This document shows, piece by piece, positions 1-64,000 of a stretch of 64,000 nt of DNA; position 1 is the first letter of the stretch, and each line of letters starts with the position of its first letter. Under the pieces are notes generated by a model. That model worked only from the letters and a program-made list of their open reading frames with translations. It searched no databases and had not been told where the DNA came from. Position numbers and translations under genes: made by a program. The DNA comes from Hyphochytrium catenoides. Its lineage: Eukaryota > Protista > Hyphochytriomycota. Location of the stretch: positions 1-64,000 of the forward strand of contig FLMG01001356.1 in NCBI GenBank assembly GCA_900088475.1. The letters are read 5' to 3'.

Positions 1-2
1 TG

Positions 3-330
3 GCTCGCATGATTGCCTTGAAGAAGAACAGGATCGACGCATCGTATGACTTTGAAGACTTCTAGACGGAAGTGTCGTTGGATGACAAGATGGAGATGTT
101 TCACCAAAGCATTATTATGAATGCTGATGAAGCAACGTTCTAATCATCATGCTCACCACGGTTTTTCATGAAATACACACATCGCCGAGTTTCAAAAGGT
201 GACCACCTCTATTCCCGTTGTCAGAAGCGACGAGATCAGTTATTATGGAACAGCCTTGATGTTATGAATTCAGATAAATGCGTGCCAGGTGTCCATGTCC
301 AGATTGCGGTATACTCAGTATATTCGGACT
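3..330 (+). mobile_element. Possible decayed DDE (pogo/Tc1-mariner-like) transposase fragment
   Basis: Frame 3 reads ARMIALKKNRIDASYDFEDF*TEVSLDDKMEMFHQSIIMNADEATF*. IMNADE resembles the first catalytic-Asp motif (IxNxDET) of pogo-type transposases. Interrupted by stops and next to dispersed repeats. Confidence 0.3.
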
Positions 331-534
331 GGTGCGTGCCTTCTTCTACTGGCTGCACTAATCGTCGGGGCTCGGTGTCTGCAAATGCACTGTACCGGTT
401 GGCCCCCTACCTCTTTGTTCGCAAGCAGCTCTTCTTGCGGTTGAGCGGAGCCTGCAGCCATCAGCCGTCACTCACTTTAGGGTGGATGGGTGGTGCAAAT
501 AGTAGGGGGGGCTACTGTAGGTTATGTTATTCTA

Positions 535-781
535 AGAAAAAGAGAGGAGTCACAAGCAATCATCATCACCCGATCACACTAAGGCGATCGAAAGATGGTG
601 AGGAGAAGTACCATCAACATCGACCAGAAGAGGAAGAGAAGAAGAAGAAAGAAGAGGAGGAGGAGAACAAGAACAAGAAGGAGGAGGGACGGGAGGCAGA
701 TCATCTGCGTCAACAACAACACCATCACCAGTGAATGACGACGGAAAATAGTCCAATCGCTTCCGATCAGCCTCAGAAGAC
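535..781 (+). repeat. Dispersed repeat, element 1, copy A
   Basis: agagaggagtcacaagcaatcatcatcacccgatcacactaaggcgatcgaaag...(GAA-rich)...ccaatcgcttccgatcagcctcagaaga; homologous to 1198-1357 (direct) and 61331-61590 (inverted). Confidence 0.9.
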
Positions 782-846
782 CTTTTTTGGTATTTGTTTT
801 CTTTTATTGTTGACTTTGTTTGAATTGATGTGGCCTTTATTATGAA

Positions 847-913
847 GAAAATTAGTAGAGAGTGTGAAATCGACTACTGTTTGAAGAAGATGAAAGAAGC
901 AAATATGTACTAC
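847..913 (+). repeat. Dispersed repeat, element 2, copy A
   Basis: gaaaatta...gagtg...gactactgtttgaagaaga...tatgtactac matches the reverse complement of 62173-62240. Confidence 0.65.
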
Positions 914-1197
914 GTGTTTTATAAATCGTTATGTATGTTACACAGAAAAAACAGAAAGAAGAATAGTCTTCTTCCACCATGGATTATATAGTAGAGGATG
1001 CACCAACAAGAAGCAGCAGCAAGCAGCAGGCTGCATGGCCAAGTGACGAAGAATAGCTGAGGGCAAAGATAGTAGAGACAGCAGAAGAAGAAGACCGACA
1101 GACGCTGTCAATAATATAACAACGATGATCAGTAGCAAGCGCGCTACGGGCTGGAGGAAGATAAACAAACAAGCATCGATTACCCAAAAATAAGAGA

Positions 1198-1357
1198 CGT
1201 TATTCTAATTTTATAAAAGAAAAAGAGAGGAGTTACAAACAATCTTCATCCGATCACACCACTAAGGCGATCGAAAGGTGATGAGGGGAACTACCATCAA
1301 TATCGACCAGAAGAGGAAGAGAAGAAGAAGAAAGAAGAGAAGAAGAAGAAAGAAGAG
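1198..1357 (+). repeat. Dispersed repeat, element 1, copy B (truncated)
   Basis: Near-copy of about 525-655, including cgatcacaccactaaggcgatcgaaag and taccatcaatatcgaccagaagaggaagagaagaagaag. Confidence 0.9.
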
Positions 1358-1500
1358 TTGCAGATGCAGACTGACTGAACTGTACCTCCCCAGTACCTTC
1401 CTCTTCCATGGGGTTTGAAGACCCAAGAGCTCTAATTGAGGCTTACGCCAGGGACGAGTTATAAAGACTCCTAGATAGAGCTCCAGGTATAACGGACACC

Positions 1501-4500
1501 ATGGACAGCATAGCCTTTGACCCTGGCAAATGGAGGATAGCGGAGGATGGTCGTATGTTCCGCTTTGGTCGCATCAAGTACGCTTGTTCTTCTCTTGCCT
1601 CAGTCTAGCGCTGTCCTTGCTGTCTCATGATTAATCATGTGTGTCTCTCCCTTGTACCGGAATCTCAACACAATCGCTACGATACTGGCGGTTGTGCCTG
1701 AAAGATACTCAAACGGTGACGAATACATCGGGGAATGGCTGAACAATAAGCGGTGTGGCAGAGGGACGTACATCTATGGCAATGGTAAGCAGGGATGCTC
1801 TGCAGTCAATGAAGATTGTGTCTTTCCTCCCCCTATCTTCCGGCCATACGTTCCTCACTGTCTCGCCCTGGTGTCGGTCGGTCTAATATACTCTGCAGGG
1901 GATAAGTTTGTGGGAGAGTTTGACGACGATGGCCTGCATACAAATTACGGTGTGCTGACCAAGGCAGACTTCTATGATGCGCTGAGCGGCAAGCTATTTC
2001 GGGGTCAGAAGTATGAGGTGAGGTAGAAGAGAGCGATATTATGAGATGACATTCTGACTGCAGAGCTCTAGGGTCACTTTCACAAGGGAAAGAAGCACGG
2101 TCACGGCGTTTTCGTGGTGGGCAATGGGGACATCTACGAGGGCGAGTACGTCTAATGACCTCTTTCTGGTTCGCCTGTTTGCTTTTTATACGCTCCTACC
2201 AATGTCTTCTTTGTCTTAAGAGCTTTTGGTTCTTATTTACTCGTCTGGCTATTTTGCCTGTCGTGAACCTCTGGTTCTACCTCCTTTCCAAATCTCTGTT
2301 ATTAGATGGTGTCTTTTTGTTGTCTCTGTTCCGGAGAATGGCAATCTCTTTTCCTCTTACAACGCACCCCCCAAATCCTGCTGAAGGTTCCAATTTGAGC
2401 TCTATCATGGTCAAGGCAGTCTAACACGGGGCGACGGCTCTCGTTATGTGGGTCAATGGGTCAAAGGCAAGCGGCAAGGCAAGGGCGAGCTCTTCCTTCC
2501 CAATGCAGAGAGATACTGCGGAGAAGTAAGCGCGTGCCTTGGTCCCAACGTCTCTCCTCTTGCTCCACTACTTCTATTCTTCTTCTTTTTAACTACTCTC
2601 CTGGATTCCCGGGTACAGTTTGAAGCAGACAAGTTCCATGGCCAAGGTTCTTATACCTGGAGTCGGTCTCGTGAGTCATACATCGGTAAGCGCCTTCGTT
2701 AAGGCCTCTTCTCGTGTGCACATCATCGCCTCTAATAATGTTTGCGATACCCTTGATAACATATTGCTCTGTAACATCTACTAAAGCAGCGCCGTCCAGC
2801 CATCGATAGACCAAGTGGCCTCTCGACGGCGTGTTTGTGATTCTCTCTTGCTCCCTATGATCTCACAAAGCTCTCTCTGGACCTGTTAGGAGACTACCGA
2901 AAGGGAAAAAGACAGGGGCGTGGTGTGCGAATGTTCAGCGACGGAAGCAAGTATGAAGGGCAGTGGGAGCAGGATCAGATGCATGGAGAGGGCATCATGT
3001 CATATGCAAAAGGGGACGTTTATGCGGGACAGGTTCGACACTTTGAACCTTCCGCCCATTGATGTCCTCTTTCCATCGGTTGTTCCTTTTAGCTCTCTGT
3101 GCATCCTTCCCTCACCGACCTTTCTCCTTCTCCGAGCACCCGACCTCCTTCATGATCTCTTTTCAATTTGTTCGGATGTGTTTTCTCTATTCACTCCTCT
3201 CTCAAGTCTTATACTTGGACTTCGTTCGTCATATAGTGCCGATGCGAAGCTTTACCGTGGTTGGAAGGAGTTCCTCTATTCCTCTATGGCTGGTTCCGTC
3301 TCCTTATCACGCTGCTCTCCCTCTACCTCGTCGTTGTCTCAACCCTCTCACCGCTTTTGTCTGTTTGGCGTGTCAATTTTCTGTCGATCCCATAACGCTC
3401 GTTTCGGGTAGTGGAAGGCTGGCTTTCCTGATGGGGTGGGTGTCTTCAGCTATAAGAATGGAGACAAGTTTAGCGGTAACTTTAGCCAAGGCATCATTCA
3501 CGGAAAGGGGAAGTATATATATAAGGATAATGGTAAGGTGAGAGTAGGAAGTAGACAAGAATGTAGCTACATAAACCTACAATCTTTAGTGACTAGAGGG
3601 CAAAGCGAGGGAATTATGATGCAAAGGTAGACCGAAAAGGCCAAATAGTTGAAGAGAGAAGAGCCAAAGATATATACCTGGATATCCTTGTATACTCACT
3701 TGAGCTGTCCTTACCGTAGGCTTCTACGAGGGCGAGTTCTTAGCTTCTAACGAAAGGAACGGAGTATCAAGGCCCAAAGTCGATGGTACTTCCCCATCAG
3801 TTCTCAGCTTCCTCATCAGCTTTACCTCCTTTGCTCTGCTTCTCACGACGCCGTTTCGTATCTCTCGGCAAGGCAAGAGGCATGGGAAAGGGAAGAGAGT
3901 ATGGGGCAATGGTAATTATTATGAAGGAGAGTGGCAAGATGGAGACATGCACGGACAGGGCAGATTTGTGACCTCTGGCGGCCTCGAATACGACGTAAGT
4001 GCCTTACTTCAGCTAAGCACACATGAACTTCCTCGTTTATTCGGAGAGGAGTATGAATGCGTTGGGATTATGACTCTGGGGAACCGCCATACAATGAAGG
4101 GATTTAGCAATTTCGAGTAGAGGAGACCTTAAAAACTGCGGTGGGATATCACGTGTGAAGCATAAGTGGCCCAGGGCCATCCAAAGACAACCCATGCAAG
4201 GGAGAAAAGTGAGGGAAGAGGATGGCGTTCAACGTTTAGATTAAAGTCTAACTTGCTTGAGACAACCATAGGGCGCATTTCGTCACTCTCGCCGAAGTGG
4301 CTATGGGAAGCTTGTGGCAGGGAACATGGAAGGACAGAGATACGAATTCCCCCCCGGTAGCGGCATTTATATGCCAGGTAATAGCTAAGGACCTTTACGT
4401 CATTGCCTTTTCTGTCCCTTGTGACCTCTAATCCTCTCAGATTGCTACGTGTCTATCGCTCACTCACTCCTTTCTTCAAGCACCTACTTGCCCTCAGCAG

Positions 4501-5710
4501 TAGTCTCTCTTTCCATTTATTTGCCTCTTTTGGGTGCAGTTGGCTCTGTATTTGTAGCTATTTTGAAGCGGGACATCTGTCTCCTGGCCCTGAGAGCTTG
4601 TTACTTTACCCGTGAACCTTGCCATAAAAGATGACTCCTGGTCATGAAATATTCTTCGTACTACCTATTGGCTAACTGACGGAACCAGGTCGTGGATTCT
4701 CTTCCTATCAAGGGGATTGGAAGCTTGACCTCATGGACGGCCATGGACGCTTGCAGTGGGAGGATGGCACAGAATATGAGGGACAATTCCTGAGAGGTAC
4801 CGCGGCAGTCCCACTCTGGCTTTTGCTTTCTCCATCAAATGACCTCTCCTATTATTCGGTCTCCCTCCACTGAAGCCGCTGGCCCTTCTCCCATAAGCTA
4901 AAATAGATTCTCTTTCTGTCTCTTCAAGTTTCTGTCAGCCGTACTTCTTATTATCACACTGCGCCTCCTACCATTCTGTTATCTCATGTGCAATTTGCGA
5001 TACTCACCCCTTACAACGGTTAAGGGAAAAAGCATGGTTTGGGGAAAGAGATTCTGGTTCCTAGGCGTGACAGACCAAGGGACCTTGAGATTAAGGATAG
5101 GTTTCCTTTGGGAGGGGTCGATGGACTGTACCGGTACTACAAATACGAGGGAGAATATCGAGAGGGTGAGAGAGAAGGAAGAGGAAGCGTCTATTATTGC
5201 AACGGGGACTGTGTTATCGGACTCTTCCAAGGCGGAAGGCTTGAAGGAGAAGCTAGGTATATCTTTGCCTCCACAGGGCGGTCGCGCCACGGTAAGCTCC
5301 AGATGTTCTGCAATTCTTGCTACCTTCATGTACCGCAATCTCAGGGATATGATCTGAGTTTGACATTTCTCGCCTTGGCAGTTGCTTGCCGGCCTCTGCC
5401 TGCCTTTTGAGTTGCCGCGACCTCTTCTAGTCCCCGCTGCTCGAGCGCCACCGCGACGGAACCTCAACACTCGCTTCTTCCCATTCTGGCTTTGCTAAAG
5501 GGCTAAGTTGTTATATAGGTATCTGGCTCAGAGGAAAGCGTCTGAAGTGGCTGGACAGCAGGGAGGAAGAGGAGAGACAAGCGAAGCTCCTTAAGGAAGA
5601 GAACGTTGGGCAGGTTACAGGGACTTTCCTCAATGTGCTTAAGGGTGAAGAGATACCGAGCGAGTCGCTTCGAAGGCAAAGAATGAGTTTTAGTGCCGTC
5701 GTCCTCGCTT
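1501..5710 (+). CDS. MORN-repeat protein, about 14 exons
   Basis: Spliced exons give many MORN units (YSNGDEYIGEWLNNKRCGRGTYIY, GDIYEGEF, GSKYEGQWEQDQMHGEG, GNYYEGEWQDGDMHGQG) with phase-consistent GT-AG introns; ends ...SFSAVVLA-TAG 5710. Start at 1501, or at 1408 if the TAA at 1462 is a lesion. Confidence 0.9.
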
Positions 5711-5802
5711 AGCCTGTACATTTTGGACGACGGCTTTGCAGCAGCTCACCATGGGCAAACCCTTCCTAATATACTTCTAATGCAGAAATAAATCATGGAC
5801 TG

Positions 5803-8800
5803 CTATGATTCCAATGGGTCATCAGTCCTCGACTTCTTCATTGGTCTCGACTCGCTCAGATCAATGCCTTCAGGTAGGTCATGCCTTCGCGGTTGACCTC
5901 CATTATCCCACGTAGGAATGGTGGCAGGCTCGGAGTGGTTTCTAGACTCCGCATGGAACACTGAGGGCAGGCCAGCTAGCTTCTCTGAGAAGAGTTTTCG
6001 GTGACCGGCAACATTCAAAGAAGTCAAACAGGGGTCTGACAGGGCTTCCCGGGCAGAAATCCTGCAGAATGAGTTACCCGGGGGAGAAAGAGATTAGGCC
6101 TACCTTACACATTTACATCATGGCGCAAAAGAAGCTGCACATCGTGCCATCACATGCAAAAGATAGAAAATTCTCGCTAGGACAATGAAAGCAAGCAGCC
6201 TCTTGAATGGCTCCTGAAGGCGGCTGAGCAGAGAAACAGTGGAAGCCCGAGTGCACAGGAGGAGAGCAAGTAAGAGAGACAGAGAGACCGTCTGTTGGAC
6301 GAGAGGGAGGAGCTACCTCTTTGAAGGGTCCAGCTGCAGAAAGTTGCTAAGAAGCTCCAGGCACTCTAGATCTATCTCAGGAGCTTTCTCTAGTATTCGC
6401 TTGGAAAAGTTGGAAGAGTATTTCTGGGATGGTGCTAACTTACCATACAGTGGCAGACTTGTGCCTTTGGGCCATCTACATGTGCAACGAGAAGCAAAAG
6501 CAACATTGGTTTGCCATACAATGGAAAGAACGCAGGGTCTCAGGTTTAGAACTTGTTTTGTCGGTACCCTAGGGAGTACCAACGCTGATCAATGGTGGGC
6601 ACTTTGAAGCTCGTGCTTTCAGAACCACGAGTTCCTTCAGTCAACAAATACTCCGTAGCATCGCACTTACAGCTTGGCTGATGGGCTGCCACAGATTCTA
6701 AAGATATGATCCAGCTGTGAGCGCGGGTCCCTAGCTCTGAAGAGAGGCTTGCCAAGAAGAAGATACGCAAACAAGCAACCCACTTGCCAGAGATCGTTTT
6801 CAGGGACCGCATCACGCAACTACATCATATATAAAGTAATGCATGGGTGTGACAGGAGAGGGCCCAAGCCAGCAAGCATATTAGCCAGGAAGATGGAAGG
6901 GACACAACCCACACAGCAACAACACGAGTCAGCAGCTAGAGAAGACTAGTCCAGCCTGGGACAAAGGAGTGGGACCTTTGATAAAAATATAAATAACGGA
7001 AGGAGCAAAGCGACTGAATTGCCTTACCCCTAGCAAGACTTCTGGAGGCACTGTAGTCAAGCTGCCGGAGGCAGCGAGCTTGCTAAGCTCTGCCTGAGAA
7101 AAGGAACCATCCGGCTTCTTACTGTACTCTTCTATCACTTTGTTATACGAGCCCAGCGACGCCTTTGATCGCTCAAACCCACCCAGAATGGTGAAACCTT
7201 GCCGAGCCAGGAACACTGAAGAGGGATACCGTCAGAGGAAGGAAATGCGACAGTCATGCGCTGAAACGGAGCTACTCAACTGGCACACGGTCGGGACTGA
7301 AATGACAAAAGGAAAGGAAAGTCGTGGTAGGGGGTGCGGACAAGCGAAATAAAGGCAACAGTACTGGCGGATCACAGCGGAGATCTCGTTACAGTCAGAG
7401 TCACGAGGACGCACTGAAACCAGGAGCGAAGCTGAGAAAGAGTGCGTCCAGCAGGGGAGGAATGGATCAAGGCTACATGGCAGAATACCTTTCGAGGTCT
7501 TGATGTTCCTATGGACTATTTGCCTAGAGTGCGCGGCTCTTACCGCCTGCAACACGTCGTAAACGATCAGCTTGGCATCCTCTACCGAGAGCTTTAACGG
7601 GCTCGTCAGCACCGCAGCCAGATCGTAAGCAGGGGCTTTGAAGACTAGGTAGCCATCCAGAGAGAGTGGAGCTCGACTAGTGCTGTTTGCGGAAGAAGAG
7701 GAAGGAATGCTTAAAGGTTGCGCCTTGAGGAACTCCTTCTGAATGACAACGCCCAGGAGCTCAGGCGTGAAGGAACTTGCTGGTCCGCTTTGCATCTGCT
7801 GCACCGATGCAAGTTCCTAGCAGGTCAGATAGACCGGAGAAACTGGTAAGGATAGCGCCTACCATGTATGACAATCTAACAGGCTCACTCTTACGTATAC
7901 ATACGCCTACTACATCTTGACCTTGCATAACAGGAAATATGGGGTGTCGCGATTGCGAAAGGTTGTCTTACCTGTAACGCCGTAGAAGAGAGCCCAGCTT
8001 CGCCCCTGGTACCCTCTTTCTGAGGCCACCGCTGCAAAAGCACACCTTCGCCCTCTTGGAGCTTGATGTTCAAGCTTACACTATCTCCTAAGAAACTTCC
8101 AGNNNNNNNNNNNNNNNNNNNNNNNNNNNNNNNNNNNNNNNNNNNNNNNNNCTTCTTCAATCAACTATTTTACCAAGACGAAAACAAGAAAAGCTGCAAG
8201 CATACATGGACTTTGACTGTTCTTGATGCTGCTGCCCGTCCCAATTGTTGGTGGATCAGGTAGAGGTGTTCCGAGCCAACTCTGCTTCCGACAAATAAGG
8301 CCCGCAAAATAGTGGATTCATTGATTATGTGACACGGTAGAACCAGGTAGCAGGAGAAAGGTAAAGGGTTTACTTCACTTGATGAAAGGGTCAAATGCGC
8401 AATCAAGACACGAGTAGGTGCACCAACCTCAACAATCCTCTGCAGCTCGCTACCATCCACCTTAGATTCCAAGCTAGTACCCCGCTTGTCTTGGTCCCTT
8501 AGGACCATCTTCCAAGCCTGGACACATTCCTTATCTTTTTCTGCGCTCAACTCGAGCCAGTAGGGTCGCGAAGGGCTATCGTTCGCGAGAGTTGTGCAAT
8601 ACGCAGCTGAGGCTATGAGAAGACATGCTAGAACGTTTGCGTCGGGAGGGAACAGGAGCCAAATGGGAGTCGTGGTCGATTCTTGGATGATGCGACGTGA
8701 TTCTTTTGTAACTGAATTTGGTGTCTGTGGTTGAAGGAGAAAAGGGTGAGAACAGTACTTAAAAAGGATCGCTGCAGGTGTTGTTGACAGAGTGCAGCGA

Positions 8801-11800
8801 GAACAATTGATGATGATGGTCAGGTATGAAGAGATAAGACGTGAAAGTCGGTGGTCTAGTCGCATGGGGAATTTGATAAAAGAGTCAGGAAAACTCAGAT
8901 GGTCACTTACAGTAGGATGCTGCGAGACGTAAGTGGATAAGAGATCAAAAGGATCCTCAAAATGAAGGTCAAAGCCAATCTGGAGACACAGTGCCTCTTC
9001 TGCGGAGCACACCTAGAAAAGCAGGTCAATAATTAGAAGCTATCTAGAACACCTAGAAAAGCAGGTCAATAATTAGAAGCTATCTAACTCTGTCTACCAC
9101 CGACTTTGCTTTTGATGTCCTAATAAACGCCTCATTTCTGGTCCCCTCTGGACTGAATCCCCCTCAGTCTGATCTTCTTAGTCCTTGTTGGTGACAGTCA
9201 CTGAAGCGGCTCAACAGCCTCAGCAAATCGGTCCTCTTTCACGTTCGGTTTTCTTTAGCGAGAGTCTAGTACCTGTTCCTCCCAGAGGTCACGCTGTTGG
9301 GCTTCCAAGAGTACCGACGCAACGTTGCTTCCCTGACTTGTTGTCGAAGAGTTTTGCGGTGTAGATAGCAAAGTCTTCACCTCCTTTTTCTTTCCCTTGA
9401 AGAGACTAGTTGTTAGAAGCACCAATAGACCAGCTACTGTCGTCGATTGGAACTGACTTCGGCCGTCTAGGCATCCTTCAATCTACACCGACCACCATCT
9501 GCAACCCACGTCCAACCCATCCCAGTTGGTGACGAGTAGAAACATACCTTGAGTTTGAGACAGATCGTCACCGAAGCCGCAGCAAAGGCCGGGAGGGTGG
9601 CTTCGACCACTGGCGCCAAGGCCCAGTTCCGCATAAGATAGAACATAGCTTGAGCACAAATGCTGCGATCCAGCTTCAGCTTGCTCGCAATCTAAACCAT
9701 AGTAGAACCTTTAGCACTCACGTAGCCTCATCACCTTCAAAAGACATGACTGCAAGAGAAAACAGCTCTAGTCTTTGACAGATAGAGTGATTCCAAGTTT
9801 AAGATACCGCAGTCAGGCGTTAGAGCACAATAAGTAAAAGCTTTGGACCTGCTTTACGGTCTTCAGAGCCCTCTTGAGAGGCGGACATTCACTTGACGAC
9901 GATGACATCGTCCGCATCAGAGGGCACCCAGCCATCTCTTCAACGGTGAAAATCCAAGAACCTATTGAACCAGTCACATGCTGCCTTCTCAGAACTGACG
10001 GCGCGAAGAGCGATGGTTAGCAAAAGTGACTAAGTGAACAAGGGCGTAGGACAAAGGGCTTTAAGAAAGGGTTACGCAATCACACTCTGGTGCGATACAG
10101 CATGACAATAAGACATAGCAAGATAAGGGGAAAGTAAAGGATACTCCTGGAAAGAACAAGATAAACGGAAACAAGAAGTACTACTAGAAGGAGATCGGTG
10201 CAAACTCTGAATGTGGAACTTGAACGGTTACTAGAGTGCTTTCAAGGCTGTGAATTGGAACACCTAAGACGGCCATCAGCGATAAATTGTAGACATACCT
10301 GGTACCTCTTGAGCTATCGCAACCTGTTGAGGGTCTGTAGCGTTGGGAGAAGCCTTAGGACTTGGCGGCGGGGGAGAGTTTGCAGGTGGTGTGCTTGCAT
10401 CCTCTTCCACACCCGCAATTTCCTCACTAGAGATGAGTTCGTCCATCGTTGTAAAATGAACTTTGATGTTGCGAGTGTGAAGCCGGCGGAAGTTAAGTGT
10501 GGACCGAACTCGATCTGGACCGCGGACGGACAAAGAAGAGAACTTAGCCAAAGCTAAAGAACGGGGGGTGAACGATACGATGAGTCTCCATGGTATACGA
10601 GACAGGAAAAAAAGGAAGCCGCAAGGGAAAGGAACATTGGCTGTTGTTTTAGAGGGCGCCACAGCGATGGACCCAGCAGCTAGGTAAATACAGACTATGC
10701 CTTCTTACCGGCCCCTTCAATGGTGGAAAAGGACATATAACCTCTACGGTCCTTGGTATCCTCCACTATGAAACACTTCTCGACATAGCCTAACCTACAT
10801 GAGGTATGAGTGCTTTTGGCACAGGCCTGCAGCGATGCCGAAGGAAGCACAAATCGGGCCGAAGAAGAGAGAAAGAAGGCGTATAATATAGACAGATCGG
10901 AATAACTCTGGAGCGTAAGGGTTGAGGGGAACGGAAAATTCCCGCATCAGTGAAGCGCAGAAAGTCCTATTGTATAGGCATTGGAAAAGCTAAAGAGGCT
11001 CACCTTATTACGAGATCTCTTAAATTTCTGGAGGTGACCGTGGGTGCTAGGTTGGTCACCTTCAGATATCGAGACTTCTGCTGAGCTTCTGATAGAGAGT
11101 TTCGCCGGTGAGTAGCTGGGCGAGGATTTTGGAAGAGAGGGGCAGCAGAGGAGGAAGGTATCACAGGAGTTTCTGCCTTTCTAAGGCGTCCCCAAACTTC
11201 CTCTGGGTCGTACTCCTTCTCAAGCCAGGACTGCTGAGTCGCCGCAGGCGCAAGCTAGAAGTGATTGATGTTAGTATAAATGGGGTCGATGTACGAGATA
11301 AAGAGTTTCCCGGTTACACGGCGCGACAGGATGTCTGAAGAAAGAGCCAGTCTATTTAGAACTGGTCGAGACCGCTACATACCTTAGGTATGGCAAATGT
11401 GTGGGAATCGACGGAATCCCCTTCCTTTCGTTCATGAAAGAGATGCCACACCTCGTTCGCCAATACTTCTTCTGTGGGCTTTTCCTCGACGCCTCCGTTG
11501 ACATCAGCGTACAAAAGCTGATGTTTACCGCTCTCCGGGTCAAAGCTACTCGAGATGTCAAGTGAGCGAGGGTGAAGCTACCCTTCTCTAGTAAGGAAGA
11601 GAGCCTAACCAACCTCAACACTTTGGCCTCATAATATGTTCTGTCCTCGGGCCAGAGAACGCGGATGAACCTGTTGACCAACGCTGGTCCTTCTTCATCT
11701 TCTCTGGGTCGTCTCCATACTCCTTCCAGATCACTTGTAAGGTTGGTCGCCATAGTATCATCATTGCTGGGATCCTGTCAGAGTCGTAGACGTCAGATAG

Positions 11801-13091
11801 AACTCCAAGGTGCGAGATCTCATTTTAAGGTTTTCGGCTCACATTCTCGCTCCCAAGGAATGACCGGCAACTAGGAGCTCCACAGTGACAACTGCAATGG
11901 ACGTGGCAGAGCGTACACACCGTTGGAGATGGCACACAGCGGAAGCAAAAGCGAACGTGAAAAATTGTTACCGTATCTTCTTGCCGCCGATCCTTTGCCA
12001 GTTGTAGTCAAAGGTTAGCTCCTCTCCCTCTTGGATGTCCCGATCGGCTATTATGGCAATTCTTGTTTTGCCCTGCACCGACCTACAACGTTCTGTCAGG
12101 CTTCTTTGTTTTGTAAGTAGGGTGTATGTCTCTCAAAAACCAAGTGAACGGTGCTATAGGACCGGGGAGTCAAAAATGACTGATTGGCAGTGATGCACTG
12201 ACCACTTTTCGGTTTTGCAGTTTGGGTCACAACTATGGTTGAGGAAGCGCGATAGATTTCCCTTTCTTCTCGCATCAATGTAGACGCCAGGCTGAAGCAT
12301 GAGAAAGTAGAAGTTGATATCTCCCTGAGAAAAGGAAAACAGAAGGGTGTAAGGGCCGATAAGGGAAGGTTACCAGCTGAGGCTAAATACTAGATATAGA
12401 TGACAAGAAGACAGGTGAACCCCTGGACCTGTTGCTGCCGCAACCGACGAACGAACTCCTTTTCGTCGATGACTTCTCCAATGTACTCCATAATCAGTCG
12501 ACCTTCTTCTATCTTATGGCCAGCTTTGACGCCAAGCCCCTTGTGGTCCGTCTGTGACGCATGGGACAGTATGGAAGCTTGTGTAAGGGCAATGACGGCA
12601 TTTGAACGCGCAAACACTCTCTCCTTCCGATGCTTACCCTGAAAGGTACAAGTTCACAATAGTCCTTCTTCTGTAGCCTCTGGTTTCTACAGAAGGGTCC
12701 ACAGCGACATTGTCCTGGGCAACAGGAAGACAAGGATTGGCGAGCCGAGGGGGAATATGTCCCCGGTCCAGAAAGTTCAATCGCAGTCGTCATTTGAGCA
12801 TCTGCACGGTTTCCTACCTGAGATGCATTCGACGAAAGTCGCATAATTCAGACAAGAAACATCGTTGCACCGGACGAGGACATCTTTGTCTTGGGAGGTC
12901 ACAGAGGCAGCCACTTCTGCCCTCGTTGGCGGAGTACACTCGCACACTCCGCCCAGCTCATCTTCAGAGCTCTTGGAGAGTTTGCATAAGTATTCAGACT
13001 CCGTGATAAGCTTGAACCCGGCCTCCTCTTCAATGTTGATAACAGGAGGTGCCTGTTGGGCCTCCAGCGTTACCGTGCCATTCTCACCCAT
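5803..13091 (-). CDS. Multidomain fusion: AWS-SET-postSET histone lysine methyltransferase + Tudor + RRM + cyclin (N and C boxes) + CDK-like pseudokinase
   Basis: Exons on minus strand: 13091-12818, 12714-12638, 12551-12429, 12324-12203, 12082-11972, 11891-11843, 11774-11614, 11545-11383, 11254-11004, 10794-10709, 10553-10299, 9994-9849, 9691-9548, 9395-9273, 9012-8911, 8724-8428, [uncertain exon + N gap], ~8102-7972, 7816-7489, 7215-7028, 6819-6671, 6475-6317, 6061-5803. Motifs: CRNQRLQK; IMEYIGEVID; RFLNHSCDPNC; GEELTFDYNW; CHCGAPSCRSFLG; IRVLWPEDRTYYEA..FDPESGKHQLLY; LKVTNLAP..RGYMSF; SWIFTVEEM; EEALCLQIGFDLHFEDPF; GLSSTALQE; HRNIK; PPEVLLG; DLWQVGCLFA; LQLDPSKRISAREAL. Confidence 0.8.
8103..8151. 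other. Assembly gap (N run) inside the cyclin-to-kinase junction
   Basis: Run of n characters; true length unknown. Confidence 0.99.
9009..9086. repeat. 40-bp tandem duplication of an intron 3' end (branch point + acceptor)
   Basis: acacctagaaaagcaggtcaataattagaagctatcta occurs twice with period 40. Confidence 0.95.
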
Positions 13092-14290
13092 CTTGATAAA
13101 AACACCGCCTCCTATCCTGGACTTTAGCGCTGCCTTCTAATCCATTGCCAATGCCAACTCAATATGCTCGCTCTCGTCGAGTTGAAGTCCCTCTGGATTG
13201 CTAGGGATCTACCGCCGGCTTCTCTACATGGGAGTGTGTCCTTTCGGGTACCTTCCTCCTCCTACCAGTTCGCCTTTGTCGTCAAGGTCTTATGGAGCAG
13301 CTAAAATTACCTAGCGGAGATTGGAATAGCCCTTCCCCAGCTGAGCTTCTTTCCCCTTTCAAGCCCCAGCGGACTGAGAACGGCACGTTGACGGGCGCGG
13401 AGCGGAAGGTTAGATAGAGCGTGACAGTGGAAGGACGATCGTGCAGGATACAAGGTTTGCGGTGTCAGCGCAGCAGCGGTGTGGAGACAGAAGTTCCTCT
13501 TGCTCTCTCTTTTCCTCTCCTTCCATCTCCCGCCTGATCTCCCCTCCCTCATGCCCCATCGATTTGTGTGATTTATAAGGAATCGGGCTTACGTTACAGG
13601 CGATTATTCGTGATAGCTCTGGCTGTGATGATCGTGCTGAAGTTTCCAATGGAGATATTATTATTGTAGATCTTTCTCCATCATCACAGACGGTGGATGC
13701 CGCCCCTCATCCTGAGATAAACATTAGGGTTAGAGGGTGAGATGGTCCTAGTCCTTGCCCGCATCATCCTGGATGAAGGTCAGGGGATGGAGTGGCACCT
13801 GGTGGACTGTAGAAGGCAGGTGGGAGACTCAGATGTGAATGGGGCAGAGCTATATGGAGCACTTCCCGCAGTCTGTGGGATCTATCTCAAGGGCTAGGCG
13901 GAGCAGAAGAGCGTCGATATGGCCGGCCCACGCACATCCGGGGAGGAGAACAGATCCTACCTCTTAGTAGGTCAGAGGTGTGCTGGAACTGTGAGAATAT
14001 TTTTACTCCTAATCACTTGACACTCATGCCTCTGACATGCTGTCTGGCAAAGAAAGGGAAGTGCTAGAGAAACGCCTGTTACTGAGGAGACTACTACGTG
14101 AGGCTCAGTGTTGCCCTAGCAGAGCAAATCCCGGGTGCTAGTGAGAGGTTTAATGAAGTTATTGAAGTAGCTCAGTTAAGACGCTTCCCTCTACCTCCAT
14201 AGAAGCTACTTGGGACTAGGCTGGGAACATTGCTCTTACTTCTATCTGAAAAGGAGGTAAATCTCCACAGTCTGGAGAAAAGCGTAGAAT

Positions 14291-16062
14291 CTAGGTCTTG
14301 AAAGCCTCCTCGCGGTTACGCTTTCGCCTATTACTCAGTACCAACCTATCACTGTAGCTCTGTGCAATCTCTAGGGCATCCACTTCCTGGTCTTCTATAA
14401 CTTTGTCTGTGCTGTCATCCTCGCCTCCTTTAGAACTGGAGCTAAACTTTAGTGTGCAGTTATATCCGCGGAGACGGAAAGTCTGTTTATCCACCTGGTT
14501 GGCGAAGAAGAAGCTTGAAGGTAGACTAGAAAGGCTGACTTGAAGCCCTGGTTTCTTGTCATCCTTGTCACATACTGCTTCAACAGTGACCTCTATAGCG
14601 GGGCCCATCTCTGATTGTCGAACTAACGACTTCTCAGTAACTGTCTTCGGTGTCAGACTATAAACTCCGCCAAACTCTTTTTCAAGCCCCTCCAACGTTG
14701 TGGCGCTCGCCGTCTGGTCGAACCCCTTGAGTCCTTGCGCAAACTCAAATATTCTGAAAAGAAAGGGTATGCTTGGGCAATAGCTATCTGCAACTGGCTG
14801 ATCAACGGACTGGCAGCAAAATAGTCACCGTTGGTCATCACACAGAGCCCCACTCCGGTAGTCATTTCCATACCAAACCAGCTGGTAAAGCCCTCGTTGG
14901 CCCCAGAGTGCGAGAGTGCCAAATGACCCGTCTCTCGGTTGCGCTCAACGTTAAAGCCAAGACCATAGCCAGAAGAGGGGTCAGGGCTCGGGAAGTGCAG
15001 CGTGACCAACTCTTTTGCCAAACCTTCAGTCAAGAAGCTCGTAGTCCAGGATGCGTCACGAGGGAACCTAAGACTCACTTTTTCGTCTCCAGCCTCCGGA
15101 ATCCTACTTCCGCTTTCTTGCTCTTTGCCTTTAAGGGAATTTTGCAGAGCGCCTTGGATCGCCATGAGCACCTTACAGAGGTCAGACGGGGTAGTCCAGA
15201 GTCCGGCTGCCGCGCTCTCAGGATAGAGATAGTAAGGGCTCGCTCCACTGACAGGCTTAGGGCCTCCCACGTGTCCCGCTGACACGTCTTCACGTTGCGG
15301 CCTAAGCTCAAACGTGCTTTGCCCCATGGCCAGAGGCTCGAAGACTAGCTCCTTCATGAGGACGGAGAACGGCTTTCCCGCCACGTCTTCCATGATCTTC
15401 TGTAGGACTACGTACCCTCCTCCAGAGTAGATATAGGAGATGGTGGGAATATAGGTGAGGGCCACCTTTTCCGAATTCGCCGCACCGGTGCCGGTCAGGA
15501 TATCTCCAAGCGACGGCAAGACTTGCTTTTCTCCTTGGTCTTGATAGCCGCCAAAGCCATGGGTTGAGAGGCCGGCGCGGTGAGAAAGGAGCTGTCGTAG
15601 TGTTATGGCTGGCTTATCGTCAGGTACACGCCAGTCCGTGCGGAGGTAGGTGTTTATGTTCTCATCTAGATCTAGAAAACCTGCCTGCACCATTCTGAGG
15701 CACCCTACAGCGGCTACAGGCTTCGATAAAGAAGCGGCTTGAAAGCGAGTAGACACTTGCATTGGCTGCCGCGTAGACGAGTTCCGAAGGCCGTAGCACA
15801 GGGGGAGGACCTCGCCCTGATGGGCTGATGCTACAGCGATGGAGACTCCTGGGACGTTAAGAGCACTAAGGGCTTCTGAGGTTAGCGATTTCCCGTCTAA
15901 TAGAGCTGTTTGGAGGAGCTTCTGAGCCAGTTCTCTTGCTCGGGTTTCCATGGCAATGCTAAGGCCGTTATCACTACGGCGGGGAACCTCGTGAAATCCA
16001 GGACCCGCAGTAGAGGCCACGGAGGTAGACAATGCTGCCGCAGTTGTAGTTTTAATTGTCAT
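14291..16062 (-). CDS. Intronless serine hydrolase of the beta-lactamase class C/AmpC-like family, with C-terminal extension in the -1 frame
   Basis: NVPGVSIAV, FQAASLSK (SxxK), LRQLLSHRAGL, YIYSGGGY (YxN position = YSG), AAAGLWTTPSDL, SHSGANEGF. Frame 0 stops at 14653; an overlapping -1 frame ORF continues (LEKEFGGVY...) to TAG 14291. Confidence 0.85.
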
Positions 16063-18392
16063 GGGTACTAGAGCGATGGGAATCCTGGTAGACGGTCTGT
16101 ATTATGGTGGTTTGGCTCCCAGTATTATGTTAGAACTAGCTATTGACGAACAAGTAGTGCAGACCGCTTGACCGCTTGCCCTGCGAGGGAGCTGTGGCCG
16201 GTGAGTCGGAGATGTTGGAAATTACAAAGTGAGGCTTGGAAGAGGTGTACTGCTGATGCTATTACTCTCCTTCGGGACTGAGGCTGACGAGGATGCCTCG
16301 TTTCATCACAACCCCCACCAAGCACCGGATAAACATACTGCGCGAAGTAGCAGAAACAGGAGTTGACTCAACGTTGGGAGGTAGCTCGGAGGACGACCTT
16401 CCGTTGAGGAAGAGATGTAATAGCGAGAGAAAGGAAGACAAGTGCCTTTCATCTTGTAGGAGAGCGAATCGACGGAGGAGCTGAACCCGCCAGGAGGAAG
16501 ACTCTGTTCGTCGATAACCTTATTATGACGCCACCAGGCTGAAGATTCCTCTTGAAGCAAAGAGCTTTCTCCTCGGTCCGGATGACCCTTATTACTTATT
16601 ACCTATCGTGCAATTATTGGACACTCCTCTCCAACTCCAAACCTGCAACTTCTATGGCTGGATCATCCTTCAGGACTGTTCTGTATGGTGCTGTCGCGTA
16701 GCCAAAACTGTGAGTGAGAAGAGAGGGAAGAGCAACAAAACCAACTTCTTCTATGTCCAGAATTTTTTCGTTTTATAATAAATATTCTGGAGAAGGATAA
16801 AACTGTTCGAGCGATCTCTACAGCATTTTATAAGGCAAGCCTTGTTACATTGGTTACAGTTTATAAAAGTGGAGAAAATACTTTTTTGGAGATGGTTTTA
16901 TTAGTCAGTAGTTTTATTGAAAGGCCTTATTCTTTATTAGGAATATTGTTCACAGAATCGATCATGCAGGAGCGCGCGAAAATCTTTCTACGAGTACTGT
17001 GTTACGAGCCAAGCGCTTGATTATAAATAAAGCGCCTTACTCGAACGACGTTACCGGCTCTAAGGCAAGATCGGGTAATGCCAAAGAAGTCGCGTCAAAA
17101 CCTTCCCAGAAAACAGCCAAAGACCACAAAGGAGAAAAGCAACCACCGCAAGACAATCACCTCCCTGTTCTCGACACCTTTGGAGCGAAGAAGCGCGAAA
17201 GATCCAATCGAAAGCCTACTAGCAACGAGGGCACCAGAAGAAGCGCTCGCTTGCTACAGAAAGCCTCTCTTAGCAAAGAAAGTGTTTGCTCCACGAACTA
17301 GTGAAGCAGCCACTCACAAGCACTCCGAGATCGAACCTGATAGTCTCAAGAACGTTTATTGGATAAGTCACTCTCTCTCCTGGGTTATAACGCCTTCGAA
17401 CCTACCTATCAAACGGTTCCAGCTCAAGCTCATTGTTCTCTTGTGACTTCATCGAGTGGACGCCACAACGCCACATAGACCTGTCAGCCTTCTCTTCTTG
17501 GAGGAGCTTCACCCTTCCTTCCTTTTCTTCCTTGGGCCAAGAATTCTGATCAAGCCTTTACACGCTCTCTAGCACCTAGTAATAGTCTGTCCTCTTAGCA
17601 CTAGCACTCCATAGCGACTAGCGTTCTGACCTCTTAGCGAACAACAGTAGTAGTAGACTTTAGCCTTAGCTATGTTCTCTTCTAGCTAGCTTTGAGCTTT
17701 CTGTCGAGTTCGAGCTTTATAGTCTAGCATTAGTCTCATTCTGCAAGTTTCCAGACAATCAACAATCATAAACATCAAGATAATAACAAACAAGAGTTTC
17801 ATATTCCCAGCACCGATCTCCTTCAATCATCATCAAAGATTGGATTTTACTTGGTACACCAATCATCACACAAATACGGAATCCAGTCACCATCTTCGAG
17901 TGCATCAGGAATAAATCATCCTGCATGTAACAACTGTAAGCGATTTCAAAAAATCCGATGGTGAGTTAGTGGTTCTATCTTCAACAATTGTACCAGAAGA
18001 CCATACAAACCACTCCACCCCACCGCCCACCGCTGGTCTAGCATTGCGTTGGCGCCACTGAGGTCGCAAAGGTTCTGACACCCAGAGCTCAATTTCAACC
18101 GTACTAGGGAGATTGCCAACCCATCGCAGCCGATCTCTATAAACAGATCATCAATCAGTCGAGGAAGGATTCTTCTTCCGAAGAACAAGAGAAAGTTGAT
18201 GCCATCAAGAACCTTCCCTTCTTTCTTGGGTGCCAAAATGCCTCTAGCAGCTACAACACCGCATTAATCAACTCTTCCTTTACCTCCACCGACCTCGTAT
18301 CTCACTCTTCCATTGGTCTTCGCCTTGCGAATCCTCTTGTTTTTTTCAAATATATTTTTTTTACGCGGGGCCAGCCATCCCCTTTAGCGGCC

Positions 18393-19525
18393 TCCCTCTC
18401 TGTGCCTCCTGCAGCAGCTTCAAACTCTGACTCTCCCGCGGCTTGGGTCTCTGTGTCTCCTGCAGGGGCTTCAATCTCTGTGTCTCCTGCAGGGACTTCC
18501 AGTCTCTGTGTCTCCTGCAGGGACTTCCAGTCTTTGTTGCTCCTGCAGGGGATTCAGTCTCTGGAATAGTCTCCTGCAGCGGCCTTAGTCTCTATGTCTT
18601 CTACAGGGGCTCCAGTCTCTGTCTCTCCTGCAGGGGCTTCCGTGGTCTCTGGGCCTCTGCAGTGCATTCAGTCTCTGTATCTCCCGCGGCGGCTTCAGCG
18701 TCTCCTGAGGCGGCCGCGGCACTCCATAATGCGGCAGTTGATCCTGCGGCCTCCTTACTCTCCTGTCTGTGAAGCTGACCCAGAAGAAATGTCCCTTGGA
18801 CCTTTTTCATGCAACGAAGAAGTTTTTAATGCAGTACAAACATTCCAAAGAGTTCAGCATTATCAAAGGTAAGAAGAAGAACAGCTCCCACTTCAGGAAA
18901 TCGATATCAGCCTTGGATAGTTCCTTTACAGAAGCGGGGCCAGTACCCTTATTAAGCGTCTCCTGGCTCAGTAATGGGTGCCCGGTGTGAACCCATCGCT
19001 GCTCGTTTTTACATCGGCGTACTAAGTACGTGTTTGACACATTGCAGATGTGATTATTCTGATACGCCACATGCAACTAGTCTTCTTGGTTCCTTTGGAG
19101 TCCTCGTCTAGTCTCGAAGTGCTAAATAGCAGTGACATAATATGAACTGGGAGCTGTCCTTCTTCTTGCCCTTGACAACGCTGAACCCTTTGGATGTGGG
19201 CCCATCTCTGTACTGCATTGGAGGCTTCTTTCGTTGCACGAAAAAGGCCCAAGGGGCATTCCTTCTGGGTCAGCTTCAAAGAGAGGAGAGGGCGCTGATA
19301 CAGCACCTGCGGGAGACACAGAGATGAAGCCCCTGCACGTGATACAGGACGGAAGCTACTGCAGGAGACACAGAGACGGAACCGCTGAAGGAGATACAGA
19401 GAAGGAAGTCCCTGCAGGAGACACAGGGGCTGCAGCCCCTGGAGGAGGCACAGAGACTGAAGTCCCTGTAGAAGACACAGAGACTGCAGCCGCAGGAGGA
19501 GACACGGAGACGGAATCCGCTGTAG
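18393..19525. mobile_element. Foldback/Mutator-like relic: long imperfect inverted repeat with 27-bp subrepeat arrays and a degenerate FAR1/WRKY-GCM1-like DNA-binding-domain sequence
   Basis: Arms about 18393-18895 and 19142-19525 are reverse complements. With frameshifts the minus strand reads F.ATKEASNAVQRWAH.KGFSVVKGKKK..FILCHC..TKKTSCMWRIRI..WVHTGHPL, resembling MULE transposase N-terminal domains. Confidence 0.55.
18395..18725 (+). repeat. Minisatellite, ~27-bp unit gtctctgtgtctcctgcaggggcttca (about 12 units)
   Basis: Directly visible tandem units; inverted counterpart array at about 19300-19523. Confidence 0.9.
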
Positions 19526-19932
19526 GTCAGTTATTGAAATCGTAGCCTTCGGCAGAGCTCAGCACGAAAATTGGCCCTTAACCTTCCAAGTGCTTTCGGG
19601 AACAGCAGCGACGTTCTCAGGAAGGTTACCGCTTGCGTGTAGGTACCCAGACCTTTTAACCTTGCCCTAGTAGCACTACCACTATTGCCACCTCATCATG
19701 TTTTCTCATGGCCTCGTAAAGTTCTAGCAACCACTTTCCCCGTCCACTCGCTCCCTATCGTAGAATACAGATAAAAAGATTCTGTCAAGGGTCAATTGTT
19801 AGCTTCATAGCAAGATGTGGTGTCACAGTATTAGGACCAATTATTATAGCTGGAGTTTCTCCCTGTCAAAGCTGGTCTACTGGACCGACAGCCATCATTG
19901 CTTCAGCAGTAGTAGGGGTCGGAAGCAAAAGC

Positions 19933-21711
19933 TCAGGCAGACTTTAGCGATCGCCTCTTAGCGGAAGAAATGAGGAACAGGAGAACTATGGAGAGAGCAG
20001 ACAATCCCATCTCTATACAGGTGAAGATCGGGAAGATCGGTCCCGTAATGTTTCTGTGTACAGCAATATTGATTACGCTGGGGACATGTTACAAGACGAA
20101 GACGAAATATGCTTCTTACCCGCTTGCCAGAAGCGCCACACACGACCCGAAGACTGCAATTTGACGCCAGAGCTCGATGGTGACCATATGCGGCATATTA
20201 CGTAGCATGGACGCTGCGAACGAATCAGGAAAACGCAACAGCTGAGTTCAGTACTAACAATGTCCATGTTTCAGTGAGAAAAGGCCTTGATTGCTAGGCT
20301 GCTACCTTGGCACCAGCTTGAAAAGATTACTGAAAAGAGAAGTGCCAAGTAAACTCTGTCATTTAGACGCTTGGAGAAAAGCAAGAGCAAGAGCGCTCCG
20401 ACGTTAATTGTGGCAAAGTTTAGCCAATGGTAGACTAAAGCAGCCCAGGTGCTGTTGATCACTCCTCGAAGTCGAGTCGCCGTGCTGGGATCCGGTAAGC
20501 TCTTTCTCCTAGCCATGGCAGGACGATATCCAGGTCCGACGAAAAATGTCCTTGCTCGTTGCCCCCACTGCTCAATAGCAACATTTGCTTATGACACAAA
20601 TGAATGGCAAAAGCCAGAAACGATAGAACTTACTGTCGGTGCCAATAAGATACGCTGCCAGATGCTCCAAAACAGGTTAATTTGCACCCAGATTGGGTCT
20701 ATAGAGTCAATATCCCTAAGGACCCTAAAGCGCCATGAAAGGGATCATAATGTGACGGCCGGTGGATCAAAGCAGTGGTGGATAGATAACCTACCCATAG
20801 ACGACATTTTCATCCCCCTTGGCTTCTGATTCTGTGAGAATGCCGGCGTAACTATAGAAAAAGCCCTTACCGGGCCGAAATCCTTCTCCCTCGTCCATAA
20901 AGCTGCCAAACAAGCGGTCCCAGATGATAAGGACACCTCCATAGTTTTTGTGCACCCTGCGGTCATGATGGACGCGGTGATGAGAAGGTGTGCATACCAG
21001 CCACTCCAAGATCCCAAGCCTGCGCACGGTCGTCGTGTGAACCCAGAACTGGAAGAGGGTATTCAGTTGACCCTGAAACGCGAAGAACTCGTATGGGAAG
21101 ACCAAGGCTAGGGGCATGTAGACCAACTGCGAGAAGAGCCCCTGGAACATGGACTGGCGGAGCGCTGTGGTGAGGTTGTACCGGTCGGAGGAATGGTGTG
21201 TGCTGTGCGATGCCCACGCGATGTTGACTTCATGTGCCAGTCTATGAAACCAATAATAGCCAAAATCAACCGCTAAGAAGCTCAGTATCCACTCCACCGT
21301 GGAGTTCATAGGAAACAGAGGTAAAGGTGATGCCTTCTGAACCCACTGATATAAGGAGAAGGTGAAGAACCGAAAGTAGAATGTGTACGCCAGCTGCTGC
21401 ATCATTCCCGATGTGATGGAGCAGATGCTGTCAGCCAGGTTATATTGGCCTGCAGCAGGAGTGGCACCCCAACCAACCACAAACTCCACGAGCATCAGCA
21501 GGAAAAAGAACGGAACCGCAGCATTAATGTACTCTGATAAAGATTGCACATATTAGACTTCGTTCAGAACGAGCAAGGGTCACGAACAAAATAGTACTCA
21601 CGCCCTCTTAGGTAGTCTTTCCCAATAAAAAAGGTGGCGATGGAAGACAAGACCACCGCAGCGAGGTAAATGCATACTTTCACAGGTGATGCTCCCACGG
21701 GTCTGACGCAG
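19933..21711 (-). CDS. AGMO: Alkylglycerol monooxygenase (fatty-acid hydroxylase superfamily); 5' end uncertain
   Basis: YYWFHRLAHEVN.WASHSTHHSS.YNLTTALRQS, YQFWxH-like FQFWVH, PSHHRVHH..KNYGGVLIIWDRLFGSF; spliced downstream exons give VVYGVLRDIDSIDPIWVQ and FVGPGY, typical of AGMO; TGA at 19933. Confidence 0.88.
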
Positions 21712-22293
21712 TGTTCAGCTTTGTTTGCAGACGCTGTGCGAACAGCTATCGGGCGCATAGCGCTAACTATTTGCCTTGCTGCTGACTGTTCCTGACGGCA
21801 CCTTACCCTGGGTCTTTGCAGTGTATTATATATTGACCGGCAGAAGCTCCAAGGCCTTGCGGATGCCGACTCTGATCCGACGTTCAGAAAAAAAGCTAAT
21901 GCCACCAAGGAGAAAGCTTCAACACTTGCTCCAGTTGCTGCCAACCTACAGTCACGGCCGCATCACGTCGGGCCCACGGTCAGCAACGCCTTTCTTTCCA
22001 CTTCAAGAACCTTTGACCATTTATTCTCTATTCTCCCAAATGCCACTTTTATTGGGCTGCGTCATCATACTGCTGTATAGTTAGAAGCGGGTCCTTCTAC
22101 ACAAAAAGTAGTTTTTTGAAGCTTGACGCGGCTTTTACTATACAAAGGGACTTCGCGGCTTGTCCCATGACATGCCGCTTTCTACTACTCAGCCCCTCAA
22201 TGCTAGAATCCGATACAGCGGGAAGTACGGCAACCCTGTTAAAGCTTTAGCCGACGACATAATAATAGATACCGTCCACGCAATAAATAATCT

Positions 22294-23637
22294 TCATGCA
22301 CCGAAGAGAGCCCCAACGGTATCATCTGGCTCGCCCGGTTGCGCACCATCCACTTCTGGAGGTAGTAGGACTCTGTGACGGCGGTACCATCCCTTATGAT
22401 TTACTGGCCCGAAAACCGTCCGCGTGCCCCTTTCCTCAAGCAACCGCAGCACTTCATAGAACTCCTCGTAGGTAACACTCTCGCCCATTTTTTGCCGGAT
22501 ATCGATGTTTTCCTGCGGAAAAAGAGATGTCACTATAGGCATCCCCTTCTCTGAGTCATCGAGGCCTTAACTCACGCTAAAAGTCTGAAATAGGATCTTG
22601 AATAGATGCGCCCGAGGAACCTTGGTGCCTCGAGGTGGATACTTCTCGCAAAACGTCATGTACTCCTTGGCAAGATCCTCCTACAACAGAAGCACCCAAG
22701 CTTAGTCCAGCGTTAGACGAAAGAGCAAAGAGCTGCTTCTGCCACCTGCGATAATTCAATTCCGCTAGAGGGACAGATGTTGTCTGTAAAGATAGCAGGC
22801 TTCTCGAGAATCGCTTCGGATACCATTACTCCATCAGCGCCGGTCACCTTCAAACATTCATCGAAGTCTGCCATATTCTCTATCCCACCATTGGCAATAA
22901 CTGGGATAGGGAGAGAATCCTTGATCTTTTTGATTATCTGCCAGTCACAAGGACCCACAAACTGCTTTTTTTCTCCCCGAGTCCTCCCATGTACCACTAG
23001 CATCTGACAGCCTGCCTCCACAAGACGTTGGCAGAAGTCGAGCGTCTCTTGTTCACTTGAGAGGATGCGGACTTTGCACGTGACAGGCACGTTTAGATTC
23101 TGATGTAAGGCTTCTACCATTCTACAAACTAGATCCGGCTGCTCGAGAAGGAAAGAGCCATAGTTTCCTTTCTTGGCAATGCCCTTTGCAGACCCAAAGA
23201 AGTGTCAGTGAAGACTATGACTACTCATATTGCAGGTACATTCTCACCTGAGGACATCCTAGGTTAATGTCTACAGCATCGCATTTGTCCTCTACCATCT
23301 TTGCAGCAGCTAACAGCGTTGCAGGGTCATTGCCGCAGAACTGGACTATTAAGGGTCGGTCTTCAGGCGTTATGTCTATCATCTGCTCTCGATAAGAAGG
23401 TCTCTCCACGAAGAGACGGCTGTGGTACATGGGTGTGTAACATAAGTCCGCGCCATACTTCCTGGTAAGCATACGAAAGGCTGCTTCGGACTGGTCTACC
23501 TATATGATGTAAACGGATGCGTCAGACTCAGGAGCTAGAGAGAAGCTCTTTGAACTTACCATTGGCGCAACAATCTTCTTAGGACTGCCAATCGCCCGAA
23601 AAAAGTCGAACCCTGAAAGCTTGGCCATTGTCCGCAT
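22294..23637 (-). CDS. DUS1: tRNA-dihydrouridine synthase 1-like
   Basis: IVAPMVDQSE.AFRMLTRKYGADLCYTPM, DRPLIVQFCGND, VDINLGCPQ, LVVHGRTR, PVIANGGI, GADGVMVSE; GT-AG introns in phase. Confidence 0.93.
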
Positions 23638-24432
23638 GGAGGAAATCACTAGCCTGTACTGTGCACCTGTGGAGGCTTAGTCTGGGAGGGTTGCGTCAGT
23701 GAGGGTACCCTGCTGCTTCCGGGCTAGACGCAGCGTTTTCCTTCGGGTAGACACTTAGCATAGCCTCCACCTACGGCACCCACGAGCGGACCTTCCTCAG
23801 ACAAATTGCCGAACCCTCTCAGACGCCTGAACGGTCATCTTGCTCACCTAGTGAGATGGAGCTGAGCACCTTGGACCAGACCGAAGGCCATCATGCTGGA
23901 ACTGCCTCTCTTGGAGTTTAGGGCAGCGCATCAGAAGCACTCTCCTCTTCTCCTGTCTTTCCACCAACCACATCCAGGAACGGTAACGTACATTTTCCTC
24001 CCCTTTCAAGGGTTTAGAATCAGCACGGCCTTTGTCTGTAATATGCAATTCCAATTTAGTATTGTTACCTGTATGTGGGAATTTGCAACATACCACGATG
24101 CCACACCTGTCACAGAGCTGGCCAAGAGATCCTCCTTCCGCAAACTCCTCAATCTTCCAGAATCTCCATAAGTAAGCTTTGCAGTTCACCGTCCGAAGCT
24201 CGATGAGCTGACAGCAAAGTGTTACCAGCCACTTTCATCCTCATCGTACCGGGCACGGATATCTCCTGTGGTCAAAGTACACCGTCGATCTCCACTTGCA
24301 TAAAGCACCATTTGCCTGCACAAGCCTGGATAGAATACCCATCCTCAGAGCTCATCGCGGATTAAGTCACTCTGTTACAAGCGGAAGCGGTGAAGACTGC
24401 GCATAAAGTAAGCGTGCTCATATTCTGGCGAC

Positions 24433-24963
24433 ATGGCAAAACATCACCCTGATCTCGTGATGTGTCGAAAGCAACCTGGAATAGGTAAGCACCTTTAAAT
24501 TTGGCAACCCTTTGAACTATGCCTAACACGCATCGTATGCAGCGATCGGACGCCTTTGCGAGAAGTGTATGTTCTTAGCACTTGAGTACCATGGAAGCTT
24601 CATATTGTTCTAACAGTGTCACAGGTGACGGCAAGTGCGTGATTTGCGATTCCTACGTCCATCCAATGACACTCGTCAGGATATGCGATGAATGCAATTA
24701 TGGCTCTTACGAAGGACGATGTGTCATTTGCGGAGGCCCTGGTGTGTCCGATGCATACTACTGCCGGGAATGCTGTCAGTTAGAGAAAGATGTACGTATA
24801 GCTTTCCCCTCGTACGTCTAGCGATGAGTTATGAATTGGCTCTAACTCATGTGCTGCCCTTTGTAACCTACAGAGAGACGGCTGCCCGAAAATAGTGAAT
24901 CTAGGTAGCTCGAAGACTGATCTATTCTATGAAAGGAAGAAGTACGGCTTCAAGAAGAGATAG
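24433..24963 (+). CDS. PHF5A: PHD finger-like domain protein 5A (SF3b subunit, Rds3), 4 exons
   Basis: [37 protein letters not shown]...[33 protein letters not shown], near-identical to the canonical protein. Confidence 0.98.
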
Positions 24964-25109
24964 TAGCAGTCTAGAACACGTCAACTGTTATATTCAGTAG
25001 ATTATTGGCATGGCAACGGATAACGAGCTTGTAAGCTTAGAACCTTTTGACAGGAGGTGCGGACTTAGATGATAAATAGTGAAGGGAGTGCAGCGATGGC
25101 CTGGGCATT

Positions 25110-26161
25110 CTAGCCGATTTTCCTCATCTTACTTGGACGCTCTGCATCGTTCGCAGTGTTGGCCGTGCTCGCCACTTCAGCCGCCTAAGTATTTGTTAAT
25201 AATTCCGTTAACACGACCAAGGTTGAAATGTCATGTCCGAACCTGAGCTGAATCGTCTGCTGCTGTGGCTTTGATGACCTCTGGAACATACTATAGATCA
25301 AAGACGAGTTAGAGTAGTCGCTAAGAGGAATACGTGAGTCTGCATGCGCTACCTTCTTAAGCAGATCGAGGAGAATAGTCTGGACTCTGGCGCTGCTTTC
25401 CTGGAGCTTTTTCTCTTCCTCAGCCTTCCGCTTGAGGACAAGGCCCAGTCCTGTTCCACCCCCATCACATGGACCCTTATGTCAACTCACGTCCTTGACA
25501 AAATGGACAGAAATAGCCGTTTGATGCTGACCTTCTTGAGCTATAGGTTTCATTTTTTGTGCCTCTGTGCTAAAGTCCCAGGAATAACCTTCACTGGAGG
25601 TGTATCGTACACCAACAGAGAGCGAGTCTAATGCCTGCCGCAGGTGATGGGCACATGTTCTCTAGAAGAAGCCAATGGTTAGTGTCGCAAAAGCCAGCAA
25701 GGAGAGCGCTGAGTAAAAGAGGAGCTTACCAATCTGCATCCTAGTATCGCCTGTATGTTAGGCGCCTGGTAGATTGTTCCATCTAGCACATAATAGAAGG
25801 CTAATGGCCGGACTTTTGTCTGCGTCTCTCTCCTCTGTTTGACTATCACAAAGAGGTTCTGGGCCCTATTATCTTCCGGTAGTTGGGTTGGTAAGAGCTC
25901 ATATTCAATGCCACGCATCGTCCTACAATAGACGCGTCAGAAAGAGAAATCATATACCATACGCGACCCTTACTTTAGCCGCTCGGCCTCCAGACGCTGC
26001 ATCTTGAGCCTCTCATTGTTACATGTACGGTCATAGAATTGTGAAGCCGCGAAGTAGTACATGACAGTTTCCGCGTTGAGGGGCCATTGAGAGAGCCACA
26101 CCGTGTCACGAAAGGACGAATTATAGTCATCTTTGTGCTGAACTTCTTGTTCTCCTTCCAT
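25110..26161 (-). CDS. MED6: Mediator complex subunit 6
   Basis: FRDTVWL, YFAASQFYDRTCNNE, GIEYEL, LFVIVKQRR, YYVLDGTIYQAP, YTSSEGYSWDF. Confidence 0.93.
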
Positions 26162-27139
26162 CTTAGTGGTACTTTCTTTCCCTGACCCAGACTATTGGCT
26201 TTTTGACCCCTTAGCCCAACATCTCCATCTGCATGTGCACAACTGTCACAGAGCTTGACCTCTGAGTGGCCTCAGCAGGCTGTGCTCTTTCCTTCGTCTA
26301 CAGATGCAAACATGACATCCCCAATGCGTCTGGCGCTGAGATTTTTTTGAGCTCTATCGCCCTCTTCCTTGCGGGTTGACATCACCTGCAGCGGCACAGC
26401 AATCTGCAGCAATTGTATGAAGCCAATGTCCTCCTGCCCTTGGCCTCTCTCATCACTGTTGTGATAGAACTAGGAATTACTGCTTCTCACATCATCATCC
26501 CCTTAGATCTTGAGGACGGTAACCCAACTACAGGTACAAGTACATAGATCTGAGACTTGGGACAACAGCCTGCTATACAAGTACACGGGAGTTTCCTTCC
26601 AAATAAAGTATCCCAAGTAACACTTTACAGGACTTAAGTAAGGGCCTGGAAACGGCGCGAGTCAGATGCTCTTCTCAGTCTGAGAAATGGCTTTTGAATT
26701 CTTCTCCATCCTTCAGACGAACCACTACTCTAACATAGAGTCTCCAAGCCTTAGTAGCAAGGGCAGGGGCAATGCTCCATGCACTGCCTCGTTAAAAGCT
26801 CCTGCTCCGTTAGCGGAGTCGCTGAGATCCTGCTGCGAAGAAAGGCTACGAGGCTATAAACTTCATATCTCTCAAGACCTCTCTCCTTCTTAAGCTTTCC
26901 CGGCTTCCGTCAGTTCGGCCTTTCATTCCTTTTGCTCGATTCTTTCTTCCTAGCGGAGCCAAACGTTTGCTCTTACCACGAAGCAGCGTGTTTTGAAGAA
27001 GAGGTTACCTAACGTGCGGCTATTGTTAATCAAGTCTTAGAGCTAAGAACTTCTCAAGATGGCACAACAAAGCGAAGCTTTACAGTTCGGCCAAGCCTCA
27101 TCTGAAACTGTATAGATATTTCCCGGACGCTGAGACAAG

Positions 27140-30100
27140 ATGGACCTGGTCTCTCGCCCGTCTAAAGGTACCCTTGCGGACGACTTCCTCAGCCTCCAAA
27201 GTGACTACGAGGCCTTTGCAGCTTATGAAGGTGGGGCTGATTTATGTAAGAAGGCTGTGTGAAAGGTACCTGACATGCCTTGTCGCCCGTTAAAGCGCCG
27301 CAATTGCGTGGCTATGTAGGTCTTAACTTCCAACTTCCGGACTCCCTACTTCAGAGACCAGATGCGCTTAGCCTTCACGCCCCGGTGCCACTACGACACG
27401 GCCAAATGGAAAGTCCCGATAGTGATCAGAGCATCGCGTTACCCTCACACAGCATCTTTGTCACGCCTCAGGACGCCGGGATGGCGGCATGGGACGATCA
27501 GTCGGCGCTCTTCATCGCCACCGAGCCTAAAAACGGACAAAGCTCCTCACAGCCTGAGCACAGGCAGAATTCGAGCCAGACACCTGAGGTAGTTGACAAA
27601 ACTAAAGCTGCAGTAGCAGAGTCAGGAGAAGAGGAGTTAATAGGCAACAAGGTGGTGGGGCAGGGAGGAACGCAGGTGGAGAACGAGGAACAGACCGCTC
27701 CGATATCTTCATCAGATAACAGTCCTGAAGATCATCAGAGTCCCCATGTCAACCCTCCAGATAGAAATAGCAAGCCCATAAGCACAGGGATAGGTAAGAA
27801 TCCTTTGCGGTAAGCCTTACTGCATTAGGACCAGTAGTAGACTTAATCAATTGTTACCTCAACAGCTTCCTTTGAAGAGCTATTGGAGAGAGAGCTGCAG
27901 AAGTACACTGAGAATGGAGCCGCAAGCGGCTCCGGACAGTCAGGGAGACAAAACTTTCTTCGCAAAGGCAGTCGTGGCTGGTGGAAAAACCGGAACAATG
28001 AGCATTCGGATGGTGCGTCGATACGGCGCACGCCGGGAAGGAGAGGAAGCAGCTCCGTTGATAGAAAGAGTTATGGTGAAAAAGACGAACAGAACCTCGC
28101 GAGCAGTGGGAGGAGGACCAGGTGAGAAGAATGTCTACACTTAGCGCTGGACAATAGCTGCCGTACCAATGAACTTCTCATTAGGCCGCAGAAAGAGGAA
28201 CGTGGTGAGAGTCAGCCTGCACTTGAGACAGTTGATTTGCGCGGCGACCATGAAGAGTTCATAACAACGTCAGTCCAAAGTCTAGCCGTGCACTTTCCTC
28301 TACCTAGCTCACTGTTCCCCATAACCCCTTGTTCTGGACAGAGCCGAAGTGCAAAGTCAGGTCACCCAGGTCTCGCCTTTTCCTGTCGGTGGAGCTTTCT
28401 GCCATGGGCGCCAGCTGCCTACACCTTGGCGCTCTCCAGCGATCCAGGAGGCTGCGGATCCAGATCTCTTGGAGTTTGAAATGCTGGAGAAACGGTTGTT
28501 GTCTGGAAATTTGACGGATTCTATTGAGCTGCCATCCTGGGACATTTTGGCCCAAAGACGTGAGATTTTGATATCTCCTTTCAAAGCAAAAGAAGCACGA
28601 CCCAGCGAAGGGTGCAGCGGGAGTCAAGAAAGTTGTGGCAAAGAGCACATAATTCAGGCTACTCCAGGAAAGGGAGCTCCGATGAAAGCTCCCACTAGAG
28701 TGCATACGAATGACAGTGTTGCGGACCTGCCGCATCTGCATAGGTTGGAATCACTTGGCTTGACGAGAGCAGACCTGTCACTTGGGGGAAGCCGTCAAGA
28801 ATCTTTTGATGTGGAGACTTCGGTCTTGTCAAAAAGAGGTGATGGGCAGGTTCCTCAGCTGCAAGAAGGCGAAGGGGAGCTTGCAGGTCCGCAGGCTCCA
28901 GAAGAGAGAAATTATCCTTCAAGTGCTGCGTTCTCACCTGCTGACGATTTTGAGGAGTGGACCCGGTTTGGCGCAGTCGAGGCCGACCTAGAAGGTGTGC
29001 TTGCTTGTTATTGGCGTAGGCAATCTACCGGTTTTAGAGTTATTCACCTTATCTAAGCTGCTAACTAACGCCGCACTACTTGTTCCGAAGGCTTAAATCG
29101 ATCACAACAAGATGCGGAGAGTGAACAAGAGGAGGAAGAAGAGGAAGTGGACAGTCTACCTCCCCCAACATCTGAACTCGTCAGGCAGATCTTTACCCCT
29201 TCACTGGCTAGAGAGTCCAAGGCTGGGAAGCTCCATTCTAACGCTCCTGCTGTTATTGGTAAGAAGCTGGAGAAAGCAGGGGAGAAAAGGGACGAAAGGA
29301 GCAGAAGCTCCAGTATCCCAAGACCTGGCGCTAGCACCCTTTCGCAACTTCAGACTCCGGAGGACGAGCAAAGAAAGCGACTAGATGCCCTCTTGACTGT
29401 GAAGGTATGAGTGTGACTCATAGGGAGCCTAGGGAGCCTAAGGAGATGGGGAAATAGTAGGCAAAGCTAGATCAAGAAGGTACAGAAGTCCTAATCTGTC
29501 GTTTCTTAGTTCAATGAATTAGAGATCGAGATCAAGAAGTATAAGGAGGAAAATGCCCACATTGTCTCGCAAAGAATAGAGCTGGAGGAGAAGAAGAAGG
29601 CCTTGCAAGACGACAGGTAAGTTCTCTCTGCGTGGAGTAGAAGCCTCTGCCTCGTCCTGCTCCATGGGCTACATCTGCTGACCGTCTCGTCGGTCTGTCA
29701 GAATCTTTTGACCTTTCCTTGTTCGCTTATCCACTGTTACTTCTGTTCTGTCCTTCGCACCTCATTCCTTTCTTGCAGAGCACACTTTGAGCAGTGGATA
29801 AGTGGGCAGAAAGCGCTTCTTGAGGCGTGGAAGGACGAAGAGAGAAAGAAACTTGCAAGAGAAAGGAGAGTAGCTGAGCGCCAGGCGAAGGCACAGAGCC
29901 TGATTCCAGATAAAAAGTAAGTGCATAGGAGCCTCTAGACGCTGCCCAATGGAGAGCTTGTGTTCTCTCTCCTTTGTCGCCTAACTCTCACGATTGGCAA
30001 TCCTTCGTTTATTTTTCTCTTCATTCCTCTCTAGAGAGAGGGCGGAGATAGAGGCTCTGAAGGCCCAGATTGTTAAAATGAAGGTGGAGGAGAAACAAGC

Positions 30101-31843
30101 AACTCAAAGAGCGAAACTAACCCAGGATAGGCTGCAACGGAGAATCAAGGTACTTTATGGAAAGCTGTCATCCTATAAGCGCTTTGAAAGAAATCTTCTT
30201 TAATACCAGGAGCTGGAAGGCAAAGTTGCTGAGTTGCAGGATGAGGTTAAGTTCTTGGAGAGAGAAAGGCTGCAGAAATGGGCTGATCAGCAGTCAGCTC
30301 GGGAAGGGGACAGAGAAGATAACAAGAAGGGAGAAAGAGTGTCGGAGAACAGGCGTGCGAAAGAGACCTTTAAACAAGGCAAGAACCCCTCAAAGGCTGT
30401 GAACAACGGAGAGTCTGCTAGGGATAGTCGTAGGAATATTCAGCAGGGCCAAACGTCTATGGCAGACACGGAGCCTCTGGAGAGATCTCAACGCTATGAT
30501 CCTGGTAAATATCAGCCTCCGGATGCAGGTAATTATTTCCGTCACGCTCTATCCCTCTCAAGTAGAGCTAAAGGTGCTCGCGATCTTCTCACTCTCTAGA
30601 ATGGGACCATGCCAACAGCCTTTCCGTAGACCGACAAGGAGAAGGAGACCTCTCGCTGGACGAGGAGTTCTACAATGAACAGCAGGATCTGGCTGAATCT
30701 CAGCCATCAAATGATTATTCTATGCCCGCCTTCATTCCAAGATTGCCTACCGTCTTGGCGAGCTCCAGAGCCGATAGTTATGAGGAAGGAGGTACATCTT
30801 CCTTATCTATTCCTTGATCTTTAGTCCCGTTGTTTCGTCGCTCTCTTTGCTGTCAAATACGTGAGTTCAGCGAAGTATGCCGGCCGGACCTCACCTTGTC
30901 CTCTTTTGTTACCTTGTCTTGGGTAGGGAGAGGCACCACACAACAAACCGGTGCCCCTTCTTCTAAGACTCAGGTGGTGCGAGAGGATGGCACGGTCGTC
31001 ATCACCTTCCGGAACGGGACCGTCAAGGAGGTATTCCCGAACAAGAACACTCTCGTGCGCTTTGTTAATGGAGACGTGAAGAAGGTAGGAAGAGGCCGGT
31101 CGGGTTATTCGTCTCTCATTTGAGTCTCTTTTCCTTCGCTACTGCCGCCTCCTCGCGCTCTCAACTTTGAGTATATTTGCTGACTATGGGATGTCTTCGC
31201 GCTCACGTTTGCCTTGTAACCCTTAGACCCTCGCAGACAGTGGCTTGGTAATCTACTACTACGCTGAGGCGGATACGACTCACACTACCCTCCCTGATGG
31301 AACTGAGGTCTTTGAGTTTCCAAATAGACAAGTTGAGAAGCACTTTCCTTCCGGAAGGAAGGAGATATTCTTCCCCGATGGCACGCACAAGGTACCTTGT
31401 TTATAAGATGACCACCTTAAAAACATCAACCCGTAGCGTTCTGTGTGTTAGGCAACTTCTTTCCCTGTTCCCTGCCGCCCTCTCCTAAAAATAGTAGCTA
31501 TAGGTAGCTTGTTAAGGGCTCCACAGCTGTACTGGAACTAAAATCTGTCGCTTGCCGCAGATTATTTATGAGAACGAGGATGAAGAATCATTTTTTCCTG
31601 ACGGCTCTTCAATGCTAGAGCGAATAGATGGCGTACGGGTGAGCAACGCATCTCCTTGCCGGCCAACTCTTTTGCCTCAGCATTAGTCACGTCTCTAGCT
31701 CTTGTTGTCCCTGATCATTTCTAGCTCCCCTCCTTTCCCCTCACCCCACTTTTTCCTTTGCACAGGTTTTCGTAAACGCCGATGGGAGCAAACACATTGA
31801 GTATCCGGGTAGCTCCAGCTATCCTGTCGCATCGGCCCATTAG
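27140..31843 (+). CDS. CENPJ: Centriole protein SAS-4/CENPJ (coiled coil + TCP10-like C-terminal domain)
   Basis: [34 protein letters not shown] coiled coil; C-terminal [65 protein letters not shown]; TAG 31843. N-terminal exon structure approximate. Confidence 0.9.
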
Positions 31844-32122
31844 CTTCCCACGGAGTAGATCCGAGAACACATAGAGAGCGGTCCAGCAGCTTTGAAAAGC
31901 CGTATGTACATATACCCTTTCTTCAGCGGGCGGTAGATTTATAGAAGGCTAGGGGTTGCTTATGTCTAGATACAGCTAAAATAACAGATGTATTTATGTG
32001 TACAAGTACAAGATGTGCCCAGCCTTTCTCCGAAGCCAGACGGAGGGCGGACTGTGTCTCAGTTATAAAGACCTGTTCGACCCTCCTTCTTCTCTCTCCA
32101 TCCTTGACCTTCAAGGGTAACT

Positions 32123-35100
32123 TCAATCCGTCCCATCCTGAGAGACCGCAGAGGTATTGAGGTGTCAGTAGATAGATACATCAAGTATCCAGCAAGATAT
32201 GGAACTAATACGCCCTGCCTTCCTTACCAGTGCCTTCAATAATTGGCTTTCTCTCTGCTTTAATCTGGCAACCTCTGCCTTCAACTCTGAGTTACCTGCT
32301 TTGAGAGCCTGGAACTCGGCATTGCTAGGTAAAGTATTCCTAAGGAGAGACCCACCGAGGTAACGTTTGGTCATTAAGTTGTTGAAGGAAACAATGCAGA
32401 AAAGTCCGGCCCGCTGAGACTAAAATGGGATATTAAAAGGATATCCAGATCTATCTCACTTTTCCAGAAGAAGAGTGCTTCTTCTCCTCTCTGTTTCTTC
32501 AAGCTTCTTCTCAAGACAGAAGTTTAGATTCTTTAACTTTTCTACTTCAGCCCTCAGACCAGCGTTCTCGACGCTTTCCTTCGTCTTCTTCTCGGAGGAG
32601 CTCTCTCCGATGGTCCATGAAGAGTCACCCTAAAGGACTAATTAGATAACAAATAGCCTGACGCAAGATCCAGCTGCATTGCTCAAGAAAGGCCGTGGCG
32701 ACGTGTTTCAAATTCAGGGACGAAGGCTTAGATCGCAGTTATATACAGAAAAAAAAACGAGAGGCTTGCAGATGCAACAGTGGCAGGAAGTTGGGGATCA
32801 ATGATGAAGGCGGGCCCTCACAGTCTTAAAAAATGCCTCTTCTAAATTGTCAAGCTTTTGTCTGAGCGCTTCATTTTCCGTCAAAATTTCTCGCATCTGC
32901 CCGTCCGAACTTGATACAGCAACGCGCAGGTCCCCGTTCTCCTACATCAAGAGCAATAGAGTCAAGCTAGCCCCTTGGCAAAGCATCAGCTTTGCCGGTC
33001 TATATAAGAGACAGTCACAACCTCCCCTTGCGCTGTGACTGTTTTGCTCACATCCATTGGTACCCATCTCGCCCCCTTCCATAGAAGCCTTGCTCTGTCT
33101 CCTGTTGAATCGTACGAACCGGCACCCATCATACCTCTAACTCTTCCCATTTCAATGAAAGCTCCCATTTCTTACTTAGGTTCTGACCACCATCGCTTGC
33201 TTATAGACGGCTCACAACCTCCTCTCTCTTCGCTGGACGTAAGTCCACTAATCACTGTGTCGCTTCACCCTGTCTTTCACTTTTCTCTATTCCTCTTTGA
33301 CCTCACCTTTTTTATCCGCTCAAGCTCTAGCTGATATTGATGCAATAGGCGCTTGAAATCTGTTGCTTCCGCTTCCTCTGCCTGTACTTCTTGCTCTATG
33401 CCAGTGCTATCCTTCCTTCCCCGCTCCGTTGCTGGAATGGGTTCCTGTCCCTTCTTTGCTGTCGTTGCTTTTCGTAGCCTCACCAAGTTGTTCGCATCAT
33501 CAGAATGGGTGCTGAGTGGTCTCTGTTCTTCACCCTTTCCTGAGGTTTCGTCAAGAGGTGGCACGCGATGGACCTTCTGGGGTTCTGTTACCGGAGGTAA
33601 AGAACAGAGTGACCACAAAGATACGTATGAATCATTTTAGGGTCTCACTACCGCGGGCTGAGACCTGTAACAAGTTGGAAAGCAAGCAAAGACGACGCAG
33701 TGACCTCTCTTCTCGTTAGGAAGTCTCTGGCGATAGTATTATCTCCTCCCATATAACTGTAGCCACGCCCATCCTCCTAGCTCATCTGTGGGTTCTCCCC
33801 TTCTCGCACTTGGATTACCTTTGTCTTTGCAGAGTTCCGGCGGAGGGTAATCTGGCTGTCTGATCTCTTGACCCATGGGGACGCCATGCATTAGAAGAGG
33901 CTTACCTCCTCCAATCTGAGACCTTAGGTACTCGTTCTCCAGCTTCAACAGCCGATTCTATTCGGAGGCATTGCGTTAGTGTCAAGACCCACGCAGAACA
34001 AAGACGTCCCTTATAATGCAAAGTTGATGCTAGTACGTTGACCAGAAAGTGCGAAGATACACCTGAAACAAAGGAGTGGGGCAACAGAGGGAGCATTCCT
34101 AATTTTCGACCTCTACACTATCTTTTCTTTCCATATCTTCCGCGATGATAACTTGTCCCGTTCAATGCTATCTATCACTCTATGTTGCCCCTACCACTAC
34201 CTGATTTGTCCCTTTCTCCATCTCTCTATCCTCGTTTGGTGCTCACCGCTTTTCTCAATGCAATTATAAGCTGTTCCTGAGGATTGACATGTACTGACGG
34301 CTGGTTCTGTATATTCTTGGCCCTTGTGGCATAGTTTAGGGTACTTAATGTCTCTTCCAGCATCGAACTGGCGGGAGAGCAGCAGGCTACCATAAGGGTC
34401 TGGCTGTTCCCACCTGAGGAAAGTATTAGAAGAATAAATGTCAGGCACAGCTTACACCTAACCGATTCACAGATGCTGCCCTAAGAGAGGCAAAAGAAAA
34501 GAGAGGAGACTGGACCTTGAGCATTGAGCTTAAGGAACAAGAGACAGAGATGAGACTCTAAGACACACTGCATAGATAGGAAAAAAGAACAATGAGTGAG
34601 TAGTCGAAGATGTATATAGTATAGTAGGGGCAAAGATTAGAACTGGAATAGATCTTCTAAGGATAGGATAGCGAGTCAATTCAGCTTCAGAGCTCAGTGC
34701 TAGATAGTAGTGGAAAACAGAAGGAAAAGTCTGCAAAAAGCAGAAACGTAAGACGTGAACTTTAGCAATAAAAGCAATAGGAAGTAAGAGGTGTTGCCAA
34801 CGGAAGTGCCAGCCAGTACCTAAAGAATCCATGAGGAGTTTAGTGAGCTTGCTATCCCTATAGGGTACGTGGTTCTTGTTGGCTTTCGAGTCAGCAAGGA
34901 ACGAGATGACCTTGCCCAAGGTGAAGAGAGATTTGTTGATGCTACCGGTCTCTTGCAGGTCAGTTGGCTTTGTATCCTTGATCCGCTCACTTCAATAAGG
35001 CAAGGGTAGGTCAGAATCCACCTCATCCATACAAAGAGTAAGAGACTGAAGTGACGTGAACAAAGGACAAAGTATGGAGAAGATAGAAATAATCCTGCAC

Positions 35101-36739
35101 CCCTTGACAAACTCAGCTCGTTGCAGAAGGGTTGTCCGTCCTATATGAAGAATCCTGACCTGCCGGCAAGATCGACAAATGTGATCTTGCCATATTTCTG
35201 CACTAGGTGACCGTCATCCTTGTCAATCGACTCTGAGTCCAGGTACAGTGCCAGGAGACTGTGTGATCGGCTTGAGTCCTTGTTTAGGTTGTGAGATCCC
35301 ACCCTGGAAGGGAACGAAGGTTAGATGTATAGGGCAAAGCCCGCACTTTAGCTCCTTTATAAACTCTTCCAAGGTGTCCACCACCGACAGCCTCCTACCT
35401 TCTGTTCTTATGACCCTCCGCGACCACAGCCATTAAGTCGTCCAAGTTCTCACATGAGACAACAACCAGATCCTGACCTCCATCAAAGCCAAGGAGAAAA
35501 GTGGTTCAGGAGGTTCAAAGTCAAAGGAGAGGCAGGGAAGCGTTAGCAGCTGGGGGCAATTGCATGAAGCAGCAGGAAGTGAATATCAGCCATAAGGAAG
35601 ACGCCGATATGGGTTACCTTGACAAAGAAGCCTGTTTGTTGGCCCCATCGGATTCCTAAAGGCTGCTGCGTGAAGTTGAGAAGGTCGTACACCTGCAGAG
35701 GGCCCCAGAGAGTTAGGCATTCCTCTTCTCTGGCATTATGTATCCCCCATAAGAGTCATTCATCTTGTGTGAGGCACGTCTACAGCAGCCGTACCCTCTG
35801 TCTTCTCCTCACCCTCTTCAGACATCTTTCGTTTTTGTAGAGCCACGAACCACGTTGTCCTGACTCTATCTGTCCGCCTTTTCAACAGACCTGTTCGTTA
35901 TAGATCTCACAGTAGGAGGCCCTTATCGAATATTTGACAACTCCGCCCTCTTGCAGACTCTGTACCGAGTCAAAGATAAATCGCATTGCCCGCGGGATAA
36001 TCCCATCACTGTCTTCATTCTGGCCCTTGGACCGAGATTCGTCACCTGCTGTCAGAGATTCATTTAAGACGCACTGCTATGTCTCCTTGACCCTCTTGCA
36101 TCATCGTTGATCGCTACTCGTCAGAGGGTCTCAGCCCGCTAAAGTCCTTCTTCTTCCCTTGTCAATTTGCCAAACCACAAGGGCAGACCAATAATCTTGG
36201 GTCTCCGCTACCTACTCACCAGGCTAGTAGGCTACTCACCAAGCTTCTCCTCTAGCCCTGACATGCTGTAGGTCTTGCCTGACCCTGTCTGCCCATAAGC
36301 GAAAACAGTGGCATTGTACCCGTCAAGGGCGGCGAGGATGAGATCTTTCACTCCTGAGTAAGAGAAAAACTCTTCCTGGCTAACTGAGGGAGCCGCACAC
36401 CAATCAAAGCTGAAGGGCTTCAGAACCTCTCGACCAGCGTTGGTGGATGTCAGCACCTGTTCAAAGGAGAGAGAGACGTCCGTTAGAACAAGCAAAATGT
36501 CAAGCCATCCTAGTAACTACGGAGAGCTCAAGGTAAAGGGCAAGATAGGGCAGCGATATGAAGGACATAGAGTCCATTGTATATAGATACTATCGCGATG
36601 AGAGGCGGTGGAGGGATGAATGAAAAGAGAGAGAGAAGGAATAACAAAAAGAAAGAGAGAAAGTGAAGCGAGGGAGAGAGGCAGGAGGAGAAGACGAGAA
36701 AAGAGAGAGTAAGAGAGAAATAGAGAAAAGAAAAAAAAA

Positions 36740-36787
<48 letters not shown>

Positions 36788-37433
36788 CAGTTTAAGGACG
36801 GTACGACTTCTCTCATTCGATTCCGACCTTGAGCTCCTTAGCTTGCCCCGTGTCAGTGAGTATGACGTCGACATCGCCACGGGCCTTCTCATTCTCATTA
36901 CAGGGCCGGAGCCGAGTTATGACCCGAACTCTGGAGTTAGGGAGAGCGAGGGCGAAGCTTCAATGAGTATTTCCACTAAAATGTGATACAAAGGACGGGA
37001 AGCGGCGCAGAGTAATGGCGAAGAGGGGCAACGATGTAAGAAAGGCCAACACGGACATGGCCGTAGTTCTTTTCTGAATGTAAGAGAAAGGTACAACCCA
37101 GGTCCTACCTGGAGGAGACGTGTCCCCGCTCGCTAGTGACATCTTCCTGGTCATCCTCTGCTTTCGTCGTTTTAGACGCAACTGGGCCGTTTCCAGGCGG
37201 TTTGGACGATCGAGAACTTCTCTTAGAGTTGGCACTGTCACCTCTCTCTTTGGAACCATGAGCAGCCACATTTTGCGCCTGCTGCTGAGAAGGTGGAGGC
37301 CCCATGCCTTGCCTTCCTTCTTCAATATCCTACCCTCTCTGCTCGACCCGCTCTTCAATTTGGGACGTCCTCATCGTTCTACATGGACATCTTCAAAGGA
37401 GCTTCCTACCTTGGGCATTTGCTGAAGCTCCAT
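32123..37433 (-). CDS. KIF12: Kinesin motor, kinesin-16/KIF12-like
   Basis: [93 protein letters not shown]; tail ENEYLRSQ and [16 protein letters not shown] typical of KIF12-like proteins. Subfamily call is by recognition; ends approximate. Confidence 0.85.
36620..36790. repeat. (AG)n-rich microsatellite in a kinesin intron
   Basis: gagagagaga tracts. Confidence 0.95.
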
Positions 37434-37990
37434 CCTTACAGTCTTGGGGCCAAGCTGTTACAAGGCATGACACCGCTGTGGCGATCGACATAATAGCTTA
37501 AAGGGGAAAGGAGGCCCAGGCAAGCGAGACGACGGCAGGCTTGCCTGTTCGGCTGCTGGGCTGTGGACGAGCCATCAGTCCTCCGTCCTCAAGGCTCTCG
37601 CTCTGCGCTGTTCCGCGTCTTCAGTTCCTGTAACCTTTCGATTCACATCAACGCCTACCGGGATTACGAATTATCATTGAAATATTCCGGGAAATAACTA
37701 TATAAGAGTCTGATTATCGGAAATACAACCCCTGCAAGTCATCAGTCACACAAAGGCTCCCATCCCTCAATAGAGAGAAGGCAGACGAAGGCGCTCACAG
37801 ATGATCGACACCGAAGCAAGCGAGGCAGAAGATCAAGGATAGCTGTTAAGCCGTGGACGTCCTACTGTCGATCGTAGCGAGGACAAGGATGGATATATAA
37901 CTCTGATATTTTCTGGTTAGCGATAAAATGGGGTGTGAGGTGGATTGACGTTTTAGGCCCTGCAGATGATCTGCCGCCCAAAGCTAACCA

Positions 37991-40538
37991 TTAGTACCTA
38001 CTGCTGCGCTCCCTAGGGCGATCGCGGTAGCCTGCATCCTCTTCTGGATGGCGATCGCGGTAGGAGCGTTCATAGTAGTCATCGCGGTGAGAAGAGCGAG
38101 GAGGGGGATAATCATCATAACGACGCTCTCTTTCTCGTTCTCTGTCTCTTGGCGCTTCGTAGTAGGGGTCTCTGCTGTCGCGGTCACGCCCATCGCGATA
38201 GTCTTTGGCTCCTGAACGCTGGGACCCTCCATAGTCATACCGGTCGCGATAGTCTCGGTCCATGTCTGCGCGAGACCCATAGCCTCTGTCTCTGCTTCTG
38301 GATCGTCGGTAGGAAGAAGGCGGAGGATTCCTTCCTGCCCTTTCACGGCTTCTCCCTCTCCCGGAAGGTTCTTGTGAACGAAAAACAGTAATCAGGGAAA
38401 TCTATAGACAACGTCGAGATGAGGAAGAAAGGCAACAAATTCCAAGACATACCTCGCCTCCTAGGTGGAGATCGGGAGCGGCTTGAGCGCCGGCGGCCCC
38501 TATCACTGAGGAAAAGAAGGGGTACAAGCGAGCGGGGTTGGTAAGGTAGTGGACGTTGAAGGCCGAAAGGCAGAGGGAAGGCCATGGATAAGGTGGTTGA
38601 TGACGTTGCGTGAGAGAATAACGTAGGAGAATAGCGATGGCAACAGTTTGCGATGCAAACGCAGGAAGTGGCAGGTGACGAGGACTATCAGCGCTATAGA
38701 GCGTAGTTCGGGTTGGCGATGGACGGACTGCGATGGTAGACGAGGTAAGGGCCCCTGTAAGGCTCAAGGTAGGTCGATGGCGCCTGGGGGCGGCACGTTG
38801 GATACCGACGTGCTGATGCCAGTAAGTGGGAGAGGCGAAGGACAGATCGATGACAAATGGCTCAGGGCGAATCGATGACAGATGGCTCCAAAGCACCCCA
38901 TGCGGAAGACCTTAGCCCCTACAGGGAGTCTCGCCAGACGGCTGGTTCACGGTGGATGGCTGTCATACCTCTTGCTGCTCAACTGTTTGGAGGCGAACTC
39001 GACAGTAATGGTGTCGCCCTTCAAAAGTGAGTTGTTGGTCTCCTTTTGAGCTCTAATGGAGTCTTCCAGATCGTTGAACTCAATAAAGGCGAAGTTCCGA
39101 GTCACCTCGCACTGAGCAGGAGAAAGATAAGTAAGCTAATAGGAATGCGCCATGTACCGAAAAGTACAGCAATGAAGGGTCTATCCCGACATAGAGGGAG
39201 TGAGATAAAGAGGTACAGAGGCAGAGACATGTATGAGGCAGATACAGGCATCAGGCAGCATGTGGAGAGCAAACTTTGGGCAATGGTAATCAATGGCTAC
39301 GGTTGAAGACTGTGAGAGGCGACATATATCAGTCAGATGAAGGCCCACAAAGACCACAGCTTAGGCAGAGAGACCTCATCCTCAACGTAGGAACCTACCC
39401 GCTGAAGGCTACCATATGAGCGATATAATTCTCTCAAGTCTCTCTCGTCAGTCCTTCTAGGGTCAAAGTTGACCACAAACAGAGTTTTGTTGGGTTGCAT
39501 CTCACCACGTCGACGCTCTTGCTCGCGTCTAGGAACACTACGAGTCAGTTCGCCGCTCATCAAGGAAGATGATAGCCGAATGGGAATCCAGGAACACCAA
39601 GGACTGGAAGCGGATGAATGTTATCCATACCTGCGGACAGGTCCGTCGCCCTTGGCGAATTCTACCCTAAGATTCTTGCTAAACGTCTGCGAGCCATTGA
39701 GCTTTTCCACGACACCTTCGAGGTTGTCTGTGCGATGTGCGTATACAAAAGCGTATCCCTTCTTCATGTCTGTCATCAGGCAGCGTCAGATTACCTTTCA
39801 CAAAAGGTGTAGCAAATATAGCAGTAGAAGATTCAAGGACAACGGAGCTGATGGCCCGTAATGAACGCCTTGGAAGTCAAAGGCGGATAAAAGAGTGGCA
39901 ATAAGCGAAGAAAAGACATCGCGGAGACAGATCTTGAGCACAGCTTACCGACACGCTTGACTTTTGCCCCTTGATCCTCAAATGCTCTCTGAAGATCTAT
40001 GCCCCGGGTATCAATATCAAAGTTCCCAATGAACACAGCACGGGTGTCATCTTCGTCATTGTTACTGTGTGTCTGTCCAGAGAAGAGAGTCACAGAACAT
40101 GAGCCAAATTCTCCATGCAATCAGAGCGGGACGAGCACAGAGCTCTTAAGTGAGGCTGGCAAGCGGGTAAGAGGCTTAGAGTTACGAGGACTACGAGTAA
40201 GTATGAACATGAGACATGTAAGGTAAGCGAAACAAAGGAGGGTAAGAGAGAGGTTTCAAGTGAGAACGCCTTAGCATTGAAACAGCGGTTGCGGGCCCTA
40301 CCGACGAAGGAGCGTTCCTAGCCTCTGCTTTAGGATCGTCCCGATTTCTGGGGATTTCTCCTCGCTCCGGACGGTCATCCATTTGTGAGTCCTGCGATTG
40401 CGCTCTGCCTCGAGCAGGAGACCCCTCCCTGGAGCTTGGAGGATCAGGAGATTCTCTGCCTAAGCTACGTCTGCGATCTGGAGAGGGAGATCGTGATCGA
40501 GATCGTGAGCGGTCATCAACTTCTGGAGAGCTGCTCAT
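37991..40538 (-). CDS. SR splicing factor with two RRMs, RS31/RS40/RS41-like subfamily
   Basis: RRM1 AVFIGNFDIDTR..VKRVDMKKGYAFVY; RRM2 PNKTLFVVNFDPRRTDERDL..RNFAFIEF; RS/RD-rich ends; TAA 37991. Confidence 0.88.
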
Positions 40539-41433
40539 CGTGCCTCTGCTAAACTACCGCCTCTGTCCTCAAGCACCCTCTTCTGGTTAGAAAAGACTTA
40601 TGCTTGGGCCAAGGATGATAGATAATAAACAAGGATGTATAGGGAAGCCGCGGGAGCTGGCGTCAATGAAGTCAGCGCCGTCTATGTGGGCTCAGTGCTC
40701 GGAGTCTTCACATACAAGCTTTAGAGAGACTTCGGATCTTCGATCTCTGTGATGAAATCTCCGCATTGCTGCCCAAATGTGTACCATTTTGCAAGACAGA
40801 GTGAGATAGTGAGATTCAGAGACATCATGACCTCAAAGCAAAAATAGCGGGGTCTTTTTGCTCAAGAACCGAGACAGACTGCACTTAGAGATATTGCAGA
40901 CATAGAGGCCCACACAGAGAAAATACAGAGACACAGCCCCCAGCGCCGCACAGCTCGATCTGCATTATTAATCCTCCTCGATAACCGCTGAAGCCCTATC
41001 CTCCTCACACGGAGACGGAGCGTATTACAGTAACACTCCTTATCGGATAACCAGGCAGGATTCTTTCACTCTCACTGTCAGGCTACTCCGAAATAGGGTT
41101 TCACTGTATTTACCTATGGGTGTTCGAGAACGAGGGCATCACAACATTGATCTTCGTCAGAATCCGATCCTCATGATCTTCAAACTCTTTCTTCTCGTTT
41201 TATAAATCATCAGCACAGAGAGCGCTCAACAACAGATGGACAGATGCAAGCTTGGGCAAGATAGAAGGAGGAGACAAGAATGATGAGAAACCGAGCAGGT
41301 GGAAATCTCCTCGTCACATACTGTTGGCTTTATTGTACAATATGATAGCGTCGCAGGGATAGCTAACTACTGAGTAAGAAGCTAGGGGAAGCTTACCTCA
41401 TCGTATCCCTGCAAGCGGGGAGCCTGCATAAGA

Positions 41434-43261
41434 ATGGAAGAGACTGTGGAGGATAGGCCTGATGCTCTTAGCTCGCCAAGAGTTAGACTCTCGGAAGGAG
41501 TAGACGATGAGGAAGGCAACAGTGCTATGAACCCAGAACAGGAGGAGCACCAACAACATGAGGTGGAGATAATAACACCAGCGGATGTAGTGGAGGTTGA
41601 TGCAGAGGAAGAAGTATGTGCACTTGACGCTTTATTCACTGCGTCTCTTGAAGTACTCTAACCATATGATAGGCATTCTTTTACGTGGGCACACGGGGCA
41701 AAAAGGTGAACAAAATAGCCGGCCTGGAGACACATACGCAACTCAAGGTGAGATGATATCCTTGATGAATACAACGTCTAGTCGCATCCGTACCAAAGTG
41801 CCAACGGATAGCTTGAGATAAAAGCAATGCAGCGAGAGACTTACTATTCATGGGGAAGCAACACTCTATCTAAAGAGGAACTTTACGGAACAAACCGACA
41901 ACAGAACAAATAGAAGACGGGGAGGCGAAAGAGATAATGAATCATGCCCAACGGAATATTCTCTTTGGACGCTAATGTATCCTATAACAGACGCTAGTCC
42001 TGAGGTCTAATAACATTACAAAGATGGAGGGCTTATCAGCTCTAACGAATCTGACGATGCTGGAGCTCAACGATAACCAACTTCGGAAGATCCAAGACTA
42101 TCAAACCCTAAGCCAGCTGACAATACTGGATGTTTCCTACAATCAGATCCGGCACATACCAGACCTCAGCTGCCTGACCCAGCTGCAAGAGCTCTACGTG
42201 GCGACCAACAAGCTGACAGAAATCGCCGGAATCGAGGAGTTGAAAGAGCTAAAGAAACTAGATCTAGGAGGGAATAGGATCAGGGTAAGAACCGGAAAGA
42301 CTTGGACGGTGAAAATGTGCCTGCTGAACATGTAGTCCAGACTATCTCAGGCCTGGCCAAGCTAACAAGGCTGGAAGAGTTATGGTTGGGGAAGAACAAG
42401 ATCGCAGAGATTGAGGTCAGTTACCTATCTGATGGCTTACCTGTCTCCTGGTCTACTCGGTTGCTTATTAGCTAACCCCAACAGGGCTTAGACGGTCTGC
42501 ACGCGTTAAAAAGGCTAAGTATTCAGGTCAGTTGCCTTCTATGGAGAATTGACAACAAATAATAAGATGAATAAGACCTAACACCCTCACCCTACTTCAT
42601 AGAGCAACCGCGTCACTAAGATCACAGGACTTCTAGCTCTCAGAGCTTTAGAAGAGCTCTATCTGAGCCACAATGGCATTGAGCGGTTAGAAGGACTTGA
42701 TAACCTGGTAAGAGATGGCCCTGAAAGGTATAATGTGCTTTGATGTACTCACCTTCCTCTTTAGAGAGAGTTAAATACTATAGACCTCGGAGTGAACCGG
42801 ATCAGCGCGATAGAGAATATAGGCCACTTAGCTAAACTTACAGACCTCTGGGTAAGCCGTTAGGCCTCTGGAATGTACTCTATATCTAGGTTCTCATGGC
42901 TACTGTTCATGATCTGCAAAGATGAATGGGAACAAGGTCGCCACGTTTGAGGAAGTAGAAAAGCTAAGACCGCTGACCAATCTAGCAACGATTTATCTAG
43001 AGCACAACCCTCTCGCTGAGTAAGTCAGAAATCTTTGGCAGGGTGTTCATTCTATGATTCACTGTTTCCCTCTCTATCTTGTCCCGTCGTACACTTGTGA
43101 TGCCACGTTGGTCCCTACTGATCACCATCCCTCTACTACCCGTTGCCTCCATCGTCAACAGAGACTTCGAGTACCGCAAACGCATCACACAGATCCTACC
43201 ACAGGTGACACAGATAGATGCCGACCCCGTTCATCGCCTTCCCGTTCAGCACCCAGTCTAG
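41434..43261 (+). CDS. PPP1R7: Protein phosphatase 1 regulatory subunit 7 (SDS22), LRR protein
   Basis: SDS22-type LRRs (LDLGGNRIR, LEELWLGKNKI, LSIQSNRVTKI, LYLSHNGIERLEGL) and LRR cap IYLEHNPL..DFEYRKRI..LPQVTQIDA. Confidence 0.92.
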
Positions 43262-43559
43262 ATATGAGGGGGGGCCAGCACGGCTACCTAGACACTTGAG
43301 GTGCCTCTTCATTATTTATGCAGTACCTTTGAAGGATTAGGTACTATCAGTACCGTTGCGACAATGGATAGAGCGACCATAACAAGAGCGAGGCAGGAGA
43401 TTCTTGTTTCAGAGGGCTTTGGATACGAAACATGCGGACGAAAGCACCACCAAGAAGCTCTATAAAGGTGGTTCTGCAAGTCTCCTTGTGTGCCTGAAAT
43501 CTGTTCCTAATAAGGGTTCACGGCCTTCCATCGACTTCGGGTAGACTAAACCATTAAGG

Positions 43560-44444
43560 GTCACTTTTTAAGAGAGGACTTCAATAAGATTGATCCTCAC
43601 GTGACCCGCCCATTGTATTTGGGATTGAGCTCAGTCTGAAGCACTCTTAGTTTCATGGGGGACTTTCTTCACGGGTAAAAGGCTACGCAATAACTATATT
43701 CCTTCAGGATGTCAACCCCTTGCTGCAGGCCATTTCAGCTAAGAACCTTTACCCTGTGCTAGCCAGAACTCCTCCTCTACCCATCCTATGTCAATATCGT
43801 GCCATGGCCGACGCTACAGGAAGCTCCCCAGTCCGACTAATGATGGAAAGAGTGACCCATGATAGGAGGATCTGGTTCTGAACGGCATAGGAGCCGCTGC
43901 TCCGCAAACCCACTGCGATACTTGATTAGAAGGTTGGCCCAACACTTATCAGTAGCACGTCCAATGAAGAGGTGCCCGAAGACACCGTCGCTGATAACCT
44001 TATTGAATACGACCATGGGAGATCTTGGTAGAGTTCTGCATCATAGATGGAAACGATCTCCGATCGTCCGATGACCTTCTTCAACGCAGCTGATGTCTCT
44101 GCGTCATACAACCCGTCTTCATCTCCGGCTGCGCCGCTGGACTGATGATAGAGATAGTGCTTGGGCGGCTTCGGGCGCATTCCAAAGATGTCCTTTGTTA
44201 TTTACGGGCTGATCGCTAAAACCGCGCTTTCGACCGTTACTAATCTCGTTTTTCCACAAAGGTTTTGGGTGGGTACTTTCGGGTAAAAAGGCTTCCTATC
44301 AGTTATCTTGCCCCTCACTTTACTTCCTATCTTGGGATTGTCACTCCCACCAGCAGAGGAGCCGGGCCAACTCATCAGGAGGAAGGCGTGATAATAGGAC
44401 CTCAGAGCTGCGAGTGAACTCAGGAGCAGGGCGAGCGAAGGCAT
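43560..44444 (-). pseudogene. Unknown, possibly secreted protein gene with in-frame stops
   Basis: ORFs 44444-44202 and 44180-43926 are one frame split by a single TAA (SAVLAISP*ITKDIFGMRPKPPKHYLYHQSSG...YQDLP); hydrophobic N-terminus; downstream frames look protein-like but contain TGA/TAG. Confidence 0.4.
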
Positions 44445-44727
44445 CAGGGTAACTGAGGAGAAGAGTAGACGAGGATTAGCAGGAAGACTCCTTCCTTCTT
44501 CTGTGGACGCAGGCTTTCAGAGGGATCTATCTACAAGCCGACTAAAGGTCGTGAGGAGCTGAGAGGAGTGCACCTTGCAGGTGATAGTGGTAAGAGATAG
44601 AATCCAAGAGACGGGAAGGACATAGGCAGGAGGTACGGAATATAGTCTCATGACAGACGGGAGACGCTTCACTTCCCATCTCTTGCGATAGTCGGTCTGT
44701 CAAACAACTCCGCATTGCAAAAGGACG

Positions 44728-45914
44728 ATGGCTCCGTCCAACATAAACGCCAGTAGTAGAGGTAGGTTAGCAGAGATGCCAACTATATACTGTCACAGTC
44801 TGATCGTATACGGCAGAGACATCCAAGCGAGGGGCTCGTGAGTTCTTGGGAGGCATCCTCGTCCTCGGGATTTCGATGTTTGTCCCTCTTACGTTCTATT
44901 TCGGAAAGAACTTAGGGATGTACTTACGATGGTCATGGACAGCTGAGCTAGTGCTACTGTGGCTGCTAAAAAGTGTCAGTTCTTTTTGTGCTATAGCTGG
45001 GCTTGCTCAGCTTGCTGGACAGAGGTAAACTTTGCGGTTCCTTTTCATAAGAGTTTTGTCGCAACCTAATTGTTCTTCTTATATACAGGATGAGAACAGC
45101 TTCGCTCATGAAGCTCGTCCTGTTGGTTGAGAGCCTAATCCTCCTACTCTTTGGCCTGTACTCATGGCCATTAAGTGTAAGGCAAGTCGTTGAACGCCAG
45201 ATACCAGTCGCTATGGCTAGAGCGACTGCGTTAGAGTCAACATTTCAACAAATATGCTCCCTGTCAACCTGGAGTTATCCTGCTCTTCTACTTTTCACGA
45301 CCAGTTGGATCTCTCTCAAGGGTAGGAAGAAAGAAGGCGCGCTTATCTCACAGCCGCCGAAAACTGCACCTCCAAGTCCAAGGCGGAAAGCTTCGAGCCA
45401 TAACGGTATGAGACAATTTGGAGAATAGAGAGCCAATTGCGGACATACTAAACTGGCGTGGACGCTTGGACTTCACTTATCAACCTAGAATCTACGGCAG
45501 CGTTCAGTGCTCCTGCTAGTGGACATCCATCTGCTTCTGCTACTAACTTCCCCGATCCGTGTTTGCACAAATCATTTTTTGCATGCAGAGCACGAGGTCC
45601 CGGAGTTTGATGTCTCAGGTCCGATAGAGTTTCACTCGAAGTCTCGGTCAGGCGGACTTCATGGCTGGCGGACAGGAAGCCTACGAGTTTCAAGCGACAT
45701 CGTGGAGATTTTCATGAAGGATAAACGATTTATCCATTGGAACATTAGAGAGATCGCATTCGCAGTCCGGGCAGACAAAGAGAACACCTTTTCCATTGTA
45801 GCTCCAAAACGTGCGGTTAATGTTCGCTGCAAGAGCATTGAGGAGGTCCAGAATTGGATAGGTACATTGAGGATGATGCAGGTCCATGCCGTCTCTACCC
45901 AGACCACATTGTAA
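44728..45914 (+). CDS. Membrane protein (about 4 TM segments) with C-terminal PH-like domain
   Basis: Phase-consistent exons; hydrophobic segments, then GGLHGWRTGSLRVS..ENTFSIVAPKRAVNVRCKSIEEVQNWIGTL (PH C-terminal helix Trp); TAA 45914. Confidence 0.65.
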
Positions 45915-46699
45915 ACTGTCCGGCTTTCATGACAAAACTCTTACTACGAAGTAGTAGTCTGCTATCGCTCAGGCCATGGAAGCCTTAGCTGGTATATTCT
46001 ACTAGAAACAGGCCAAGCCGAAAGACAGTGCCTTGGCTGTACATCCTAGACGGGCTGGAACTCTTTTGGTCATCACCTAAGAGCAGCAGTCCGCCCGCAT
46101 AAGGGATACCATCAGCAAGAACTTGAGATGTCAAAGTAAATTACCTCTGTTATCCACGTAATACCTCTATTATCAAAATATCCTGCCTTTGTCGGCCCTC
46201 TCAGTGATCCAAACGTGTGATGGACAACGACAGGGAAAGCGATGGTGCATAAGCTCTATAAGCATCGTTTGGCTTTACCTCCCAACCGCGCTGAGGAGGC
46301 GCTGACGACACACCCTTGCCGCAGAAAGCATCAAGTAGTGAGTCGCGCGAACCCCCTAGAGCAGCCATAAGACCTCTAGAAGGCGCACACAGCCATGAGA
46401 GAGGAAGACTGGAGGCGCCAGTATCGGGCTTCCACCTCCAATCCTTGCGCCTTTGTCTCCTCCACTCCCGACGACGAAGCCGCTTCCTCACACAGGAAAG
46501 CACCTCGGCACTTCCCTTCCCTCTAACCCTAGAGAGTGCTGGGCGGTTACATTTGTGCATTAGGGTCGGAAGCTTTACAATATTGCTATGTGTAATGAGC
46601 TTGGGTTGTATATAAGGGTCGGGCGAGTACTATTCTTGACCCCCATAAGAGCGCCTTCCCGCCACATCAGCCCCATCTTCTCCTCCTTTCCTCCCAGAT

Positions 46700-46710
46700 C
46701 ACCACTCTCG

Positions 46711-46773
<63 letters not shown>

Positions 46774-46899
46774 TCTCTCTCTCGCTTTCTCTCTCTCTCT
46801 CACTCTCTCTCGGCTCTGCCAGGAGAGCTCCGGTTCTGATGCTCTGATGCCCCTCTGTCTCTTTGTCCTTCCTTGCCTTTCACTAGACCTTTCTCTACT

Positions 46900-46930
<31 letters not shown>

Positions 46931-46931
46931 T
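46700..46931. repeat. (CT)n microsatellite region
   Basis: Long ctctct tracts. Confidence 0.95.
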
Positions 46932-47450
46932 CGACGTCCCTTTTAGTCCCGCTCTCACTATCTTCCTCCTTGCTGTCATCTTCCTTCCCCGCCACCATAG
47001 GTTCTCACCCTTCCCCAGTGTTCCTCAGAGCATAGCTAAGAGTGTTACCGCCTACTTCTCATGTCACCTGCCCTTCTGCAGTTGATGGTCTCCTCTTATC
47101 CCTTGCGCTTCTTACGTTTACCAAGTCAGTGCCTAACCCTCATAAAGTCCGTGCGAAGTCCTCCCTATCGTTATGACCAGTCTCCCATCCTTTAACGAAT
47201 CCTCCACCACTCCTTCCTGGACTTCCTAGAAAATTGACTAGACTAGAATGATGGGTTTGGCGGAGATGTTGAGCTCTTCGCCTGCTAACTGCTTTGGCTA
47301 TCTTTGCCGGGCGAGCAGCAGCATCACCTGTCTTTCCCTTTATCGGCGCCGCCGCGAGTCTTCGCTCAATTCTCTACTTGCAGTGACATTATCGCTGCTG
47401 TCTAGAGGTGGAAATAGAAGATCCGTAGATCTCTATAGAAGCTGGTCAAG

Positions 47451-49738
47451 ATGTGGGGCAAGATATTTGGAGACCAAAAGAAGTATGCGGCTGTGCATAT
47501 CATGCCAGATAGTCCTTCCCAGGACGAGGAGAGTGAGTCTCTGACGAAGCCTAGAACTTTCAGCGCATTGAATCAGGTAAGTTGCTTTTCAGAGATGCAG
47601 AAGGTTGCGAAGGGGGAGAAGCCAATGTGCTGGAGGAGGAGATAGAGTTTTATAAGCAAGTGGCAGGCAGGAACGACGAAGATGTCCAATCCTGACTGCG
47701 TTGACTAACTGGGTTTGTATAGGAGGAGAAGGTGGGCCTGACATCAGGCGAGAAGACCTCAACGGAGTCCCACAATCCTCACGGCGGTCATGAGAGTGAC
47801 ATTCCTGGCTCAGTCTTTAATATAGGTAGGTCCTTTGCCTCTGTATGACAGAAGTGACTCCTGAGCTAAACCTTCATCCGACAGTCAACGCTATCGTGGG
47901 TGCAGGACTTATCGGCATCCCTTTTGCTTTCAACAAATGCGGTCTCTATCTTGGACTCATTCTACTGGGACTTGTGTCATACATGGTGGACTATAGTCTC
48001 AGGACCATGATCCTCTTCGGGGCTAAGGTAGACGCGGTTATGGACTTTAAGCCCAATATACTAGTTATGAACTTCCGCTGGCGTCTCTTTATAGGTGAAG
48101 AAGACTAACTATATGGAGCTCTGTGAGCACTGCTTTGGACGAACTGGATACTACGTCGTGTCTCTCTTCATTCTTCTAACGACTTTCGGTGGCATGTGTG
48201 CCTACACAGTGATCGTGGGCGATACCCTGCCAAAGGTAATCGTCATCCTTTCAAAGTTCAAGCTGCTGTCCCTTTGATGTTACTTTGGCCGTTACTCATC
48301 ATGCTGTTATTGGAATGGTACAGGTCTGCATACATCTCAATATCGATCTCTTGGACCACCGTGACCCAGTCGTCATATTCGCGTCTACCTTGGTCATGTT
48401 GCCGCTCTCTCTCTTGAAGAACCTCTCTTCCCTCTCGTTTTCCTCTTCGTTGAGGTAAGGTGGCAAATATTAACGTGTCCTCACATTGCCAGAAATTAAT
48501 GACCTCTTCACCCGCTATGTTCCCCAGTATCTTGGCGAGCGTTGCCCTCATTATAATCGTGTTAATCTTCGCGCCGGAGGCGGCTGAAGAGGATGGAATT
48601 GACGTCAAGCAAGAACACAGTCCTTATGCCTTTGCCAAGTCATCCTTCTTTTCTGGTGTCGGGACGATGTCCTTCGCCTTTGTCATTCAGCATACAAGTT
48701 TCTTCATCTATCAAGGGCTCAAGAACCCGACCCAGCAGCGATGGACCCAGACCACTCACGTTTCTCTTTCCATTGCCTTCACCCTATGCGCCATCTTTGG
48801 CGTAGCCGGATACACAGCCTTCCTCTCTCACACGGAGGGTGACCTGCTCAACAACTTTGAGCACGATCACGCTTATGTCAATGTAGCACGTATCCTTCTA
48901 GCCTCGTCTATGGTAAGAACATCAACAAAGGAGGTAACGACACTGGAAAGGTCCTAATGTCTTTCTTCTTATAGATGATGGTCTATCCAGTGGAGATGTT
49001 TGTGGCCCGGCAAGCTTTGTTTTCCCTCGTCTTCAGAGGACAGAGTGCGAAAATGACCGATAATCAGGTTTTCAATCCACTGATCTCTCTATTACATTTC
49101 CCTCAAAGCAGCTCTGTTCTTTAGCTTCATCTTCGTCTGAGATCCCACCCGTCTCAGCTAACTTCTGGTCCTTTCCTTTTAAAATGCCCTGTGTCACTCT
49201 TTTCTGAACCATGGATCAGCCCTTTGCTAACTCTCACTGTCCAGCACGTAAGAATCACCTTAGGACTTTGGTTGATGACGCTGCTTGTTGGGATCTTCTT
49301 CCATGACCTTGGAGATGTGCTGGAGCTCACTGGTAGCGTCGCCGCCTCCACTCTCGGCTATATTCTGCCCGGACTTGTCTTCATCAAGATGAACGACACC
49401 AACTTCAAGCAGTGGATTGACGTAAGTGAAGCTCCCCTCTCGACATTCCAACCTCCTTCTAAAGCGTGGGTGGTACGCATCACCTCTCTTTGCCTTAGAT
49501 GTGGAAGCCCAGCAGCTCATCCTACGCTCAGACAAGCCTCAAAAAGAAGATCTTCGAAGGCCTCCAATTCTTTGTTCCGTTCTTTTACATCGTCTTTGGA
49601 TTTCTGCTGATGGCAGCTGGAAGCAGTTCCGTTATCTTAGCCCACCTTAACGGAGAGGGTGAGACGCTCCATGAGCAAGCCTCGCTCCATGAACAAGCCT
49701 CAGCTCTTGGAGCGGAGCAGACTTCGGGGTCGCCTTAA
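47451..49738 (+). CDS. Amino-acid transporter, AAAP/SLC38 family (SLC38A11-like)
   Basis: VFNIVNAIVGAGLIGIPFAF, CAYTVIVGDTLP, GTMSFAFVIQH, GDLLNNF, YPVEMFVAR, DLGDVLELTGSVAASTLGYILPG. Confidence 0.9.
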
Positions 49739-49930
49739 AAAAAGCGTGTAAATGAGATAGTGAACTATTTAAGCGTGACATCAAGGCAATTGCCGTCCGC
49801 CAAATAGCCCAGGCTCTCCTTTGGCTTCCATTCACTCCTTTCACATGCTATCAAGTTGACAACACAGTCTATCCACCTGTGGTGCAATCCGCCATCCCCC
49901 CTAACCATGCCAAGTAAAAAACGACCATCG

Positions 49931-50749
49931 TCAATGCAGGCCTTGCAAAATTGGGGTCGCAGAAACTCCTTTTAAGCAGCTCTCTCCAGAAGACCTTCGA
50001 TTGATGTCAGAAGCTATTTCTTCTGCAGCCTCTTCAGCTAGAAGATAAGACTCAGCCAAGACTTCCTCTCTGGTTCGGTTGGCAGTGTTTGACATCAGAA
50101 CGAGCTTCAGATGATTAAATCCCACAACACCAAAAATATCAGTCAAGTACGGCACCATGTGATCTCGGCTTGGCCGCCGACCGGATCCTCCTGCACCAAG
50201 CACGAGGACTAATGGCTTTCCTGCATCTCCTAAAGGTTGGATACCATCGTCGCTGTCCTTGATAGTGAGGCCCGGCTGTATAACACAGTCTATGTACTGC
50301 TTGAGGACATACGGACAGGAAAAGTTCCAAATAGGTGATGCCACAAGCAGCACGTCGGCAGTTAGAAGCTGGCTCGCCATCCGCTGGACAGGCTGAAGGT
50401 TATCCTCGTCAGATGGAAGCCCTTTCCCAGCTAACCGTCTCATCTGACTGCCAACATGACTTAGGTTGAATTGCAGCAACTGTTCGTCCCAGAGATCTAC
50501 CTCGTCGACAGCGCAATTTGCTCTCCGAGATAAGAAAGAGTCAATAAATCGTTGAGCAGTAAGAGCTGTCAGAGATTGGGGTCCCGATGACGCATTAAGG
50601 TACAGGATTGATGAATGGCTGGATGGACTTGATGGGTTCGATGTTGACGCAGAAAGTGTCCTCCTTTGTCCTCTAGCAGCGTCCTGCATAATGTGACCTC
50701 GGCGGGAAGTGAGGTCATGGCAGCGGGGTCCTAGAAGTAATCGCTTCAT
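49931..50749 (-). CDS. azoR: FMN-dependent NADH:quinone oxidoreductase/azoreductase (AzoR/AcpD, Flavodoxin_2), intronless, with putative mitochondrial presequence
   Basis: ILYLNASSG..SLT, ADVLLVASPIWNFSCPYVLKQYIDCVIQPGLT; Arg-rich N-terminal extension ending RRTLS. Confidence 0.85.
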   Translation of the reverse strand: MKRLLLGPRCHDLTSRRGHIMQDAARGQRRTLSASTSNPSSPSSHSSILYLNASSGPQSLTALTAQRFIDSFLSRRANCAVDEVDLWDEQLLQFNLSHVGSQMRRLAGKGLPSDEDNLQPVQRMASQLLTADVLLVASPIWNFSCPYVLKQYIDCVIQPGLTIKDSDDGIQPLGDAGKPLVLVLGAGGSGRRPSRDHMVPYLTDIFGVVGFNHLKLVLMSNTANRTREEVLAESYLLAEEAAEEIASDINRRSSGESCLKGVSATPILQGLH

Positions 50750-51239
50750 TGCTATTGTACGTGGGCTTTCATGTCCTTTGCCGATTCCTGCATAGCTCCA
50801 GGAGAATCAAGTGTCCGAAGAAATGCTTCGTGGCCTGTCATGAAGAGAGGCCACTAGTCTTTAGCGCCAACAGTTCTGAATCTGGGAGGCCTGAAAAGGA
50901 GACTCGAAGTGCATCTGGTGGCTAGGTCTTCGCTCTTCCTTCGTCACTGCGCAAGGCGCCCCATGACTTGCTTCTTGCTTCTCATAACCTGAACAGTAAC
51001 TACATCTGCAGACTTCGCGATCAACAACTTTAGTTATCAGTTCCATTTAGGGTCCCACAAGCTGAACTCTTTTTTATTGGTATATGTACACCAGGGCACC
51101 CCTCTGACTAGAAGTATAAAGGGCAAGGCCACTTGTGTGGTCATCGCAATGGCGCGGCCTTTCTCGCGCTGGCGGTGGATGAATCGCGATCAAGAGATTT
51201 GTCCTGCATAATTTCTTATCTGCCGACAGCGCTGACTCG

Positions 51240-51700
51240 CGGAGTTGGATGATGTCGGTCTCGTGGTTGTCTCTTGTCATACTTTGTTCCGGCAGCTCTC
51301 CTCATTGCGATAGAAGCATTGGCTATCTGAGTTGTACACATTCGACTCTTGCTGTGATATTTTAGGGGCTTAGGGAGCATCTTTATTTGGATGGGAGCAT
51401 CTGGCTGGTTTGAATGATGTCGCTCTTGCTATCAGTGGTTTGGATCGTTTCAGGCTAAGAGTCGGGGAGCATCAGACTGCTGGGTTGGATGATGTGAGTT
51501 AGTCTCTTGCGATCACTAGTCTGGACCATCTCACTGAGATGGCAGTATCACTTTCACCGGTCAAATGATGTTTGCCTCCTTTTGAAAGTATGAAGCATCG
51601 TCACTGGGATGGAGAGATCTTCATTGCGATGGGGCCATCTTACTCGCTGGATGATATCGGCTTGTTTATTATTTGTACGAAGCATCTTCATTGGAATGGC
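51240..51700. repeat. Degenerate short direct repeats (core gttggatgatgtcg...tcttgc.atca.tggt.tgga)
   Basis: Related motifs near 51245, 51408, 51483 and 51646. Confidence 0.45.
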
Positions 51701-52260
51701 AGCAATTGACAGCAAAAAAAGGGAGCGACTTGAAATGTGGCTCTCCATAGCACCAATAGTGTGATAAGGAAAGATAATAGAAAATTTCTCTCAATCTATC
51801 GACCGCTGAAGCTGCTGTTGAAGATCCAGGGAATTGTGAAAGCCAATCTTAGGAGTCTGCTTTGCGGCGATTCGTGTTGACTCTTTGTTCTAGACTAAAA
51901 AGTGGTCAACCTGCCGTGGCCGGCCTGAGGTCCGTCATTTGTTAGCAAATGACCTTTCGGTCTTTGGCCGCCTTTTAGAGAACATTATTAGATTAGACAG
52001 AGCGGCCATAACGTGGGCAAATCGGCCATTATAGGTAAGGCACCTCCTACCCCGACATGTGAAGCTTGTAAACTTAGACTGCATCAGTCTCGGTAGAGAG
52101 GCGTGGGTTCTACAGCTTTATTGAGTAGGTATGTTACTGTCCTCCAACTATACTAAGCTCTATCCCTCGCTGTGCGATTAACAGTGCACAAGCAGCGAGC
52201 ACCACCGCCCATCAAGTCTGATGGATGGCTCATTGGAGGTTCGTCCTTGATGGATCTAGC

Positions 52261-55200
52261 TCAGTGGTTGGGATTGCGGATAAAAATTGAGCTCCTCTTC
52301 CCATCAGCTGGCAGCTCTTCCATGCTAAGGTTCACCATGGAGTCGAGCAGCACCCCGTCCACAGCATCCTCAGCACCTTCTTTAGAGGCCTCTGCAAAGT
52401 TGAACGTTAGGTCGAGAAGAGATGTATTAAAGAGTACTCTCATAGACAACAGGACTGCGGCGGATGAACCAACATGCAGGTTCCCCCAAGAGGGCGAAGA
52501 GTGACCAACTCGTTGATCAAAACAGGTGACACTGTGACTACCCTCCTAAAGGCTTTCGATACCCCTTGATAGTCCTCACCAGTCACTTTCTTGACGCATG
52601 CGAGGAGATGGTCCTGAAGGTTACGCGCTGAGGTCCCACTTCCAATGGCGAATAGAGGTGCCACTGGCACAACGTCATCTTCGTACTGTGAGGCCTGAGT
52701 GTGATCAAATTCCGCACCAGGACTGAAGAGGATCTGTGCCCTATAGCGCCATTCATCATCCTCCTGCAACAGCAGCATGGGGAATTTTGGAAGTTCACGT
52801 CAGAGCGGATAGGAAGCAGGAGGTCATTGAGGGATAAACTTTCAACGAAAGGAATATTGCGATGCTGTGGAGACCGTGACAGTGCCCTGATCACTTTACC
52901 GGTAGCGCGAGGTTCTCGAAGACTCTGATAACAATGTGAGTTAGGTAGCACATCTCTGGAGTGTCTTCAATGACGTCCAGCACCTCAGGCTCAACTAGGC
53001 GGTGCTTCCTTAGACAAACTGGTTGTTTGAAGAATAATGTTAAAATCACATTGGAAAAGGGGCAAACGAGTCGCTACGCTTTGTCCAGAGCCGTTTTGGC
53101 TCTCCCTTCCTTCCCTTTACAATCTGAAACCTTACTCTCTCGCTAAACGACGGATCCTCTTTCCACAACTATCAACCAGCTTCACTTACTATCAGAGATG
53201 CCCAAGTCTCCTGGTCCAGGAGGACATGGATATCGAAGAGAGTTCAGCAGGGTGTGCATGTGACTCTCGCTTGTGAAGTAAAGTCGGGTGCGAACCTATG
53301 AAGTCAAGGACAGTTAGCATCGTCCCAGCACCGTACGCCTAATAAATGCTCCAATTTGTATCTATGGTGACCTGAATGGCTAACTCTGACGCACTCTTCT
53401 ACCTAATCACCAACTGCAGCGCCTCTCTCTCACTGCCGCCTGAATGCTACCCTTAAAGGCTACTGTCTCCCACGGCCGCGTGCTTTCGAAATTACGATCC
53501 CGCTGCCACCTCACCTGTCTTTCTGGAGAGTTTATTAAAAGCTCCTTTGCATGTACAGGGTCAAGCTGATAGCCATGGTGTTCGACATAGTGATCTGCTT
53601 CTTCCTCGGCATCTCCGTCCTTGCTAGCCTTCTTTAGTGAGTCCTTTTTAGGCGCAGGGCCGCTATCCTTCTTGTTGCCCACCGTGTGCTGCAAGTCTGC
53701 CTCAATTTTACCTAATAGAGCCTGACAAACCTTATACCCAATAATCTGTTTTTCCGAGACAGCCAGTCCGTACTCCTAACAAACGTTCAAGGTTCATTAG
53801 CAGACTCCCGAATGTGCCTTAGCAGAACCCAAAGTGTTCCTGGTTGAAAAGAACCGCTGAAGAGCCTTTCGGTGAGAGGCCATCCAAAAACGGAACTCAT
53901 GAATCAAGCTCACAGCTCGAGCGCGGTTGTGATTGGGTAGGATATCGTCATTAAATGCCCCATTGCGAACTAAAACTCACCTGCGGAACGAGGCAGTCTG
54001 CAAACTTTTGGGCCAGAACATACATCTCTTCTGCGCCAGCTAGTTTCTGCAGGTCACGAGTCAATCACTCTCTTCACTCACTTTAAGGCGACGCCAGAGT
54101 ATGTCTGACTTACCAGCGTTGAGTTGTGGATGATATCGTACTTAATACAGTCATAGATGTCAGGGATTTTGCTCAGGTCGTATTTATCCCGCTGGCAAAG
54201 GGATATAGAGACCCAACGGGTGAGGACTGAACACTCATGGCTTCATGCCAACTAGAATAGGAAAAAGCCCAAGAAGGACCTCGAGGGAAAAAGGCACGAG
54301 GTGATATAGTGGAGTTTTGACGGTGCTCGACCAGCAAGACAGACGCAAACGAACAGAAATGTGAAATGAACATATCTCTACCTTCTTGTCATAGAAGTCC
54401 TTCATAAGCTTGTTCCATCGCTCAAACATAAATGTCAGAAGCTCTTTCCCGTAGAGTTCCACGGGGGCTTCTAGTAGTCCTCTGCGCTCCTGTTCCAACA
54501 ATGCCTATAGATATCTCTGGTCAGAGAGATCAGCCAAATCAGGGTGAGAAGATAGATCTTTACCCCTATCTGGCTCGTCATGTTCCCTACAAGCTCTCTA
54601 AGTCTTTCTAGAGCCTTTCTTGGATTTCCTACGGTTTCGCAAGGGCAATACTGTCAGCCAACCAGCATTATCGCCTCACTAGTGTTAGTCAAATGGGTCG
54701 TTTGTCAACTCCAAGGTTCAGGGCAAATAACCGAATGGCGCAAATGCATTTAAAGCTTGATGAAAGGCTTCCTTACCTAACTTTTCCAGGCTATCAATGA
54801 CTGAGATCGGCCCGTCAGGAGCTGCTATCCGCACCATCTCCTCGTCCACCTCTTGATCTAGCTGGAGTTCAGATAGAAGCAGGAAAGTTAGCAGGTACTT
54901 CAACTGGCTAGGGCGCGCGGCGGGCACATCCAGACCTGCAAGACATTGTGAAGTCTTTCCTTGACGCTCTCCATCTCCTTCCTTGCCTCCGTTTGCCCGC
55001 TGTGATCCAACATCTTATTGGCCGCTGGTGGAGGGGACGGCGTAAGCAGAGGCAAGAGATATGAAACCTTAGAGGCAATAGAATGGTTGTTGGCTATCCA
55101 TAAAATGGATAAAATGGAAATGGTACCAAGAAGAATGGAGCCTCAGTATCGTCACCCGAGAAGAAGAATGCTTGTCAGCTAGGTAAGGGCCAAAGTGCAT

Positions 55201-58200
55201 GAAGCGCTTACCCTTTCCGAGAGTGGTGACCAATGAGACTAAGATAGGAGTCAGATCTCCGTCAAGCTCCAGGAAGCCCTTTGCAAAACCAGCTGCAGTC
55301 ATTTGAACGCGGCCTTCATCTGAAGTGTAAATCTGCACCCAGAGACGTGACAGGTTAGGCTGATACACAAGAACGGTAGCAAGTCTCTTGGGACGCCCTT
55401 GGTTCATTATCTAACCCTCTACCTTGAGATCATGCCGGAAGGTGCTGTGAAGGCGTCGTAGTCCTTCCTGCAGGTTTAGGTTAAGGTCAAGGTCAGACTC
55501 ATAGACTGGCAGAATTGAGGTCATCTACGTAAGTGCAGACTGCGATTACAGTTGTCCAGTATATATGAGAAGCCCGAGACTTCACTAAAAACTTGGCCAA
55601 GCAACTGTTGAACCCACAGTGGCGTCCTTCTCCCTAATACTCCTTTTTTCTATAGCTGTGACCGAAGCGGAAGAAGAGTGCAGAATAGATTATGGCCCAT
55701 AAGCCTCACCTCATCCCCTGGATAGAGAACTTTACGGAAATAGTGTCCAAGTTCTTCTGCTTGTTTCTTCCCGGCCTGGGTCAGATCACCTCCCCACTTG
55801 CAAATGAGAAGGACCTTTTTGGCCACCTTCCGCTCAACCGGAGCTCCTTCTACTATTTCCGATACCACATCCCACTCCAGAGGTTTCAGCTGGACCTATA
55901 TCAACAGAAAGAGCGCTGTTAGGTCATAGAAATTTGCTCTTCACTAATGCATCTTTTTCCCGGTTCACAGGTTGTAACCCCTTTCAAAGGTAACTCATTC
56001 CTCTTCCCTCTCCTCAGATCCTAGGTGAACTTGCAACTTTCCGGATATTCATACAAGCAGGTATCAGTTCGTGGTGACATACTCTTCAAGACGGGTTAGT
56101 CCTTTCCCCCTTTCCTCTCCCTCTTAATCCTTCCATGATATACCTTGCGGTTGATGCCTTGGAACTTCCAGCGACTGAGGACGCACATCATTTGATACAG
56201 TTTATCAAGTCGATCGCCACCATTCTTTTCCCATCTAAGCGAGACGAAGACAGACATATTAGAAGTTCTGATGGATTAGAGGCTCTGGGAGAGATTCTCT
56301 CTGGCAAAAGAATGTAAACTGATCCGCTGGATAAAGTAGAAAGTTTTGGCAAGAAACTTACTCCTCTGTTTCGCCGGGTCTGTTCTCTGACACTCTATAT
56401 TCCACCACCAGCTTCCGGGTTAGGTTCAACAGCTCCTGCAGCTGACTTACAGCCTTCATCTTCACTTCCTCAGTCTCATCATTGGACCCATGACGACGGT
56501 AAAAGGCCAAAAATTCGTGATGCCAAACCTACGATTGAAGTTTAAGTGGACAAGCTATGCAAAAGTAGACACAATTGATTGACTCTTTCTGAGCTATAAG
56601 GGATCCCAAGGATATATCACTGAGAGACCATCAAAGTGAGTCATAGGCAGCGTGCATGTTATCATCTCTAAAAGACTTTCGGACCATTCGAAGGAATCCT
56701 CACAATAGTCAAGAGGTAATTCATTTAACGTGGCAGCACAGACAATTCCCACCTTCATCTTCAGTTTCTGCTTTGGAGTTCTGTCTCCATGCCGAATGAC
56801 TGCAATCACGCAGCGCAGTTCCTCATTCTTAACGTCCATTCCGCTCAGTTCCGCATCCTTGAAAGAATCATGGCCGTCCCGGCTGCTTTGTCGGGGGCTC
56901 GAAACAGGACTGGGGAAGAAGCATTGATTTGGGGATCCCCAGAGGAAGTTAGCCCTTTTGGCGTTCGATTACAGCGATCCGCAATATGGGATGGAAATGG
57001 AAGATAGCGTTGCACGAGCGAGGCGCAAGGGCTTCAGAATTTTAAGAGCGTGTGCACCACAAGGGTTGTCCATCATGCAAGTCTACAGGCTTCGATTCAC
57101 TACCTGTCCTTATCACTCTTCCACGATGTTCTTGCAAGATGGTTCTCTTCCAACGTTCGTTGCCGGTGGAGCATCAGCCGCGTGTACACCAGCCGCTGTG
57201 GCGCTAGGTGTCTCAACATATGCTCGCGAAGAATGTTGGCGCAGTCTGAAGGGAGTTATATAGGCACGTATGAAGGCGGCCATTTGGAGTACAATAGAAT
57301 TAGAAAGTCGGTAAGCCTCACAGTTGAGATCAAAGCATGAATGGACTGATAGATGATGCTTACCGTCGTAGTATTTCTTGGAGTTCTTCTCCAATCATCG
57401 GGTGGCAAGGAGGAGGAACACGGGATAGTTCGTGTCTTCATTAGGTACAGGAGTTGAGGGCTCAACGAGGGTGAAATTACCTTAACAAAGCTCCAACCAT
57501 TGACGTCGCATACATAGGACTTTCCTCTGACCCTTAAAAGGTCAAATCCACAGACCATTTGCTTGAAACCTAGCACAATCTGAGGGCGAGGACAGGAGTC
57601 GAGGTTAACGCCTCGCTTATTCTACTCTGCGCTTATTTCGGCCGACGCTCTTCCTACCTTTCGGGCAATCTCCTTCTCTTCAGCAGTCAGAATGACAGGA
57701 TACCGAACTTCTTTGCCGTGCACGTCTCTCATGACCTGTAGCCATAAAAACAACATGAGGAGGTTGCCCTTCTCTCAAGTAGCTCGGCACAACCTCGCAG
57801 GCCAGGAGGCCAGGAAGTAGCCATCGTAATAGGATAGATAGTTGATGCGACCAACACTTATTCACCTTGCCATCCAATACCGGGGACTTTCTTGCCTCGG
57901 CGTGAGCATAGTCCTTGCCGACAGTGTACACCTACAAACGAGACAGCGTTTTTAGCCTGATTCGAGGGAGATTGAAGCTTGCCACATTTCCTTACTTTGA
58001 CATCAGTTCCCTGCGTGTTGAGGAACTCCTCGTAGATGTAGGACCCTTCTCTCCTAACGTGACAGATGTCAGGGTAGAAATCGCTTGACTTGTCTCCGAC
58101 CTTCCGAAAAAGGCGCTTCGACCCACCTCCAGCGCTTGTGGGATAATAGATGTAGACCTGCACAGGAGCAAAAGCCATAAGTGTCTTCATCAGCTATTCC

Positions 58201-59824
58201 TATCAAGTTTCTGTCCCTCACCCCCAATCTGTCCAACTCTCTCTCGCTCTCTATTCCCTCTGTCGTCTCTCAGTCTCTCGGTCTCATGCGTCTGATGACG
58301 TGCATTGACTCCTCACATTATGATCTTCAGCGTCCAAAGGCTTTTCCACAAATGGCTTGTCAATCTTGACGCCATTGACCTGGTTGAAGAACTATGACTC
58401 AGTGGACTAAAGAGGTTATGAGAGTGAAGGAATAATAGAGAGAAAGCGACCTAAAAATCGGGAACATGGCGTGGGTAAAGATTAGAGCTGAAGAGTCTAG
58501 GGAGGTCCGTACAATCACGTAGTTGTCGTGCTCCTCTAGCGAGCCTCCGGCCCCGTCACTTCTATCAAGTATACCGTGTCGTGGTACAGCAATACCAAGG
58601 TCTTGCAGCTTCTTGTACACTGCCTTACGATTCAGTACTATCCACTTAACACGAGAAGGAGACAGCAGCCGCAGGACCACAAAGCTGAGTTAGCTCGAGT
58701 CGTTATGGATGGAAGGGTTGGAGCGATCATCCGGTACTGTTTGTGAGTAAAGAGGATCTATTCGCTCTCATACCTGGGTTTCCAGTTCGTTGAGCACCAA
58801 AGGCTTACGCAAGTAGACGTACTGCTGCGCCTAGGAAGAAGGCGATATAGGGTAGATGAAAGCAATGCGTGAGAGGGTCAGTGCAAGGTCACGCTATCCT
58901 CCTCCTGAACTCCGTAATACCATGTACCTTCTCTAAGGGAAAGTTTCCCGAATGAAACGAGATGAGACAGTCGCATAGTGGCCACTCCTGCAAGACCGAC
59001 AGTAGAGGTTAGAGAATAATAAGTAAACGTTGCGGTAGAGGGGTTCGGTGGAGAGAGGGGGATACGCGTCATCATAGGAATCTGGTGGCTCTGACCTCTA
59101 CCGGCCTATCTAGTATCATTTCGTCTCCGAAGTCAATAATGTTGAACTCCTCTTTGGGAAGACGTTTCATGATCTCCTGCATCGGCTTTGACTGGGCCTG
59201 CATCCGCACAAAAGAGTGAAGATAAGCCGTTGAACAAGTGACGCCTCCAAACGAAAAAGAAGGTACATTCAAGGAGTAGAAGATGGACGAACGAAGACGG
59301 CATCCGTCGCCAAGGATCAGCGAGGGGAGCGACTCAAAAGACAGGAGTGAATCCAACATCGACTCTAAAACTGATATAGGATCTATCAACAATCGCGGGC
59401 TGACCTTCTTACTAAGTGCGCAGATTCCGAGGGTTATTCTGTCATGCGGGGGAACCTTGGTGTAGATCTCAAAGTCCATTCCATCTAGAGGAGGGACAGC
59501 CGATAGGGTGCCTAAAACCCGATAATGCAAAAGAGAAATGGGAGTTGGCTTAGTGACCGTGTTAGAACCATCGGGGAAAGGACCACATGAAGCTGAGCAC
59601 TTAGATATCGATTTAGATACTTCAGAACAGGAAGAGAAGAACTCTGGGCGGGAACAAGCGGGAGTCGTACCAGCCAAACCATGGTGAGTGGGCGTCAGTT
59701 CTTCTGCTCGCCTGAGCAGGTACATTGAGCGCGTGCTCTCCATAGGTGATTGGAGGTTTGGCCTTTTGCTGTCGGTGCTGGAGCGCTCTCCCGTCGAACG
59801 ATAGCGCCGCATCGGGCTGTCCAT
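52261..59824 (-). CDS. VIP1: Inositol hexakisphosphate/diphosphoinositol-pentakisphosphate kinase (ATP-grasp kinase + histidine phosphatase domain)
   Basis: [134 protein letters not shown]. Confidence 0.96.
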
Positions 59825-60469
59825 ACGAGGCGCTGTGGTAAGGGCCAGAGCGGTAGCAGTGTAAGAAACAACACATATTTACATCGAACCAAGTTGCTAT
59901 GTCTCGCCTAAGGAAAGAGCAACCGCGCACAGCAAGCGACAGCGGTTCAGTTATTCGTGCTCCAATGTTACTACTCACAAAGGACGCCAAAGGCCTCTGC
60001 GCCTAGGCTGAGATTTCTATCTGAAAAGTCCCTCGAGCGAAGTGAATGAGGAGGCTGCAGCCTGTGCGGTGCAGCTGTGGGGAGCGAGAGCTTGTCTCCA
60101 GTGGAAAGGGACACGTCTCCTGGTGGATCACCCTCCATCGGACCTACAATAACTGTCCGCAAAGGGCAGGCACTAGTTTGAAGAACAGATAAGAGACGCA
60201 GGTATCCCTTGTCGAGTAATGTCGGTGCCAGAGGTGCGAGGTATCTTTCTTCTCTCTTCCCCTGTGGTTCCCTCGCGTAATCGCGTGTCCTCAGAGCGAG
60301 GGAATCTTCAAAAACACTGCTCTGTCTCTCCTGTCTCTCCCCTCCGCTCCATGTCTAGGCAGGTTGGAGCAGTCTGATGAGGGAGGAGGAGAATCATGGG
60401 GGCAGGAACAGGTATCTATCATCTCTTCACGGCCATCATTGGAACCGCCATCTCCATAGCACCTCCTGT

Positions 60470-61222
60470 GCTTCGCCTCTCTGTCTCTCTCTCTCTCTCT
60501 GTCTCTGTCTCTCTCTCTCTCTCTGTCTCTGTCTCTCTCGCTCTCTTATTCTGTAGCTGTTTCTCTCTCTGTCTCTTTTTCCTGCTCCTTTACCCTTCGT
60601 GTGTCTCTCACCCCGCCTCTCTCTCTCTCTCTGTCTCTCTCATATTTTCAAGCTGTTTATCTCTGTCTCTCTCTCCCTCTCTTTTACCCTCGGTGTGTAT
60701 CTCACTCTCTCTCTCTTCTCTCTCGCACACCCTCAACCCAAAACACTACAGTATGGCTTTTCTCCGTCATTCTCTCCCGCTGCGTTTATCTCTCCCTCTC
60801 TCTGTCTCTAACACCCTCACCCCTTTCTCTGCTGATACCCCGTAACCCCCAACAATGTGTACAAAGTCACTTGAGTTCGAACATTGGTCTAACAACGACT
60901 ACAGGCCAAACTGCGCTACTGTAGAACTACATGTAGGCGAGTCTTGAGGCTAAAGATATGCCCAGTAGCGGGGGGACGGAGTGATTGAAGTGCTGAATCA
61001 TGATGATGCCTTTATATTTACTGACGCTATGCAGCAATGGATTCAGCAGAAGCATTGAAAACGAAAAACGTGTAAGCCGCACTGATTGAAATAGGATGTC
61101 GGACCGCACTTATCGCGCTCTGGCAAGCTGTCTCTCTGGCGAGCGTCTCTCTCTCTCTCTCTCNNNNNNNNNNNNNNNNNNNNNNNNNNNNNNNNNNNNN
61201 NTCTCTTCTCTCTCTCTCTTTC
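60470..61222. repeat. CT-rich microsatellite region including an N gap (61164-61201)
   Basis: ctctctgtct tracts and an n run. Confidence 0.9.
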
Positions 61223-61330
61223 TTTGCCGCTTCTTCTTCTTGGGCACGTTTAGTAGTCAAGCAGAACATCTATGCTCGGCTTTCCACCAGCAGGGCCTTT
61301 CATGAAGAGAATGCTTTGCAAATTCTTGCT

Positions 61331-61590
61331 AGATCTTCTGTGGCTGAACGGACGCGATTGGGCTATTTACCGTCGTCAATCACTGGTGCTGTTGTTGTTG
61401 ATGACGCCGCTCCGCCTCCCGTCCCTTCTTCTTTTTCTCATCCCCCTCCTCCTCTTCATTCTTCTTCTTCTCTTCTTCCTTTTGTTGATGTTGACGGTAG
61501 TGTCACTGGAAGGAGTTCTCCTTATCATCTTTCGATCGCCTTAGTGTGATCGGGTGATGATTGATTGTAACTCCTCTCTTTATTTATATA
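61331..61590 (-). repeat. Dispersed repeat, element 1, copy C (inverted relative to A and B)
   Basis: ctttcgatcgccttagtgtgatcgggtgatgat is the exact reverse complement of the core of copy A; similarity extends about 250 bp. Confidence 0.9.
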
Positions 61591-62172
61591 AAAGAGCCTC
61601 GCCCAAGGAGTCCTTTGGTGGGGCTCAGCCCCGGTTGCGACCTTTGTCAACACAAATTGTGCTGCTCAGGCTAACCGTACTGTCGCTGTTGAGCGCGATG
61701 TCCACTTCTTTCGACACCTCCTCATCAGGCAAGTCTCGTTGGCCCTACATGAGGAAGCCGCTCGAATGGTTCTATTAAGGTTGGCTCCTTCTGCGCCCTT
61801 TCTTGCTGCTTTTCACTCTTCTTCTGCACCCTCTTCTTCTGCACCCTCTTCTTCTTTGTCTTCTCCTTCGTCTCTTCTGTTTTCTCACCATGTTACCACT
61901 GCCTCTGCTGCTATAAATTCTCCACCTACCTGCTGTCGCTCCTCCACCAGAGGAGAATCAAGGATTCTCTCTCGCGCGTATTATTGGTGAGGACGAAGAA
62001 TCCGCCGCTTCTTCTCCTCCGTCGGTATTCCCGCCGCCACACCCGCCGCCTCTATCTGAGGATCTTCCCCGGCCTCCCTTAGTGGCCGGGTGAGCTCCCT
62101 CATGCTTCTTCCCTTTTTTCTCCTCCCTGTCTTCTGCCCTACTACTTGTCTCTCTTGTTTCTCTTCGTTTGA

Positions 62173-62240
62173 GTAGTGCATAATATTTCATATCTCTCTT
62201 CCTCTTTAAACAGTAGTCTACTAGTCACTCCTTAATTTTC
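62173..62240 (-). repeat. Dispersed repeat, element 2, inverted copy
   Basis: Reverse complement gaaaattaaggagtgactagtagactactgtttaaagagg...tatgcactac matches 847-913. Confidence 0.65.
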
Positions 62241-62376
62241 AACACCGTCGAGCTCTTTTTTTTAGGAACTTATTGCTACTACTATCGCTACTAACAGACT
62301 AATTCTAGAAGAAGAAGAAAGAGAAGAAGAAGAATAAGAGAAGAAAAGCTAAGAAGCCTTAGGCTCTTCCATCATC

Positions 62377-64000
62377 TCAGCTCGAACCTGCTCCCTGCTG
62401 ATTTTTATAAGAATAAAGAACGGAAAANNNNNNNNNNNNNNNNNNNNNNNNNNNNNNNNNNNNNNNNNNNNNNNNNNNNNNNNNNNNNNCCACGGAGGAG
62501 TGAGATATTCCATGATCCGCGGATACTGTCATCTGCAGAAGATAACATGCAGTACCATTCCAATAGATTGAATCAATCGCACCAAATGTTCCGGAGAGAG
62601 GCCGACAATAAAGCATTGTATCTGTGCCAAAGTCTGGAATATCTGAGAGCTTTTTGAACCGAACGAGGTCAGGATGTCCACGCACCTCAAGTGTAAACTC
62701 ATTGCTGGATACCGAATTCAGATGCTGTCCAACTAGGGATCTTGGTTCACTGGATACCATAAGAAACCACCGATGACAGAGCAACTCGTAGATGATATCG
62801 CACACAGCACTCGTATCACGATCGGCGGCCTTCGTTATGGCAAATTCTGAAACTTTGTCATAGCATTCATTTACAAGTCGATCCGTAACACGCTGCGCAA
62901 TGTGTGCAGATGCGAAATTCAAGATGAATCTTCCATACGGACCAGCTTCACTTTGCATGTCAGGAACCATGTGGAGGATATAGTGACTATAACTTTCCTC
63001 TGACATTGGTTTTCTGTTATTGACATAGTTGAGAATATGCAAAGAATTTGCCCTTTGGATTGCTTCCAACACCTTTTGCTTGTACGGGACGCGCTCCTTT
63101 TCAAAGCAGAACCGCGGTATTCCTCCAAAGAACTGGAACGCTTCCACAAGTTTATCAGAATCCACAGGTGATGTATCCTTAGCGTTGGCGATCTGGAGTT
63201 CGTCTAGGGTCCATGGCGGCATGAAGTACTCTCGGGGGCTAACCTTAAAGTATTGATTGTAACCCTTGACACCAGGTGATGCAAATAATATCGAAAGGCC
63301 ATTCCAGCCTGTAAGGTGACTGGATTGTGCATCAATCAAGCGTAGAACATTACTACGTGACTGATAGTCTGGTACTTCTTCTGCTGGGAGTACACTAAAG
63401 TAGTCACCACCGCCTTCTCCTTGTCGACGTTGATGGACGTGGTAGACGTTAGCATGATTGATCACAAGAACGCGATCCTCCACAGGGTTCTCCGTAACGA
63501 TGCGATGGATGCAATACAAGTAGAACCTGCTCTTGCCAATACCAGGATTTCCAGTGACCGTGAGGTTCATATTGCTGTAAGACTTAATGTTTGCAATGAG
63601 CCGATCAAAGATTTCCTCATAGCAAGAGCGAACAAATATCGTCTTGTGGAGGATGTCCGGATGCATTAGAGGAGGGAAATCCACCATCCTGATAAACTTG
63701 AATGTCACTTCCAACTCCTCCTCGCGACCACCATCTTCATCATCGTCAATCTTGACCTTTTTCGTCATGAGATCATAATCCCGACGAAACCAATCATCGA
63801 ACTTTCGCTTCTTTAGGCTCCTACTAGGAATCTCGTTAATTGCATAGAGCCTTTTGCGAACAGTGGCCGCAGATGATAATACGGCGGAGCGACTTATTGA
63901 AAGTTGCACCAGAATTTGTTGTTTCAAATGGATTAGACCATCAATTCTCGCAATGGTGTCGGGAGGTGCGGAAGAAGGAAGGGATCTTCGCTCATTCTGC
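62377..64000 (-). CDS. Crinkler/RHS-type protein: P-loop NTPase + PD-(D/E)xK-like endonuclease; intronless, 5' end beyond window, 3' end across an N gap
   Basis: IFVRSCYEEI, LTVTGNPGIGKSRFYLY (Walker A), ILFASP, YFMPPWTLDEL, FGGIPR, YCRPLSGTFGAIDS..LLQMTVSADH; frame open to the window edge. Confidence 0.88.
   Translation of the reverse strand, partial: QNERRSLPSSAPPDTIARIDGLIHLKQQILVQLSISRSAVLSSAATVRKRLYAINEIPSRSLKKRKFDDWFRRDYDLMTKKVKIDDDEDGGREEELEVTFKFIRMVDFPPLMHPDILHKTIFVRSCYEEIFDRLIANIKSYSNMNLTVTGNPGIGKSRFYLYCIHRIVTENPVEDRVLVINHANVYHVHQRRQGEGGGDYFSVLPAEEVPDYQSRSNVLRLIDAQSSHLTGWNGLSILFASPGVKGYNQYFKVSPREYFMPPWTLDELQIANAKDTSPVDSDKLVEAFQFFGGIPRFCFEKERVPYKQKVLEAIQRANSLHILNYVNNRKPMSEESYSHYILHMVPDMQSEAGPYGRFILNFASAHIAQRVTDRLVNECYDKVSEFAITKAADRDTSAVCDIIYELLCHRWFLMVSSEPRSLVGQHLNSVSSNEFTLEVRGHPDLVRFKKLSDIPDFGTDTMLYCRPLSGTFGAIDSIYWNGTACYLLQMTVSADHGISHSSVXXXXXXXXXXXXXXXXXXXXXFSVLYSYKNQQGAGSS

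Follow-up and report, generated by a model that had tools for sequence, protein, structure and literature searches.

The window analysed here comprises 64,000 nucleotides of Hyphochytrium catenoides DNA (contig FLMG01001356.1). A sequence-only reading of it had proposed that one gene fuses a Set2/ASH1-type histone methyltransferase, Tudor and RRM domains, a transcriptional cyclin and a CDK-like domain. We rebuilt 16 exons independently on the minus strand (13091-8428). Every intron is GT-AG, and the exons total 2487 nt or 829 codons with zero stops, confirming the claim of one open frame. A stop codon lies in the same frame upstream of the exon 1 ATG. Six further exons (8100-5803), again with GT-AG introns throughout, form a 403-codon kinase frame. 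Splicing of introns 11 and 16 would place all parts on one chain, most likely a single gene of at least 22 exons (at least 21 introns) and ~1,280 codons (Table 1).

Table 1. Features of the locus, with positions in the window
Feature	Position	Strand	Content
Exon 1	12818..13091	-	Start codon 13091-13089, ~45 N-terminal residues, first half of AWS zinc cluster (CEC...RCNDVSCLNYATFVEC)
Exons 2-6	12714-12638, 12551-12429, 12324-12203, 12082-11972, 11891-11843	-	Second half of AWS, SET, post-SET (CHCGAPSC)
Exons 7-8	11774-11614, 11548-11383	-	Tudor-like stretch (ALVNRFIRVLWPEDRTYYEAKVL / SFDPESGKHQLLYADV...FAIPK)
Exons 9-11	11254-11004, 10794-10709, 10553-10299	-	RRM-like stretch, then Pro/Ser-rich linker
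Intron 11 (putative)	9995..10298	-	304 nt; joint between methyltransferase half and cyclin
Exons 12-16	9994-9849, 9691-9548, 9395-9273, 9012-8911, 8724-8428	-	Divergent two-box cyclin, transcriptional C/K/L/T type
Tandem duplication	9009..9086	strand-neutral	Perfect, 40 nt; 3' end of intron 14 and first 4 nt of exon 15
Intron 16 (putative)	8165..8427	-	Donor GAG/GTTGGT at 8428/8427, candidate acceptor ...cgtcttggtaaaatAG at 8166-8165
Assembly gap	8103..8151	strand-neutral	Written as 49 N; true length 141 nt
First visible kinase exon	7972..8102	-	Degenerate glycine loop, beta-3, start of PITALRE-like helix
Further kinase exons	7816-7489, 7215-7028, 6819-6671, 6475-6317, 6061-5806	-	Stop at 5805-5803

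The 5' part encodes an AWS-SET-postSET lysine methyltransferase of the SET2/ASH1/NSD (KMT3) class. Pfam searches with separate exons recovered AWS (1.2e-3) and SET (7.5e-3, 2.1e-9 and 3.3e-7), and segments 1-36, 37-85 and 74-105 of the SET profile follow on across successive exons, in agreement with the earlier assignment. The motifs on which that assignment had been built (RFLNHSCDPN, ELTFDYNW and CHCGAPSC) were all located in the rebuilt frame, with the catalytic motifs NHSCDPN and ELTFDY preserved. The substrate is probably H3K36. The core resembles that of Set2/SETD2 (AWS-SET-postSET with NHSC and ELxFDY), and the role is presumably co-transcriptional as well. The C-terminal half differs, consisting here of the Tudor-like stretch, the RRM-like stretch, the cyclin and the pseudokinase; unlike in Set2/SETD2, no WW domain was found in the gene product. 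An SRI domain was found on no exon piece, in line with the earlier suggestion that SRI-type recruitment is replaced, and the SRI domain is likewise absent from the oomycete KMT3 proteins of a P. sojae study (Mol Plant Pathol 2023, PMC10013772). The enzyme of that study, PsKMT3, is similarly a KMT3-class AWS-SET protein without SRI, but it belongs to another KMT3 clade and carries a PHD finger, with neither kinase nor cyclin reported (PMC10013772). Its knockout retains about half of H3K36me3 (PMC10013772), so other KMT3 members contribute.

The Tudor-like stretch had a sole PDB match, the 66-aa chain 7de9_A, which was weak (E 0.37, aligned over GESLVGSRIKVWWPMDQAYYKG), and Pfam gave no Tudor match on the exon 7-8 pieces. 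The stretch is colinear with the Phytophthora infestans protein PITG_14137 (ALVGRRVRVF...FAIPK). The proposed Tudor domain is retained as Tudor-like. The RRM-like stretch was read from motifs only (YLKVTNL ... RGYMSF ... IKVHF); spread across three exons, it gave no match, piece by piece, in Pfam or the other searches.

Between the SET half and the kinase lies a divergent transcription-type cyclin, and its motifs SWIFTVEEM and EEALCLQIGFDL, also quoted earlier, were found in the rebuilt frame. With exon 16, the best PDB matches were cyclins L2, L1 and C at their second box, in the right position (E 0.04-0.4); ESM Atlas returned cyclin C-terminal clusters at 0.96, and Pfam Cyclin_C_2 scored 0.016. 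Exon 13 matched Cyclin_N clusters in ESM Atlas at 0.87. Of the two cyclin boxes claimed, the second was therefore borne out and the first is graded a lead only. An exhaustive search of 1.84 billion cluster representatives, a library that likely includes Phytophthora proteins, found no close cyclin homologue. In exon 12, no ATG precedes the conserved W-x-F-T-x-EE motif.

A CDK-like domain downstream on the same strand, as proposed, was recovered by Pfam Pkinase on two exons (7.9e-5 and 9.6e-4) and by PDB matches. The C-lobe matched CMGC kinases in the PDB at 1.6e-8 and the exon with the CMGC insert matched CDK12 only (6/6), while the top Atlas cluster was tribbles-like. The first visible kinase exon gave no PDB match by itself, and the activation-segment exon gave no kinase match in the PDB. 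The former has a degenerate glycine loop (FLGDSVS) and Gln at the catalytic beta-3 Lys (GVLLQRW), and keeps a PITALRE-like helix (SSTALQE), with GLSSTALQ/ELASVQQM running across the 7972/7816 junction. It is exon-like in composition (pyrimidine fraction 0.42). Since it contains no Met and its frame is open up to the gap edge, where the kinase domain is cut short, coding continues into the gap. The later exons have HRN for HRD, placed against HRD by the PDB alignment, Lys for the catalytic-loop Asn and LGGF for DFG; they also carry PPEVLLG, a CDK12-like CMGC insert and LQLDPSKRISAREAL. We predict from these residues a CDK12/13 (CRK7)-like but catalytically dead kinase, in which every phosphotransfer residue is lost and which retains the cyclin-binding helix and the substrate-side C-lobe. 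Because the beta-3 Lys, HRD Asp, catalytic-loop Asn and DFG Asp are all lost, it cannot be the CTD kinase.

A similar fusion is known from P. infestans. PITG_14137 (1501 aa) has a Pfam SET domain and a kinase domain at 981-1341, whose catalytic-domain quality is listed as 'bad' and whose closest family is CMGC/CDK/CRK7; its authors describe a kinase without activity that carries a histone-lysine methyltransferase at its N-terminus, and they give orthologues from P. sojae and P. ramorum (Judelson & Ah-Fong 2010, BMC Genomics 11:700, PMC3019232). We compared by eye its ~400 printed N-terminal residues and its kinase domain, the middle 580 residues lying outside the comparison. As in the Hyphochytrium gene, SET is N-terminal and an inactive CRK7-class CDK-like kinase C-terminal on a single chain, and both compared parts could be aligned by hand along their length. 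The two proteins share a similar N-terminal length, the AWS motif RC(N/D)DVSCLN, CRNQRLQ, the Tudor-like stretch ending in FAIPK, and 58/91 identical residues in the SET core (~64%, hand count). Common to both kinases are LGGF for DFG, Gln for the beta-3 Lys and LQ-x-WP. The first kinase exon was hand-aligned to PITG_14137 (PVYLQSWP, GLNDACLRELSAATTL) and to the CRK7-class PITG_02446 (GEVVAIKKI, GLPVTTIREIKVL). Sizes are also similar (1501 aa versus ~1,280 aa). On the other hand, HRD has become HRF there and HRN here, the Hyphochytrium gene has at least 21 introns, and the paper gives SET as the sole accessory domain, without cyclin, Tudor or RRM (PMC3019232). The match to PITG_14137, a protein first noted in 2010, shows the fusion to be real and unusual but not new. 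The Hyphochytrium gene is most likely, judging by these alignments, an orthologue of that architecture, which is functionally uncharacterised; the earlier statement that the architecture was uncharacterised thus holds for function, whereas a SET plus inactive-CDK fusion had been published in 2010 (PMC3019232). The new element in the Hyphochytrium gene, relative to the domains listed for PITG_14137, is the cyclin that lies between methyltransferase and kinase.

Whether the parts form one gene depends on introns 11 and 16. At 9.7 (leave-one-out PWM), the intron 11 donor (CAG/GTATGT) is one of the gene's best, and the composition of the intron (pyrimidine 0.65, T-A skew 0.34; flanks 0.47-0.55) is like that of validated introns. 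Intron 16 has the same donor sequence as exon 7, a validated one, and the score of 6.5 places it in the top tenth of GT sites; its candidate acceptor scores 1.2, inside the range of real acceptors. Contigs from three DNA runs (X1, X2, X3) joined 8102 to 8152 with 141 letters between, so that the gap is small, and the much larger gap that the sequence-only reading had raised against a single gene was not what we found. Being 92 nt longer than written, the gap changes the frame relation: from 8164 to 8100 there are 156 nt, in frame, with the 141-nt gap, and 64 nt, out of frame, with 49 nt. A candidate exon from the acceptor at 8165/8164 would then be in frame with the kinase, through a putative open frame across the gap. 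By chance, 47 codons would be free of stops in only about one case in ten, which counts against the single chain. The phase-compatible exon suggested earlier (8281-8186) was discarded; its donor is poor (PWM -2.6, 24th percentile of all GT sites) and the exon is unneeded.

We also considered two or three same-strand neighbour genes, with a SET-Tudor-RRM gene ending just past exon 11, followed by the cyclin and the pseudokinase, the chain being a phase-compatible GT/AG artefact. Neither joint is crossed by any domain. Unspliced, the frame after exon 11 stops within 6 codons (10278-10276) and the cyclin frame after exon 16 at the TAA 8172-8170; two short mini-exons in intron 11, beginning with the ATGs at 10276 and 10116, match exon 12 in phase, and an ATG at 7795 could begin a truncated pseudokinase. 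However, the mini-exon donors are weak, and alternative first exons inside intron 11 have donors near 0 (PWM), equal to the median GT site. No usable Met precedes either the conserved cyclin N-terminal motif or the kinase N-lobe, and intron 11 is intron-like rather than flank-like in composition. The spacers would measure at most ~330 nt and ~160 nt, the latter being the farthest that a separate kinase start could lie past the unspliced cyclin stop, whereas the sole clear same-strand intergenic space nearby is ~1.2 kb. Finally, the true gap length restores the frame, and the Phytophthora orthologue carries SET and kinase on one chain. Separate genes are thus unlikely. The single-gene reading is supported by PITG_14137 as one chain and by splice signals, intron-like composition and a gap length that fit one frame. 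We consider it probable that the locus holds a single gene, the orthologue of PITG_14137, with 22 or more exons and ~1,280 codons, encoding a methyltransferase, Tudor-like and RRM-like stretches, a cyclin and a dead CDK12/13-like kinase.

The sequence-only reading had further suggested that the protein hard-wires the pathway from CTD phosphorylation to Set2 recruitment. An active single-chain cyclin-CDK that phosphorylates the Pol II CTD, and thereby recruits or activates the SET domain of the same protein, would fit the domain order, the CDK12-like C-lobe and the PITALRE-like helix. Such activity is highly improbable in view of the Gln at the beta-3 Lys, HRN, the Lys at the catalytic-loop Asn, GGF and the degenerate glycine loop, and Judelson & Ah-Fong scored the Phytophthora orthologue as inactive. 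The hard-wired pathway fails because the kinase, lacking all four catalytic residues, cannot phosphorylate; the wording of a cyclin-CDK scaffold survives, but the active CTD-kinase reading does not. A role in docking, without catalysis, is more likely. We propose that the N-terminal AWS-SET-postSET enzyme, with its intact catalytic motifs, would methylate H3K36, and that the cyclin and pseudokinase may associate in cis into an inactive mimic of a CDK12-cyclin K complex. In a lineage with SRI-less KMT3 enzymes, the pair could serve as a docking or regulatory module, acting e.g. on the elongation machinery or the Pol II CTD.

In its C-lobe, PPE-x-LLG, CMGC insert and PITALRE-like helix the kinase resembles CDK9/12/13, and the cyclin is of the transcriptional type of CDK12/CDK13-cyclin K and CDK9-cyclin T. 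In contrast to those complexes, a single chain here carries both partners, the cyclin preceding the kinase; the kinase is without all catalytic residues, and the best matches of the cyclin, which are weak, are cyclins L and C, not K or T. Single-chain CDK-cyclin proteins are known in P. infestans (PITG_10829, 10830, 10831 and 21617), with relatives in ciliates and Theileria (PMC3019232). They likewise have kinase and cyclin on one polypeptide, confirmed there by RT-PCR, and HRN for HRD, but in them the kinase precedes the cyclin, and they are CDC2-class with DFG and the beta-3 lysine kept (PMC3019232). They are without a methyltransferase and are not orthologous to the Hyphochytrium gene.

The reads contain a second copy of the exons 9-11 region, from which exons differ by 1.6% (6 synonymous and 6 conservative differences) and introns by 4.3% (Fisher p 0.006). 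A variant read contig departs from the window sequence at 10394, inside exon 11; the 5' half therefore occurs in at least one further copy that continues differently, which weighs against the single-gene reading. A second copy of the 5' half seems to exist without the tail, which would suit a real fusion whose cyclin-pseudokinase tail is a functionless relic of a captured CDK-cyclin pair, the protein being a SET2-class methyltransferase with readers. All catalytic residues are gone, the N-lobe and activation segment went unrecognised in PDB searches, and the cyclin is too divergent for any homologue to be found. Nevertheless, the 11 cyclin and kinase exons keep an open frame of >650 codons, the C-lobe motifs are well conserved (1.6e-8), and LGGF, LQ-x-WP and the STALQE/DACLRE helix are common to Phytophthora, a sign that a non-catalytic form has long been constrained. 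We regard a relic tail as improbable, slightly more so than separate genes.

The perfect tandem duplication within the cyclin (TRF: period 40, 2.0 copies, 100% match) places two acceptors before exon 15. The open frame is kept only by the downstream one; the upstream copy would read GTG TTC TAG. At the duplication, read contigs break and depth rises.

We reassembled the exon chain of the gene, which lies on the minus strand, from raw reading frames and checked it by script. Sixteen exons lead from the ATG at 13091 to 8428, and all introns are GT-AG. The chain comprises 2487 nt, or 829 codons with zero stops, and ends in phase 0; because such a frame partly reflects how the chain was selected, its real test is whether domains continue over the junctions. 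Positions 1–36, 37–85 and 74–105 of the Pfam SET profile fall on three successive exons and the second half of the AWS domain on the exon preceding them, and this continuation validates the chain at these junctions. Our independent rebuild agrees with the sequence-only reading, which had claimed one open frame over 16 GT-AG exons.

That reading had also placed AWS, SET and post-SET domains at the N-terminus. All three were found, AWS and SET by Pfam and post-SET by its motif. The SET matches on the three successive exons had E-values of 2.1×10−9, 3.3×10−7 and 7.5×10−3. The AWS piece in exon 2 (1.2×10−3; profile positions 19–39 of 39) scored below the curated cut-off because this exon carries just half of the domain; the first half can be read in exon 1, and the zinc cluster lies directly N-terminal to SET. 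In the spliced frame we found RFLNHSCDPN, ELTFDYNW and, on the next exon, CHCGAPSC (the post-SET CxCx4C), and the catalytic motifs are intact. Judged by its sequence, the methyltransferase part is an enzyme of the SET2/ASH1/NSD (KMT3) class. SRI and WW domains gave no match on any of the single-exon pieces scanned, at E-values up to 10. A metagenome scan with the SET piece returned four loci, which were ordinary SET2-like genes, none with a downstream kinase or cyclin.

The Tudor-like stretch (exons 7 and 8) gave a single weak PDB match over its first two strands (7de9_A; 66 aa, E 0.37), which we take to be the Tudor domain of Arabidopsis RDM15/PDS5C. Its exon pieces had no Pfam match, and the second exon yielded just a spurious repeat match. 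The RRM-like stretch is divided among exons 9, 10 and 11, whose pieces matched nothing in Pfam or PDB; the putative RRM (RNP2/RNP1) is a reading from motifs alone.

This part of the model could be compared with a second version of the SET–Tudor–RRM side in the sequencing reads, which extends over 10394–11700 and probably further 5′. Read contigs from 10405 upward differ from the window by 1.6–3% and are deeper than the cyclin–kinase side. One contig departs from the window sequence at 10394, within exon 11, and runs on for at least 255 unlike letters, and a 132-nt contig exact to the window has half the base depth. The variant continuation beyond 10394 is absent elsewhere in the window, and no large repeat of the gene was found within it. 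The 5′ half thus exists in two versions with different continuations; the second may represent a structural allele or a recent partial duplication. All three runs contain a 1378-nt contig (9057–10434) that supports the join as written in the window. In the Tudor–RRM part, the window and the second copy differ at 24 of 557 nt in introns and at 12 of 739 nt in exons, a 2.7 times higher density in introns (p 0.006), and half of the exon differences are synonymous. Both observations support the Tudor–RRM part of the model.

No domain spans intron 11 (10298–9995; 304 nt), at which the SET half meets the cyclin. Its donor CAG/GTATGT (slash, exon–intron boundary) had a leave-one-out score of 9.7, among the best of the gene, and its pyrimidine fraction (0.65), with T over A, is like that of validated introns, compared with 0.47–0.55 in the flanks. 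In length it resembles introns internal to the cyclin (260 nt) and to the kinase (273 nt). Alternatively, ATG-started first exons inside intron 11 might begin a separate cyclin transcript; two such mini-exons are phase-compatible, but with donors of median score among all GT sites. In exon 12 the conserved cyclin N-terminal motif is encoded upstream of the first Met. Splicing of intron 11, joining the SET half to the cyclin, is the favoured explanation.

Two cyclin boxes had been proposed at the end of the 16-exon chain; the second was recovered, and the first counts as a lead only. The best PDB matches of the second box (exon 16) were to cyclins L2, L1 and C at their own second box (15 of 17 matches; E 0.04–0.4). 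In the ESM Atlas exon 16 fell among cyclin C-terminal clusters at 0.96, with cyclin as the family in ten of the ten best matches, and Pfam Cyclin_C_2 matched at 0.016, under its cut-off. A single-sequence AlphaFold2 model of exon 16 alone was too poor for use (pLDDT 46). For the first box, exon 13 was placed among Atlas Cyclin_N clusters at 0.87, and the patterns W-x-F-T-x-EE and E-x-LL-x-L-x-F-x-L were identified by eye; its pieces of 34–48 residues matched nothing in Pfam or PDB. Searched exhaustively against 1.84 billion cluster representatives, the cyclin piece gave a sole, spurious match to a bacterial repeat protein with 23 short stretches, and the cyclin exon had no match in the metagenome scan. 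Exons 12–16 probably encode a very divergent transcriptional cyclin (C/H/K/L/T group). We considered inserting a 15-nt micro-exon (SCLLK) after exon 12 but omitted it, as exons 12 and 13 joined directly already have the usual cyclin spacing. At 9009–9086, a perfect 40-nt tandem duplication over the boundary of intron 14 and exon 15 doubles the 3′ splice site; splicing to the upstream copy would lead to an immediate in-frame stop.

Between the cyclin and the kinase the window is written with 49 N (8103–8151). Contigs from the three DNA sequencing runs covering this stretch (X1, X2 and X3) span the gap and place 141 letters between 8102 and 8152; the bridging contig in X3 has a 35-letter side. 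The true gap is thus 141 nt, 92 nt more than written. A much larger gap holding a promoter or another gene would have counted against the fusion; a gap this small cannot hide a gene. Exon 16 ends in phase 0, and its donor GAG/GTTGGT is identical to the validated donor of exon 7. An acceptor-like site at 8165/8164 (...cgtcttggtaaaatAG/TTG) lies 156 nt from the kinase's first codon (8100) when the gap is taken as 141 nt, which keeps the frame, and 64 nt from it with the written 49 N, which breaks the frame. The first kinase exon is without Met and its domain is truncated at the gap edge, indicating that the coding sequence runs on into the gap. We predict a stop-free frame through the 141 gap letters. 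The bridging exon suggested previously (8281–8186) was discarded, its splice sites being weak and its donor poor; it is also unneeded. Frame, splice signals and the 141-nt length of the gap, whose letters are unread, are all compatible with one transcript and one chain, and we consider it probable that this is one gene, carrying everything from the SET half to the pseudokinase on a single chain.

Past the gap, the six kinase exons (see table) form 403 open codons with a stop at 5805–5803. A CDK-like domain had been described here, after the cyclin and on the same strand, and Pfam and PDB searches did find a kinase fold with a CMGC C-lobe. Pfam Pkinase matched two of the exons (7.9×10−5 and 9.6×10−4), the C-lobe exon matched CMGC kinases in PDB at 1.6×10−8 (GSK3, MAPK and CDK chains), and the PDB matches of the exon with the CMGC insert were to CDK12 only (six of six, all weak). 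The cyclin-binding helix is of the PSTAIRE/PITALRE type, GLSSTALQELASVQQM being aligned by eye to GLPVTTIREIKVLKCL of the CRK7-class protein PITG_02446. This PITALRE-like helix (GLSSTALQ/ELASVQQM) spans the 7972/7816 junction and so validates the splice there. No kinase was among the PDB matches of the N-lobe and activation-segment exons, and a word-indexed homologue search with the kinase piece gave no match.

The catalytic residues of this domain are replaced: the beta-3 Lys by Gln (GVLLQRW), HRD by HRN, the loop Asn by Lys (KTSK) and DFG by LGGF. HRN aligns to the HRD of PDB kinases, and the glycine loop is degenerate. In the Atlas, the central kinase piece lies beside tribbles-like pseudokinase fragments. 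Since the catalytic residues are absent, the domain is a pseudokinase and not a working CDK, and the proposal that the protein recruits its own methyltransferase by phosphorylating the CTD is untenable. The SET domain is presumably the sole enzyme activity of the protein, with H3K36 as its putative target. A MORN-repeat gene (~4700–5410, plus strand) is convergent with the 3′ end of the pseudokinase; the coding ends are ~300–400 nt apart, implying short 3′ UTRs at that site.

A similar protein has been listed in Phytophthora infestans. PITG_14137 (1501 aa) has a Pfam SET domain and a kinase domain at residues 981–1341, with a catalytic-domain quality of 'bad', CHED (CDK13) as best match and CMGC/CDK/CRK7 as closest family (Table S1 of Judelson and Ah-Fong 2010, PMC3019232). 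We aligned our protein by eye to the printed first ~400 residues and the kinase domain of PITG_14137. The N-terminal methyltransferase is colinear in this alignment, with 58 of 91 residues identical over the SET core and post-SET, and RC(N/D)DVSCLN(Y/F)AT(F/Y)VEC and CRNQRLQ are common to both proteins. The motifs beside the SET core and the Tudor-like stretch keep their order in both. Their Tudor-like parts share ALV-x-R-x-(I/V)RV and FAIPK, and their kinase domains share (L/Y)LQ(R/S)WP, GL-x-x-(T/A)-x-L-(Q/R)-EL, PEVLLG, LPLY and LQLDP(S/A)KR. LGGF replaces DFG and Gln the beta-3 Lys in both; the catalytic loop HR(N/F)I reads HRN in our gene and HRF in PITG_14137. The spacing from the Tudor-like part to the kinase is ~530 residues here and ~580 in PITG_14137. 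Because such idiosyncratic losses are common to both, the simplest reading is that this gene is an orthologue of PITG_14137.

A fusion of SET with an inactive CDK was previously reported for three Phytophthora species only and never studied; it is probably also present in a distinct, intron-rich genome. At least 21 introns and a SET core identity of ~64% suggest that this genome belongs to a distant relative and not to another Phytophthora. The occurrence of the fusion in such a genome would argue that the architecture is old and maintained and no annotation accident. In P. infestans, four natural single-chain CDK–cyclin proteins were confirmed by RT-PCR, all of them with HRN (Judelson and Ah-Fong 2010, PMC3019232), so kinase–cyclin fusions with a dead catalytic loop recur in this part of the tree.

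Most likely, the cyclin pairs in cis with the dead CDK12-like domain to form a docking or regulatory module. The two would fold together within the chain into a CTD-kinase copy that is catalytically silent and could bind the CTD of Pol II, or a substrate or partner of the CTD kinase, without modifying it. Such a silent copy might serve to recruit an H3K36 methyltransferase in stramenopiles, where KMT3 enzymes are without SRI domain. We regard this complete scenario, in which a silent CTD-kinase copy binds the CTD or a partner and recruits the H3K36 methyltransferase, as rather unlikely. If true, a pseudo-enzyme pair has taken the place of a phospho-CTD reader. The P. sojae PsKMT3 study saw no SRI domain in the oomycete KMT3 proteins it covered and reported that H3K36me3 must depend in part on further KMT3 members (PMC10013772). 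Given this absence of SRI, the protein described here is a candidate for coupling H3K36 methylation to transcription in these organisms. As the cyclin fills the space between the two halves, a methyltransferase with its own silent cyclin–CDK pair becomes a testable idea, and the protein would be a natural example of a pseudokinase retained together with its cyclin.

Kinase exons of the studied gene and neighbouring genes in the window
Feature	Position	Strand	Remarks
Kinase exons	8100-7972, 7816-7489, 7215-7028, 6819-6671, 6475-6317, 6061-5806	minus	GT-AG introns
Beta-lactamase-family serine hydrolase	14653-16062	minus	single ORF, 469 codons; best matches all bacterial, ~38% identity
Alkylglycerol monooxygenase exon (fatty acid hydroxylase family)	20791-21549	minus	~48% identity to animal AGMO; best matches animal
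Flavodoxin-like fold / NAD(P)H-dependent FMN reductase domain ORF	49931-50749	minus	272 codons; Pfam 1×10−28
P-loop ORF (GNPGIGKS)	62377-63927	minus	516 codons; N gap inside; no Pfam family

Among the neighbouring genes, the serine hydrolase just upstream of the studied gene is a candidate for horizontal acquisition. The P-loop ORF resembles Crinkler-like genes.
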